A stretch of DNA of 64,000 nucleotides from Eledone cirrhosa (taxonomy: Eukaryota). Below are positions 1 through 64,000 of the stretch, one piece after another; position 1 is the first letter of the stretch, and each line of letters begins with the position of its first letter. The position numbers and the translations under genes were made by a program. The notes under the pieces were generated by a model. It was not told where the DNA came from and did not search any database. It saw only the letters and a list, made by a program, of their open reading frames with translations. Location: contig OZ024740.1 in the NCBI GenBank assembly GCA_964016885.1, positions 86,304,001-86,368,000 of the forward strand. Direction: 5' to 3'.

Positions 1-1039
1 CAACCTGCATTAACAGCAACAATGCACCAGTATAACGAAAAACTTTAAAACTCGAGCAACACCATTAGAGATCAAAATTCTAAGGACCACTACCACAAGC
101 TCTACCACGATTGAATAACACCAACAAACCCAGCACAGCAATAACAGAAACAAAAGTTGAACGGAAATCATCATTCTGTTGAAGATCACTTGTTGGTTAC
201 AGACATCAATAACAAAACTCTCTTTCTCAGATGTCTAAACGTGCGATAAGAAGTTGTAGAATATATTAAATGAATCGTAAAATCGATTAACGGAAACATT
301 AAAAGAACTTTGAATTTGTTAGTAACGACATTAAAAGTATTCAACGGTAGCTTCAATGATAAATTGTTGATGAACAAGACACCAATATATAAACAAAAAC
401 ATTTCCTGAAATTTGGTAGACTTCAGGTGGAGTTGTCATATCAAATTTTATCGATTTCCTTCAATGATGCGAAGACGTAAGAAGCTTTTGTAAGTAGACA
501 AGTTTCTTTCTCTTCAAGTTTGAATGTACGAAAGTTAAATGTGTAAGATATCGAATTGGTCTGAAAACTGAAACATGTTCCCATCGCCCTCAAACTACCC
601 GATATAAATATGGTAGAAAATTTGTTAGATTGTTGTTGCTCTTGTTGTTTCTGCTATTGTTGATGTTGCTGTGGTAAGTGTTGTAGCGGTTACTTAGCTT
701 CATGTCAGACATCATTCAGCCGACTCTCATCAAAAGTATTCCAGTTGCTGTGACCTTCCATCTTCTTTTCTTCCAGATATACTTTATAGAGAGCCTTTTT
801 CTAGCAGAATGCCTTATAAGGTATAACTGACCATAAATTGAGCTACGCCAACAAAACAGTCATTCAACAAGCAATGTAAGTAGTAAAGAAACACAATGTA
901 CATTACAAATTACAAAGAGAGAGAGGTGGGGTAAATAAAGAAAAAAAAAAGAAAGAAAGAAAAAGAAGTCTTCAATCAATCGAAATTGGAACTAAAGATT
1001 ATGTTACAAAATGTAAGTAAAAAGTTGTTTATGTTATAA

Positions 1040-1185
1040 TTGTTTCTACTTTAGGCACAAGGCCAGCAATTACTCAGTGCATTACTGGTACTTTATTTTA
1101 TCGACCTCGTAAGGATGAAAGGCAAAGTCAACCTCGGCGGGATTTGAACTCAGTTCGTAAAGGGACGTAACTATGCTGGAAAAAA
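1040..1185 (-). mobile_element. SINE (Nin-domain-like family) copy
   Basis: Reverse complement contains GAGTTCAAATCCCGCCGAGGTTGACTTTGCCTTTCATCCTTACGAGGTCGATAAAATAAAGTACCAG (B-box-like start plus conserved central core). The same core recurs about 10 times in the window. Confidence 0.8.
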
Positions 1186-1334
1186 TGACGTCCGGTTGTT
1201 TATGTTATAATGACATTACGCATGTCATACAAAACTGAAGGGCTACCCAGTTCTGATCGTCAATGTTTTCTTCCCTTGTATAGGATATTTCTAACAACTC
1301 GTGTGACGCGTAGATACTTCCAAGTTTATTCGGA

Positions 1335-1835
1335 AGTTAGGTTATATATTAAGGATGATGTATTGGCAATAGTGTATCATTGTTGCTAATTTAGATTCCA
1401 TTTGAAGGATGATATAATATAGACAGCGAGTGAGAGTTACTAATACTGAAACACAAATATAGATTATATGTTAAGGTTGGTGTAGTGTCTACAATATGAT
1501 TGCTGTTAATATTAAAGCACAAATTTGGAATTTCTGTTAAGGTTGATGTAATCTCCACAATATATGATTATTGCTAAACTTAGGGTATATATTAAGATTG
1601 ATATATGTGAGTAGTGTGGTATTTTTGCTAATATGAAAACACACATGTAGGTCATATGTTAAAATTGACGCAGTGAACACCGTTGATTGTTGCTAATTTT
1701 AAATCAGGAAGTTAGGTTATATGTTAAGGTTAATGTCCTTGTTATTTGATTGTTGCTAATATTGAAACTCAAATTTGCACTATATGCTAAAGTTGGTGCA
1801 TTGTGCACAGTGTATGATTGTCGCTAATACTGTAC
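1335..1835. repeat. Degenerate minisatellite, about 8 units of about 60-65 bp
   Basis: Recurring GTTATATGTTAAGGTTGATGTA...GATTGTTGCTAATATT at about 1340, 1463, 1535, 1585, 1650, 1715 and 1780. Confidence 0.75.
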
Positions 1836-2859
1836 CAGAAATCCGTAATTAATCTGCTACCTTAACTCGGATCGCTTATTAAGACAAAGCATCAAGAGAA
1901 TAATATTAGATTAGAAAGCGAATGAATAATTAAGCCGAAAGAGTATAAATGGTGAACTTTAAAGGCTACTTCAAATATCTAATTGGCAACAACGAGGAAA
2001 GACATTATCAAAATCCTATTACTGAAACATAGAAGTCAGAAATGTCAAGCTCGCATATTCTTGTCAATGTATAGGTCAAATGGCAAATGACAATGAACAT
2101 TCAAAGTTTTGTAACTCGAGACGTATTTTTAGTACTAAGAAAAGATGCAAGTAAAAGAATGTTGTCGATAATAATTTTAGGCCCATAACTATCGCTTATA
2201 CAGCTGTCATGCATATGTAAGGAAAAAAAAGAAAATGTTATTCTCAGTATCAAATTGCAGTTTCAATTCTCTCGCGAGTCCCATCGCTCAACTTGCGAAT
2301 CTCTTGAAAGGCATCGATATACTACAAGTTCATATTCACTGCTTCTTTACAAATAGGATACGTCATTTTAATGTAAAATATCAATCATCTTATGGCGGGT
2401 GATTGGTTCAGACCTTAGTGCGTCGAGTCGGATAAAATACATTGCTATATTAGTTCCGGCGTTCTTCCCTCCAAGTTTAAATCCCACTGAGGTGAACTTT
2501 GCCCTTTTGCCTGGAGTCGCCAACAAATACTAGCCCTGTGTTAGTACAGTTCCTTCACTCTTGTTGTCGAACCTCGGGTGTTTCGCTGAATCAAACATGG
2601 AAGATAGAAGGGGTGTTTGTTTCTGTTTATTACTAAATAGGCACCTAAGTCTATTGCGAGTAAAGTTCTTAATTATCAATCACCATACATCAAGATCACT
2701 CAACATAAAGAAAGGCTTAGTTTGAAGGTTGCAAAAGCTTATCCAAAACAAAACGTTATATGATGTAATCTAAGATAGCTTCCTTCTCTAGAATGCTGTG
2801 GTGATTATTGTAACTCATAGTACTGTTGGTGGTGGCCGGACTCGTTTAGATAACATCTT

Positions 2860-3200
2860 TTTCATTTTTGTTTTACTTACTTAGTCTGCAAGTAGGTGAA
2901 TTACGTATAATTTCCTCAGACCTTAATAGTAATGATGTTGATGTTTCATTTAAAGTGTTGCAATTCGAGGTTTGCATGAAAAACAAGAGCTGGAAGAATA
3001 TTCCAGAGAGTTGTTGTTCTGGTGAGAAATGCCTGAATGTAATAATCATGTAGTGTCTAGCAACTGAACACAAAATAGGTATTGAGAAGAGGATGGGAAT
3101 TCCTGAGTGGATGTAGCAGTAGAGACGCGGTCATTGTTGCAGTAGTAGAAAAGAAAGCGAGAAAAGATGATGGAATGTGATTGTGAGAGACTTTAATTAG
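2860..3200 (-). mobile_element. Decayed CR1/L2-like LINE 3' fragment
   Basis: Minus strand translates in part to ...QAFLTRTTTLWNILPALVFHANLELQHFK..., resembling the SFFxRTxxLWNxLP C-terminal motif of CR1-group ORF2, followed by an A-rich tail. Confidence 0.5.
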
Positions 3201-3439
3201 TTATGTGTCCACGATGAAGAAATAAAGGTTTTCAATGTCTTTAAGTGCAGATTTCTACTTTTTTCCATTACGGTTTCAGCTTCACTGACCTACTAAGTTC
3301 TGTACCATCTCCTTCTAAAGAAACTACATGTGTATTCCTCCTATTTTGTCAATTCTAATATATCTACCTTTAAAACTCGCCAACGAATATTTTCTTCAAA
3401 TACTGAATTTTATAAAACTCTCTGCCTATCAAATAATTG

Positions 3440-3535
3440 TTTCTATTATTGGCACGAGGCCAGAAATTAGCCAGTACATTACTGGTGCTTTGTTTTATCG
3501 ACCCCGTAAGGATGAAAGGCAAAGTTAACCTCATC
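3440..3535 (-). mobile_element. SINE (Nin-domain-like) partial copy
   Basis: TTTATCGACCCCGTAAGGATGAAAGGCAAAGTTAACCTC core, as in the 1040-1185 copy. Confidence 0.75.
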
Positions 3536-4077
3536 AAATAATGTTTTACAATCACCACACTACGGGCGTTTATGTATCTTACTCAGCATCTGCTGCCTAA
3601 ATTAATATATATGAGTCGACATAGAAGAATAGATAGCATTTCTGATAATTTCAACATGATCAGTGAAACTGGAGAGTTAAAGATTGCTGTAAAAGTTTTT
3701 ATTTAAGAGATGTAATTTAAAATCGATTATACTAATATACGTTGATGTGAATCTTTAAATTATAAAACAGCTCTCTGTATGGGATATTTGGCAGGTTACA
3801 AGCGAGCGAAGGAACTTACTAGTGACGCATATGAATATATTTATTGTAATATGTATATGGTAGCATAGGTTTCCTATATAATAGATTATATTATAACTAT
3901 TCTCTAAGCAAGTATTGATACCTCAATATTCCATAATTTGCAGTTATAGTCGAACCCTTTTTATAATATATATGATTCTACATTCGTTATTGGGTGCTTT
4001 CATCGGTAAAGTTAATCATTTCGTAACAACGCCAACACTAATATATATATATATGGATGTGTGTTTCTGTGTGTGCG

Positions 4078-4111
<34 letters not shown>

Positions 4112-4414
4112 TAAAATATAGTCTTCTATGTAAAGTGTTATCTGATGTTCGAACCCATGCGATTTACGTGGGCTAACACCAACAAGTTTTATTACATATG
4201 TTAACAGTAACCGTCACCTTTTACAAATATATATATATATATGTTCGAATTATTATTGAGTATAAACATCGGCCATATAATCTATATGATCACTACAACT
4301 TACCTACATCTACTTTAATCATATTTTCTTGATTCCCCTTATCTATGCTTCTCAACCCTCTTCTTTTCTCTCTATCCTTTTATCTAACATCCATTCTTTA
4401 TTTATTTATTTTTC

Positions 4415-4487
<73 letters not shown>

Positions 4488-4651
4488 TGTTTTTCTTTAT
4501 TTATTTATTTATTTCTGTGTCATTACATGCATATAAAATCAGCACATGTAATGCATATACACATTACATAGATATTTATATATAAATGCACACACAGACA
4601 CACATATACATACATATATGTATATATATATATATAAATATACATGACACA

Positions 4652-4706
<55 letters not shown>

Positions 4707-4737
4707 GTACGTTATTCCGGGTTGAGTCGGAGGTAAC

Positions 4738-4799
<62 letters not shown>

Positions 4800-5385
4800 C
4801 ACGCTTGTGTGTTTCCGTGTGGGTCCATGTACGTGTTGTTTGTAGTAATGTATATATTTATATATTATAATTCTATGTACATGTCTTGCAGCTATTCGAG
4901 TAAATATCATTTGTCATATGTTTGTGGTGTGTGAATGCGTATATGCCTAAATATGTGTGACCAAATGTGTATGGATGTGTAATGTTTGCATAGATGTGTC
5001 TATGGGGGTGGTAATTCCCAGAGAAAATCAAAGATACGATTTACTGTAATTAACTAAAGACTCCTAGCGAACCTGGCTCATATATCAAAAGTTATAAACG
5101 GGGATGGTGGGAAGGGGTAAAGAAGGAAGGAGAGTTTGTGTATGCTTTTGAGTCGGTGGCTTTATGTTGGTGTATATATATGTAAATGTATATGTGTGTG
5201 TGAAACGGAGGGGGAATATTTATAGAAATAAAGGGGAGGAAATGGGTGAGAGCGATAGGAGAGAGAAGTGTAGTGGAGAGTGTGAAAGAAAGAATTATAT
5301 ATAGATATAAAGGTGAGGGAACAGGTGAGAGAGAGGAAGGAAAATAGAGCGATATAGAAAAGTGGGAGACAGCAATATAAATACA

Positions 5386-6415
<1,030 letters not shown>

Positions 6416-6489
6416 TTACTGTGCGTATAAATGCATAAATAAATGTATACAAATATGTACGTATATGTATATCTATCTATCTATCTATC

Positions 6490-6519
<30 letters not shown>

Positions 6520-6521
<2 letters not shown>

Positions 6522-7397
6522 AATGAAAGGTATAGAAAACATTGTAGCAAAAAGCCAACAGTATTCCATAATATATATATAAGTGACTATAGCCTCAAAA
6601 TGGGAAAAATAGTTAACGTAAGATATGGGAAAAATAATTCAAACTCATCTCAAAGACAATCAGGATATAGATTCATCCACAGATTTAGTGAAATCCAGGG
6701 AAAAGTCAATAGATCCTTAACTCATGATAAAATAAAGTTTAAAATACTCATCCTTCAATTTTGAAAAAATTCATATGCTCTGTATAGTCTTAAAGACTAT
6801 TTCACGAAAACTTTCAGTGGAGATGGTCACGGTTGGAATTCAATCCTCAGCAGAGCTCAACTCGATAACCAAAATTCTCATAGATTAATATGCCAAAAAG
6901 GGAATTTAAAACAGACTAGTTCACCATCATGCGTGATTATGAAAAATAAAACGCACATGAGGAAAGACAGGGCTGGTGACATCAGAATGAGACGAATGTT
7001 TGTTTACAAGAAACAACAGTAAAAAAACATTCCGAAAAAATCTCTACAATAAGGAGTTCAGCAAAAAGCAATATTATCGCGGTTTTTTATAAAAAAAAAT
7101 ACCGGATTAGTCACAAATAATTTAAGCACACTAGGAAAGGAATCCGAGTATAAATATATAAATGAAAGGTATAGAAAACATTGTAGCAAAAAGCAAACAG
7201 TATTCCATAATATATAAGTGACTATAGCGTCAACATGGGAAAAATAGTTAACGTAAGATATGGGAAAAATAATTCAAACTCATCTCAAAGAGAATCAGGA
7301 TATAGATTCATCCACAGAATTTAGTGAAATCCAGGGAAAAGTCAATAGATCCTTAACTCATGATAAAATAAAGTTTAAAATACTCATCCTTCAATTT
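6520..7397. repeat. About 240-bp direct repeat pair (6520-6762 and 7157-7397)
   Basis: Near-identical AAATGAAAGGTATAGAAAACATTGTAGC...AAATACTCATCCTTCAATTT twice, period about 637 bp, flanked by (TA)n. Confidence 0.85.
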
Positions 7398-7643
7398 ATA
7401 CATATTTATATAAAGATATATCCATATTTATTTATATATATATATAAGTATGTACACGTACATACATATATGTATACGGACGTACAGTAGTATGTATATA
7501 TATATACATACATGCACACATATATACGTATGGATTCACCGAACATTTATTATAATGCTCGGTGTGTTTGTAAACAAACATCCCGTATTAAGCCGTAGTG
7601 TCTAGCAACCATCGTTGCTCGTTTGTTCAACACTGACAAAGGA

Positions 7644-7686
7644 ATGCTGTACTAGTTTCAAGCTTATTAGCTATCGTCAGCAACGT
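7644..7686 (-). ncRNA. Minimal type I hammerhead ribozyme (family A)
   Basis: Minus strand: acgttg-CTGACGA-t agct aata agct t-GAAA-ctag-TA-cagcat. One stem I mismatch in this copy. Confidence 0.8.
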
Positions 7687-8055
7687 ATACCTTCCTGCCA
7701 GATTGTTGAACGTATATACTTACCTTATGCATATTAATGGCTGAGTAGCCCAATTTGGATATCGAGTGTGTTAATCGGCCGGGTGCATCGAAAACGATAA
7801 ACGCAAAAAATGAAAGAAAATTTCATTTCCCACTCTTAGTACAGCTGTTACTCAAATATAAGTATGTACACGTACATACATATATGTATATAGACGCACA
7901 GTATTATGTATATATATATACATACATGCACACATATATATATGTACGTATGGATTCACCGAACATTTATTATAATGCTCGGTAAACAAACATCCCGTAT
8001 TAAGCCGTAGTGTCTAGCAACCATCGTTGCTCGTTTGTTCAACACTGACAAAGGA

Positions 8056-8098
8056 ACGCTGTACTAGTTTCAAGCTTATTAGCTATCGTCAGCAACGT
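8056..8098 (-). ncRNA. Minimal type I hammerhead ribozyme (family A)
   Basis: Minus strand: acgttg-CTGACGA-t agct aata agct t-GAAA-ctag-TA-cagcgt. 6-bp stem I, palindromic stem III (CTAG), GUA cleavage triplet. Confidence 0.88.
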
Positions 8099-8161
8099 AT
8101 ACCTTCCTGCCAGATTGTTGAACGTATATACTTACCTTATGCATATTAATGGCTGAGTAGC

Positions 8162-8249
<88 letters not shown>

Positions 8250-8299
8250 AGTATGTATATATACGTACATACATATATGTATACAGACGTACAGTAGCA

Positions 8300-8335
<36 letters not shown>

Positions 8336-8374
8336 TGCTAAACACACATGCTCTATGGTGCAACACAAAAAAAT

Positions 8375-8443
<69 letters not shown>

Positions 8444-8590
8444 GTGAATATATATATGTGTATATATATATAGTGAATATCATTTCACACCTTTTATTGT
8501 TAAGATTTTTGATGTTCTATTAAGAGAACCGATTTTACTGAAAAAATCGAATAATGTACACCATTTAACCAGGGGGAAAAAAATACTGGT

Positions 8591-8709
<119 letters not shown>

Positions 8710-8759
8710 TACACACGCGTACATTAACATACAAAGAGACTTATACACACACACACACA

Positions 8760-8869
8760 CTTCTCCGTATAAGACAAAAGCTGAAAAATATCTTTTGACA
8801 TGCTAAAATACCCCCCATTGCTTTCAGACACATTCTTACTGACCATCCCTGCTACCACGAATTACTCTG

Positions 8870-8959
<90 letters not shown>

Positions 8960-8960
8960 G

Positions 8961-9019
<59 letters not shown>

Positions 9020-9088
9020 ATCTTAATAGCCATTTGACACACATCCCTGCTAACCATTATCACAACATCGAACACCTTACTACTACTA

Positions 9089-9130
<42 letters not shown>

Positions 9131-9495
9131 TTGTTGTGAAAGAGTCATTTCTCAATCTTGGCGCAAAACCAATATTTTATTCACATGACCTCTACCGACC
9201 AATCAAAATTGTTTTGACCACAAGAATTTTTGCAACACCAAAGTAACGCTGGAGCCACTTTTTTAACATAAAAACAGGTAGAATTCCCAAAACTAATCAG
9301 ATCAGAGCAAACAGCACGGACACTCTATCTCAAAATTATTTTTGAAAAGCATTTAGAAATGCGCAACCGGTAAAAACTTAAAAACTTAAAACCACAACTG
9401 AATACTAACCCATACAATCACTAATACTCTTTTATTCCTAATTAAACCATTTTTCAACTGTGAACAATTTGTCAGCATTTTCTATTCCGTTTACC
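8760..9495 (+). mobile_element. 3'-end/pseudo-LTR relic of a PLE related to the 24-29 kb element, with a damaged HHR at 9339-9375
   Basis: GAGCCACTTTTTTAACATAAAAACAGG (about 9252) matches the pLTR sequence GAGCCACTTTTTCCATATAAAACAAG (about 29542). HHR-like ttt-TTGAAAA-gcatt taga aatgc-GCAA-ccgg-TA-aaa has the same U3/A8 core and CCGG stem III. Confidence 0.65.
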
Positions 9496-9679
9496 AATAT
9501 ATATATATATATATATGAGATTATATATGTATGTGTGTGTGTATGTGTATATATGTATATATATGTGTGAATGTATGTGTTTGTGTGTGTGTGTGTATGT
9601 ATGTGTATGTATGTGTGTGCATATGTATGTATGTGTATGTATAGTATAGTTTACACGAGAGAGACATACGTACATGTAG

Positions 9680-9725
<46 letters not shown>

Positions 9726-9831
9726 GTATGTGTATGCGCACGTGTGTATGTGTAGATATATATGTGTGTGTATGTGTATGCGTGTGTGTGTGTATGTGTA
9801 TGTGTATACGCACACATATATAATGTGTGTG

Positions 9832-9898
<67 letters not shown>

Positions 9899-10425
9899 GT
9901 GTGTGTGTGTGTGTGTGAATGCGTAGGTGTGCACACACACACACATATATATATATATGTATATGTGTGTAAGTGTTTTTGTATGTGGTTGTGAGTATGT
10001 AAATATATTTTATTCTTTCCATCCTACAAAAACACTCTGGCCACCTGTGGCTTGTATGTTAACTTGACCATTCACCCCAGTCTGTGCCATGATTCGGTCT
10101 TGTTAAATGTTTAATTTCTATTACCAACCCACCTAAAAAATTTCCCTACTATATATCTGTTGAATTACTTTTTTTTATTTATTTATTTTTTATTTATTTT
10201 ATTTATTTATTCATTTATCTATTTATTTATTCATTTATTTATTTATTTACTTATTTATTTATTTCAAAAAGCACTCTGGCTAATTGACCACTCTCCAAAG
10301 AAAAACGGCCTGCGCCATGAAGTGGTCCTATGTATCTAAATACCCCCCCCCCCCAACCCCCCAATCCACCACCCCTCCCTTACCACTACCTAAATGTATA
10401 AATACCAGAACTTAATATGACACCC

Positions 10426-10476
10426 AGTTTCCTGAAGATTTCATCTGAATGAAACAGTACTAGTCCTGTAGAAGCT
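10426..10476 (+). ncRNA. Type I hammerhead ribozyme (family B)
   Basis: agtttc-CTGAAGA-t ttca tc tgaa t-GAAA-cag tactagtc ctg-TA-gaagct. All three stems pair. Degraded relatives at about 31110-31160 (minus) and about 62745-62770 (3' half only). Confidence 0.82.
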
Positions 10477-10532
10477 CCTTCTATAAAATATATATATATA
10501 TAAACGGAAAAAATGAAACGATATTTCATACT

Positions 10533-10639
<107 letters not shown>

Positions 10640-10848
10640 GGGGAGAGAGAGATTGATGATGTCTTCACAGACACATGTATAAACAAACATATAAGTACGT
10701 GGTTTGTATAAGTGCTTGTGATTGTATTGTTTATGTATATATATATATATATATATATAATGTAGGACGTGAGTTTTATTGTAGTACAATAAAGCAATGC
10801 AGATATCGGATAAGAAGCACTCTACAGTTTGTAGGACTGGAGTATACA

Positions 10849-11180
10849 TAATATAAGATCAAAAGATGGTTAAAGGAGTTCCATGTATTTTATTATGCGC
10901 ATTTCAAAAACAAACATCATCATGCAATAATATTTGTGTTTTCATCAGATAAAACAGGAGGACATGATATGAAGGCTAAAAAACACTTGTGGATAGTGCA
11001 GTTTTAAATCAACATATCATATGTTGATTTAAAACTGCACTATCCACAAGTGTTTTTTAGCCTTCATATCATGTTCTCCTGTTTTATCTGATGAAAACAC
11101 AAATATTATTGCATGATGATGTTTGTTTTTGAAATGCGCATAATAAAATACATGGAACTCCTTTAACCATCTTTTGATCT

Positions 11181-11187
<7 letters not shown>
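10849..11187. repeat. Near-perfect palindrome, about 169-bp arms with a 1-nt loop at 11018
   Basis: ...AAATCAACATAT-C-ATATGTTGATTT... The arms are reverse complements with one visible mismatch. Each arm carries an HHR. Confidence 0.95.
11082..11148 (+). ncRNA. Minimal type I hammerhead ribozyme (family C); mirror copy at 10888-10954 on minus
   Basis: ttttat-CTGATGA-aaaca...tgttt tt-GAAA-tgcgca-TA-ataaaa. Palindromic stem III (TGCGCA), AUA triplet. Confidence 0.82.
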
Positions 11188-11245
<58 letters not shown>

Positions 11246-11290
11246 TAAACAAATAATGAATAAACAATTTCTTATATTAAACAAAAAAAG

Positions 11291-11444
11291 TTCATTATTT
11301 AACGATCGTTTCTAGGATATATATGTGTTAGAGTTGGCATGCATATTCAACAGATCTATGTACAAAATTATACAAAATTATACAAACTATCAAGATTAAA
11401 TATACATACCAACACATATATACGCCGTCTTCAGAAATAATGAA
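11291..11444 (-). ncRNA. Type I hammerhead ribozyme with about 115-nt stem II insert (family D)
   Basis: Minus strand: ttcattattt-CTGAAGA-cggcg tatatatgtgtt...aacacatatata tccta-GAAA-cgatcg-TT-aaataatgaa. Perfect 10-bp stem I, palindromic stem III (CGATCG). Confidence 0.78.
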
Positions 11445-12088
11445 ATATATTTATTGATAATAACAACAATTCAAACTTTCAGGTCCGTTTGGGAACAAAA
11501 TTGACCAATGAAAATACAAAAGGTTTAATGCCGTTCGGTGTGTGTATATACATGTAATAACCCTTACACATATTTTACAAAAATGTATGCACAACCTGTA
11601 TACTCATACAAAAAGGATGGATGCAAATACAAAATTTCAAGGTTAATGTCTCTGTAAGTTTATAATGCACAGATAAGATGCGTATAGATACATAAATATG
11701 AAATAAATGTATATACATATTTTCATACTAACACATATCCGTACAATCACACATACACGCGCGTATATGCATAAACATACACATAAACTACAAACATACA
11801 AACACACACACACCACCACTCACATATATATATGTGGATATAAAATCCTAAGCACATGGATATTAATTCACTCACATAAACATTGGCACACACATTTAGA
11901 TAAAGATACAGAAATTAGGTGGGAGGGGGGGGGAGGTCAGTATTCAACGGTTTGGGCTGCCTGCTTAATATAGATGTATCTATAAACTAAGAAAATAAAA
12001 ATAAAAAATAATAATAAATAATAAATAAACATTAAAAAGGAAAGAAAAGAAAAAGAAAAAAGAAAAAAGAAAAAAGAAATATATCAAG

Positions 12089-12089
<1 letters not shown>

Positions 12090-12131
<42 letters not shown>

Positions 12132-12356
12132 ATATATATATATCTATATATATATATACACATACATATATACATACATACACATACATACACACAACAC
12201 ACACACATATACATATACACATACACATATACAAACACATACATGCATATACACACATCCACACTTAGAACATAACATACACACACATATATAAACATAT
12301 ACATATACACACATAGATACAAATACACACATACATATAAATACACATATATATAT

Positions 12357-12401
<45 letters not shown>

Positions 12402-12688
12402 CACTCATACATAGGCATATAATCACACATACTATATAGACACACATATATATACACACATACATACACATATACCTACACTTACATACATATATACATA
12501 CAGATATACACATACATACCTATATATACACACAAATACATACAGACATATATACATACATACAGACAAATACTTACGCATCTATATATCGGTATATACA
12601 TACAAACACCACTACACTCTCACACAACTCAGACATACAAAGAAAAAGGTATATACCCATACACATATACATATACAAATAGAGAAAC

Positions 12689-12751
<63 letters not shown>

Positions 12752-12979
12752 CATACACATACATATACACATACACACATACACATACAAACACATACAT
12801 ACATGTACACACACATAGATATATATACACACACATACACGCATACACATACATATATTGTCATACACACACATACACCTACACGAACATACACATACAC
12901 ATATACAAAGATATATATATACACACACACGCACATACACACACACACATATATATAAAAAAAAAAAAAAAAAATAAAG

Positions 12980-13064
<85 letters not shown>

Positions 13065-13682
13065 CATACACATACATACACACATACATAGACATATATG
13101 TACATACATACATATACATAGATACATACACATACATACATACATATATATATACACACACAGACATATACATACATACACACACAACATACATACACAC
13201 ATATACACTCATACATAGAATTAGATATATAAACATACATACATACGCACTTACATATACTCATATATACCAATACAAACGCATCCATATATGCGTATAT
13301 ACATAGAAACACCACTACAGCCTCACCCAATTCAGATATACAAAGAAAAAGGTATATACATATACATATATACACGCATCAATAGAGATATATATACACA
13401 TATATATATATATATATATATATGTGTGTACACACATACACTTATATACATATACCCACACACACATACAACCATAAATACACATACAAACACCCACATA
13501 TATTAATATATACACACATATATATATATACACACACACATAAAAGACAGACATGCACACATATATATTTTTTTACACATATATAAACACATATATATAC
13601 ATATACACACCCTCACATATACACATACACATAAGTTATATTATAATAATAAATAATATATATATATATATACACATACACA

Positions 13683-13732
<50 letters not shown>

Positions 13733-13925
13733 CACACACACACATATGAATATAGACATATAAACACACATAGATATATATACATACATATATACACATA
13801 CATATACATACACACACATATACACATTCACATATACATGTGTGTGCATACACACATATATATACATACACATATATACACATAAACACATATATGTGTA
13901 TACATGCACACACACACATATATCC
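12090..13925. repeat. Degenerate (CA/TA)n low-complexity field with an internal duplication
   Basis: Mixed CATA/CA/TA repeats. CACCACTAC...ACAAAGAAAAAGGTATATAC occurs at about 12607 and about 13310. Confidence 0.9.
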
Positions 13926-13991
13926 ACATAGATACGAAGATATACATATAAATAGAGAGACATACATATATATACACACACACACACATAT
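13926..13991. repeat. 66-bp target-site duplication of the RTE LINE (left copy; right copy at 18898-18963)
   Basis: ACATAGATACGAAGATATACATATAAATAGAGAGACATACATATATATA(CA)7TAT is identical at both positions. Confidence 0.88.
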
Positions 13992-14052
13992 GATGGCTGC
14001 CCCCTCGTTATCGAGTATGGCCATTGCACAATAAAAAAAATAAAAAAAAAAA

Positions 14053-14100
<48 letters not shown>

Positions 14101-14120
14101 AAAAAAAAAAAAAAGGGAAA

Positions 14121-14161
<41 letters not shown>

Positions 14162-14390
14162 TATACATATATATATACACACACGTATATATACACACAC
14201 ACATACATACACATACATACATATATACACACACACATACATACACATACACTCACACATATATACACACATACATTAATAACAATAATAATAATAATAA
14301 TAATAATAATAGCAATAATAATAATAACGACAACAACAATAATAATATACATATTCATATATATATACACACACACGCACGCACATAAGC

Positions 14391-14428
<38 letters not shown>

Positions 14429-17400
14429 GATAGCAACTAACAGTGCTGCGATCGAATGTGGCTTTTTAGCCCAGCCAATGATCTAAAATGTCTTGCACAG
14501 AGTCGGCAACCAAAACATTTACTGGGAATAGTCGGCTGTGGTTGGAGTTCGTGTACTTTTGCATGTCGCTTGAGTCCTCCTGCTGATTTACATTCTCTAC
14601 CACATGTTTGGCAAGCATGATGAGTAGCATCTCCAACAGCAGCCTGGTAGTCAACCACTGGTCTTACTTTATGACTGCGAAGATGACTTTCGAGTCCAGC
14701 TTTGCTTAGGCAGAGTCTCGCACAGACGCTGCATGTCAGAAACATAGGAGGACCCTCGCCGTCTGGAAGTGCAACAGCAATACCCTTCCTCACGTCCCGC
14801 TTTACTTTCTCGTGTGCGATTCGAGATGCCTCAAAGGCAACTTTTCCCTCATATACAGTCTTTCTCCATTTATTACGATCAGCAGCAATATTTTCCCATG
14901 TATCAGCAGAGATGTTAGCGTCTTTCAGAGAGGCCTTCAAGGAATCCTTATACCTCTTTTTTGGTTTATGTGGCGGTCGTTTTCCTTTAACCAACTCTCC
15001 ATAGAAGAGTTGTTTTGGTATTCTAGAATCCTTCATCCTGGCAAGGTGACCACTCCAACGGAGTCGCTGCTTAAGCACAAGAGCTTCTATACTGTCACAC
15101 ATAGAGCTTTCCAAAATCTCGACATCACTGATGTGGTCCCTCCAGTGAACGCCATGTATCCGTCTGAGACACATCTGATGGAAACGCTCCAATTGCTTAA
15201 GGTGGCGTCGATATGTGACCCAGGTCTCGCAGGCATAAAGAAGACAAGAGAGTACACATGCCCTGTACACCTTTACCTTTGTCCTCCTGCATATGTCTCG
15301 CCGACCCCAGAGTCGCCTTTCTAGCTTTCCGAAAGCATCACTTGCTTTCCTAATCCTAAGTGAGATTTCACTGTCAAGGTTGCCGTATCGATTGACAGTG
15401 CTTCCCAGGTAGACAAACTGATCAACCACTCCAAGTCGTTTGCCATACACATAGATGTTTGGTTCAGTGTACTGCCTACCAGGTGCAGGTTGGTACATGA
15501 CGACGGTTTTCTTGAGACTGACAGTCAAACCCAGGGCAGTGCAAGCGTCAGAAAATACATTCAAAATGTGCTGCATATCACTCTCTGTGTGCGCTACAAG
15601 ATCGCAATCATCTGCATACAAGAGGTCTCTTATGACTGATGTAAATACTTTTGTCTTCGCAGCAAAGCGCCTGATGTTAAATATGCTGCCTGAGGTTCGA
15701 TATCGGATGTAAACACCATGCTCGCAATTCCTGAATGCAATACAGAAAACCATTGCAAAGTATATGGCAAACAGGGTCGGTGCTGGAATATCCCCCTGTT
15801 TCACTCCATTTTTTACTGAGATAGGCTCCGACATGTTACCTCCGACATTAACCCAAGCCTTCATGTCGTCATGGAAAGACCTAACTAAAGCAAGGAACTT
15901 ATCAGGGCAACCAAGTTTCTGGAGAACCTTCCATAATGCATCTCTGTTGACAGTATCGAAAGCCTTTGTCAGATCGACAAAAACCTGATACAGATCCAAG
16001 CCCTGTTCAATGCACTTCTCCTGGAGCTGTCTAGCTGAGAAGATCATATCAGTAGTGCCGCGTCCAACACGAAAACCAGATTGGCTTTCAGGAAGGACAC
16101 AATCTGCAATGTGTGTCAGCAGACGGTCCAGAAGCACCCTACATAAAACTTTCCCCACGACAGAAAGCAATGATATACCTCTGTAGTTCCCACAATCATT
16201 CCTGTTACCCTTTCCCTTGTACAAGACCACCATTACTGCATCTCTCCAGTCCTCACGCACGGATTCATTAGCCCATATCCTTCCAAACAGAGAGTGAAGA
16301 TGTTGCAGGAGTCTCTCACCACCATATTGTAGGAGCTCAGCATGTATGCCATCCATACCTGGAGATCTTCCACTGTTCAGCTTCGAAATAGCCACTGCAA
16401 CCTCCACAAGTGTCGGAGGTTCTGCGAGAGCTACTTTCACAGGACTTTCCGGAATGAGATTGAGGAAATCTTCACTGACGACAGACGGCTGATTCAAAAG
16501 ATCATCAAAGTGCTCTCGCCACCTTCGTAGAATTCCCTGTGAGTCACGAAGAAGTTCTTTGCCATCCTTGCTGCGAATCGGTGTCACCAGAGAAGAAGAC
16601 GGTCCATAAACCTCACGCAAGAGACTGTACAACAGCTTTGTGTTATTGCAATCAGACGCAGTTTGTATCTCACCAGCCTTCTCACTCCACCACTGATCCT
16701 TCATCTGAGAAAGACTCCGCCTAACACGTGATTTTACATCCCTGAGCTCCTCATGCAACGTATTCCTCTCCTGTGGTTTTGCCGTCAAGTAGCGTGACAG
16801 AGCGCGCCTCTTATCAGCCAACAAGTCATCTATATGCACATCTTTCTCATTAAACCAGTCCTGATGTTTTCTCTGCACCAATCCCAGAACACGTCTGCCT
16901 ACATCATAAACCGACTTTTTAAGGGTCGGCCAATCCTCACCAAGATCTGCAGCCTGCATCTCTTCTTCCAATGTCCTCTTCACATTTTTATCCTTAAGAC
17001 GAGCAGCATTCAATCTTTTGGGCAGGGTAACACCAGGAGCCCGGATTTTACGTTTGGTGATTAGATTCACTTTTGCGCGTACCAGGCGGTGGTCCGTCCA
17101 GCACTCAGCTCCACGAAGAACACGAACACACCGCACATCCTGTCTGTCACGCATCCTGACTAGGACGTAGTCCAAAAGATGCCATTCCTTAGATGCAGGA
17201 TGCATCCATGTGGTCTTGAATTTGTTCTTTTGTTGGAACATGGTGTTGGTAACACACAGATCCAGCTCCTCACACATCTGCAGCAAGAGCATACCATTGC
17301 TGTTACACTTTCCCACCCCATGCCTTCCGATTACATTCCATGTGTTAAAATCCCTACCCACTCTAGCATTAAAGTCACCAAGCACGATGACTTTGTCTGC

Positions 17401-17990
17401 CTGAGGGATATTTCTTAAAACACCTTTCAAGGCATGGTAAAAGGACATTTTTTCTTCATCGACAGAATTCATAGTTGGAGCATACACACTCACCAGGGTA
17501 GCATATCTTCCCTTGTCCAGCGGAACTCTCATGGACATAAGACGCTCACTAATCCCCACTGGGAATTCTTCTAATTTATTCACCAGTACAGTCTTAACAG
17601 CAAATCCTACCCCAGCCTCTCTTCTGGTTCCTTCATCTCTTCCTTTCCAGAAGAATGTATATTCTCCACAAAATTCCGTAAGATGACCATCCCCAGCTAA
17701 CCTCGTCTCAGACAAAGCCACGATGTCAAGATCGTAACGTCGAAGCTCCTTCGCAACAAGAGCGGTCCTTCGTTCAGGACGCTCCAAAGAATCCCCGTCA
17801 AGCAGCGTCCGTACGTTCCAGCAGCCAAGACTAAATGCCCTGTTTGGCTCTATTACAATGGCACGATGACGGGCGGGCCCAGGTTGTGATAACTTGGGGC
17901 CCCTGCCCTTATTGCCAATGATCTTTTTTGTTCCAGAACCCAAATTGGCAATTATCTCGTTTACATTGTTCTGGAACATCATTGAATTGG

Positions 17991-18021
<31 letters not shown>

Positions 18022-18828
18022 TAATAATAGTAATAATAATAATAATAATAATAATGATACTACACTATTAATAATTATTAATGCACTCGTGCAATGCCTG
18101 TGCGTGACGAATATTTTTAAAGTGAGGAAAGACTGTGCACTGAACCAATCCCACTCTCTGAGCGACAGTAGCTATAACCCGAAAAGAAGAAAAGATCAAC
18201 ATCATCGGTAACTACTGAGCCGCAGGTTTTATATCGGAGTTAACCCAGTTTCCTGAGATGCCTTCTCCTAGAAGAATACCCTGACATGGGCTGGGGGTTC
18301 TTCACTCCCAGTGGTTTAACTGCGCGATCGGGCATCCAGCCCGATTATTTCTATGTCCCCGCGCAAAAAAAAAAAAAAAAAAAAAAAAAAATTACTTATT
18401 GACACTTATACGTACGACATACACACACACGCATACATATGCGTGCACACAGCAACACTCACACACACAACAAACACACACACACGCTACTCTACTCACT
18501 TACACGCACACACACACATATATATATATATATTACCGTCATTACTGATACAAGATTACCAGATTATGTCAACTGTTGACTTTCAAGAGTTTGTATAGTT
18601 GAAGCCGATCGTATTACAGTCCAGTATTACTATAATTGCTTTACAGCATAGAGTTATGGCTCTCCACGGAGTCAACAAAAGAGAGTACCAGTGATGCGCT
18701 GGCCAGTCGCTGGATCCGTGCCAAAAGCAGAAAAATTATTATTAAAGTTGTTCTTAAGGTCGCTGGTGATGGTGATGGCGACGGCGGTGGCGGTGGTGGT
18801 GGTGGTGGCAGTTGATGTTGTTGTTCTG

Positions 18829-18887
<59 letters not shown>

Positions 18888-18897
18888 GTTATTTTGA
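13992..18897 (-). mobile_element. Full-length RTE-clade non-LTR retrotransposon (about 4.9 kb)
   Basis: Bounded by the 66-bp TSD, with a single intact APE-RT ORF. An RTE-like 3' hairpin CTCG-ATAA-CGAG GGGGCAGCCATC abuts the TSD, and the 5' UTR is about 915 bp. Confidence 0.92.
14437..17982 (-). CDS. RTE ORF: AP-like endonuclease, reverse transcriptase and three C2H2 zinc fingers (1181 aa, intact)
   Basis: EN motifs GCWNVRTL, IVALSETRL, VLGDFNARVG, LLDYVLVR, TDHRLV. RT motifs NYRGISLLS, QSGFR, FVDLTKAFDTV, GVKQGD, LLYADD. Fingers CSVC..HLRSH, CQTC..HAKVH, CRLC..HIRSQH. Confidence 0.97.
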   Translation of the reverse strand: MMFQNNVNEIIANLGSGTKKIIGNKGRGPKLSQPGPARHRAIVIEPNRAFSLGCWNVRTLLDGDSLERPERRTALVAKELRRYDLDIVALSETRLAGDGHLTEFCGEYTFFWKGRDEGTRREAGVGFAVKTVLVNKLEEFPVGISERLMSMRVPLDKGRYATLVSVYAPTMNSVDEEKMSFYHALKGVLRNIPQADKVIVLGDFNARVGRDFNTWNVIGRHGVGKCNSNGMLLLQMCEELDLCVTNTMFQQKNKFKTTWMHPASKEWHLLDYVLVRMRDRQDVRCVRVLRGAECWTDHRLVRAKVNLITKRKIRAPGVTLPKRLNAARLKDKNVKRTLEEEMQAADLGEDWPTLKKSVYDVGRRVLGLVQRKHQDWFNEKDVHIDDLLADKRRALSRYLTAKPQERNTLHEELRDVKSRVRRSLSQMKDQWWSEKAGEIQTASDCNNTKLLYSLLREVYGPSSSLVTPIRSKDGKELLRDSQGILRRWREHFDDLLNQPSVVSEDFLNLIPESPVKVALAEPPTLVEVAVAISKLNSGRSPGMDGIHAELLQYGGERLLQHLHSLFGRIWANESVREDWRDAVMVVLYKGKGNRNDCGNYRGISLLSVVGKVLCRVLLDRLLTHIADCVLPESQSGFRVGRGTTDMIFSARQLQEKCIEQGLDLYQVFVDLTKAFDTVNRDALWKVLQKLGCPDKFLALVRSFHDDMKAWVNVGGNMSEPISVKNGVKQGDIPAPTLFAIYFAMVFCIAFRNCEHGVYIRYRTSGSIFNIRRFAAKTKVFTSVIRDLLYADDCDLVAHTESDMQHILNVFSDACTALGLTVSLKKTVVMYQPAPGRQYTEPNIYVYGKRLGVVDQFVYLGSTVNRYGNLDSEISLRIRKASDAFGKLERRLWGRRDICRRTKVKVYRACVLSCLLYACETWVTYRRHLKQLERFHQMCLRRIHGVHWRDHISDVEILESSMCDSIEALVLKQRLRWSGHLARMKDSRIPKQLFYGELVKGKRPPHKPKKRYKDSLKASLKDANISADTWENIAADRNKWRKTVYEGKVAFEASRIAHEKVKRDVRKGIAVALPDGEGPPMFLTCSVCARLCLSKAGLESHLRSHKVRPVVDYQAAVGDATHHACQTCGRECKSAGGLKRHAKVHELQPQPTIPSKCFGCRLCARHFRSLAGLKSHIRSQHC

Positions 18898-19021
18898 ACA
18901 TAGATACGAAGATATACATATAAATAGAGAGACATACATATATATACACACACACACACATATACATACATACATACACACACATATATATATATATACA
19001 TATACATACATATATATATAC

Positions 19022-19062
<41 letters not shown>

Positions 19063-19081
19063 CAGACATAAACATACTCAT

Positions 19082-19146
<65 letters not shown>

Positions 19147-19454
19147 CATATACATATATATATATATATAAATGCAAGTATGTATGTATACGTACATACA
19201 TATATGTATACAGACGTACAGTAGCATGTATATATATATATACATGTATATATACATTTTGTTCAACACTGATATATGTATATATATATATACACGTATA
19301 TATATATATACATATATCAGTGTTGAACAAAAAGGTGACGTGGTTGCCTAAACGCTGTACGGTGTAAATCAGGCTGTTCGTTTGTTTACAAACGAACAAA
19401 GCAAACATTATAATAAATGTTCGGTAAACTGATACGTGCATATATATGTGTGCC

Positions 19455-19528
<74 letters not shown>

Positions 19529-19673
19529 GGCACACATATATATGCACGTATCAGTTTACCGAACATTTATTATAATGTTCGCTTTGTTCGTTTGTAAACA
19601 AACGAACAGCCTGATTTACGCCGTACAGCGTTTAGCCAACCACGTCACCTTTTTGTTCAACACAGACACAGGA

Positions 19674-19716
19674 ACGATGTACTAGTTTCAAGCTTGTTAG
19701 CTATCGTCAGCACCGT
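19674..19716 (-). ncRNA. Minimal type I hammerhead ribozyme (family A)
   Basis: acggtg-CTGACGA-t agct aaca agct t-GAAA-ctag-TA-catcgt on the minus strand. Confidence 0.88.
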
Positions 19717-20109
19717 ATACCTTTCTGCCAGATGGTTGAACGTCCGAAAGTATATACTTTCCTTATGAAAATTAACGGCTGAGCAAAGCGAACATTATAA
19801 TAAATGTTCGGTAAACTGATACGTGCATATATATATGTGTGCCTGTATGTATATATATATATATATATATATACATGCTACTGTACGTCTGTATACATAT
19901 ATGTATGTACGTATACATACATACTTGCATTTAAGTAAGTGCCGTACTAAAAGTGAGAAATTTCATTTCATTTCATTCTATTCCATTTATCGTTTTCGGT
20001 GCGCCTGGCCGACTGAACTCACTCGATATGCAAATTAGGCTGCTCAGCCGTTAATTTTCATAAGGAAAGTATATACTTTCGGACGTTCAACCATCTGGCA
20101 GAAAGGTAT

Positions 20110-20152
20110 ACGGTGCTGACGATAGCTAACAAGCTTGAAACTAGTACATCGT
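20110..20152 (+). ncRNA. Minimal type I hammerhead ribozyme (family A)
   Basis: acggtg-CTGACGA-t agct aaca agct t-GAAA-ctag-TA-catcgt on the plus strand. Confidence 0.88.
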
Positions 20153-20301
20153 TCCTGTGTCAGTGTTGAACAAAAAGGTGACGTGGTTGCCTAAACACTG
20201 TACGGCGTAAATCAGGCTGTTCGTTTGTTTACAAACGAACAAAGCGAACATTATAATAAATGTTCGGTAAACTGATACGTGCATATATATATGTGTGCCT
20301 G

Positions 20302-20360
<59 letters not shown>

Positions 20361-20466
20361 GCTACTGTACGTCTGTATACATATATGTATGTACGTATAC
20401 ATACATACTTGCATTTAAGTAAGTGCCGTACTAAGAGTGAGAAATGAAATTTCGTTTCATTCTATT

Positions 20467-20504
<38 letters not shown>

Positions 20505-20715
20505 TGCGTGTGTGTGTGTCTAGATATATTTATTCCGAAGCACATACAGACATATATAATTTTGCAGCCACAAACAATGTACAAAATTACACAGACAGAT
20601 ACATACACAAGTAGACATACATACATACACATATTTTTATAAATCAATGTAAGCAATACAGAATATTAAAAAAGATGTAGATAATGAAAATATAGATAAA
20701 ACATATATGCATATA

Positions 20716-20875
<160 letters not shown>

Positions 20876-21099
20876 ATTGGTACTGGAGGTGTTACATAAT
20901 ATTGTCTATGTACTGAATCTTGTAAAATAACATTTGCGGTGCGCATATATAAATGTTTAGTGTATGTCGGTGTAAACAGTTTATATCATTTAATAATATA
21001 TTTGTATGCATATGAATCCACCTAGACAGTTGTTGAACATGTCTGTATCTAGAAGAGGGAAAATGTACCGATTATAAAAGTCAGAAACTAAATCGATTT

Positions 21100-21200
21100 T
21101 TTAATTAAATAGAAGGTACACCTTCATTTCCAATTTCGCTATATGGAGCAAACATCTTTTGGATCCGGTTTCATATGGAATTGCCTTATTTAAATTATAT
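21100..21200 (-). pseudogene. Relic of a PLE GIY-YIG C-terminus
   Basis: KAIPYETGSKRCLLHIAKLEMK resembles the KAxxYxxGSKxCxLCxxEK motif ending some PLE endonucleases. Very short and decayed. Confidence 0.4.
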
Positions 21201-22152
21201 ATGATATATTTTTGCCAGTTACACATGATACGTGTATTCAGAGTGCCAGAAAGAGAATATACATTGAGTATATCGGCTTTTGAAGGTATTGACAGCAAGA
21301 CCTATATAATTCCTATCCACGTCGAAAGATGAAGTAACTTTGACACAGTATACAAATGTTCAATCGATGCTTTTTTCATTGAGAAAGCATAAATTAATGT
21401 TCCTAAAATTACATAGAAATCATATTTCATACTTTATCATGGTTATCATTATGTTTGTGTGTCAGTTTTGGTTTTATATTTGTGATTGCATTTCTATTTG
21501 CATTTGAATATTGTCGTTTGTTAATTGTTATTATTGAAGTAGTATGACTTCAGTCATCTACAATTAGTTGTTAATAATTCGAGTCGATTGATAGTTTGGT
21601 GGAGGTTTTGGAAAGCTATAACATGGAAAAAAGAGTCACAGAGAATTAGACATGCAGAAAGAAATTGTGATGTGTTGAAATTATGGCGTCTGAAGGACAT
21701 CGGTTCGTGTTGATTGGGTGTTTGTGGCTGTAGGTCTTCCATGATGAAAGCAGGAAACAGTCTTTGAACACCACCTCGTTCTTAGAATCCAGGTATTTTT
21801 TCTATGAGTTAAAACACTGTAAAATCCTAAATGTTTCACCGAAGCAAAAGGAACATCTCTTTATCAAATATCTGCCTTATCAAGTATCTCCTTAATGAGT
21901 AGCAGGATGGAAATACTCAGACTAACATTAGAGACTAGATTCTTAAAATCTACGGGAGGTGGTGAGAAGCTATGTTAATATATTTCAATTTTTCGTTAGG
22001 TTTATGGTATGGTTTAAACGTACCTGAGTACAGGTTTAAGTTAACGTCAAAGAAATTGGTATAAAGAAGTTTCTAAACAAGTGACGCCTCACATTCTTTC
22101 GTGTCTTTTGTATTTGAGAAAACTCAAGAAATGAATTTCTGCATAAAACAGT

Positions 22153-22261
<109 letters not shown>

Positions 22262-22649
22262 ATATCAAGTTTTAGCAAATAGAGAAAATTAAATTTCAAA
22301 AAGTTCACTGTACTTACTATATGTGTCTTTACCGCTTTTTCCGATCTCAAAATAAACAGATAATCCAAGCGGATTTCGATTGAGAAAGAGATCTTCGTCA
22401 GAAGGCTTTTCTCGCTCGGAGAATATAAAATTCTCGAGTTCGAATCACAAACTGGCGCCATACAAAACTGTTCCCGAATGATATATATATATATATATAT
22501 ATATACGCGCGCGCACATGTGATTACTTGGTACATAGGGAGGTGTAGAGTGGGTACAGAGATATGTAAATTCCCGACTGCTCTTTCCACCGACTCATTTA
22601 TTTAATATCTAAATCCTTATTTCACCCACTTATTCCATTAAAGTAATTG

Positions 22650-22830
22650 TTTCTACTTTTGTCACTAGGCCAGCAATTACCCCAGAGCATTACATATTTT
22701 ATCGACCCCGTAAGGATGAAAGGCAAAGTTAACCTCGGCAGGATTTGAACTCAGAACATAAAGGGACATAACTCTATGCTGAAAAGCATGGTGTCTGACA
22801 CTCTACCGATACTGCTAATCCACCCCCATT
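22650..22830 (-). mobile_element. SINE (Nin-domain-like) copy
   Basis: TTTATCGACCCCGTAAGGATGAAAGGCAAAGTTAACCTCGGCAGGATTTGAACTCAGAAC core. ATTAAAGTAAT occurs on both sides (possible TSD). Confidence 0.8.
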
Positions 22831-23869
22831 AAAGTAATATCTGACTCTTTTATTTATGTATGTTCATGCAAAATCTCCTAGTCTAAGAATATTGTTGTGT
22901 GTGCCTCTATATATGCAGTATGAATACACATAGTAAATACACTTCACCACTGGTTACCAACCCATGTAAACCACTCTGCCTATTCTAAAACCCCTATATT
23001 TTACCTAATCTATTTGTTCCTATTTACTATTTCCGTTAACCATCTGCTCATTTACCTCTATATGACCTACTTTTTATTGTTAATTATTCACTTAAAAACA
23101 CTTTCAGATTATACGAACCCTCTATAAATAACCCAACTCTTCCATCCTCCATTTCTAAGACCATTATGCCACTTCTCTTACTTGACTCATGCCCACTATC
23201 CACTCTAACCCCACCACACTACTTCCTTCTCCTGACCCCTTGCCTGTCCCGATACACATGCCACTGTCTGTCCTCCCTCCTCCTCAATCTAATCAGTTTA
23301 CTACTCAAAGACCAATGAACTATTGTTTCATACCCTTCAAATATTACTACATCTACGTAAAGGCTTGCTGAGCACACAAGCCGAAACCGCTTGGCGCCGC
23401 AGTTGTGATTTAACATCTCTCTCTCATTCACTCCCCACCCCCATCCCCCACCCCTCTCTCTCTCTCTGTCCGACAGACAACCTTTTCCCCCACCCCGGAA
23501 AAAAACCCCAGTTGATGGATGTGAATCCGAAATATATAGGGACTATTAAATCTCTCCCAAGGTAACTCTCTCTTGTGTTGTTATTTTTATTTTTTTATTT
23601 TTATTTTATCCTTTATAATCTTCCCTTCATTCTACACATCTCACACATCTTATACGCACCACGCATCTCAACGTACACCCACTTACATCTCTCTCTCCAC
23701 CACCGGACCTTGTTACCCGGAGATTTACCCATTTGCATTGTCGAGGCTTCCAAACGACTTAAATATATATATATATATATAGTAATAATAATAAATTTGA
23801 AGACTAAAATCCAAAGAGGGCTCGATAAGGATAAATATATATCAAATATATAAGAACCGTAGAGCAAAT

Positions 23870-24268
23870 ATTTATTAAAATAACAGATTAAGTTTAAGCA
23901 AAGAATCGCTGCTTTCACCCTTAACGGGATCTTCTGAAACTAACAAAGTCAATCTGTAAACGCAGAACTGGATATTTCAAAAAACGTTGCAACCGGAGGA
24001 AGACAGGAAGACGATACTTTGGTTCGTGGAAACGTTCGCTGGCTAAGAACGGGAAAAAACGAATATAATACGTCATTAATAGGAGCGCTGAAAAACAATT
24101 ACGCGCAAAGACAGAACCACGTTTATGGTATAAAAGAGGTCGTAGACTAATGTTCTCTTAGGTGGTGCATAGAGACGTTCTCTGGCAATGAACGAAAAAA
24201 ACGAAGATCCCGTTAAAGGGTGAAAGCAGCGATTCTTTGCTTAAACTTAATCTGTTATTTTAATAAAT
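23870..24268. mobile_element. Short element with about 65-bp terminal inverted arms carrying an HHR variant (family E)
   Basis: 23870-23935 is the reverse complement of 24203-24268. Minus strand 23891-23941 reads agttt-CAGAAGA-t ccc gttaa ggg t-GAAA-gca gcgattctt tgc-TT-aaact (U4 replaced by A). Confidence 0.65.
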
Positions 24269-24449
24269 AAATATATATATATATATATATATATTAGAAA
24301 GTGAGGTTTTTTTTACAAAATGAAAAATAACCGAGGTGTCCTACACGAGTGAAAGTATAAAGAAAAAGAGATGAAATCGAAAATGCAACTGGAGTCTTAT
24401 TTTTTATTTTTTTTATTTTTTTTTTTTAAATATATATATTTATTTGGTT

Positions 24450-24487
24450 CCTTTACCGGTTTCGCAGTTCTTCTGCTTTTCAAAAGG
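24450..24487 (-). ncRNA. Minimal HHR, U3-A8 core variant, in the 3' pLTR
   Basis: cctt-TTGAAAA-gcag aagaa ctgc-GAAA-ccgg-TA-aagg. Confidence 0.85.
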
Positions 24488-25002
24488 TGAGTTGAGATGG
24501 AGGGTCTGTGGTTTTTCTCACATCTAGTTGGTCTCTGAATGTTACTTGTTTTATATGGAAAAAGTAGCTCGAAATGCCAGGTTTTTCGAGAAGTAATTTG
24601 ATTGGTTTGTCAATAATTATAATAAATTTCGCGCCAGTTCGCGTTACAATAGTTCTTCAAATAAGAGAGAGGGGGTGGTGGTGGTTGTCACAGGTTGTTT
24701 TTTCATATATGAGTGTTTGAATTTCTTTTTACTTGAAAAAAGGAGGCTCACGAAGGCTTTTTTTTGGTTGGTTATAAATGAAATTTGGCTGTCACGTGAA
24801 CAAGTTTTCATTACATTTTTGCACCCTTATTTGGAAAACTATTCTGTAGTCTTTATAGTGAATGTTATGACAATGGAGAGATAGTGGTCAAGAGAAAAGG
24901 GATTGGGAGATTTGTTCTGGTTCAGTGAATATGGCCAGCTCGCCGGGGTGTCAGAGTTCAGATTTTCTATTGAAGTGAAGATATGTATGTTTATTTGTGT
25001 GC

Positions 25003-25074
<72 letters not shown>

Positions 25075-25487
25075 ATTGGAAGATGATTCTATTAGTAGAG
25101 ATGGGGGAGGGAGTTGTGTGTGTGTGTATATATATATGTGTGTAGGAAAGTGGTTCTATTAGTAGAAATGGGGAGGGAGTTGTAGGTGTGGGGGTTGTTA
25201 TGTGTGTGTATGGATGTTATGTGTGTGGGAGTATGGTTAGCATGTTAAGATGGAGAGAATATATATATATATATATTGTGTGTGTGTGTATGTGTGTGTG
25301 TAGGAAAGTGATTCCTTTAGTAGGAATATTTTTGAATGAACATATTTTCCTTACTTTTTCGTGTTTGCTGTTGTATTGCCAGTGCAAACGTATGTTAAGG
25401 TCTATTTAGTTCGGGTTTTTATTTTCTAAAGTAGAAGGTGTTATGTGTGTGTGTGTATGTCATATTGTGGTGTTGACATAATGTATA

Positions 25488-28400
25488 TTAAACCTTATTT
25501 AATGTTGGTCTATATTTTTGAATAAACATATTTTCCTTATTTATTCGCATTTGTTCTGTTGTATTGTTAGCGCAAAGGTAAAATGGGAAGACTTGGAATT
25601 TGGGTGTCTTATTACTTGCGCAAATGTCTAGATGTGCACTTAGTGGTATCTGTCTCGTGGTTGGATCTCGTAATTGTTGGCGATGAACTGTCATTCTGTT
25701 TCTGAGTGTGAGTTTAGTTTGTCCTATATAATCTTCATTGCATCCTTTACATTTAATGGCATAGTGATTTTTGGCAAGTGATTTAATTGCAAGTGATTTT
25801 TTACAGTAAAATTTTGTCCTGATTTAAATGTATACGTGTTGCCTTCAATGAGGTGAGTGCAGGTTCCACAATTAGAGCGACCACATTTTTTGATACTTGG
25901 TTGTGGGTTTGTGGTAGGTAATTTGGCATTGGTGAGTAATGTTTTCAGTGATTTTGGTTGTCTTTTGCTTTTGATTATTTTGTGTGTTTCAAGGGCTTTT
26001 TTCATTCTTGGGTTTTGTTTTAGTAGTGGGATGTTATTGTGAATAGTGTTGTAAGCTTCCGCATTTCTTGGGTTGTGTGTTGAGATATATGATAGAATAT
26101 TGGACGTACCTTGAATTTGTTTCTGTTTCCGTAATTCATCAATGCCTATTGCTTTAGCCCTTTCTATTCCATTATTTATTAGTAATAGTGGGTACTCTCT
26201 CTCGAGTAGAATTTCCTTTAATTCTTGAAGTCTTTTATTTCGCGTTTCATAATTGGAGACAATTGTGCAAATTCTTCTTGCTAGGTTAAAAGGAATGTTC
26301 GTCTTCGTGTGCTTTGGATGGTTGGAGGTGAATAGCAGATATTGTTTGGAATCTGTTGGTTTGTAGTGTATGTCAGTTTCGATATTTGTGTCTTTTGTTA
26401 TGATTAAGATGTCCAGAAATGGGAGTTGATCTTGGCTGTATTCCATTGTGAATTGGATGTGGTTATTGATGCCGTTTATTAAGTTTTTGAAATCCTTCAG
26501 TTGGTCGAGTGTGTGGGACCAAAGAATGAGACAATCATCCAAGTAGCGTTTCCAATTCTCTGATAAATATTTGTGGAAGTTCAATCCGTATTTTGATTTG
26601 GACTATTCATATATCTGGACTTCTAAGTATGCCATGACTAAGTTGGCATAAGTTGGAGCGGCTTTTGTACCCATCGCAGTCCCCGATATTTGCTTGTAAG
26701 TACTGCCATCGAAATCAAAAAAGTTGTTCTGTAAGATGAATTTTAATCTCTCGGTGATGAAGCTTTTTTCTATTCTGTCAGGTATCTCATTGGGATATTT
26801 CTCTAGCCAGAATCATATTGCTTCTAGTCCGTATTGTTGTGGGATCGTTGTGTAGAGATTCACTACATCGAAAGACACAATAATAGTGTCGTTGTTGACA
26901 TGTTTGGGGAGGTGGTTTAAGAGGTCCAGATCGTCTCTTACAAGGCTTGGTATGTGTTTGAAAATTGGTTTTAGTACTATGTCTATAAAGTTGCTCAGTC
27001 TGTGTGTTTCACATTGTGGGCCCGCTACAATTGGTCTTAATTGAAGGTCTGTGGGGGTATTGTGTGTTCACGCAGGCTGAGGTGAATTGTTTACAGGCAT
27101 CGTTGATTATTTTACATTTGTGGATCTTCGGAAGTCCGTAAAGGTTGCTGGTTTTGTATTCAAAATTTGTTAAATAATCGCGTTCCTTTTTAGTTAGGTC
27201 TTCCTGGTATCGATAAATCAGTGTGTTTAATTTGGTCATTATTTTTGATTGCTGGTAGTTTTTTACTCTTTCATAGTAATTAGTATTTTGTAAGAGAAAG
27301 AACATAGAATTTTTATATTTTTCAGCCTCCATAATGACAACAGTACTTCCCTTGTCCGCTTCCTTAATTACAATGTCCGTATTGTTTTTTAGTTCATGGA
27401 TAATCTCCCATTCCCTTCGACTTGTGTTGGGTTTGGGTTTAGGTTGCGGTAGTTCATGGTATGGGAAGGTAGCTATGTGGTCACAAAATTTGTCAAGAAC
27501 TCTGTTTCTACCTTTTGTTGGGTTGTAGCTGCTTTTATTCCGTACAATTGATTCGTCGTTATTCTCCTTGTCAAAGAATTCCTCTGTGAGATGTAATTTT
27601 CTACAGAAGTGTGAGATATCGTCATTTATCTCGTTGGGGTTAGGGTATTGTGGTGTTGGTGTGAATTTAAGACCTTTGGAGAGAATTTTTACTTGTTGGG
27701 CTGAGAGGTTTGTATTTGAAATGTTAATTATTTTCGGTTTTTCAAAATCGGTTTGTGCCACCGGGTGTCGTGAGTCCTGTAGCCTTGGTCTAAAAAATGA
27801 TTTTTCTGGAATGTTTTTTCATTTGTATTATTATATCTAATGGTATTTCCTCTGTTGTTGTGTGGTCTTGTATAGGAGTTTCGGACGTATTGAGGTTCGG
27901 TTTGTTGATAGTCCGGGTTGTAGATTTGGTTCCTTTGTGTGGGTTGGGATCTACGGTTTTGGAACAGGCTCTGTGTGGGCAGGGGTCTACGGTTTTGGAA
28001 TAGGTTTTGTGTGGGTTGTGATCTGCGGATCAGGTCCTGCCTTGTGTTCGGGGATCTTTGGTTTTTGTTAGTAGGGTTATAGTTTTGTTTATGGTTTCTG
28101 GGATTATCGTTATAGTTTTGCTGGGGGTATGTTGGACGTTTTGTTACTTTTTTTGTTATTTGTTGTGCATGTGGTGTGTGCGTTTTAGTTTGTTTTAAAA
28201 ATGGGTTACCTGTATGTTGTTCATTTTTGAAGTCCATTTCGTAGTTGTTGAACCAGGTGGCGTTTTTTTCCCATCGCTGGGGGGATGTTAGTTCTTCATC
28301 CTCACAGTTTTCTGTCCAAAGTTTTAGTTTTTTTTTGTAGAGTAGGCCTTCAGAGTGCTTTGAGATTTCTGTGTCCATCTGTTGGTCGAGTGACTTGAAT

Positions 28401-28929
28401 TTTTCTTCGTTGGAGTTGGCTCTTAATCGCAACAGTTCTATTTCTGTTTTAAATTTTTCCAATGCCATCTTTTCCCTAAGTCTTTGTTGGTTTTCTGGTT
28501 CATTCGGGATGGGTTTTATTTTGAGTTTTTTGGGGAGGATGATTGGGGTAGAGTTTAACCACTTTTCATATATGTCTGCCTTGCCATTATTTTTTAGGAG
28601 ATTCCAAAGGGCGAATTTGCGGGCTGTGAGCTTTTGAGTCCATATGTTGATTAGGGTGTTTTTCACTGAGTGGACATCTCGTAGATTGGGTTCTAACGGT
28701 TGTTCAAGCTTTTGGAGCATTGCTGTTTCAATGGTTTCGATTAGCTTAGTTAATACTGGAGTAATATTCGTCTCTTGGGTATTTTCTGTTTCTTCGTGGG
28801 GTCCTTTTTATAGATGTGTATTTGGTCCACTTTGTTGGTCAAAATTGAGAGTTTAGAGGAAATCTCTTTGAGTTCATTTAAGATGTCCTGGTTCAGTGAG
28901 TTGTTGTTTTGTTGAGACTTTGGTGGCAT
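25488..28929 (-). pseudogene. PLE coding region: coiled-coil-like ORF1, RT, CxxxxCxxC linker and GIY-YIG endonuclease; disrupted
   Basis: LSKGLKFTPTP, LYGLPKIHK, LRPIVAG, SFDVVNLYT, GTAMGTKAAPTYANL, RYLDD, LPFLD, YKPTD, CGRSNCGTC, YAIKCKGCNEDYIGQT...RMTVH. Lesions: extra C at about 27055, in-frame TGA about 26814, TAG about 26604, frameshifts near 25780 and in the 5' part. First ATG at 28929. Confidence 0.92.
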
Positions 28930-29095
28930 TTTCGGTCTTCGTGTGGTGGGTATATATTAGAAAGTGAGGTTTTTTTTACAAAATGAAAAATAACCGAGGT
29001 ATCCTACACGAGTGAAAGTATAAAGAAAAAGAGATGAAATCGAAAATGCAACTGGAGTCTTATTTTTTTTTTTAAATATATATATTTATTTGGTT

Positions 29096-29133
29096 CCTTT
29101 ACCGGTTTCGCAGTTCTTCTGCTTTTCAAAAGG
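29096..29133 (-). ncRNA. Minimal HHR, U3-A8 core variant, in the 5' direct pLTR
   Basis: Identical to 24450-24487. Confidence 0.85.
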
Positions 29134-29624
29134 TGAGTTGAGATGGAGGGTCTGTGGTTTTTCTCACATCTGGTTGGTCTCTGAATGTTACTTGTTTTAT
29201 ATGGAAAAAGTGGCTCGAAATGCCAGGTTTTTCGAGAAGTAATTTGATTGTTTTGTCAATAATTATAATAAATTTCGCGCCAGTTCGCGTTACAATAGTT
29301 CTTCAAATAAGAGAGGGGGGGGGGGGGGGTTGTCACAGGTTGTTTTTTCCAACCAGAAAAAAGCCTTCGTGAGCCTCCTTTTTTCAAGTAAAAAGAAATT
29401 CAAACACTCATATATGAAAAAAACAACCTGTGACAACCCCCCCTCTCTTATTTGAAGAACTATTGTAACGCGAACTGGCGCGAAATTTATTATAATTATT
29501 GACAAACCAATCAAATTACTTCTCGAAAAACCTGGCATTTCGAGCCACTTTTTCCATATAAAACAAGTAACATTCAGAGACCAACCAGATGTGAGAAAAA
29601 CCACAGACCCTCCATCTCAACTCA

Positions 29625-29662
29625 CCTTTTGAAAAGCAGAAGAACTGCGAAACCGGTAAAGG
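29625..29662 (+). ncRNA. Minimal HHR, U3-A8 core variant, in the inverted pLTR
   Basis: cctt-TTGAAAA-gcagaagaactgc-GAAA-ccgg-TA-aagg on the plus strand. Confidence 0.85.
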
Positions 29663-29733
29663 AACCAAATAAATATATATATTTAAAAAAAAAATAAGAC
29701 TCCAGTTGCATTTTCGATTTCATCTCTTTTTCT

Positions 29734-29764
<31 letters not shown>

Positions 29765-29781
29765 CCGATAAAACTAAAAAT

Positions 29782-29869
<88 letters not shown>

Positions 29870-29872
<3 letters not shown>

Positions 29873-30792
29873 TACAATTCGTCCTTCATCAGTGATCTTC
29901 CAGCCTTCATTGGTATTTCTTCGCTTTAAAGATCATATACCTCTGGTTGGTGCGAGCAATAACTAAAGAAAGTTATTGGGACACGTAAAATAGGGTGAAG
30001 CGAGCGAGACATGTAAACAAATAAAGATGGTAATGCAACGGAAAGAGAGGAGAGGAGAAACAAATCCGTGATATCTATGAACTTAAGTTCTGTGAAATCA
30101 TAGACGAGGAGATATACAGACCATCCGACCTGTGTGAGATGTGAGCGGGAAAAGGATTCCACACAGGTCAAAAGGGAGGATGTGAGAGAGGGAGAGAAGC
30201 AGAGAGTGAGTGAGTGAAAGTGTGAGGAAGAGGCCAGCGGAGAGAGAGTGACTGTCAGATGGAGTAAAAAGAAGGTGAGAGATACTGAGAAAGGGGAAGC
30301 AATGAGAAAGAAACAGACAGGTCACAGCGGAGGAAAAAATATAAATATATGAAAAATGGCGTGCTGCGTGGTTGCACATGGGTTACATATGAATAAAATT
30401 AGTCCTTCATCAGTGATCTTCCAGCCTTCATTGGTATTTCTTCGCTTTAAAGATCATATACCTCTGGTTGGTGCGAGCAATAACTAAAGAAAGCGATTGG
30501 GACACGTAAAATAGGATGAAGCGAGCGAGACATTGCTCACATCTCACACAGGTCAGATGGTCTGTATCTCTCCTCGTCTATGATTTCACAGAACTTAAGT
30601 TCACAGATATCACGGACTTGTTTCTCCTCTTCCTATCTTTCCGTTGCATTACCATCTTTGTTTGTTTACATGTCTCACTCGTTTCACACTATTTTACGTG
30701 CGAAGAAATAGCAATGAAGGCTGGAAGATCACTGATGAAGGACTAATTTTATTCATATGTAACCCATGTGCAACCACGCAACACGCCATTTG

Positions 30793-30795
<3 letters not shown>
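29870..30795. mobile_element. Non-coding element with a partial tandem (about 520-bp period) plus inverted segments
   Basis: 29870-30012 is repeated at 30390-30532. 30533-30700 inverts 29980-30147, and 30700-30795 inverts 30350-30445. Flanked by (TA)n. Confidence 0.8.
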
Positions 30796-30840
<45 letters not shown>

Positions 30841-30847
<7 letters not shown>

Positions 30848-31019
30848 ATAAGAAACGGAGAATCAGTGTTGCGACGAATAAAATGTATTAGACATATTAC
30901 AATCGTTTCTCTGGCGACCAGCTCGATCGTGCCTCGATCTGGTCGCCAGAGAAACGATTGTAATATGTCTAATAAATTTTATTCGTCGCAAAACTGATTC
31001 TCCGTTTTTTATGTGATAT
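30841..31019. repeat. Fold-back palindrome (about 80-bp arms) containing the 3' half of an HHR
   Basis: Arms ATATCACATAA...CTCTGGCGACCAG / CTGGTCGCCAGAG...TTATGTGATAT. The right arm reads ...ccaga-GAAA-cgattg-TA-atatg. Confidence 0.85.
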
Positions 31020-31287
31020 CATACTCTGCTCTGTAAGAGCATTGAGTGCTCAAACGCCCTACCGCTTACGGACGCTTTATATATATATATATATATAATA
31101 CAGAAGTGACTTGTACAAGACTAGAACTGTTTCATTCAAAGGAAATCTTCCGGAAAGCCCAGATTTCCTTCGTTCTATTCCCGTAGAAGCCATTTCTATA
31201 TTAAATATTTATACTCTGCTATGTATTGAGTACTTTGCTTACTGTGGTTACCCCCGATTGGACCCGGGATACACACACACACACACA

Positions 31288-31344
<57 letters not shown>

Positions 31345-31350
<6 letters not shown>

Positions 31351-31702
31351 CAAAGAAAGTGTGGTAAGATACCAGGTGGACCATAATTCGATACTTAAGG
31401 TAGTAGACTGGGTAGATCTAGCTGTCGAGGCGGTCGGGGCTCAGCCGTCGGGGTCCCGACTCTTTTCCTATATATGTATTTACATACATACATATATCTA
31501 TATATAGAAACATGTTCAAGACCCCGTTAGCTGAGCTCAAGCCGTTTCGACGGCTATTTCTGTAGTCCAGAAATAGCCGTCGAAACGGCTTGAGCTCTGC
31601 CGTCGGGGTCTTGAACATTTTCCTATTACCCACTCTACTACCCAAAGTCTTGAGTACTCTGGTGCGTTATGGTCCACCTGGTTCCTTAACACACTTCCTT
31701 CG

Positions 31703-31705
<3 letters not shown>
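31345..31705. mobile_element. Family F fold-back element (also at 42630-42850 and 51418-51610)
   Basis: Palindrome GACCCC...GACGGCTATTTCTG-tagtc-CAGAAATAGCCGTC-GAAA-cggc ttgagctct gccg-TC-ggggtc, with shared flank CCCACTCTACTACCC...GGTGCGTTATGGTCCA. Confidence 0.8.
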
Positions 31706-31780
<75 letters not shown>

Positions 31781-31940
31781 TTAAGGATACTATTTATGGT
31801 TATGCATATACAAAAACCTTTTGTAGTTATATATATTTTTACAAACCCTAAATAGTGATAGGCAGTAATATATTACTACCTTATTACCAGTAAATTAAAT
31901 AGCTCAATGTAATAACATCAGTTGTTTTTCAGAGCAGTTA

Positions 31941-32733
31941 TATATAAGTTATAAGAATCAAAGTTCTGTTCAAATCATTTATATGCTTACAATTGTTTCC
32001 TCCAAACCGAGGTTTGGATTCTTCGGAGCAATTTATTAATCAATGATCACATATATAACCTCCTTTTCAACCCAAGAGACATACAGATACATATGCAAAT
32101 ATTGTTGCTTGGTGGGTCGACATCCATTATAACATTTAGCGTGGCAGTATACGTTTAAAGATTACATTCATATCAAAAGAGGTTAAAATTAAAAATTAAA
32201 GTTAAAATACAACATGAAATTAATGCGGTAGGATAGTCAGAAGCAGTTAGTGTGTGCAATAGTTACTCGTGTGGCAAGCACGTGTGTCTTATTTATATAA
32301 TACTATAGTGCGGCAGGGTGTTACATGTAATACAAGCACTTTAAGCGGGTGATCAAGAGTATTAAGGTGCTGTACACGAAAACCATATCATCGATTTGCT
32401 ACACATTTCTAATATTTTTAATATTTATAATATTTCTCTACACACAAGCTTCTATAACATTCATATAAAAGATACATTACCAGTTCAACCCCCTTTTATC
32501 CTCTTTTGATATGAATGTAATCTTTAAATGTATACTGCCACGCTAAATGTTATAATGGATGTCGACCCACCAAGCAACAATATTTGCATATGTATCTGTA
32601 TGTCTCTTGGGTTGAAAAGGAGGTCATATATGTGATCATTGATTAATAAATTGCTCCGAAGAATCCAAACCTCGGTTTGGAGGAAACAATTGTAAGCATA
32701 TAAAGGATTTGAACAGAACTTTGATTCTTATAA

Positions 32734-32738
<5 letters not shown>
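31941..32738. mobile_element. Element with about 240-bp inverted arms (31941-32182 / 32499-32738), each with an HHR
   Basis: The arms are near-perfect reverse complements, and the element ends in long (TA)n. Confidence 0.88.
32652..32698 (+). ncRNA. Minimal HHR, C4 core variant (family G); mirror copy at 31984-32030 on minus
   Basis: tgct-CCGAAGA-a tccaaacc tc ggtttgga g-GAAA-caattg-TA-agca. 8-bp stem II, palindromic stem III (CAATTG). Confidence 0.75.
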
Positions 32739-32822
<84 letters not shown>

Positions 32823-32828
<6 letters not shown>

Positions 32829-33926
32829 GACATAAAATAAGAAAATTATAAAATTAACTTACTTACTAAAATTTCACTCCAACTACTTAATTTCTGAAAG
32901 GGAATAAACATGGTTTCCGAATGGAACATGGAGAATACCTTTCGTCATCAGGAAGTCAATTCTAAGCTAAGTTCCCAGGCGATACGTGGACACAAGGAAC
33001 TTATACAAAAATAATTCAGTGGATCGAAAAAACCAAGCGAGGACTAAATTCCAGGACATTGAAAAAATCACTGCCTACTTGGTCGGTGGCAAATTCAAAA
33101 GAATCAATCACGTGACATCGAGGTTAATCACTGAGTAGTGGGGTGTTAATAAGACAGTAGCCGGACTATTACTATGAACTATAGTAGTAGTTTTGGCAAA
33201 TTTTTGCTCAACAAAATAATTTGGAGATAATTATAAAGAATTAGTATATAATTATAAAGAATTAGTATATCTACCAACATATATATACAGATGCATACCT
33301 ATGCTAGCAAATATATAGGTTTTGTCTTAGTAACTTTGTGGTTCAATGCAAGGGGATGCAGAACAATTATATGAAAGACGTAAAATAAGAAAATTATAAA
33401 AATTAACTTACTTACTAAAATTTCACTCGAAAACTACTTGCCAAAACTACTACTATAGTTCATAGTAATAGTCCGGCTACTGTCTTATTAACACCCCACT
33501 CCTCACTGATTAACCTCGATGTCACGTGATTGATTCTTTTGAATTTGCCACCGACTAAGTAGGCAGTGATTTTTTCAATGTCCTGGAATTTAGTCCTCGC
33601 TTGCTTTTTTCCATCCACTGAATTATTTTTGTATAAGTTCCCTGTGTCCACGCATCGCCTGGGAACTTAGCTGAGAATTGACTTCCTGATGACGAAATGT
33701 ATTTTCCATGTTCCATTCGGAAACCATGTTTATTCCCTTTCAGAAACTAATTAGTTTGAGTGAAACTTTAGTAAGTAAGTTAATTTTAATAATTTTCTTA
33801 ATTTACGTCTTTCATATAATTGTTCTGCATCCCCTTGCATTGAACCACAAAGTTACTAAGACAAAACCTATATATTTGCTAGCATAGGTATGCATCTGTA
33901 TATATATGTTGGTAGATATACTAATT
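32823..33926. mobile_element. Non-coding element: about 547-bp monomer with a partial tandem and a long inverted copy
   Basis: 32823-32880 repeats at 33370-33430. 33437-33926 is the reverse complement of a permuted monomer. HHR-like core CTGATGA-cgaa...ttcg-GAAA at about 33686-33723 lacks a convincing stem I. Confidence 0.8.
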
Positions 33927-33948
33927 CTCTCTCTCTCTCTCTCTCTCT

Positions 33949-33994
<46 letters not shown>

Positions 33995-34003
<9 letters not shown>

Positions 34004-36262
34004 TAAAAGCGAGGATGTGTGTGTGTCTGTGTACAATTTTGGATACCTAATTACAATTACCAACCGAATTTGACCAAATTTTCTGTGCACATTGCACAGG
34101 TCACTAAGATGGTCACATCACAAAAAATGTTCAAATCGAGCCACGTTGAGCAATAAAAAAATCGATAGCAAAATTATCGGTAGCAAAATTGATGTAAGCG
34201 AGATAACCAATTTTATTGACAATCCTTATAAAGAGAGTGAGATATGGAGACCTTCGTTTTCAATTTTAAAACAACAATCATCGTCGGACGAAATTTCAGA
34301 AATATAAACATCAGATTCATTTGAATATAAATCACTAATATTATCGTTTGTTTCTTGTTTATTCTGAATGTCGTCGTGTGTAAAACCTTCAAAGTCGGTA
34401 TCGCTACTTTCATAAGCCATGTTGATACAAAAAAAAAATGTGTTGCACTTTCAAAGTTAAAAAAAAACACTTGTTGTTTTAACTTATTTCACTTTATTAA
34501 GTGTTAATTTTCTCGGGAAGGGCCTAATCTCGCAGCAGTCTCGAATTGACGAGATTTTGGTGATGGTTTGTTTATTTTTAGAACAATCCTTATGGGACTT
34601 TCTATTCAAACCATTGGGACCTACAACTTTTACATTTTTAAAGTAATTTCGTCCACATTTGAGGCAGGCATTATGTATGCTTCCAGCTGTATTCGTACAT
34701 ATCAAACTTTTTTGACAATGAAGGAACATACTGAACAGGATGTAGTTATTCAAAGGATTTTTTAAGTTTTGCCAGTATATTATTAATTTTACTGTATCGC
34801 TTCAATTCATACATTTTGACTTTACAATTTGTCACCAAATAAAAGAAAGTATGCTCATATTGGCTCTCGGTCGAAGAAAACAATGCGTGTAAATGACGCT
34901 CCACCGATAACCAAAAATAGACAATCACAAAATGCGGTGAGTACAGTTATTGCAGCATCTTTGTCCGCCGCTGAGCGTCGGTTAGTGCGGCGAACCAATA
35001 ATGCTAAAGCAACTGCTGCAGCACGAGCTGCAGAGACTACAGAGCAACGCCTTTCTATGGATGCTACAGATACTGCTGCAGCAAGATCTGCAGAGACAGT
35101 ACAAAAATATGAAACACGCCGTGCGCGTAATGCTTCAGCTAATGTTGCAGCAAGAGCAATTGAGACTGAGCAAGAACGTCAAAGTCGCCAATTGAGAAAT
35201 GCTTCAGCTACTGCTACGGCACGAGCTGTAGAGACTGTAACAAGTCGAGCTATTCGGCTGGAGGGTAACGCTCAACGTAAAGCTTTATCGCGGGGTATTT
35301 CAAAGGCATCACGCTCACGATGGTACCTTAAGACAGTTAAGAATGACCCTAATGTGAACTATCAAATCCATCCTCATATTCAAATATATGCCATGTCAAA
35401 TACTTGCCAACATTGTAAAGCTAAAAATTGGGCGGGAGAATCGGCTGGAATGTGCTGCTCCAATGGTAAGGTTAATTTGCCCTATCCGGATGTGGAAGAG
35501 GCGAGGATGTGATAATAACAAAAATTAGCCTGACTACAGCAGGCGTGGATACTCCCTTCTTTCGCCGAACCCAATTTCCCCTTCGTGTTGCCTTTGCGAT
35601 GTTCATAAGTCGCAAGGTCAAACTCTGTCCGTCGCTGGAATTCACTTGGATGAACCTTTCTTTTCGCACGGACAATTCTACGTTGCCTGCTCACGAGTTG
35701 GCAGTAGAGATAATCTCTTTGCGTTTGTTCCGAAAAGAAAAACAAAGAATATCGTCTATCCTGAAGTGCTTTAGTGTTAACAAAAACACTTATTACAGCT
35801 CTGCCTTGAATTCACCTTACTCATTACAAATCATACCAATGAATATGTCATGCAGGATATTTTGGATTATAAGTTCAAAATTTAACCATACACAGCAAAG
35901 GATGCTCTCAAAGAATAGATTTTCTGTTATTCTACTCTCATTGTTTTTTGTTTGTATACAACTCTGCTTTCATTACAACTTTTTGTACTTTAGCAAAACT
36001 GCCTGTTTTTTTACAGATTTGCAACGTTTATTGTCTTTAATCATTTAATCATTTGTATAACTACATCCTGTTGAGTGTTTTCCTTTATTATCAGCATAGT
36101 TTTATGTGTACAAAGATTGCACTAAATATTCGTTTGCATTATTTATTGAAGACTTCTGCTTATTTTGACAGGTTGGGGACAAATAATTTTCTTCTTTTAC
36201 TTCCTAGCTGTATATTCTTAGCATAATTTCAAACCCCGGGCAACGCCGGGTAAATCTGCTAG
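33995..36262 (+). mobile_element. Internally deleted Helitron
   Basis: 3' terminus CCCGG-GCAACG-CCGGG hairpin followed by CTAG (36259-36262) then T. 5' end TATAAATATAAAAGCGAGGATGTGTGTG merges into (TA)n. RepHel remnants lie inside. Confidence 0.9.
34829..35774 (+). pseudogene. Helitron RepHel remnant: N-terminal repeats and Zn-finger fused to the PIF1-helicase C-terminus
   Basis: ETxEQR-type repeats and CQHCKAKNWAGESAGMCCSNGKVNLP, then directly FRRTQFPLRVAFAM..KSQGQT...FSHGQFYVACSRVG...TKNIVYPEVL* across frames. Confidence 0.88.
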
Positions 36263-36854
36263 TATATATATATATGAGGGAGATAGTGATGTGTATATTT
36301 AAGTTTAAACAGGTGCCTATATATGTTAATGTACAAAGATAGGTGTACATTACATATATATATATGTGTATGTGTGAGTGCTTGCGTGTGGGTATGTAGG
36401 TCGATGTATCTATGTGTGTGTAGGTGGGTGGGTGTATGTGTCTGTGCGTGTGTTTCTGTGTGTATATCTATGTGTTGAATTGAAATATTGGATACGTGAA
36501 AGATTTTTATATTTCTATGTACGCTTACAGTGACTCCATATGAATATATGTATGTTTATATGTATGTGTGCAAATAGTATATAGATGAAAATTATTCTAT
36601 CAGTATAATGTGTATTCATTGTACTTTTTTTTATTTATAAATAATTATGTTTATATTCCCATGTAGTTATGTGTGGTTTGCTTTTGCATATCTAGAACGT
36701 AGTTCCGTACAAGTAGTTTAAACGTACTATATATAGTTTAAATATTAAATAGCAAATATTTGTTTATGCAAATATATATATTTGCACCACCTCTCAAACG
36801 TACACACACACACATTTGTGTATGCGCGCATATATATCTATACCCTTGTCAATG

Positions 36855-36892
<38 letters not shown>

Positions 36893-38323
36893 CAGATTCA
36901 TATATTTGCAAATATGTATATATAATTGTGTATGTTCATGAATGTATCTGTATATGCGTCTTTAAATTGTTTTGCTTCCGGGTGATGCATATATGTACTA
37001 TAGACGATGGCAAATTATAGATAGAAAATTGAGAGGAGAACGACAAAAGAAGCATAGCAAATAAGATGAACTATAAATAAGATTGTTTCTCTCCAGCAAG
37101 ATTGTAAATAGATAGTGAAATTAAGATTATCCATCTAGACTTAAAATTGTAGGGACAATATATATTCATGTCGCCAATAAAATTTCTGAAGCTAATAGTA
37201 AATCTTGGCAACACCAGATCGTGTGTTACTATCGTCATAAAATTTGATAAAATTAACTTGAGGAATAGACATAAGATATTATGTAAAGAAAAAGCCGGAT
37301 ATATATTATTCTATTTTCACAATTGGATAATAAATAATACTCCTAACTAGCACTACTATAAATAATAAACATTGGAAACATTAAAGAAATCTGAGCAGAA
37401 TGCCTCACTGACATTATCATCAAGTAACACCAGTTCTCCTCAAATGTCCATTTAGCAATTCCTGTAACGACCTCAGATGTAATGGAATTATCGAGATGTT
37501 TTAGGAAATACCAAATCTTTTATAAACATGTAGTCGTTAAGTATTGCACTAGATTCGCCTTTATAGATAAAGCATGGCTACATATTATCAACTTACCTTG
37601 CATTCTTCGTTCTGACATTGTGATTATTAATTGGCTATTTCTTATTGATTTGCCCGATATATACACATAGTTGAGTATACGCTAGATAAACTAGCCAGAT
37701 CACAATTTTTCAATTAATGCCACTTGGTAAATAATGATTTAAATACTGATCAATATCTTTTCAATAATAATTCTGGAGATTATTTCTCTGTAAAATTTTG
37801 ACGCCTCTTTCTCTCGGTCCTGTTTATGGTCAAAATTTTAACTGGACACTAGTTCAGAGTTACCAATAACGAAGTAAGAAAATTATTGCCTACAGAGACG
37901 AAATATTGAGAATATGTCTCCTCTGATAGAAACAAGCTAGACAATAGCAATTATAAGCTGTAATAAATATGTAGGAATATTCAAGTCTGGTTTACGTATT
38001 TCTGACTATACTCGAGAAGTACTTTCAGGTCTCGTCTTGAGCGGGACTACTCAGATACATTATGATTTTCTTTTATACCAGGAGCGGGTATATAATTTAT
38101 TTGTTTGACTTTGCTATAGAATTAACCATATTCAAGGCAGGAACAATTGATAAAACTGATATGAGAAGTAGGATGTTATTACAGGCCCGAACATTATCTT
38201 AAATCAATCCCAATAATAATTGGGATTGATTTAATATACAACTAAGATTGGCATGTAAACTACGATAAAGTTCAACATTGGATTGTATCGCAACCTCTGC
38301 TCATATATATCTCATATATATAT

Positions 38324-38402
<79 letters not shown>

Positions 38403-38609
38403 TATATAAATATATATATAAGTTTATATACATACATGGAGACACATACATACACACACACACACGAGTGTATATGTGTGTGTGTTGTTGTTGCAGTTGT
38501 TAAATATTCCCAGAAAAATCGACCTTAAGGTATTTGGCATATTGAATAGGGGAATATGTTATCTTTATTAAATAAATCTCACTCACATGACAGTTCTGTT
38601 GCCCTCCTA

Positions 38610-38676
<67 letters not shown>

Positions 38677-38697
38677 AGTGCGTATATATACATATAC

Positions 38698-38784
<87 letters not shown>

Positions 38785-40929
38785 ACTTCCTCCTATATAT
38801 ATATATATATACACACATATAACTTCCTCCTATATATATATATATATATATATAATCGTGAACATAACCCAAATGCCAATTAGTGTACGGTGAAATCCAT
38901 TAGTGGGTTTGGAGTTATGGTGTCAAACAATATAGGTCTATCACTGACAATACTATAATTGTAAATATAAGAACAAACGAACAAACAGAGAACAAAGGGG
39001 ATGAAAGACAAAGACAGACGCTAATCAATATTTTTTATTATTTAAAAATATCCCAGACGATGATTCATTGCATTGGCACCCAGATATATTCTGGCAGTGG
39101 CGGTACATGAAGAGAAGATGGAAAATGTAGAGAAGGGGGACACTGAACGAGAAGAAGATTAGAAGGGGAGAGAAGAGGGGTGTAGTTCGGTCGATTGAAT
39201 TGATTGCCGTATATGCTTAGTATCTATTTAATCTACTCTGTAGAGATGAAAAGTAAAGTCGACCCTGGTGAGTTTTTGAACCTTATTGGAATTAAAATAT
39301 ATTTAGAAATGAATTCAGCCTAGTATTTGAAAGTTTCTGTCAATCCATATACACCCTATCCAGACAAATAATCCCATGTCACTCCTTGACACAAATATTA
39401 AAATTATAGTATTGATGTAACAATTATAGGATTGATTGTTTAATCGATCCACATGTTGTGAATGTGTTCTGGTTTTATCGATCTCCAAGTAGAGGAATAA
39501 TATAGCAAAACTTTTAGCAAATTGTTTAAAATTCTGAAATTTTGATGTACGCAAAATAGTGGGAAATATACCAAATAAAAACAAACTGGACCTCCTTCGG
39601 TTTCTACTAGTAACTGGATCTTTTTCGTATTTCTCAGATACGTCTACTCGTAAGTAACCCTCGTGCAGAATCTGCTTGTGCCAAGGCTAAACATATGAAT
39701 TGTAAGCTTAATCAGTCCGATGAGATTCTACACAGTTTTTGTCTACCTAATTGTACTCACAATGTTTGGGTCAGGAGGTTAAGGTAAAAACCACGTGCTC
39801 AAGACACTGCGCAGAGGAATAGAACCAGAGACCTTAGAAATTCAAAGTGAACTACTTCAGCATTCAGCTATGTATTTCCCTCATTGTCTTATCACATCTT
39901 TATAGTGTCATATCGGTGCTGTCTTCGCATACAGTGTCTTAAATAAAACAAATATGATAAGAAAATCAACAACAACGGATTCCCGTACTCGACTGGCACT
40001 TTATTCACCGACCCTAGAAAGAAAGATAAATGCAGTTAACTTCAGAGGAATATGAACTCAGAGCGATGAAATTCGCTACTCACTGCAAAGCAATTTATCG
40101 GATGCTCGAAGGAATGTACCAAATCATTGCTTACAATTCGGTGGATATTTTACGACGGAAATCAAACATGACATTTGACATTTATCCACAATCCGCCACC
40201 ATCACCACCACCACCACCACAAAAAATAATAAAAATAAAATGTTTCTAATGTTTAAAGTAGTCCAATATAGAATTTTCTCAGTTGCAACATCAACATGTT
40301 TCATGAACTCAAAATATTGCTAGATAAATTATATTTCCAAAATTTCAGATTAAATCCTGGGAACAATTTTAGCAGTCTCTCATAGCCTAAAGATACGAAA
40401 TTTTATTAAAGAATAATAATATGAAAATCACTCAGGTTTTCCCCTTTATTTGCGAGATGTTTAAAATGGCGGAAATCATGAATAATTTGTTCTACATTCA
40501 ATCTAAACTTGTTGAAATAGAATGTAGATCAAATATTCGAGATTTTATTGATAATAAATTATATATATATTGATTATAAAATGATATTAACAGCTGAAAA
40601 CGTAGTGAGTTTTGTGGTGGGGGTTCAAACATAAGGATAATTATTGTAAAGAAGTTTATAGTCAATTACACTGGTCCTACTGTTATATCAATATTGCTTT
40701 TATGAAATTCAGATGGAGAAAAATGCAAAGTCGACAAAACTTAGTGAGACTTATAATTCGAAAGAAAAACGAAATTTAAATCTGTAAAACATTTTAGTCA
40801 TCGCTCAGTTATTTCTACACACTTCAGCCTACCAACAGACCAACCACAAAAAGAAAATAGCAGCCAAATCTCACTTAAATCACAACCCACCTTCTTAAAA
40901 TAAAAAGAAAGCATACATTGAATAATGGT

Positions 40930-41510
40930 TTCTGATTTCGGAACGAGACGAGCAATTTTGAAAAGTTGATTAAATCAACGCCAGTGCTTTACTGGTACTT
41001 TATATTGTCGGCCACGAAAGGATGACAGGCAAAACTAACCTCGGCAAGTTTTGAAATTAGAATGTAAAGAGCCATAACCAAAGACTATACTACAACGTAT
41101 TTTGTCCAACACTCTAACTATTCTTCCAATCCAGCGCCATTCATATATTGAATAATGGTATCATATATACACATCTTCAAGAGACAGGATAATCATTGAA
41201 CTGAAGCAAAACTACAACAGCTGACAGCTAATGAGGCAACATCTAAGTTGTCACTTTATCTGCTAGAAATAGTAGCAACATTTAGATCAAAATTACACCC
41301 TATCCCGCCTTACAATAGATGGGCATATATGTTAATAAAATCCTGGATATGCTGTGACTGAAGCGCTTTTATCTCGCCGAGTTTAGCTTTGCCGTTCATC
41401 CTTACAGCGTCGATAGATTAAAGTACCAGTAACGTACTTGGTCCGTTTGCATCGATTCCCTCCCATAAAAACAATTCTTGGCCTTGTGCCTAAATCAGTA
41501 AACCATTATA
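40930..41510. mobile_element. Two diverged Nin-like SINE copies in opposite orientation (about 40930-41130 minus, about 41370-41505 plus)
   Basis: GGATGACAGGCAAAACTAACCTCGGC and GCCGAGTTTAGCTTTGCCGTTCATCCTTACAGCGTCGATAGATTAAAGTACCAG. Confidence 0.7.
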
Positions 41511-41735
41511 TATCTGATCTGCCCAAAGCTAACAAGAGGCAAAACAATTTCAATATCTAAAGTATATTCTATTATTTAATAATGTTAGTTATAGTATATA
41601 TTTACGAGGGTACAGACATATATAACACATCTGTACGTTGATACCTTGTTCCTTCAGCTGTTGTACAACAAATTACCACAATCCTTTCCCACTTTGACTG
41701 GTCTCGAGAAAGCTTTGGAACAATATACCTATTGG

Positions 41736-42108
<373 letters not shown>

Positions 42109-42132
42109 TATATAAATGTTTTAACCTTTGTA

Positions 42133-42186
<54 letters not shown>

Positions 42187-42439
42187 TTTACAAAGGTCAC
42201 AAAATTTATTTCAGCGAGTTCAGGCCACTATTCACTCACGCAATTGGAAAATAGACTTGCAAGTAAGAAAATACAATCTTCCAATGAAAACGATAGTTAA
42301 TTAGTAAGTACGTTGACATTGCTTTGGTAATGATACTGCCGTATATATAGAAATATTTGCTCTAGGGTTCTTATATATTTGATATATATTTATCCTTATC
42401 GAGCCCTCTTTGGATTTTAGTCTTCACATTTATTATTAT

Positions 42440-42493
<54 letters not shown>

Positions 42494-42591
42494 GTGGCAG
42501 AACACTAGAAGGTAATATCCGGAGTGGTAGAGCATTCAATCCATGGGACGAATTATGTAGAAGTGGTTACACAACAGTTAGTTCACAATAC

Positions 42592-42629
42592 CGAGAACAA
42601 TTGTTTCACCTTAGCGGATCCTCAGCTCG
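42592..42629 (-). ncRNA. Minimal type I hammerhead ribozyme (family H)
   Basis: cgag-CTGAGGA-t cc gctaa gg t-GAAA-caattg-TT-ctcg. Confidence 0.78.
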
Positions 42630-42715
42630 TAAGAACCAGATGGACCATAATGCACTAGAGTACTCAATACTTAGGGTAGTAGAGTGGGTACTCTGCCGTC
42701 GGGGTCAAACATTTT

Positions 42716-42760
<45 letters not shown>

Positions 42761-42847
42761 CGGAGGAAATGTGGTAAGGAACCAGGTGGACCATAACGCA
42801 CCAAAGTACTCAATACTTGAGGTAGTAGAGTGGGTAATCCTATTTCC

Positions 42848-42886
<39 letters not shown>

Positions 42887-43126
42887 ATATACATTCATAA
42901 ATATATATATATTTATGTATATATATATAAATATGTATACGTACATACATATATGTATACAGACGTACAGTAGTATGGATATATATATACATACATATAT
43001 ATATGTACGTATGGATTTGCCGAACATTTATTATAATGCTCGATGTGTTTGTAAACAATCGTCCCGAATTAAGCCGTACAGTGTTTAGCAACCATCGTTG
43101 CTCTTTTGTTCAACACTGACAAAGGA

Positions 43127-43169
43127 ACGATGTACTAGTTTCAAGCTTATTAGCTATCGTCAGCACCGT
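43127..43169 (-). ncRNA. Minimal type I hammerhead ribozyme (family A)
   Basis: acggtg-CTGACGA-t agct aata agct t-GAAA-ctag-TA-catcgt. Confidence 0.88.
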
Positions 43170-43561
43170 ATACCGTCCTGCCAGATGATTGAACGTCTAA
43201 AAGTATATACTTTCCTTATGCATATTAACGCCTGAGCAGCCTAATTTGCATATCGAGTGAGTTAATCGGCCGGGCGCACCGAAAACGATAAACGGAAAAA
43301 ATGAAACGAAATTTCATTTCTCACTCTTAGTACGGCTGTTACTTAAATATAAGTATGTATATGTATATACATATATGTATACAGACGTACAGTAGTATGT
43401 ATATATATATATATACATACATGCACACATATATATATATGTACGTATGGATTTAGCGAACATTTATTATAATACTCGGCGTGTTTGTAAACAAACAATC
43501 CGAATTAAGCCGTACAGTGGTTAGAACCATCGTTGCTCTATTGTTCAACACTGACAAAGGA

Positions 43562-43604
43562 ACGATGTACTAGTTTCAAGCTTATTAGCTATCGTCAGCA
43601 CCGT
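43562..43604 (-). ncRNA. Minimal type I hammerhead ribozyme (family A)
   Basis: Identical to 43127-43169. Confidence 0.88.
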
Positions 43605-44262
43605 ATACCTTCCTGCCAGATGATTGAACGTCTGAAAGTATATACTTTCCTTATGCTTATTAACGCCTGAGCAGCCTAATTTGCATATCGAGTGAGTTAA
43701 TCAGCCGGGCGCACCGAAAACTAAAAACGGAAAAAATGAAACGAAATTTCATTTCTCACTCTTAGTACGGCTGTTACTTAAATATAAGTATGTATACGTA
43801 CATACATATATGTTTACAGACGTACAGTAGTATGTATATATATATACATACATGCACGCATATATATATGTACGTATGGATTTACCGAACATTTATTATA
43901 ATGCTCGGTGTGTTTGTAAACAAACATTCGGTTCATCGTTTTTGTTTCATTTTTTTCCGTTTATGTATTAAACATATATATACAGATGTATATATAGATT
44001 GAAAAGAAGACATGTTTTATGATGTGGACGAAATCTGCGGTAATTAAAATATAATATAATTTAACAGTCTTTGGTCATTTTTTAAATGTAATATTTGCTC
44101 TATGAGTGTACTTAAACGTCTACAATAAAGATTTCATGCAAATAGAATTGTATGTAGCCTTTTGAGTAGTTTACTGTAATAAATTTCATATTTTGAGCTG
44201 TAATAACTATTTACTTAGCCTTATCTGTTCTCTTATTCGAAAACGTTTTATTGTAAACTATG

Positions 44263-44390
<128 letters not shown>

Positions 44391-46798
44391 CGTGTGTGTG
44401 TTACCACTTTCTTCGATGTATAACGGTGACTGATACGAATATCGGTGTGAGAAAAGAGAAGATGGCGGTGCTTTTAGAACGATACCCGTTGCGATGTTTA
44501 TTTTACACCGAATTACTGACATTCTCTATCAGCCTGGCCGACAGAAATACAGTGAAACAGGGATTTACACTATTGTTCAACAATCTGGATAATAAAATGA
44601 ATGAATAAATAAATTCACACATGAATGAAAAAGATGAAAAGATGCTGCAATCACAATAATGGGTTGTTCTCGTGATCAAGACTGGAGCTGAATCTTGTGG
44701 TGAATGACCTATTTGTATATGGAATTTCATGTTGCGCACCAATAAACACATATACTACGTAATTAGAAGCACTGTCCGAATCTCTTCACAAAATAAACCA
44801 AGTTGACTGGCTGGCCTAATGGTCAGACTGAACATTAAACTCGTACCTAGACCTGAGAAGTTAGTGAACTTAGTTATGGTAGAATAATTACAAAATGCTT
44901 TGTGATATTTATTCAGGCTTTCTGTTCTTTAAGTTCAAATACCACCGACGTCATCTTTGATTCTCATCTTTTCTGGTTCAGACTCTTGTTCGGACTCTTT
45001 GTGTTTCCCCAGAACATGACTGGTATACATAATCGGTCTCCCAGCTTAACATCACCACCTGCCCGTCAATCCCTTTGGCAGAATTCACTTTGTTACAAAT
45101 ATTTAGACGTAGTTTCCGATTTGAGGGTACCTTCCTCCGTTTATCCTTCCCATCAGCCTGCGAGTCAGGGAAGCAAGTCATGGACACTTGCTTCCCAGAG
45201 TAAACTGTATTAAGAAATATTGAAATGCCAATGATCCAATTAATGATCCTCTCCGTTGCCACCAGATCTAGTAGAAATAACAGCCAAATCTCTCTCAAAT
45301 TTAATTTGTTAATATATTCGTAGATACACCTAAGAAGCCAGATTGACGACGGCTGGAATACTTCTGATCTTTGATTTATTTCTACAATGATGACATGAGG
45401 CTAAATAACAACAGCAACAACACTACGGCAACAAATTGCCTGTGTGACAGTATGGCTGTATCTGTTAGACATTATAGCCAAATTAACAATATAACACATT
45501 TAATAGGAAAGAACTCAGGGATAATGTAGTTTTATACAAACTATATCTGAAAAACAAAGATGCGATGATCATGGCTGGAACTGTTTTGATCATGAGTCTG
45601 TTCAATCGGTACCTACTATGGCTCAAAAAACAAGAATGAGGAAAGTCTTAAAACTATCAGTAAAATGTTCATCAAATAACATCAGAGCGTCTTAAAGCAT
45701 TAAGAAAGTTTGCGTGGTCATTTGATATGCTAGAAGTAACAACCAAATCTCCAACATATAACAAACTAACGTCTTCAAAACGAGAAGACACACTTGATAA
45801 TGTAATGATTAGTAGGCAATGAGCAAGGCTCTGTTAGAAAGAGCAGTCAAACCAAATCTGCTTCAAACGCCCCCTTTTCGCTTTGAGTTGAAAATCAGTC
45901 ATTCAACCTTTTCAACTCAATAGAATAAAATAGTAATAAAAATACTGGGATCGATTAAATCGACCTCAAAATCTGTAGCCTTGTGACTATATTAGAAATC
46001 AATATGTAAGGCAGCAATCTTCGTATTGAGTAAGCAAGTGCATTGGTGAATAAAATAAGGATTTCTAGCCTAGGTATATGACCAATTTACTTTGGAAGTA
46101 AGGAAGAGAACATACAATCGATTATAATGAATCCAAGCTGGCGATTTTGTGAGGGTTATATATTACTCCCGTCAAATTGATTTGAAGCTGCCTCACATTC
46201 TTATAGACATGAGCCTAAGTCTTATTCTGTTGTTACTTGACACACAAAAATTCAATATATCACTAACGTTAAAAGGATGTAAAATATAAATTACTACAGG
46301 ATATAAACACGAAAAGATCGTGTTGCAAGTTGGGCGTTGTGCCGTTTAGTCATCGTCTAATGATAGATTAATGTGTTTCAATGATTTTAATGAAAGAAAA
46401 CGATTGCCTGAGACAAGAATTGGAAAATACTACGCCATTTTGAATACTAATATGAAGAGACGCGTTAATGTATTGTATCATCTGAATGTGTAATGTACAA
46501 CTAGTCGTTATGTATTCAATAACTGTTCTTTGATCTTTTGCCAATAAATAATAGCGGTGTTGTTTCCTTTTATTCTATTTAAATCTTTTGATTTATTTAT
46601 TTAATTATTTAATCTTTTTTAAACATATATATATGAGTATGTATGTATTTATGTATGTATGTATGAATTCATATATGTTTTGTGTCTATGTGTCTGTGTG
46701 TGAGTGTGTGTGTGTATATGTGTGTGCGTCCGTGTGTCTATCGTTCGATAAGAAGATCAGCTAAGATGATGAGAATACACATACATACACACACACAC

Positions 46799-46850
<52 letters not shown>

Positions 46851-46950
46851 TACACACAGACGCACGCACATATACACACATACACTCACACACACGTACA
46901 CATATATTTATATATATACGTATACTTATATATATATATACACTCACGCG

Positions 46951-47111
<161 letters not shown>

Positions 47112-50100
47112 ATATGTATGTGAAAGTGAGAGAGGTGGGTAGAGAGCGAGTGAGTGAGTGGCTGTGTTTGTATGTGTACGTATATATTTATATGTATATA
47201 TATATACATAAATAAATACTACCTGAACTAAGGATGTGACAAAGCAAAAATCAGCGCTTGATCAACTTGAAACAACGATTATGACGACAAATACGACGAT
47301 AATGATCGCCTGAACAGGAAAAACAACAAAAACACTGGAATATTCGAAATACTGTTTCATTCATGTTATGATTATGATGTTTAGTAGGAGGTAATAGTGC
47401 TATATAGTGGCATTTAAAAATTCATTCCTAGCTGTAGTTATCTTGGTCGGTATGCTGTTTGGTTGAATTTTACTTGGGTTGCGTTTAACTAACATCAATT
47501 TGAGATCTATGAGATATGTATCAGTAATACCAGTAATTCACTTAACCATTTTAGTTGATACCCTTTCTTTTTACTGAAAAAATTATTTCTTGCGACTAAT
47601 AGGCGACAAAAAAACAAAAACTACCAAGCTTTTTGAGTATTGATAGTGTTATCGGCAAGTAGAAATGGCATAATGCCAGATAAAATACAAACACTTATGG
47701 TGTTTATATATTCTGCGACGTTTCGAGTTCTAATCTCTAGTCAGGTGGATTTATTATTTTTTTTTTTTTTTGCATTTCATTTTCCAGGAGTAGGCAATAC
47801 ATATTGCTCCAATATTTAGAGAGTCGGACCTAGTACCTTGTGGTATTTGTTTCGGCTTTACGTTCTGAGTTCATATTTCGTCAAACTGTATTGCCTTACA
47901 CCGTATTCATTTATGTCAATTAATGTTTTATATTCATATCTGGCCGAGATTTATTTCGCATTTCATCGTTGTCAGTTGAATAAAATAAAATAGCAGCCAA
48001 GTAGTGACCGATTTAGTTGACTATAGCTCTTAATATTGATATATAGCACTATAATTATGTTAGAAATCAACAAATTATATTTAGAGAAAGGTCACCTTTT
48101 AGAAACGTTAGAATGTCATAGTAAATAACGTTAACTTATAGACCTTCAGGATAACGGTATGATCAAATGCTTTCCAATCATGTCCATCCCATCTTTTTGG
48201 GTACTTAGTTTGGAAATGTTACTATTTCCTACTTTTGCCGTTCAGATGCCGATTGCATAAAAACCAATATAAGGAACTATTATTAGAAGAAATTATGTTC
48301 TTTTCTCTATTTCTAAGATAGAATTTAAACCTAAGCAGGCTTAATTTCGCGTAGGTGAGAGATGTATTTTCCTGAGTTATAAGAATGATGTACTATTACG
48401 TTCTCTTATTTTTATTGTTGTTGTTCGGTGCCACTCCTTGTATTGAATATGGTAGCACTTGTTTACCTGGCAATTTATCAGTTTGCTGTTATTTAACACC
48501 CGTTGAAGCCAGCAGCTTGATTACTTGTAAATGCGCTTTGAAAATGTCAATGATTGAAGGAATTTATGAAAGTAATAAACCTGAGAAATGAATGCCCTTC
48601 TGAGATCATGATAGTATTTAAGTAAATACTACTTATTTTTGGCATATTTTGTTCAAGATAATCTGCTGTTTATGCAAGGTATTCTGAATATCGTAAAATG
48701 TTTTTTCTAAGTTAAACAACATTGACATTATACTATTAATTCTTTAATCCTCGCAGATATAACATCGACATATTCCACTGTAGAAAATTATCAAGAATAC
48801 TGAATGACATATGTTCAACTGGTGTCCTCAACGCTACATAAAGCTGATATCAACTTGCACTCATTAAAATTGAGTCCTGCAGAGAAAACCAAAGATGAAG
48901 AGTATGTCAGAAGATGAACGTGTGTCAAAAAATTCTTTGAGACTTTTAAACAATGAAAAAGCGCTTTTGAGAAATAAATGGCGAATGAAAAGGAACAGGG
49001 AGCGTGTACATTCGAGCACTTTGGCCTCCTCGCAGAAATTACACAGTCAACAGAATGTAGGGTATTCGTTCATTTAATTGCATTGATGAATATTGTTATC
49101 GGTTTTCGTTAATATTTGTTTCTAAGTCTGGATTCTCAGTCGGGTCTGTTTCCCTCCCTCATGTGGCTAATTCCCAATACAACTCCCAGCTGATCATCTA
49201 CAATCATTTTGCAGTCATTTGTTACGGAATATACGTATGAAACTAAATAACTATTTGCGAATATATACGAAAATTAAAACTCATTAAGCAATTATTTCCC
49301 CCTACTTTGACATCCGTGGACTGCTATTCAACCTAGATCCTACATACACCAATGATATCATCTGCTATTAAAACACAAACATACATTCTATACCTATAAT
49401 ATTCGACATGTATCACAAACTGACGCACCTTTGATCTCTTTCTCATCCCCAAATTTACGCTCTTCGAAACTCCCACAGTCTCTACATGTACTGGGTCATC
49501 CGATCACAGCAATATTGTGACTATTCACCATTGAGAGGATTCCTAAAATTACAAGGAAATTGTTTCACCTTTAAGATATTTAGCAAAGAGAAATCCATCC
49601 CATTGTTTATCATTTTATTTGCATAGGCCATGAGAATATTAGGACTTCGAACCTCAAGTTGTCCACCTGAAACGTACATTGTTGAATATTTGAACATCAT
49701 GTTTTTAACTATCATATACTATCTGATTAACATGGTATTATACATAACTATTACTCAGAGGAATAACATTGAAAATAGGTTTAGAATTCTTCATAATAGT
49801 TTCTATGACTTTCTTTACGGTTGGTATAATGATATTCATTCTAACCTTATGTGCAATCCCTTGTTTTGCTTTTGCAAAATGTCTTCATTTCCACATAAAT
49901 ATCAACACCAGATAGTGATATCAGAAATGACATTACGGTTAGACATTTTTTCATGCCGATGTTTCAGAATACAAAAAATGAATATCTCTTGTCTTTTCTT
50001 ATATGAATGCAGCCTCAAAACGTCGATTTTCATCTTCGAAAGTTTCGTTGCATCGTTACGAAAAATCTTATACCATAACATATAGGTAATGTCTATCTCA

Positions 50101-50514
50101 TTAGTGATTGAATGAAGAAAACAAAATTTCAAATGTTCCTGTGATAATTGCGGGCATCTTTTTTTTTCGTTCAGAATCGGTACTGACATGCTATAAAATT
50201 AATGAGCTATAATATAAATCCAAAAATCCTATAGTATGATTACAATAACACATAAACGCATATCTTCAAAGTTGTCGTAATAAACTTAAATTATAATTGC
50301 ATTACAAAATAATACCGATTTAAATATTTCCTTTCTTTTTAGTCCGTTCATTAGAGTTTCACATTTGCACAAAATGAAAAAGCGACGTAAGACACAAACA
50401 CGCATGAGCAAAATCGAAATAAATTCCTGTGATAGTAGTTAATTGATCGAAAATAATTATACATATATAATATATATATATATATATATATTCACACAAT
50501 ACACACAGACACAC

Positions 50515-50545
<31 letters not shown>

Positions 50546-50688
50546 TAATAAAAGGAATTCCAACTTTGTCTGATTTATTCGTTTTATTTACAATCCTTTA
50601 AAATTATAATGATATTATAATGAAACAGTATGGTAGAATATTAAATGTTAAGTGTTAATTGAACAAGTACTTTTATGCTTTCAATCTT

Positions 50689-50728
50689 TGGTGACAGTCA
50701 AGTTTGCATGCAAACTTGACTGTCACCA
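50689..50728. repeat. Perfect 40-bp palindrome with no loop
   Basis: TGGTGACAGTCAAGTTTGCA|TGCAAACTTGACTGTCACCA. Confidence 0.95.
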
Positions 50729-50794
50729 CTGACAAAAACAAGATGGCGTAGGACAGAACAAAGGAGAGGCACAAAACAAAGAAAAGAATACCCG

Positions 50795-50837
50795 GTCACT
50801 GATGAGGTCACAGAATGTGTGACGAAAGAACTTTGAC
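50795..50837 (+). ncRNA. Minimal type I hammerhead ribozyme (family I)
   Basis: gtca-CTGATGA-g gtcaca gaatg tgtgac-GAAA-gaac-TT-tgac. Stem III (GAAC) is one substitution from a GTAC palindrome. Confidence 0.7.
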
Positions 50838-50989
50838 AATATATCAACAACCGTCCGGTTGTGGAACCAACCAACCGGAAATTTATAATTTCTTTTTTAA
50901 CTTATAATTTAATTTATAATAAATTGAAGTGAAAGCAACTGGTGCTTGTGTTTCTTATTGGCAACATGACCCTCCCAAAGTATAATAAT

Positions 50990-51020
<31 letters not shown>

Positions 51021-51380
51021 CGTACATCTATATATATGTATATATATACCTGTGTGTGTGTGCATACGCGAGCATGTGTGTGTGTTCACGCACGTGTGTG
51101 CGTGCGTATGTGATAACTGGGGTCATACAAATTGCCAACACATTCAACTAGGTACTATTTGAAACCAAAGATCCATTGAATCGTTAATGACTTTACTTGG
51201 AACAAATATATCCGTTGGTAAAAGAGATCAAAAGAAATGAAAAAACCGAGCATAGTCAGAACGGCAAAAAGGTGTTGCTTCGTTAGGTATATGTATCTAT
51301 GTGTGTGTTGTTGTATGTATTATCGTATGTGTATTAGGATATATGTTCAGTCATCTATTGATCAGCACACGCACACAGAC

Positions 51381-51420
<40 letters not shown>

Positions 51421-51765
51421 AAAAAGTATGACCCCGACGGCAGAGCTCAAGCCGTTTCGACGGCTATTTCTGGACTGAAATAGCCGTCTAGTCCAGAAAT
51501 AGCCGTCAAAATGGCTTGAGCTCCGCCGTCGGGGTCATACTTTTTCCTATTTCCCACTCTACTACCCTAAGTATTGAATACTCTGGTGCGTTATAGTCCA
51601 TTTGGACCATATATATATTCGGGTTTGTAAGGTTCACCACTGGATAGAGCTGGTCAATTCTGTATCGTCAATCTTAATGTAATAATATGGAGAGTACTCA
51701 ACGTAAAGCAATTCAACTGTCTTGGTTTTTGTAGTTGGTGGTACTAGTACGGGGTTAAATATTAT

Positions 51766-53632
51766 TATAAAATGACAGGAGGCTGAACTTGTGTAAATCC
51801 TTGAAAGGTTTATTGTACTATGATCATTTCAATGACCGGTTTCCGTATGAATCCAGTGATATCATCAGGTATTGGAAATACAATAAATGAATGTAATAGG
51901 TAAAATCCATGGGGCTGAAAGTCAAAGACAGGAGGACGACCGACCATCTAGCATCTTCCACTGTAGCCGGTCGCCCTCAAGTGTCGACTATTCGGTCTAC
52001 TTGAGGCCATCTGGTGAGGGGGGGGGGGGGTAAAGCTTTTTGTGTGCTAACATGGCTGACATATGATTTGGGTGGGCTGGCGGGGATATACAGTCGCCAC
52101 ATGCTGTCAGACTGCTAAACATGGACATATCCTTTACTCTAAATCCCACTAGGATAACTTATAGAGAATCTCTATAATACAATTAAAGTTTCTTCATAAT
52201 AGACTCTCTCTTTAACTAAAAAGACACTCTCTTTAACTATCTCTCGCAACCCAAAACCATAAAAAAGTTTTAAACTGTTTAATTTTCAATTTTTTAACTG
52301 TTTAATTCTCAATTCTCTAACTCTTTAATTTTATGATGTTAATCTTTAATTTTTTAACTTCATCCTATAAATCTAAACAATAATTTAACGTTCCAATTTT
52401 CTGTCGAACTGGTGGGTTAGGTTTTCCTGGCTGCGGGACCGGCCTCCTGGCGCATAGGCCTACCTTGAGTGCTTGGAAAAGTAAATTTCCCCTTCTTTCG
52501 GTAAATGAAACTACTCGGAGCGGATTGATTCGCCCCAGGGGCCCGGCGCGCAGCCGGCTTTTTGACCGCCATATAGTACCTTTAAATTGGAGACCTAATC
52601 ATAACTATTAGATGTATCACGCCTCCCTCTACTTAAACAAATCCCCCTCCTGAGTAGATTAATAGTACTGGTTTGGTACAAGGATAGCCTAACGATGAGG
52701 GCTGACTTCCCACTGGCGCACCTGAAGCCTGTTATACATTCCTAGAGTGCTTGGAAAAATTGATTTCCGTATCTTTCGCTAGGCGATATCACGCGGAAGA
52801 GATGACACGCGGTAAGGTTGGGCCGACGGAGCCTGCAGTCGCCGCATGCTGTTTGACTGCTAAACAAAGACATAATCTTTACTCATTAATACAATTTAAG
52901 TTTCTTCATAAAAGACTCTTTCTTTACTTAAACCTCGCAACCAAAACCTTAAAAATTTTAAACTGTTTAATTTTCAATTTTCTAATTTCTTAAATTTTAT
53001 AATGTTAATATTAAATATTAAATGTTATTAACTGCATCCTATAGATCTAAACAAAAATTAATGTGCAATCTTTTGCCCACACATTATAACATGCAGACCC
53101 CCACTATATTTATCTCTGTTATAATATATACCTCTGTTAAGATACTGGTCCTTTAGAATAACATTTTTTCGCGCCACTCCTGGCCCGACTAGCTTGACAT
53201 TAGTACGGACTTCTCTTCCTCTTTCTTTCTGTCTTTCTTCTTGTAGCTCGACATTAATGCTGACTTTTCTTCCCCCTCCTTTCTGTCCTTATTCGTGTAA
53301 CATGATATTAACGCTGACCTATCTTCCTTTCCCTTTCTATTTGACCGGGAGAGTAGTAGCATACTAAAAGCTTTACCCCCCTCACCAGATGGCCTCAAGT
53401 AGACCGAATAGCCAACACTTGAGGGCGACCGGCTAAAGTGCAAGATCCTAGATGGTCGGTCGTCCTCCTGTCTTTGATTTTCAGCCCCATGGATTTTACC
53501 TATTACATTCATTTATTGTATTTCCAATACCTGATGATATCACCGGATTCATACGGAACCCGGTCATTGAAATGATCATAGTATAATAAACCTTTCAAGG
53601 ATTTACACAAGTCCGGCCTCCTGTCATTTTAT
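51766..53632. mobile_element. Composite element with about 270-bp inverted arms (51766-52040 / 53366-53632) and an internal direct repeat
   Basis: The arms are reverse complements and contain HHR-like caat ac-CTGATGA...GAAA-ccgg-TC-attg. About 52095-52390 is repeated in diverged form at about 52837-53060. Confidence 0.8.
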
Positions 53633-53659
53633 TATATATATATATATATAAAAAAGGAA

Positions 53660-53870
53660 CGATCGACTTTCGTCAAATCGGACCGAGGGAACAATGTTTC
53701 CGTTGGTCTTTCCAATTGCTAATACTATCTATCGGTCGCAACTCCAGGTAGAAGGAGCAACGTGAAATAAAGTGTCTTGCTCAAGGACATAACGCATCGC
53801 CTGGTCCAGGAATCGAACTCACAACCTTACGATTGCGAATCCAATTCTCTAACCACTCAGCCACACGCCT
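53660..53870 (-). mobile_element. tRNA-derived SINE (second family); another copy at 61325-61525 on minus
   Basis: Minus strand has A-box TGGCTGAGTGG, B-box GTTCGATTCC and core GTCCTTGAGCAAGACACTTTATTTCACGTTGCTCC. Confidence 0.85.
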
Positions 53871-53893
53871 TCACACATATATATATATCACAC

Positions 53894-53952
<59 letters not shown>

Positions 53953-54859
53953 CAGCAGTTGCATCATTATCATTTTACGGCTGTTTCTGAGACAAGACGG
54001 ACTTGAGAGTCACGCCTTCTTCATGCTTTCCAGTTTTGGCTTGGTTTCTACAGATTGTGACCCTTCAAAACGCCAACTACTATACCGAGTGTACTAGGTA
54101 CATTTTATTGTGGCAACAGTACTACTTCATTATAGAGTGAACTAGAAAATGTTATCGTGACACAAGCACTACTATTTCGGAGAATATTGTGTGTATTTTA
54201 TAGAGTCACCAGCATTAGCACTTTTGATAATGTTGAAGGTGTGTTTTAACGAGTTTGTTTGTTAGATAGAAAGTAGTAAGCAGAAGGAGAACGTAGCAGA
54301 TGGAAATGAAAAGTGGTCTTGGGGAAAATTTCATCGAATATGTAGTTTAAAGAACACAGAGGGAAGATCATGTCGGAAGAATATGATGAGATGTCATACA
54401 ATACTTTACTTTAAATATGGGAAGTAGATCAGTTATTCTGGACGTGAGCAGCAGTGAAGGAAATGGGGACGCTTTCAGACCATAGGCAGTATATGCGCGA
54501 ACATGAGCTAGAAAACCTGGTTTCTTTAGGCGTTTAGAGAATTTCATGGGAATATCTCGCTCATTAGAATTAATGAGTGAGTTTTGGATGCACGCAGGAA
54601 TTATGTTGGAGTAGCCGACACGACAGATAGGTGCAAAAGCCTTACAAACCTGCTCCAGACACTTCCAACTAACTGTGTTTTTCGAATGCGCCAATGTGGA
54701 CTTGGACTAATCTTAACTGGTCATTGAGGTCATAATTAAATTGAGTTTTCTTCAGAGTAGTAGATAAAATCAGACTGAGTTGTTCACAATTTCAGATAAG
54801 GGGATAAACATACCAAATACTCTTGACCAGTACAGACAATTCAGAACAGACTAATAGAC

Positions 54860-56200
54860 AGGGTCCAGGTTACTGTTGAATGAATTCAGGGACCAGTTTA
54901 GTGAACTAATAAAACGGGAACTGGCGAGGGATGTTAGAATCCTTTCATATCGAACGCTACGGATGTCCCCTATCCTTCCTAATCTATGTGCTGGTATTGA
55001 AATCTCTGCTGCGAAGAATGGAAAACGTGAGGGGAATTCCGCTTGAACCTGGTCATAGGAGAGCCGTGTCTATAGATGACGTCAGTGTAATAGTGTTGGA
55101 TATTTCAGATATAGAAACAGTCGGGACAATACGTTAATAATACTAGCAGGTTACTAGAGCTTGCATTAACCGGGATAAATCATTGGGTTTGAAACTCAGT
55201 ACGTGGAGGGGCAAGCCCACGCCAGTTAGTGGAAGTTCCGCTAACGACGACGTGATTAAAATACTTGGAGTGATGTTTAGATCTGACCAGCAAGTAGACA
55301 AGAATTTGGAGGAAGTCATGCTCGAGGTAGCCAATCTTACTAAAAATGGGCAGACAGAAAGCTGTCTCTCAAGCGTCTGGCGGATGTGGCAAGATCCTAC
55401 ATTGCTTCAGTGTTACACTACCACTTGACCATCGTACCATGTTCCCAAAATACATAACCAAACTGGAATGTATGTTCAGCCACGTTTGCGGAGAGGACAA
55501 TTCCCACGGGTCATAAAATCCTTTTGATACCAACATGCACTCCATTGTGGTCACGATATGCCATCCCTAATGAACGCGCGCTACGGCTAACTCACCTGCG
55601 GATTTACTTCAAGTTTCGCAATGAAGACAACGAAAGCGAAGCCTAACCAATGTGGGCACGTTTTCTACGAAATGCCTTTCCGCAGCTCGTCTCTAAGACC
55701 TAACCACACTCTTTCACAGACCAAGTTTGGTCTGTTCCAGAACAGTGTGAACAGGCTCTTCTGGAAGATTATGGACAATTTCCAAACATCCAGGGCATAA
55801 CAGTGTTACATAAGGGCACTATCAGTTTGGCAAGTGCAATCAGCCGGACCTACCACAGAATTGCAGATTTGGGGACTTGTATAGAACAACTTCTGTCGAG
55901 GGTCGGACAGACCCACCTGTCGGCAATGTCTGTAGTGAAGATTGAAGCACAGTTTTTAGACAGGAAGCATGGTGTGTGGTGGGCTGGTCTAAAATAATTG
56001 TGGTCAAGAATCAACCTCCCATCAATTTAATCAAGTATCACAAGGAAAGATAGGTGGACATAGAGAAGAAGGCGCTGCTTTCTAGTGTGATGAAAGATGG
56101 GTGAGTGTGGCAAGGTTGATGAAGCTGAATGCGCCCACTAAAATTAGGCTTTTCTAAGAAGATGGAAATAAATGGGTAGTGGTCACTTTTAATGCCACTG
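54860..56200 (+). mobile_element. Decayed L1/Tx1-like LINE, RT and 3' part
   Basis: GCPLSFLIYVLVLKSLLRR...SIDDVSVIV...IKILGVMF, with many stops. Homologous to 56300-57830. Confidence 0.7.
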
Positions 56201-56299
56201 TGGTGTCGTTGCAATCCGGGGAATTAACCTGAAGTGCAGTTCCCACCTATTCAGGAATTGTCCCTAGTCTAAATTCGTTACCGTGTTCTTTTTTTCTTC

Positions 56300-57830
56300 T
56301 TCCAGTAACTCATGAAGGAGTCATAGGGGCGCCATATTGACATACGACATTGTAAGGGATTTTTAAATCTCGTGGAGCTCATCTCCTCCCCAGGCCTGAG
56401 TACGGCAGATTTCTCCCATAGAAGGATAGAAAGTGAGAGAATGGAAGTGAGAAAGAAATATTGAGGGCGGATCGTTGAAATGTACAGTGACATCTACTCT
56501 GTGGTGTAAGTGAACGGTCAGCTTTCGGAACCTTTAAACATCATGTGCGTGGTTCAACAAAGTTGTCCCGTCGCGTCCCTGTTGTATGTATTGACTCTAC
56601 AGCCATTATTGCACAACCTGGAGATGTTGAGGGCATCTCAGCTTATGCCGACAACGTCACTGTAGTAGCGTGGACCGACTTTTCCTGGTTCAGTTTTGTT
56701 ACTGTCACCGCCTCGTATATTCTATCAGAGAAGTGTCGATCGCTTCGATACGAGGCAGTGACAGGAACAAAACTGAACCAGGAAAGGTCGGTCGGCATGC
56801 GGCTCGACACCTGGAGAGACAGTTTCATGCCCTCTAACAGCGTCGTCGGGCGCTAGACGGACGGACCGGTTAAATTGCTCGGGGTCTGATTTGGTCTGGA
56901 ACTCCAGGCGGACAAAAACTGGGACCAAGTGACGAGTAAGCTGGCCTCCCTCGCCCAGAAATGAGCCGAGAGGAAGCTATCACTGAAAGGTCTGACAGAT
57001 GTGGGCGAACGCGTATATCACGTCCGTAGTCTATTACTGTCTGATCATCGTGCGTTGTCAAAAGCCTCGTCTGACAGGACTGGAGCATTTTCTGTTACGG
57101 TCTTTGTGGAAGAGATGCATTCCGATAGTCAACATCTGCTGCGTGGATGATTGAGTATGCCGTGGTTGATGAGGCGTAGACAGCTTTTCTTGAATGGTTC
57201 ACGGGTGTGGTCGCCATTCGCTAGGCATCTTTTTCCCCAGCGCGTCTGAACAGCTGTTATCGCGTGTAGGAGGGACCCGGTTATCGCCCGAGTCCATGGT
57301 GAACATCACCCCGCCTCCTTCTTATGACCGAGAAGAGCACGCTGCTTTCCTCTGTCTGGTGGCTGTAGCGAAAGAGGTAGTTGAGTGAAACCCGCTGAGA
57401 GGACTGAAGACGTTCCTCTTCGGCCATGCCCTCATCAACTTTTCATGTTCAACTTGGAAAGGAAGGTAAGGGTGGAGAGGGGAGTGCTACCCCCTCCCCC
57501 AGTACATTGGTGAAACGGTGGGTGATTGTTGCAAGGATAACCCGTTTGAATGGGCCTGCTGTGGCCATGGGCCTGAAGGCTCGAAAGATTAAAGGAGCGA
57601 GGGGAATCTTCTTCGGGTGCTCTAGTAGATGAAAGCAGATTAGTATTTGTGAGGTTCCTAACGCCACCCTTGGGTGATATCCCCCTATTGGGGAATTCTG
57701 TTGTTTTTACTTTATTGTTAATTGTTTTTGTTGAATTGTTTTTACACAAATTTACGTAAACCCCCACTGTCCCCGTTGTTATGTATTGTCCCCTATATAT
57801 ATAGACCCTTGTGGCCAATAATAAAGGAAT
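56300..57830 (+). mobile_element. Decayed L1/Tx1-like LINE, RT to 3' end
   Basis: GISAYADNVTVV, YEAVTGTKLNQERSVGMRLDTWR, VKLLGV. T-rich 3' UTR ending CCAATAATAAAG at about 57820. Confidence 0.75.
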
Positions 57831-57879
57831 TGGTACTATCACTAGAACGTCAAGAATCATGCTTTGTGGTATAGAGTTA

Positions 57880-58040
57880 TGGCCCTTTACGTTCTGAGTT
57901 CAAATCCCGCCGAGGTTAACTTTGCCTTTCATCCTTACAGGTTCGATAAAATCAAGTACCAGTCACACTATGGGGGCAATTTAATCGACTTCCCCCAAAG
58001 AAAATAAAATTGATGGCCTTGTGCCTAAATCAGAAACCAT
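57880..58040 (+). mobile_element. SINE (Nin-domain-like) copy; further copies at about 60135-60240 and 63525-63660 (plus)
   Basis: GTTCTGAGTTCAAATCCCGCCGAGGTTAACTTTGCCTTTCATCCTTACAGGTTCGATAAAATCAAGTACCAG. Confidence 0.8.
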
Positions 58041-58319
58041 TCCTCACCATCACATTTTTTCTAACCTGCTTTTTTTATATTCTTCTTTACTATAACAGAA
58101 GTGAATGTTCGATTCACATGACATATAGCCGATCAAAATCAATCAGATGTCTCTAATTGCTGTTGCACTCATTTACGGTGTCAAATGTTTAAGCTCTAAG
58201 CGAGTGCACTGTGCAAAGACATAGTCAATATGATACAAACAAATTTCTAGATAATTGAATGAACGGCTCATTGTTATCATCATGATCATTATTAATATTA
58301 TTGTTGTTTCTTCGTTGCG

Positions 58320-60000
58320 CTTCTAATGTTGGAGATGTATTACAGTGTTAGCTGTTCACTACCAGTGAACTGAGATAACACCCCTTATTTTTTTACTACC
58401 ATCCGCAGCATTCGAGCTGTTCCAAACAATGCTGTTTTTTTTAAGTGTTCCATCCGTATTGCATCACTATTTGTTTGATATACTTCTCAAGATCTCTACT
58501 CACTGTTCCCAAGACTCCAACTATTATTGGCATTACCACCACTTTTTTCAGTGACCACAACTGCTTAATCTTCCAAGCTAACCTGTCATATCTATCAATG
58601 TTTTCCTTCTTTATCTCATACTTTGTTATCAGCCGGACAGACTATATATATTATCCAACACTGTTTTCTTTCTTTCTCAAATAATTCAATATCTGGTCTC
58701 CTATGTTCAACCTCATGGTTACACTGTATCATAAAGTACAACAGGATCTTTACATCATCATTTTCAATAACACCCCCAGAGTTATATTCGTACCACTTTT
58801 CTACTCTGTCAAGTGCATATTTGCCACAAAGTGCTCAATGGACACCCCATGCTATGTTGTTATGACGTCTCTTACATCCTTTCTGAGCTAGAGGTGTGCA
58901 TTGACTGGTAATATGCCATACAGTTTCTCAATTCATGCCTCAAATTCTACACATCACTTTTTGCTGTGGTCCTACTCTAAGCTTGATGTAGTTAGTTCTT
59001 AGTACGTGTTCTTGAGCAGCACAGATTAAGGCTTCTGTTGCCAGTTTTACATCACTTTTAGCCACCTATAAGCACCTTTTTTTCTATGTCTGTTCTTTTT
59101 TCAACGTCTCTATGGAATTATTCATAGATTTTTTCTGTCCATCTACTTTCAGTTTCATCCATCTCCAAATGCTTGTACTGTGTTTTTTCTTTGCAATCCT
59201 CTATTTTGCACAGCCCTGACCTTCTTACTTCTAACAACAGCGGTTCTGTGGAATTTTTCATGTACCACGCCATGTTATTTTCTACTGATCTAATGCTGTC
59301 TTCACCCCTTATCAGTCCTCTTTCTCCTCTTTTTCTTGGTACATATAATCTGTCTGTGTCGCTCTCTGAGTGAAATACTCCACATCTAGCCAATATCTTT
59401 CTTGTCTTTCAGTCTAAAACGTTTAGCTCTTCCACTGTCCATGTGATCACCCCCTCTCCATATCAGGAGTGATATCACCTATATATTGATAACTTATTCC
59501 GTCCATTAAGTTTCGACTTGGAATAAGTCTCAGTCTGCGCATGTATTCCACCCTAAATTTTTCTTTAATTTCCTCCTGCATTAACTTATCAACTTCCAAT
59601 ATCCCTAATTACTTATAACTTTCCCCTTCTATTTGCTTCATAACTTTTCCAGGTTGCAGCACTAATCACTCAATGCTTTTAGTTTTGCCTCTGAACTCCA
59701 TTCTGGTGTCAGTACTAAATGTATACACAGTATCAACCAAGCTGGGATTCATTCTTACCATGAAGCTTAAGATCACCCATGAATAATAAGTAGTTGACCT
59801 TTTGCTTTACTCAAAACCATTGGCAGTGTTATCATGCACAGTACAAACATCAGTGGCGACAGGCAGTCCCCTTGGAATATACTTCTCTTGATTTATATTG
59901 TTTCTAAATTTCTTCCGTATGCTGACACTTTCAATCTTTCATTAAGAATCACTCAATATTTGATGCGATACCAATTAAGTTAACGCATTCCATAATTAAT
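58320..60000 (-). mobile_element. Decayed R4/Dong-like (restriction-like endonuclease) non-LTR element, 5'-truncated
   Basis: HSESDTDRLYVPRKRGERGL, then TEALICAAQE, a CCHC-knuckle remnant (ETVWHITSQC), RRHNNIA..VHWALC and an RRPD-type RLE motif across broken frames. Confidence 0.8.
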
Positions 60001-62299
60001 CCAAGAGTGCGGAATCATGTCGTAGCCTTTGCAGTAATCGAGCCACGCCATGGTCCAGTTGGTTTTCCTCCTCTTGCTATCCTTAAGTATTGTTTTATCT
60101 ATTATTATTACTATTGTTACACCCTTTATGATCTGATTTCAAATCCCGCCGAGGTTAACTTTGCCTTTCATCCATACGAGGTCGATAAAATAAAGTACCA
60201 GTAATGTACTGGGTATTTGCCAAAAGTAGAAACAATTATTACTATTGTTACAAGGGATCACATCACGCTGTTTTTGGAAGTATGTTCTATTTTGCGGAAA
60301 ATTGTTACAAAACTTTGACACAATCAATTATATAAGGCTGTTTTTTATACGCCGGGAATATCTTTCTAATTATCACCGTGAAACGAGCTAAACGCCCGTT
60401 ACAAAGTGGGATTTTGTTACCCCCTCGCAAAAAAAAATTCACAAATGGCCGCTTCTTTCATTGGCAAAAATGATGAGTCATTATTTTTAGAAGCTGCTGT
60501 AACGAGTAGGGAGAAGGGTACAGCAGGTTTAGTAGCAGAAAACTAAGCTAGCAATAGTTGCACCACCACCACCAACAACAACAACAACAACACCACCACC
60601 ACCACCACCACCACCACCACCAACAACAACACCACCACCACTGGAAACAATACCAAATAAATAAATAAATATAGCGTCGCAGCAAATACAGTCATAAACA
60701 ACAAGGTGGATTTAGCCACCATCAGAAAAGCGAATCTTTTTATACAGAGAGACGGCAGAAAAGTCCAAATAGCAGTGCCGGAAGAAGATGTAATTGCAAA
60801 TGTATAGAAATGTACAATCATTCGTAAATGTGTAAATCTCCGCAGTAAACGGCGGGAGCCAGCCTCTATTCAGGAAGCTCAACATGTCGTAGAGGAGATA
60901 TGTACAAAAAAACACCTTTGTCTCGAGAGGAAGAGAGTACGGGGTGATAGAAGTGAAGGCTCCTTCTACAAACACCTTAAAGAGCAAGAGTTTCTTGCTA
61001 ATCCCAACTTGCATGGGGAAATATGTAACAGAGGTTACAGAAAAAACATGTACTGCCCGAGATAAAAATCCCCTGGCTAGTAGCAGCTATGCAGGGGGAT
61101 GAAGAGGATAATGAGAACGTCCTCCAAATTCAAAGTTCATGCCTGTCAGGAGAGATGTAGCTTTTGCTTTAAATAAATCAAGAAAAGCTACGTAAGATTC
61201 CTGATATCATCGAACTGCCAAATTGCACACAACTGTTTGTAGCTGAGGAAGAGAGGCGGTTTTGATGTTATATCTGTGGTGCAAATACCCATCTAAGGGT
61301 TTTCTGCCCTCAACATTCGATCTACTTTTCGTCAAATCGGACCGAGGAAACAATGTTTCCATTGGTCTTTCCAATTGCTAATACTATCTATCGGTCGCAG
61401 CTGAAAGTAGAAAGAGCAACGTGAAATAAAGTGTCTTTCCCAAGGGCATGATGCATCACCAGGTCCGGTATTTGAACTCACAACATCATGATTGCGAATC
61501 GAATTCGCTAACCACTCAGCCACGCGGAATAAAAGAACGTAAATCCGCACTGTTACCAACACACAAACCGCAGCAGCGACGACACCAACAACAGTAAAAG
61601 CATCTACAGCGACACCAAGAAAAAAGAGGTAGGAACAACAGCAGCAGCAACAAACTCGATTGAAGTTGCATTCCACCACCAACATTAACATCCATGTGCG
61701 TGAAAAAATATGCCGCTACCCGACGTCACACAATTAGATATAAATTGAGACGAAGGAGAGGAGTGGAAAACATATCTTTCACAATAACTGAGAAAAAAGT
61801 AGGAAAAAAGGTAAAGCTTTGGGGTAACCATTACCAACAACTACACCAACGTCACGGGCATCGCCATCACCATTTCGACCACCACCACCATCAACAAGCC
61901 CGCAACCACCACCATTAACACCACAACAGACACTGCAGACACCAACAACATCCCAAACACAACCAAATCCACATTCACAACAACAAAAGCAAACCAACAG
62001 AAAGATACAACCTGCACTCACTATACAGCAATAAATATATACAACCAAAACCTAATCGACTACATACAACATAACACACGCATTTCAGAAATACATCACA
62101 TAACACCCCAAAAATTCGCATCACCCACACTCATAAAAAATATAAACATAGATAAAAAAACGTACACAAATTTAAAAACAAAATTCCCCAAGGCAATTGG
62201 TGAATACCGAAAGGCACTCTCCAGAAGGATACACATAGACGTATATGGAAATGAAACCACATGTGACTCAAAAGACTAAGGCAGTTGGCCTTTCCCACT

Positions 62300-62650
62300 T
62301 TCCTGCTCTTCATCGAACATAGCTTAATTTAGGATAGGCAGTGTAAATACATGTGGCCTGATATCGTCATGGAAACAGGACGCGGAGTTGATGTGCTATT
62401 TCGGAAAGGCCTGGATCTTGCGATACAGACCATCATACTGGATCCAGAAGGTAAGTTGGTGGTGCCGGACGTGACCAGCAGCAACGGCTATTCTTTTAGG
62501 CGAGTGGCTGCCAATGCCCCGACAGGGCAGGGCGGCCTCATTTCTTCAGACGCGTTAAAATCTATCTAGGAACGTCCCGCTCTTTAATGTTAATGAGAAA
62601 CTGGAACGGTATCTTGGAGGAACGCTGGGACTTTGTGGAACTAGCGGGTC
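62300..62650 (+). mobile_element. L1/Tx1-like AP-endonuclease fragment
   Basis: GRGVDVLFRKGLDLAIQTIILDPEGKLVV...FRRVAANAPTG resembles the GVAIL...D.EGR...YAP segment of APE domains. Confidence 0.6.
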
Positions 62651-62845
62651 TGTCATGAAAGCTCTCCCACCCCTTCTACCTCTCTATTCCCACCCTCTTT
62701 AAACACACACACACACACTCACATACACACACAAATATATATATGAAACAGTTCTAGTCCTGTAGAACCATTTCTATATTAAATATTATATACTCTACTA
62801 TGTATTGAGTCCCTTCCTTACTCTGGTTACCCTAGATTGAACCCT

Positions 62846-62981
<136 letters not shown>

Positions 62982-63099
62982 AAAAGAAATTGAAAATGCT
63001 GTGTGGGACTTCTTATGTGTGTATATATATATATATATATACCTTCAGATTTTTATTGTAACTTTAAAAAAATTAAATTTGAAATTACATATCTCAGTT

Positions 63100-63510
63100 C
63101 AGAATAAATATTATTGATCGAAATAACAACCATTAAAACATTTTTGCAAATGATGCAAGTTTATTTATTCCAGCAACTTCCAGCATTCTCAAGTTCTGGA
63201 GGCAATGAATTCTTCGAAGGCATATTTTACGGCTGTTTGATTATTGAAGGCGTTTCCTTGCAAGAATTTATCCAAAACGGTTAAAAATGTGGTATTCGAT
63301 TGGCAAAAGTTTCGGTGAAAAGGCTGATTGAGGCAGAGTTTGAAGCCCGATTGGTTGCACGTGGTGTTGTCGAGCATTGTCGTGCAAGAGAATTGAGCCT
63401 TTTTATTGAGCAATTCTAGGCTAATAAGCCGCAATTTCTTTTATTCATTTCATCGATTTCCTGACAGAACTACTCTGTTGTGATCATTTTGCTAGATTTC
63501 AGAAAGTTCT
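63100..63510 (-). pseudogene. Mariner transposase C-terminal relic
   Basis: LDKFLQGNAFNNQTAVKYAFEEFIASRT matches the mariner post-YSPDL segment. Frameshifted. Confidence 0.75.
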
Positions 63511-64000
63511 TTTCTTCCTGAATTAAAATCTCGCCGAGTTCAATTTTGCCTTTCATCCTTCCGGGGTCGATAAAATAAAGTACCAGTAATGAACTGGAAT
63601 CAAGATTATCGACTTATAGCTCCTTCCAAGCTGGTCTTGTGTCTAAATTAGAAACATGTTTTTCACATGCAGCTTCTTCTGTGACACATCCCTGCAGATG
63701 AGTTTGAATCACAAATATATAGTTCCCTCTGACAATGGTTTTAATACCAGTGGTGATAATACCTCATGTTCTTTTGGCTCAAGGTGTAGCTAGTGATATT
63801 TTATGTCGACTATACAGTTGTAACCAGTTCCAGCATGCACCAAATAATTTTGGTGAATATTTACCCTTTGCACTCAGCTTTCGTTCTTCTTTGATGAAAC
63901 ATTTTCTGATTCCCTATCCACTTCATCAATTGGTGTTCTACTATCGTTCATAAGGCTAACATACATAAATACATACATATATACGTTCATATATACATGG

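Follow-up and report, generated by a model that had tools for sequence, protein, structure and literature searches.

Family A in the window

The window analysed here is a stretch of 64,000 nucleotides from Eledone cirrhosa (assembly GCA_964016885.1, contig OZ024740.1, positions 86,304,001 to 86,368,000). It carries three groups of copies of a short repeat, hereafter family A, together with pieces of several PLE families (Table 1). An earlier note on this DNA had counted six hammerhead ribozymes (HHRs) in the repeat, and we found the same number, all instances of a single type I HHR motif. The note had also described the three groups as head-to-tail arrays of 412–435-nt units. This is true of arrays A and C, which measure 412 and 435 nt, respectively, from cleavage site to cleavage site, but not of array B, whose two arms are inverted head-to-head and bear their HHRs on different strands. 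Nor does array A extend over 7433–8305: it comprises about 1.75 units at 7444–8165, and the piece lying beyond the (TA)n run, at 8248–8338, has letters of another subfamily. The junction of this piece with the adjoining Neptune-4 sequence (at about 8335) has one match genome-wide, which rules it out as an amplified composite. Release of unit-length RNAs by cleavage at successive HHRs, as proposed in the note, is impossible from array B because its HHRs lie on opposite strands; two HHRs on the same strand are present only in arrays A and C. The only open frames of at least 100 aa that overlap the arrays of the window are derived from microsatellites. A solitary 31-bp stub of the family-A tail, inverted and flanked by (TA)n runs, was also noticed at 10499–10529.

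Table 1. Family-A copies, hammerhead motifs and PLE-related pieces in the window
Positions	Strand	Feature	Remarks
7444–7857	-	Array A, full unit, subfamily A	3′ end at 7444 tailless, inside (TA)n run
7644–7686	-	HHR copy A1	CUGANGA box 7680; predicted cleavage after GUA at 7650; C-A mismatch in helix I
7858–8165	-	Array A, upstream unit, 5′-truncated	Stops at (TA)n run
8056–8098	-	HHR copy A2	Box 8092; predicted cleavage after 8062; U·G in helix I; 412-nt unit to A1
8248–8338	-	Family-A stub with other-subfamily letters	No HHR; head-to-head with 5′-truncated Neptune-like 3′ UTR
8339–9532	+	Neptune-4-like 3′ UTR and terminal repeat, 5′-truncated	HHR motif with GCAA for GAAA
19179–19527		Array B, left part	No HHR; minus-strand stub 19179–19242 and plus-strand partial unit 19317–19527
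19528–19785	-	Array B, inverted arm, 5′-truncated	One HHR
19674–19716	-	HHR, array B inverted arm	Box 19710; predicted cleavage after 19680
19794–20412	+	Array B, direct arm, partial unit and full unit	One HHR
20110–20152	+	HHR, array B direct arm	Box 20116; predicted cleavage after 20146
20413–20470	+	Array B, 3′ tail	Covers the initial ~60 nt of one more unit; (TA)n at end
24263–29757		Neptune-1-like PLE, near full-length	Broken ORF 25488–28807 (minus), GIY-YIG; direct and inverted terminal repeats; U3-A8-variant HHR motif
42927–43929	-	Array C, 2.3 head-to-tail 435-nt units	5′-truncated at 43929, tailless at 42927
43127–43169	-	HHR, array C first	Box 43163; predicted cleavage after 43133
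43562–43604	-	HHR, array C second	Box 43598; predicted cleavage after 43568; 435-nt unit
~43944–43964	+	Short inverted piece	Has the tail end of array C
50541–50688		Third Neptune-like family, 3′ end	

The hammerhead motif and its conservation

The two strands of helix I in the family-A HHR are ACG(G/U)UG and CA(U/G)CGU (6 bp). The first is followed by CUGAYGA, a U, the 4-bp helix II with its loop (AGCU-AA(U/C)A-AGCU), another U, GAAA, CUAG and UA. Helix II is closed by U·U instead of G-C, and a U·U at this place is reported for the axolotl HHR_Amex2 in the available part of PMC7229834. Helix III consists of the palindromic sequence ACUAGU; this gives no fold alone and pairs with a second copy at −6.8 kcal/mol. 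The motif has the dimer-type build that PMC4209133, in its accessible text, reports for HHRs of metazoans and PLEs. A search of the window against Rfam at gathering scores returned no hammerhead, nor did one of array C at E ≤ 10, so that our assignment rests on core boxes and helices read directly from the sequence. Rfam matches to microRNA hairpins on the microsatellite were dismissed as chance, and the other HHR-like matches returned by our scan of the window were assigned to other repeat families.

In constrained folding, the double hammerhead is more stable than two single ones by 4 kcal/mol in array C and 11 kcal/mol in array A, and it lies 13 (C) and 7 (A) kcal/mol above the free minimum, the range over all active folds being 7–17 kcal/mol. 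The predicted unit circles are highly self-paired (z −6.8 and −5.5), with none of 100 shuffles equally stable; linear pieces lacking the microsatellite give z values of −4.1 and −3.1. In an alignment of 31 copies, chosen mostly by position, helix I extends into three more stems, and 97.4% of the cells in the named helices are paired, compared with 30–46% when the helices are slid.

Stem I had been read as acgTtg/caGcgt throughout array A, which describes the copy with its box at 8092; the copy at 7680 reads cagcAt and has a C-A mismatch. The double change from U-G to G-U that distinguishes the arrays is real, but its value as a sign of covariation is small. Among 137 motifs, the pair concerned is G·U in 71, U·G in 56, U·U in five, A-U in three, and G·G and G·A in one each. 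When a tree of 91 units was built with the columns of the pair removed, the U·G units formed one supported clade of 30; five others lay in an unresolved group, which also includes the U·U units. To judge from this tree, U·G may have arisen once, as a single lineage event, and the swap is for this reason weak evidence of covariation. Two of 28 pairs are changed on both sides in the 31 copies, which is not above the shuffles (452 of 500 reach two). The tree and the shuffle control thus leave statistical covariation of the swap unsupported. The paired percentage and the covariation score exceed those of all shuffles, a result that relatedness alone could produce. A second two-sided change was seen in outer helix I (columns 21 and 75 of alignment A2), where A-U becomes U·G in one subfamily and A·G in another.

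Loop II, said earlier to vary freely, differs at one position and in two states in the 137 motifs (T in 80, C in 57), and reads aata in arrays A and C and aaca in array B. For the idea that the fold is under selection, the support is modest. No other 31-nt stretch of the family-A unit varies as little as the HHR, and none of the 12 catalytic columns has a variant common to at least five of 129 units, but the contrasts with the remainder of the unit are not significant. Variants shared between units occupy two of 31 columns in the HHR vs 55 of 299 (p = 0.13), and 15 singletons are found in the HHR where 21.6 are expected (p = 0.09). An apparent depletion of rare variants in the HHR (p = 2e-5) was given up: it came to p = 0.09 once the subfamilies had been split, columns next to indels dropped and base context matched. 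Selection on the HHR fold is plausible and, on these alignments, modestly shown; it would act on the templates being copied and not on every inserted copy.

Copies and insertion architecture in the genome

The exact 34-nt HHR pattern has 23,085 matches in the 3.0-Gb genome and its reversed control none, which is well above what chance would give. Against this genome-wide density of about eight matches per Mb, the window is locally rich in family A; two insertions were found in twenty arbitrary 10-kb stretches. The family comprises four subfamilies that are 75–95% alike, with units of about 410–490 nt (about 466–490 nt in one subfamily) and an internal TA/CA microsatellite. Its copies are dispersed over many contigs and their flanks are unrelated; loci L012, L013 and L020 share flanks, and L171 contains a local duplication. 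Two HHRs on the same strand, the prerequisite for unit release, are present in 14 of 42 insertions chosen by position.

We examined the architecture of 131 insertions, defined as chained BLAST hits, of which 89 come from similarity-ranked loci and the window and 42 from position-chosen loci. Overlapping loci were excluded, as were four duplicates of the window and two segmental ones; the set retains L171 as well as one insertion counted twice (L079 and L172). Seventy-six insertions are head-to-head, 51 are single-armed and four are more complex, three of these being doubled. Their outer 3′ ends occupy two fixed sites separated by 62 nt. Among the head-to-head insertions, the 62-nt tail delimited by these sites is carried by one end only in 57 cases, by both ends in two and by neither in 17. 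The end of the tail is directly followed by (AT)4 in 53 of 58 instances, against a background of 2.4%; as the ends lie within (TA)n, a target-site duplication, which in non-LTR retrozymes exceeds 4 bp when present, would be indistinguishable there. The 5′ ends are scattered along the unit, and in its unique region they do not accumulate at the predicted point of cleavage (5 of 113 fall in q212–220, with 0–8 per 9-nt bin). The notion that 5′ ends are fossils of HHR cleavage was rejected as a general pattern, although L116 begins no more than 2 nt from the site. What lies upstream of a unit is another unit, up to seven or eight per arm, and never a unique element body.

A tail, an inverted 5′-truncated arm and partial tandems are given as hallmarks of PLE insertions in the available portions of PMC8557442 and PMC3846280; according to those of PMC11167929, the PLE tail corresponds to the stretch separating two internal start sites of the RT, and cutting takes place in AT-rich DNA. 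This signature, which is absent from the earlier note, is the best clue to the mobility of family A.

The same genome contains at least four PLE families encoding RT and GIY-YIG domains, two of which have many open 775-aa frames. Neptune-1 and -2 were named from their cysteine linker motif, and Neptune-3 and -4 from their likeness to Neptune-1, not from an RT tree. Neptune-1 is very young and abundant, and numerous copies keep the 775-aa frame open at 97–99% identity. The terminal repeats of all four families bear HHR motifs, three with a U3-A8 core variant, and the build of these motifs matches that of family A: GAAA (GCAA in one), a 4-nt palindrome and UH. Two of the families also have U's of the family-A type flanking the base of helix II.

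Mobilisation and template of family A

We consider it likely that family A is a non-coding HHR repeat mobilised in trans by the RT-endonuclease of a PLE, in other words a non-LTR retrozyme or non-autonomous PLE. The earlier classification as a non-LTR retrozyme-like repeat with one type I HHR per unit was right, for a class that was already known. In the scenario that we favour, tandem family-A copies would be transcribed and the PLE protein would nick (TA)n DNA. Synthesis of cDNA could start at either of two internal sites separated by 62 nt, and this would account for the one-sided tail; one to about eight units would be copied before synthesis stops, and a second, inverted arm would complete the insertion. 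Two successive HHRs are predicted to pair via their ACUAGU palindromes and to cut after GUA, and the released unit RNAs to be circularised by a host ligase. We give this second part of the scenario (HHR pairing, cleavage, circularisation by ligase and use of the circle as template) an even chance.

Two alternatives compete with this explanation. Family A could consist of the 5′-truncated pLTR ends of an autonomous PLE whose full-length copies are rare and unsampled. Its architecture equals that of true PLEs, and about 130 insertions of many thousands were read; moreover, most PLE copies are 5′-truncated and most min-HHR matches lie outside full elements, as stated in the accessible part of PMC4209133. 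We nevertheless regard this reading as improbable, since the sequence upstream of a unit consists of further units in a row. In addition, none of 74 PLE-ORF loci (30 Neptune-1, 14 Neptune-2 and 30 GIY-YIG) ends in family A as a same-strand terminal repeat, and a tblastn search with one Neptune-1 protein revealed no PLE ORF contiguous with a family-A arm in the sampled loci. Six loci considered as ORF-linked copies (L018, L042, L074, L175, L186 and L230) turned out to be nested, opposite-strand or distant neighbours. Among the 5′ flanks of the 51 single-arm insertions, no head-to-head join with a PLE family recurs. Less probable still is an ordinary minisatellite that spread through DNA-level duplication and unequal exchange and matches an HHR incidentally. 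The internal TA/CA microsatellite, the local duplication in L171 and the shared flanks mentioned above would suit such an origin, but the scatter of copies over many contigs, between flanks that are unrelated, the fixed 3′ ends, the head-to-head arms and the retention of the HHR helices across subfamilies 75–90% alike would not. The fixed one-sided tail refutes the minisatellite as the main route, although processes of this kind may still lengthen some arrays.

A third alternative is compatible with the PLE part of our preferred explanation and concerns the template, which could be an uncleaved linear multimer whose HHR would be a relic, either weak or dependent on protein. We see this as a serious possibility, somewhat short of an even one. 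Many arms cross at least one HHR site, so that the template was presumably uncut or religated there. In the available text of PMC11167929, HHR mutants inserted normally in vitro, which means that cleavage is not required for insertion, and the main substrate was unprocessed RNA, with no reads ending at the HHR site; eight of nine Xenopus dimers failed to cleave, according to the consulted portion of a recent preprint (bioRxiv 10.64898/2026.07.22.740005). The short helix III of family A, its U·U closing pair, the absence of clustered 5′ ends at the cleavage site and the p values of 0.09–0.13 for HHR conservation agree with this alternative. Invariant catalytic columns within the least variable stretch of the unit argue against a relic, as does the accumulation as circles of known retrozymes with such an HHR build (PMC7229834, as far as its text was available). 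A linear multimer is also less readily reconciled with insertions whose units can derive star-like from a single sequence. Thus, five units of L116 (866–3331) differ at 0–1 positions, nine units over both arms of L178 (3254–7395) show a mean of 1.4 differences and seven units of L188 have four private variants in common. Other arrays are internally diverged (mean of 12 differences in L179 and 15 in L187, up to 6.7% in L087), which would also be expected from age, and no difference between upstream and downstream units recurs across 90 adjacent pairs. Near-identical units fit rolling-circle copying of one circle, without being proof of it; source arrays that are young and homogeneous, or a local expansion at a later time, would explain them too.

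It is tempting to go one step further within the PLE-driven scenario and to propose that an insertion, both arms included, represents one to nine copies of one ribozyme-made circle, begun at two fixed starts 62 nt apart, with Neptune-1 as the partner. We put this forward tentatively and think it unlikely to be correct in every part. The tail of Neptune-1, at 62–64 nt, has about the length of the family-A tail, and the latter shows a weak likeness to the Neptune-1 3′ end (reached by 11 of 2000 shuffles, and the best of eight comparisons). This likeness is loose and out of register with Neptune-1's own tail, and Neptune-1 is for these reasons only a lead.

Family A closely resembles the metazoan non-LTR retrozymes of Cervera and de la Peña (2020; PMC7229834). 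As described in the available part of that paper, they have units of 350–390 nt in mussel and 330/350 nt in axolotl, and they share with family A a non-coding, tandem and AT-rich organization, one type I HHR per unit, a self-paired predicted circle, thousands of copies and coexistence with PLEs. The 412- and 435-nt units fall in the 150–450 retrozyme size range, which one subfamily exceeds. Family A differs from those descriptions in its unit length (412 to about 490 nt), in the microsatellite inside the unit, in being known here from DNA alone, and in that most insertions have one HHR per arm, head-to-head arms and a one-sided 62-nt tail. The latter features recall EN+ PLE insertions (PMC8557442, PMC3846280, PMC11167929 and PMC4209133, in the sections accessible), with which family A has in common partial tandems, an inverted 5′-truncated arm, a tail at one end, an AT-rich target and an HHR with palindromic helix III. 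Unlike the EN+ PLEs portrayed there, it lacks an ORF, its tail measures 62 nt instead of 30–40, and its arms contain up to seven or eight units. The non-autonomous Chlamys elements, such as MRC1, likewise have pLTRs and multicopy head-to-tail insertions; they have 3′ sequence in common with their autonomous family, and the clade is reported, in the available text of PMC8557442, to be without canonical HHRs. Li, Clavereau and Pollet (2026; bioRxiv 10.64898/2026.07.22.740005) likewise concluded that retrozymes are non-autonomous PLE derivatives. Their evidence, to go by the accessible portion of the preprint, is co-occurrence and pLTR homology in vertebrates, whereas for family A it is the architecture of insertions, no homologous parent pLTR having been found.

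Both the retrozyme class and its link to PLEs are thus already in print, and family A is a new high-copy member that overturns nothing known. No title or abstract pointed to it in a literature search with a scope short of most subscription papers, Repbase and supplements, and the same architecture may already have been published for other retrozymes outside that scope. What family A adds is architectural evidence from one genome, in the form of one-sided tails, head-to-head arms and (TA)n targets, for the insertion of retrozymes by PLE machinery. The presence of very young arrays of identical units beside PLE families with open frames makes this genome a convenient system for deciding between circle and multimer as template. 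If the reading that combines a circle with Neptune-1 were true, the two would form a retrozyme–PLE pair open to in vitro reconstitution.

Other elements are also present in the window. Frames at 34820–36048 resemble what we take to be a Helitron fragment; Pfam gave no hit for 34820–35512. An HHR motif at 50799 belongs to a different repeat family, which recurs in L055, L196 and L215. Another short repeat family, frequent in the sampled loci, has an HHR-like motif with palindromic helix III at 42625 (minus strand), and related pieces lie at 31291–31767 and 51385–51605. A large palindromic insertion at 10732–11257 contains mirror HHR-like motifs with a long helix II at 10948 (minus) and 11088 (plus). 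Finally, an intact-looking LINE occupies 14437–18171 on the minus strand, with an open 1244-aa frame that encodes an APE endonuclease, an RT and C-terminal C2H2 fingers.
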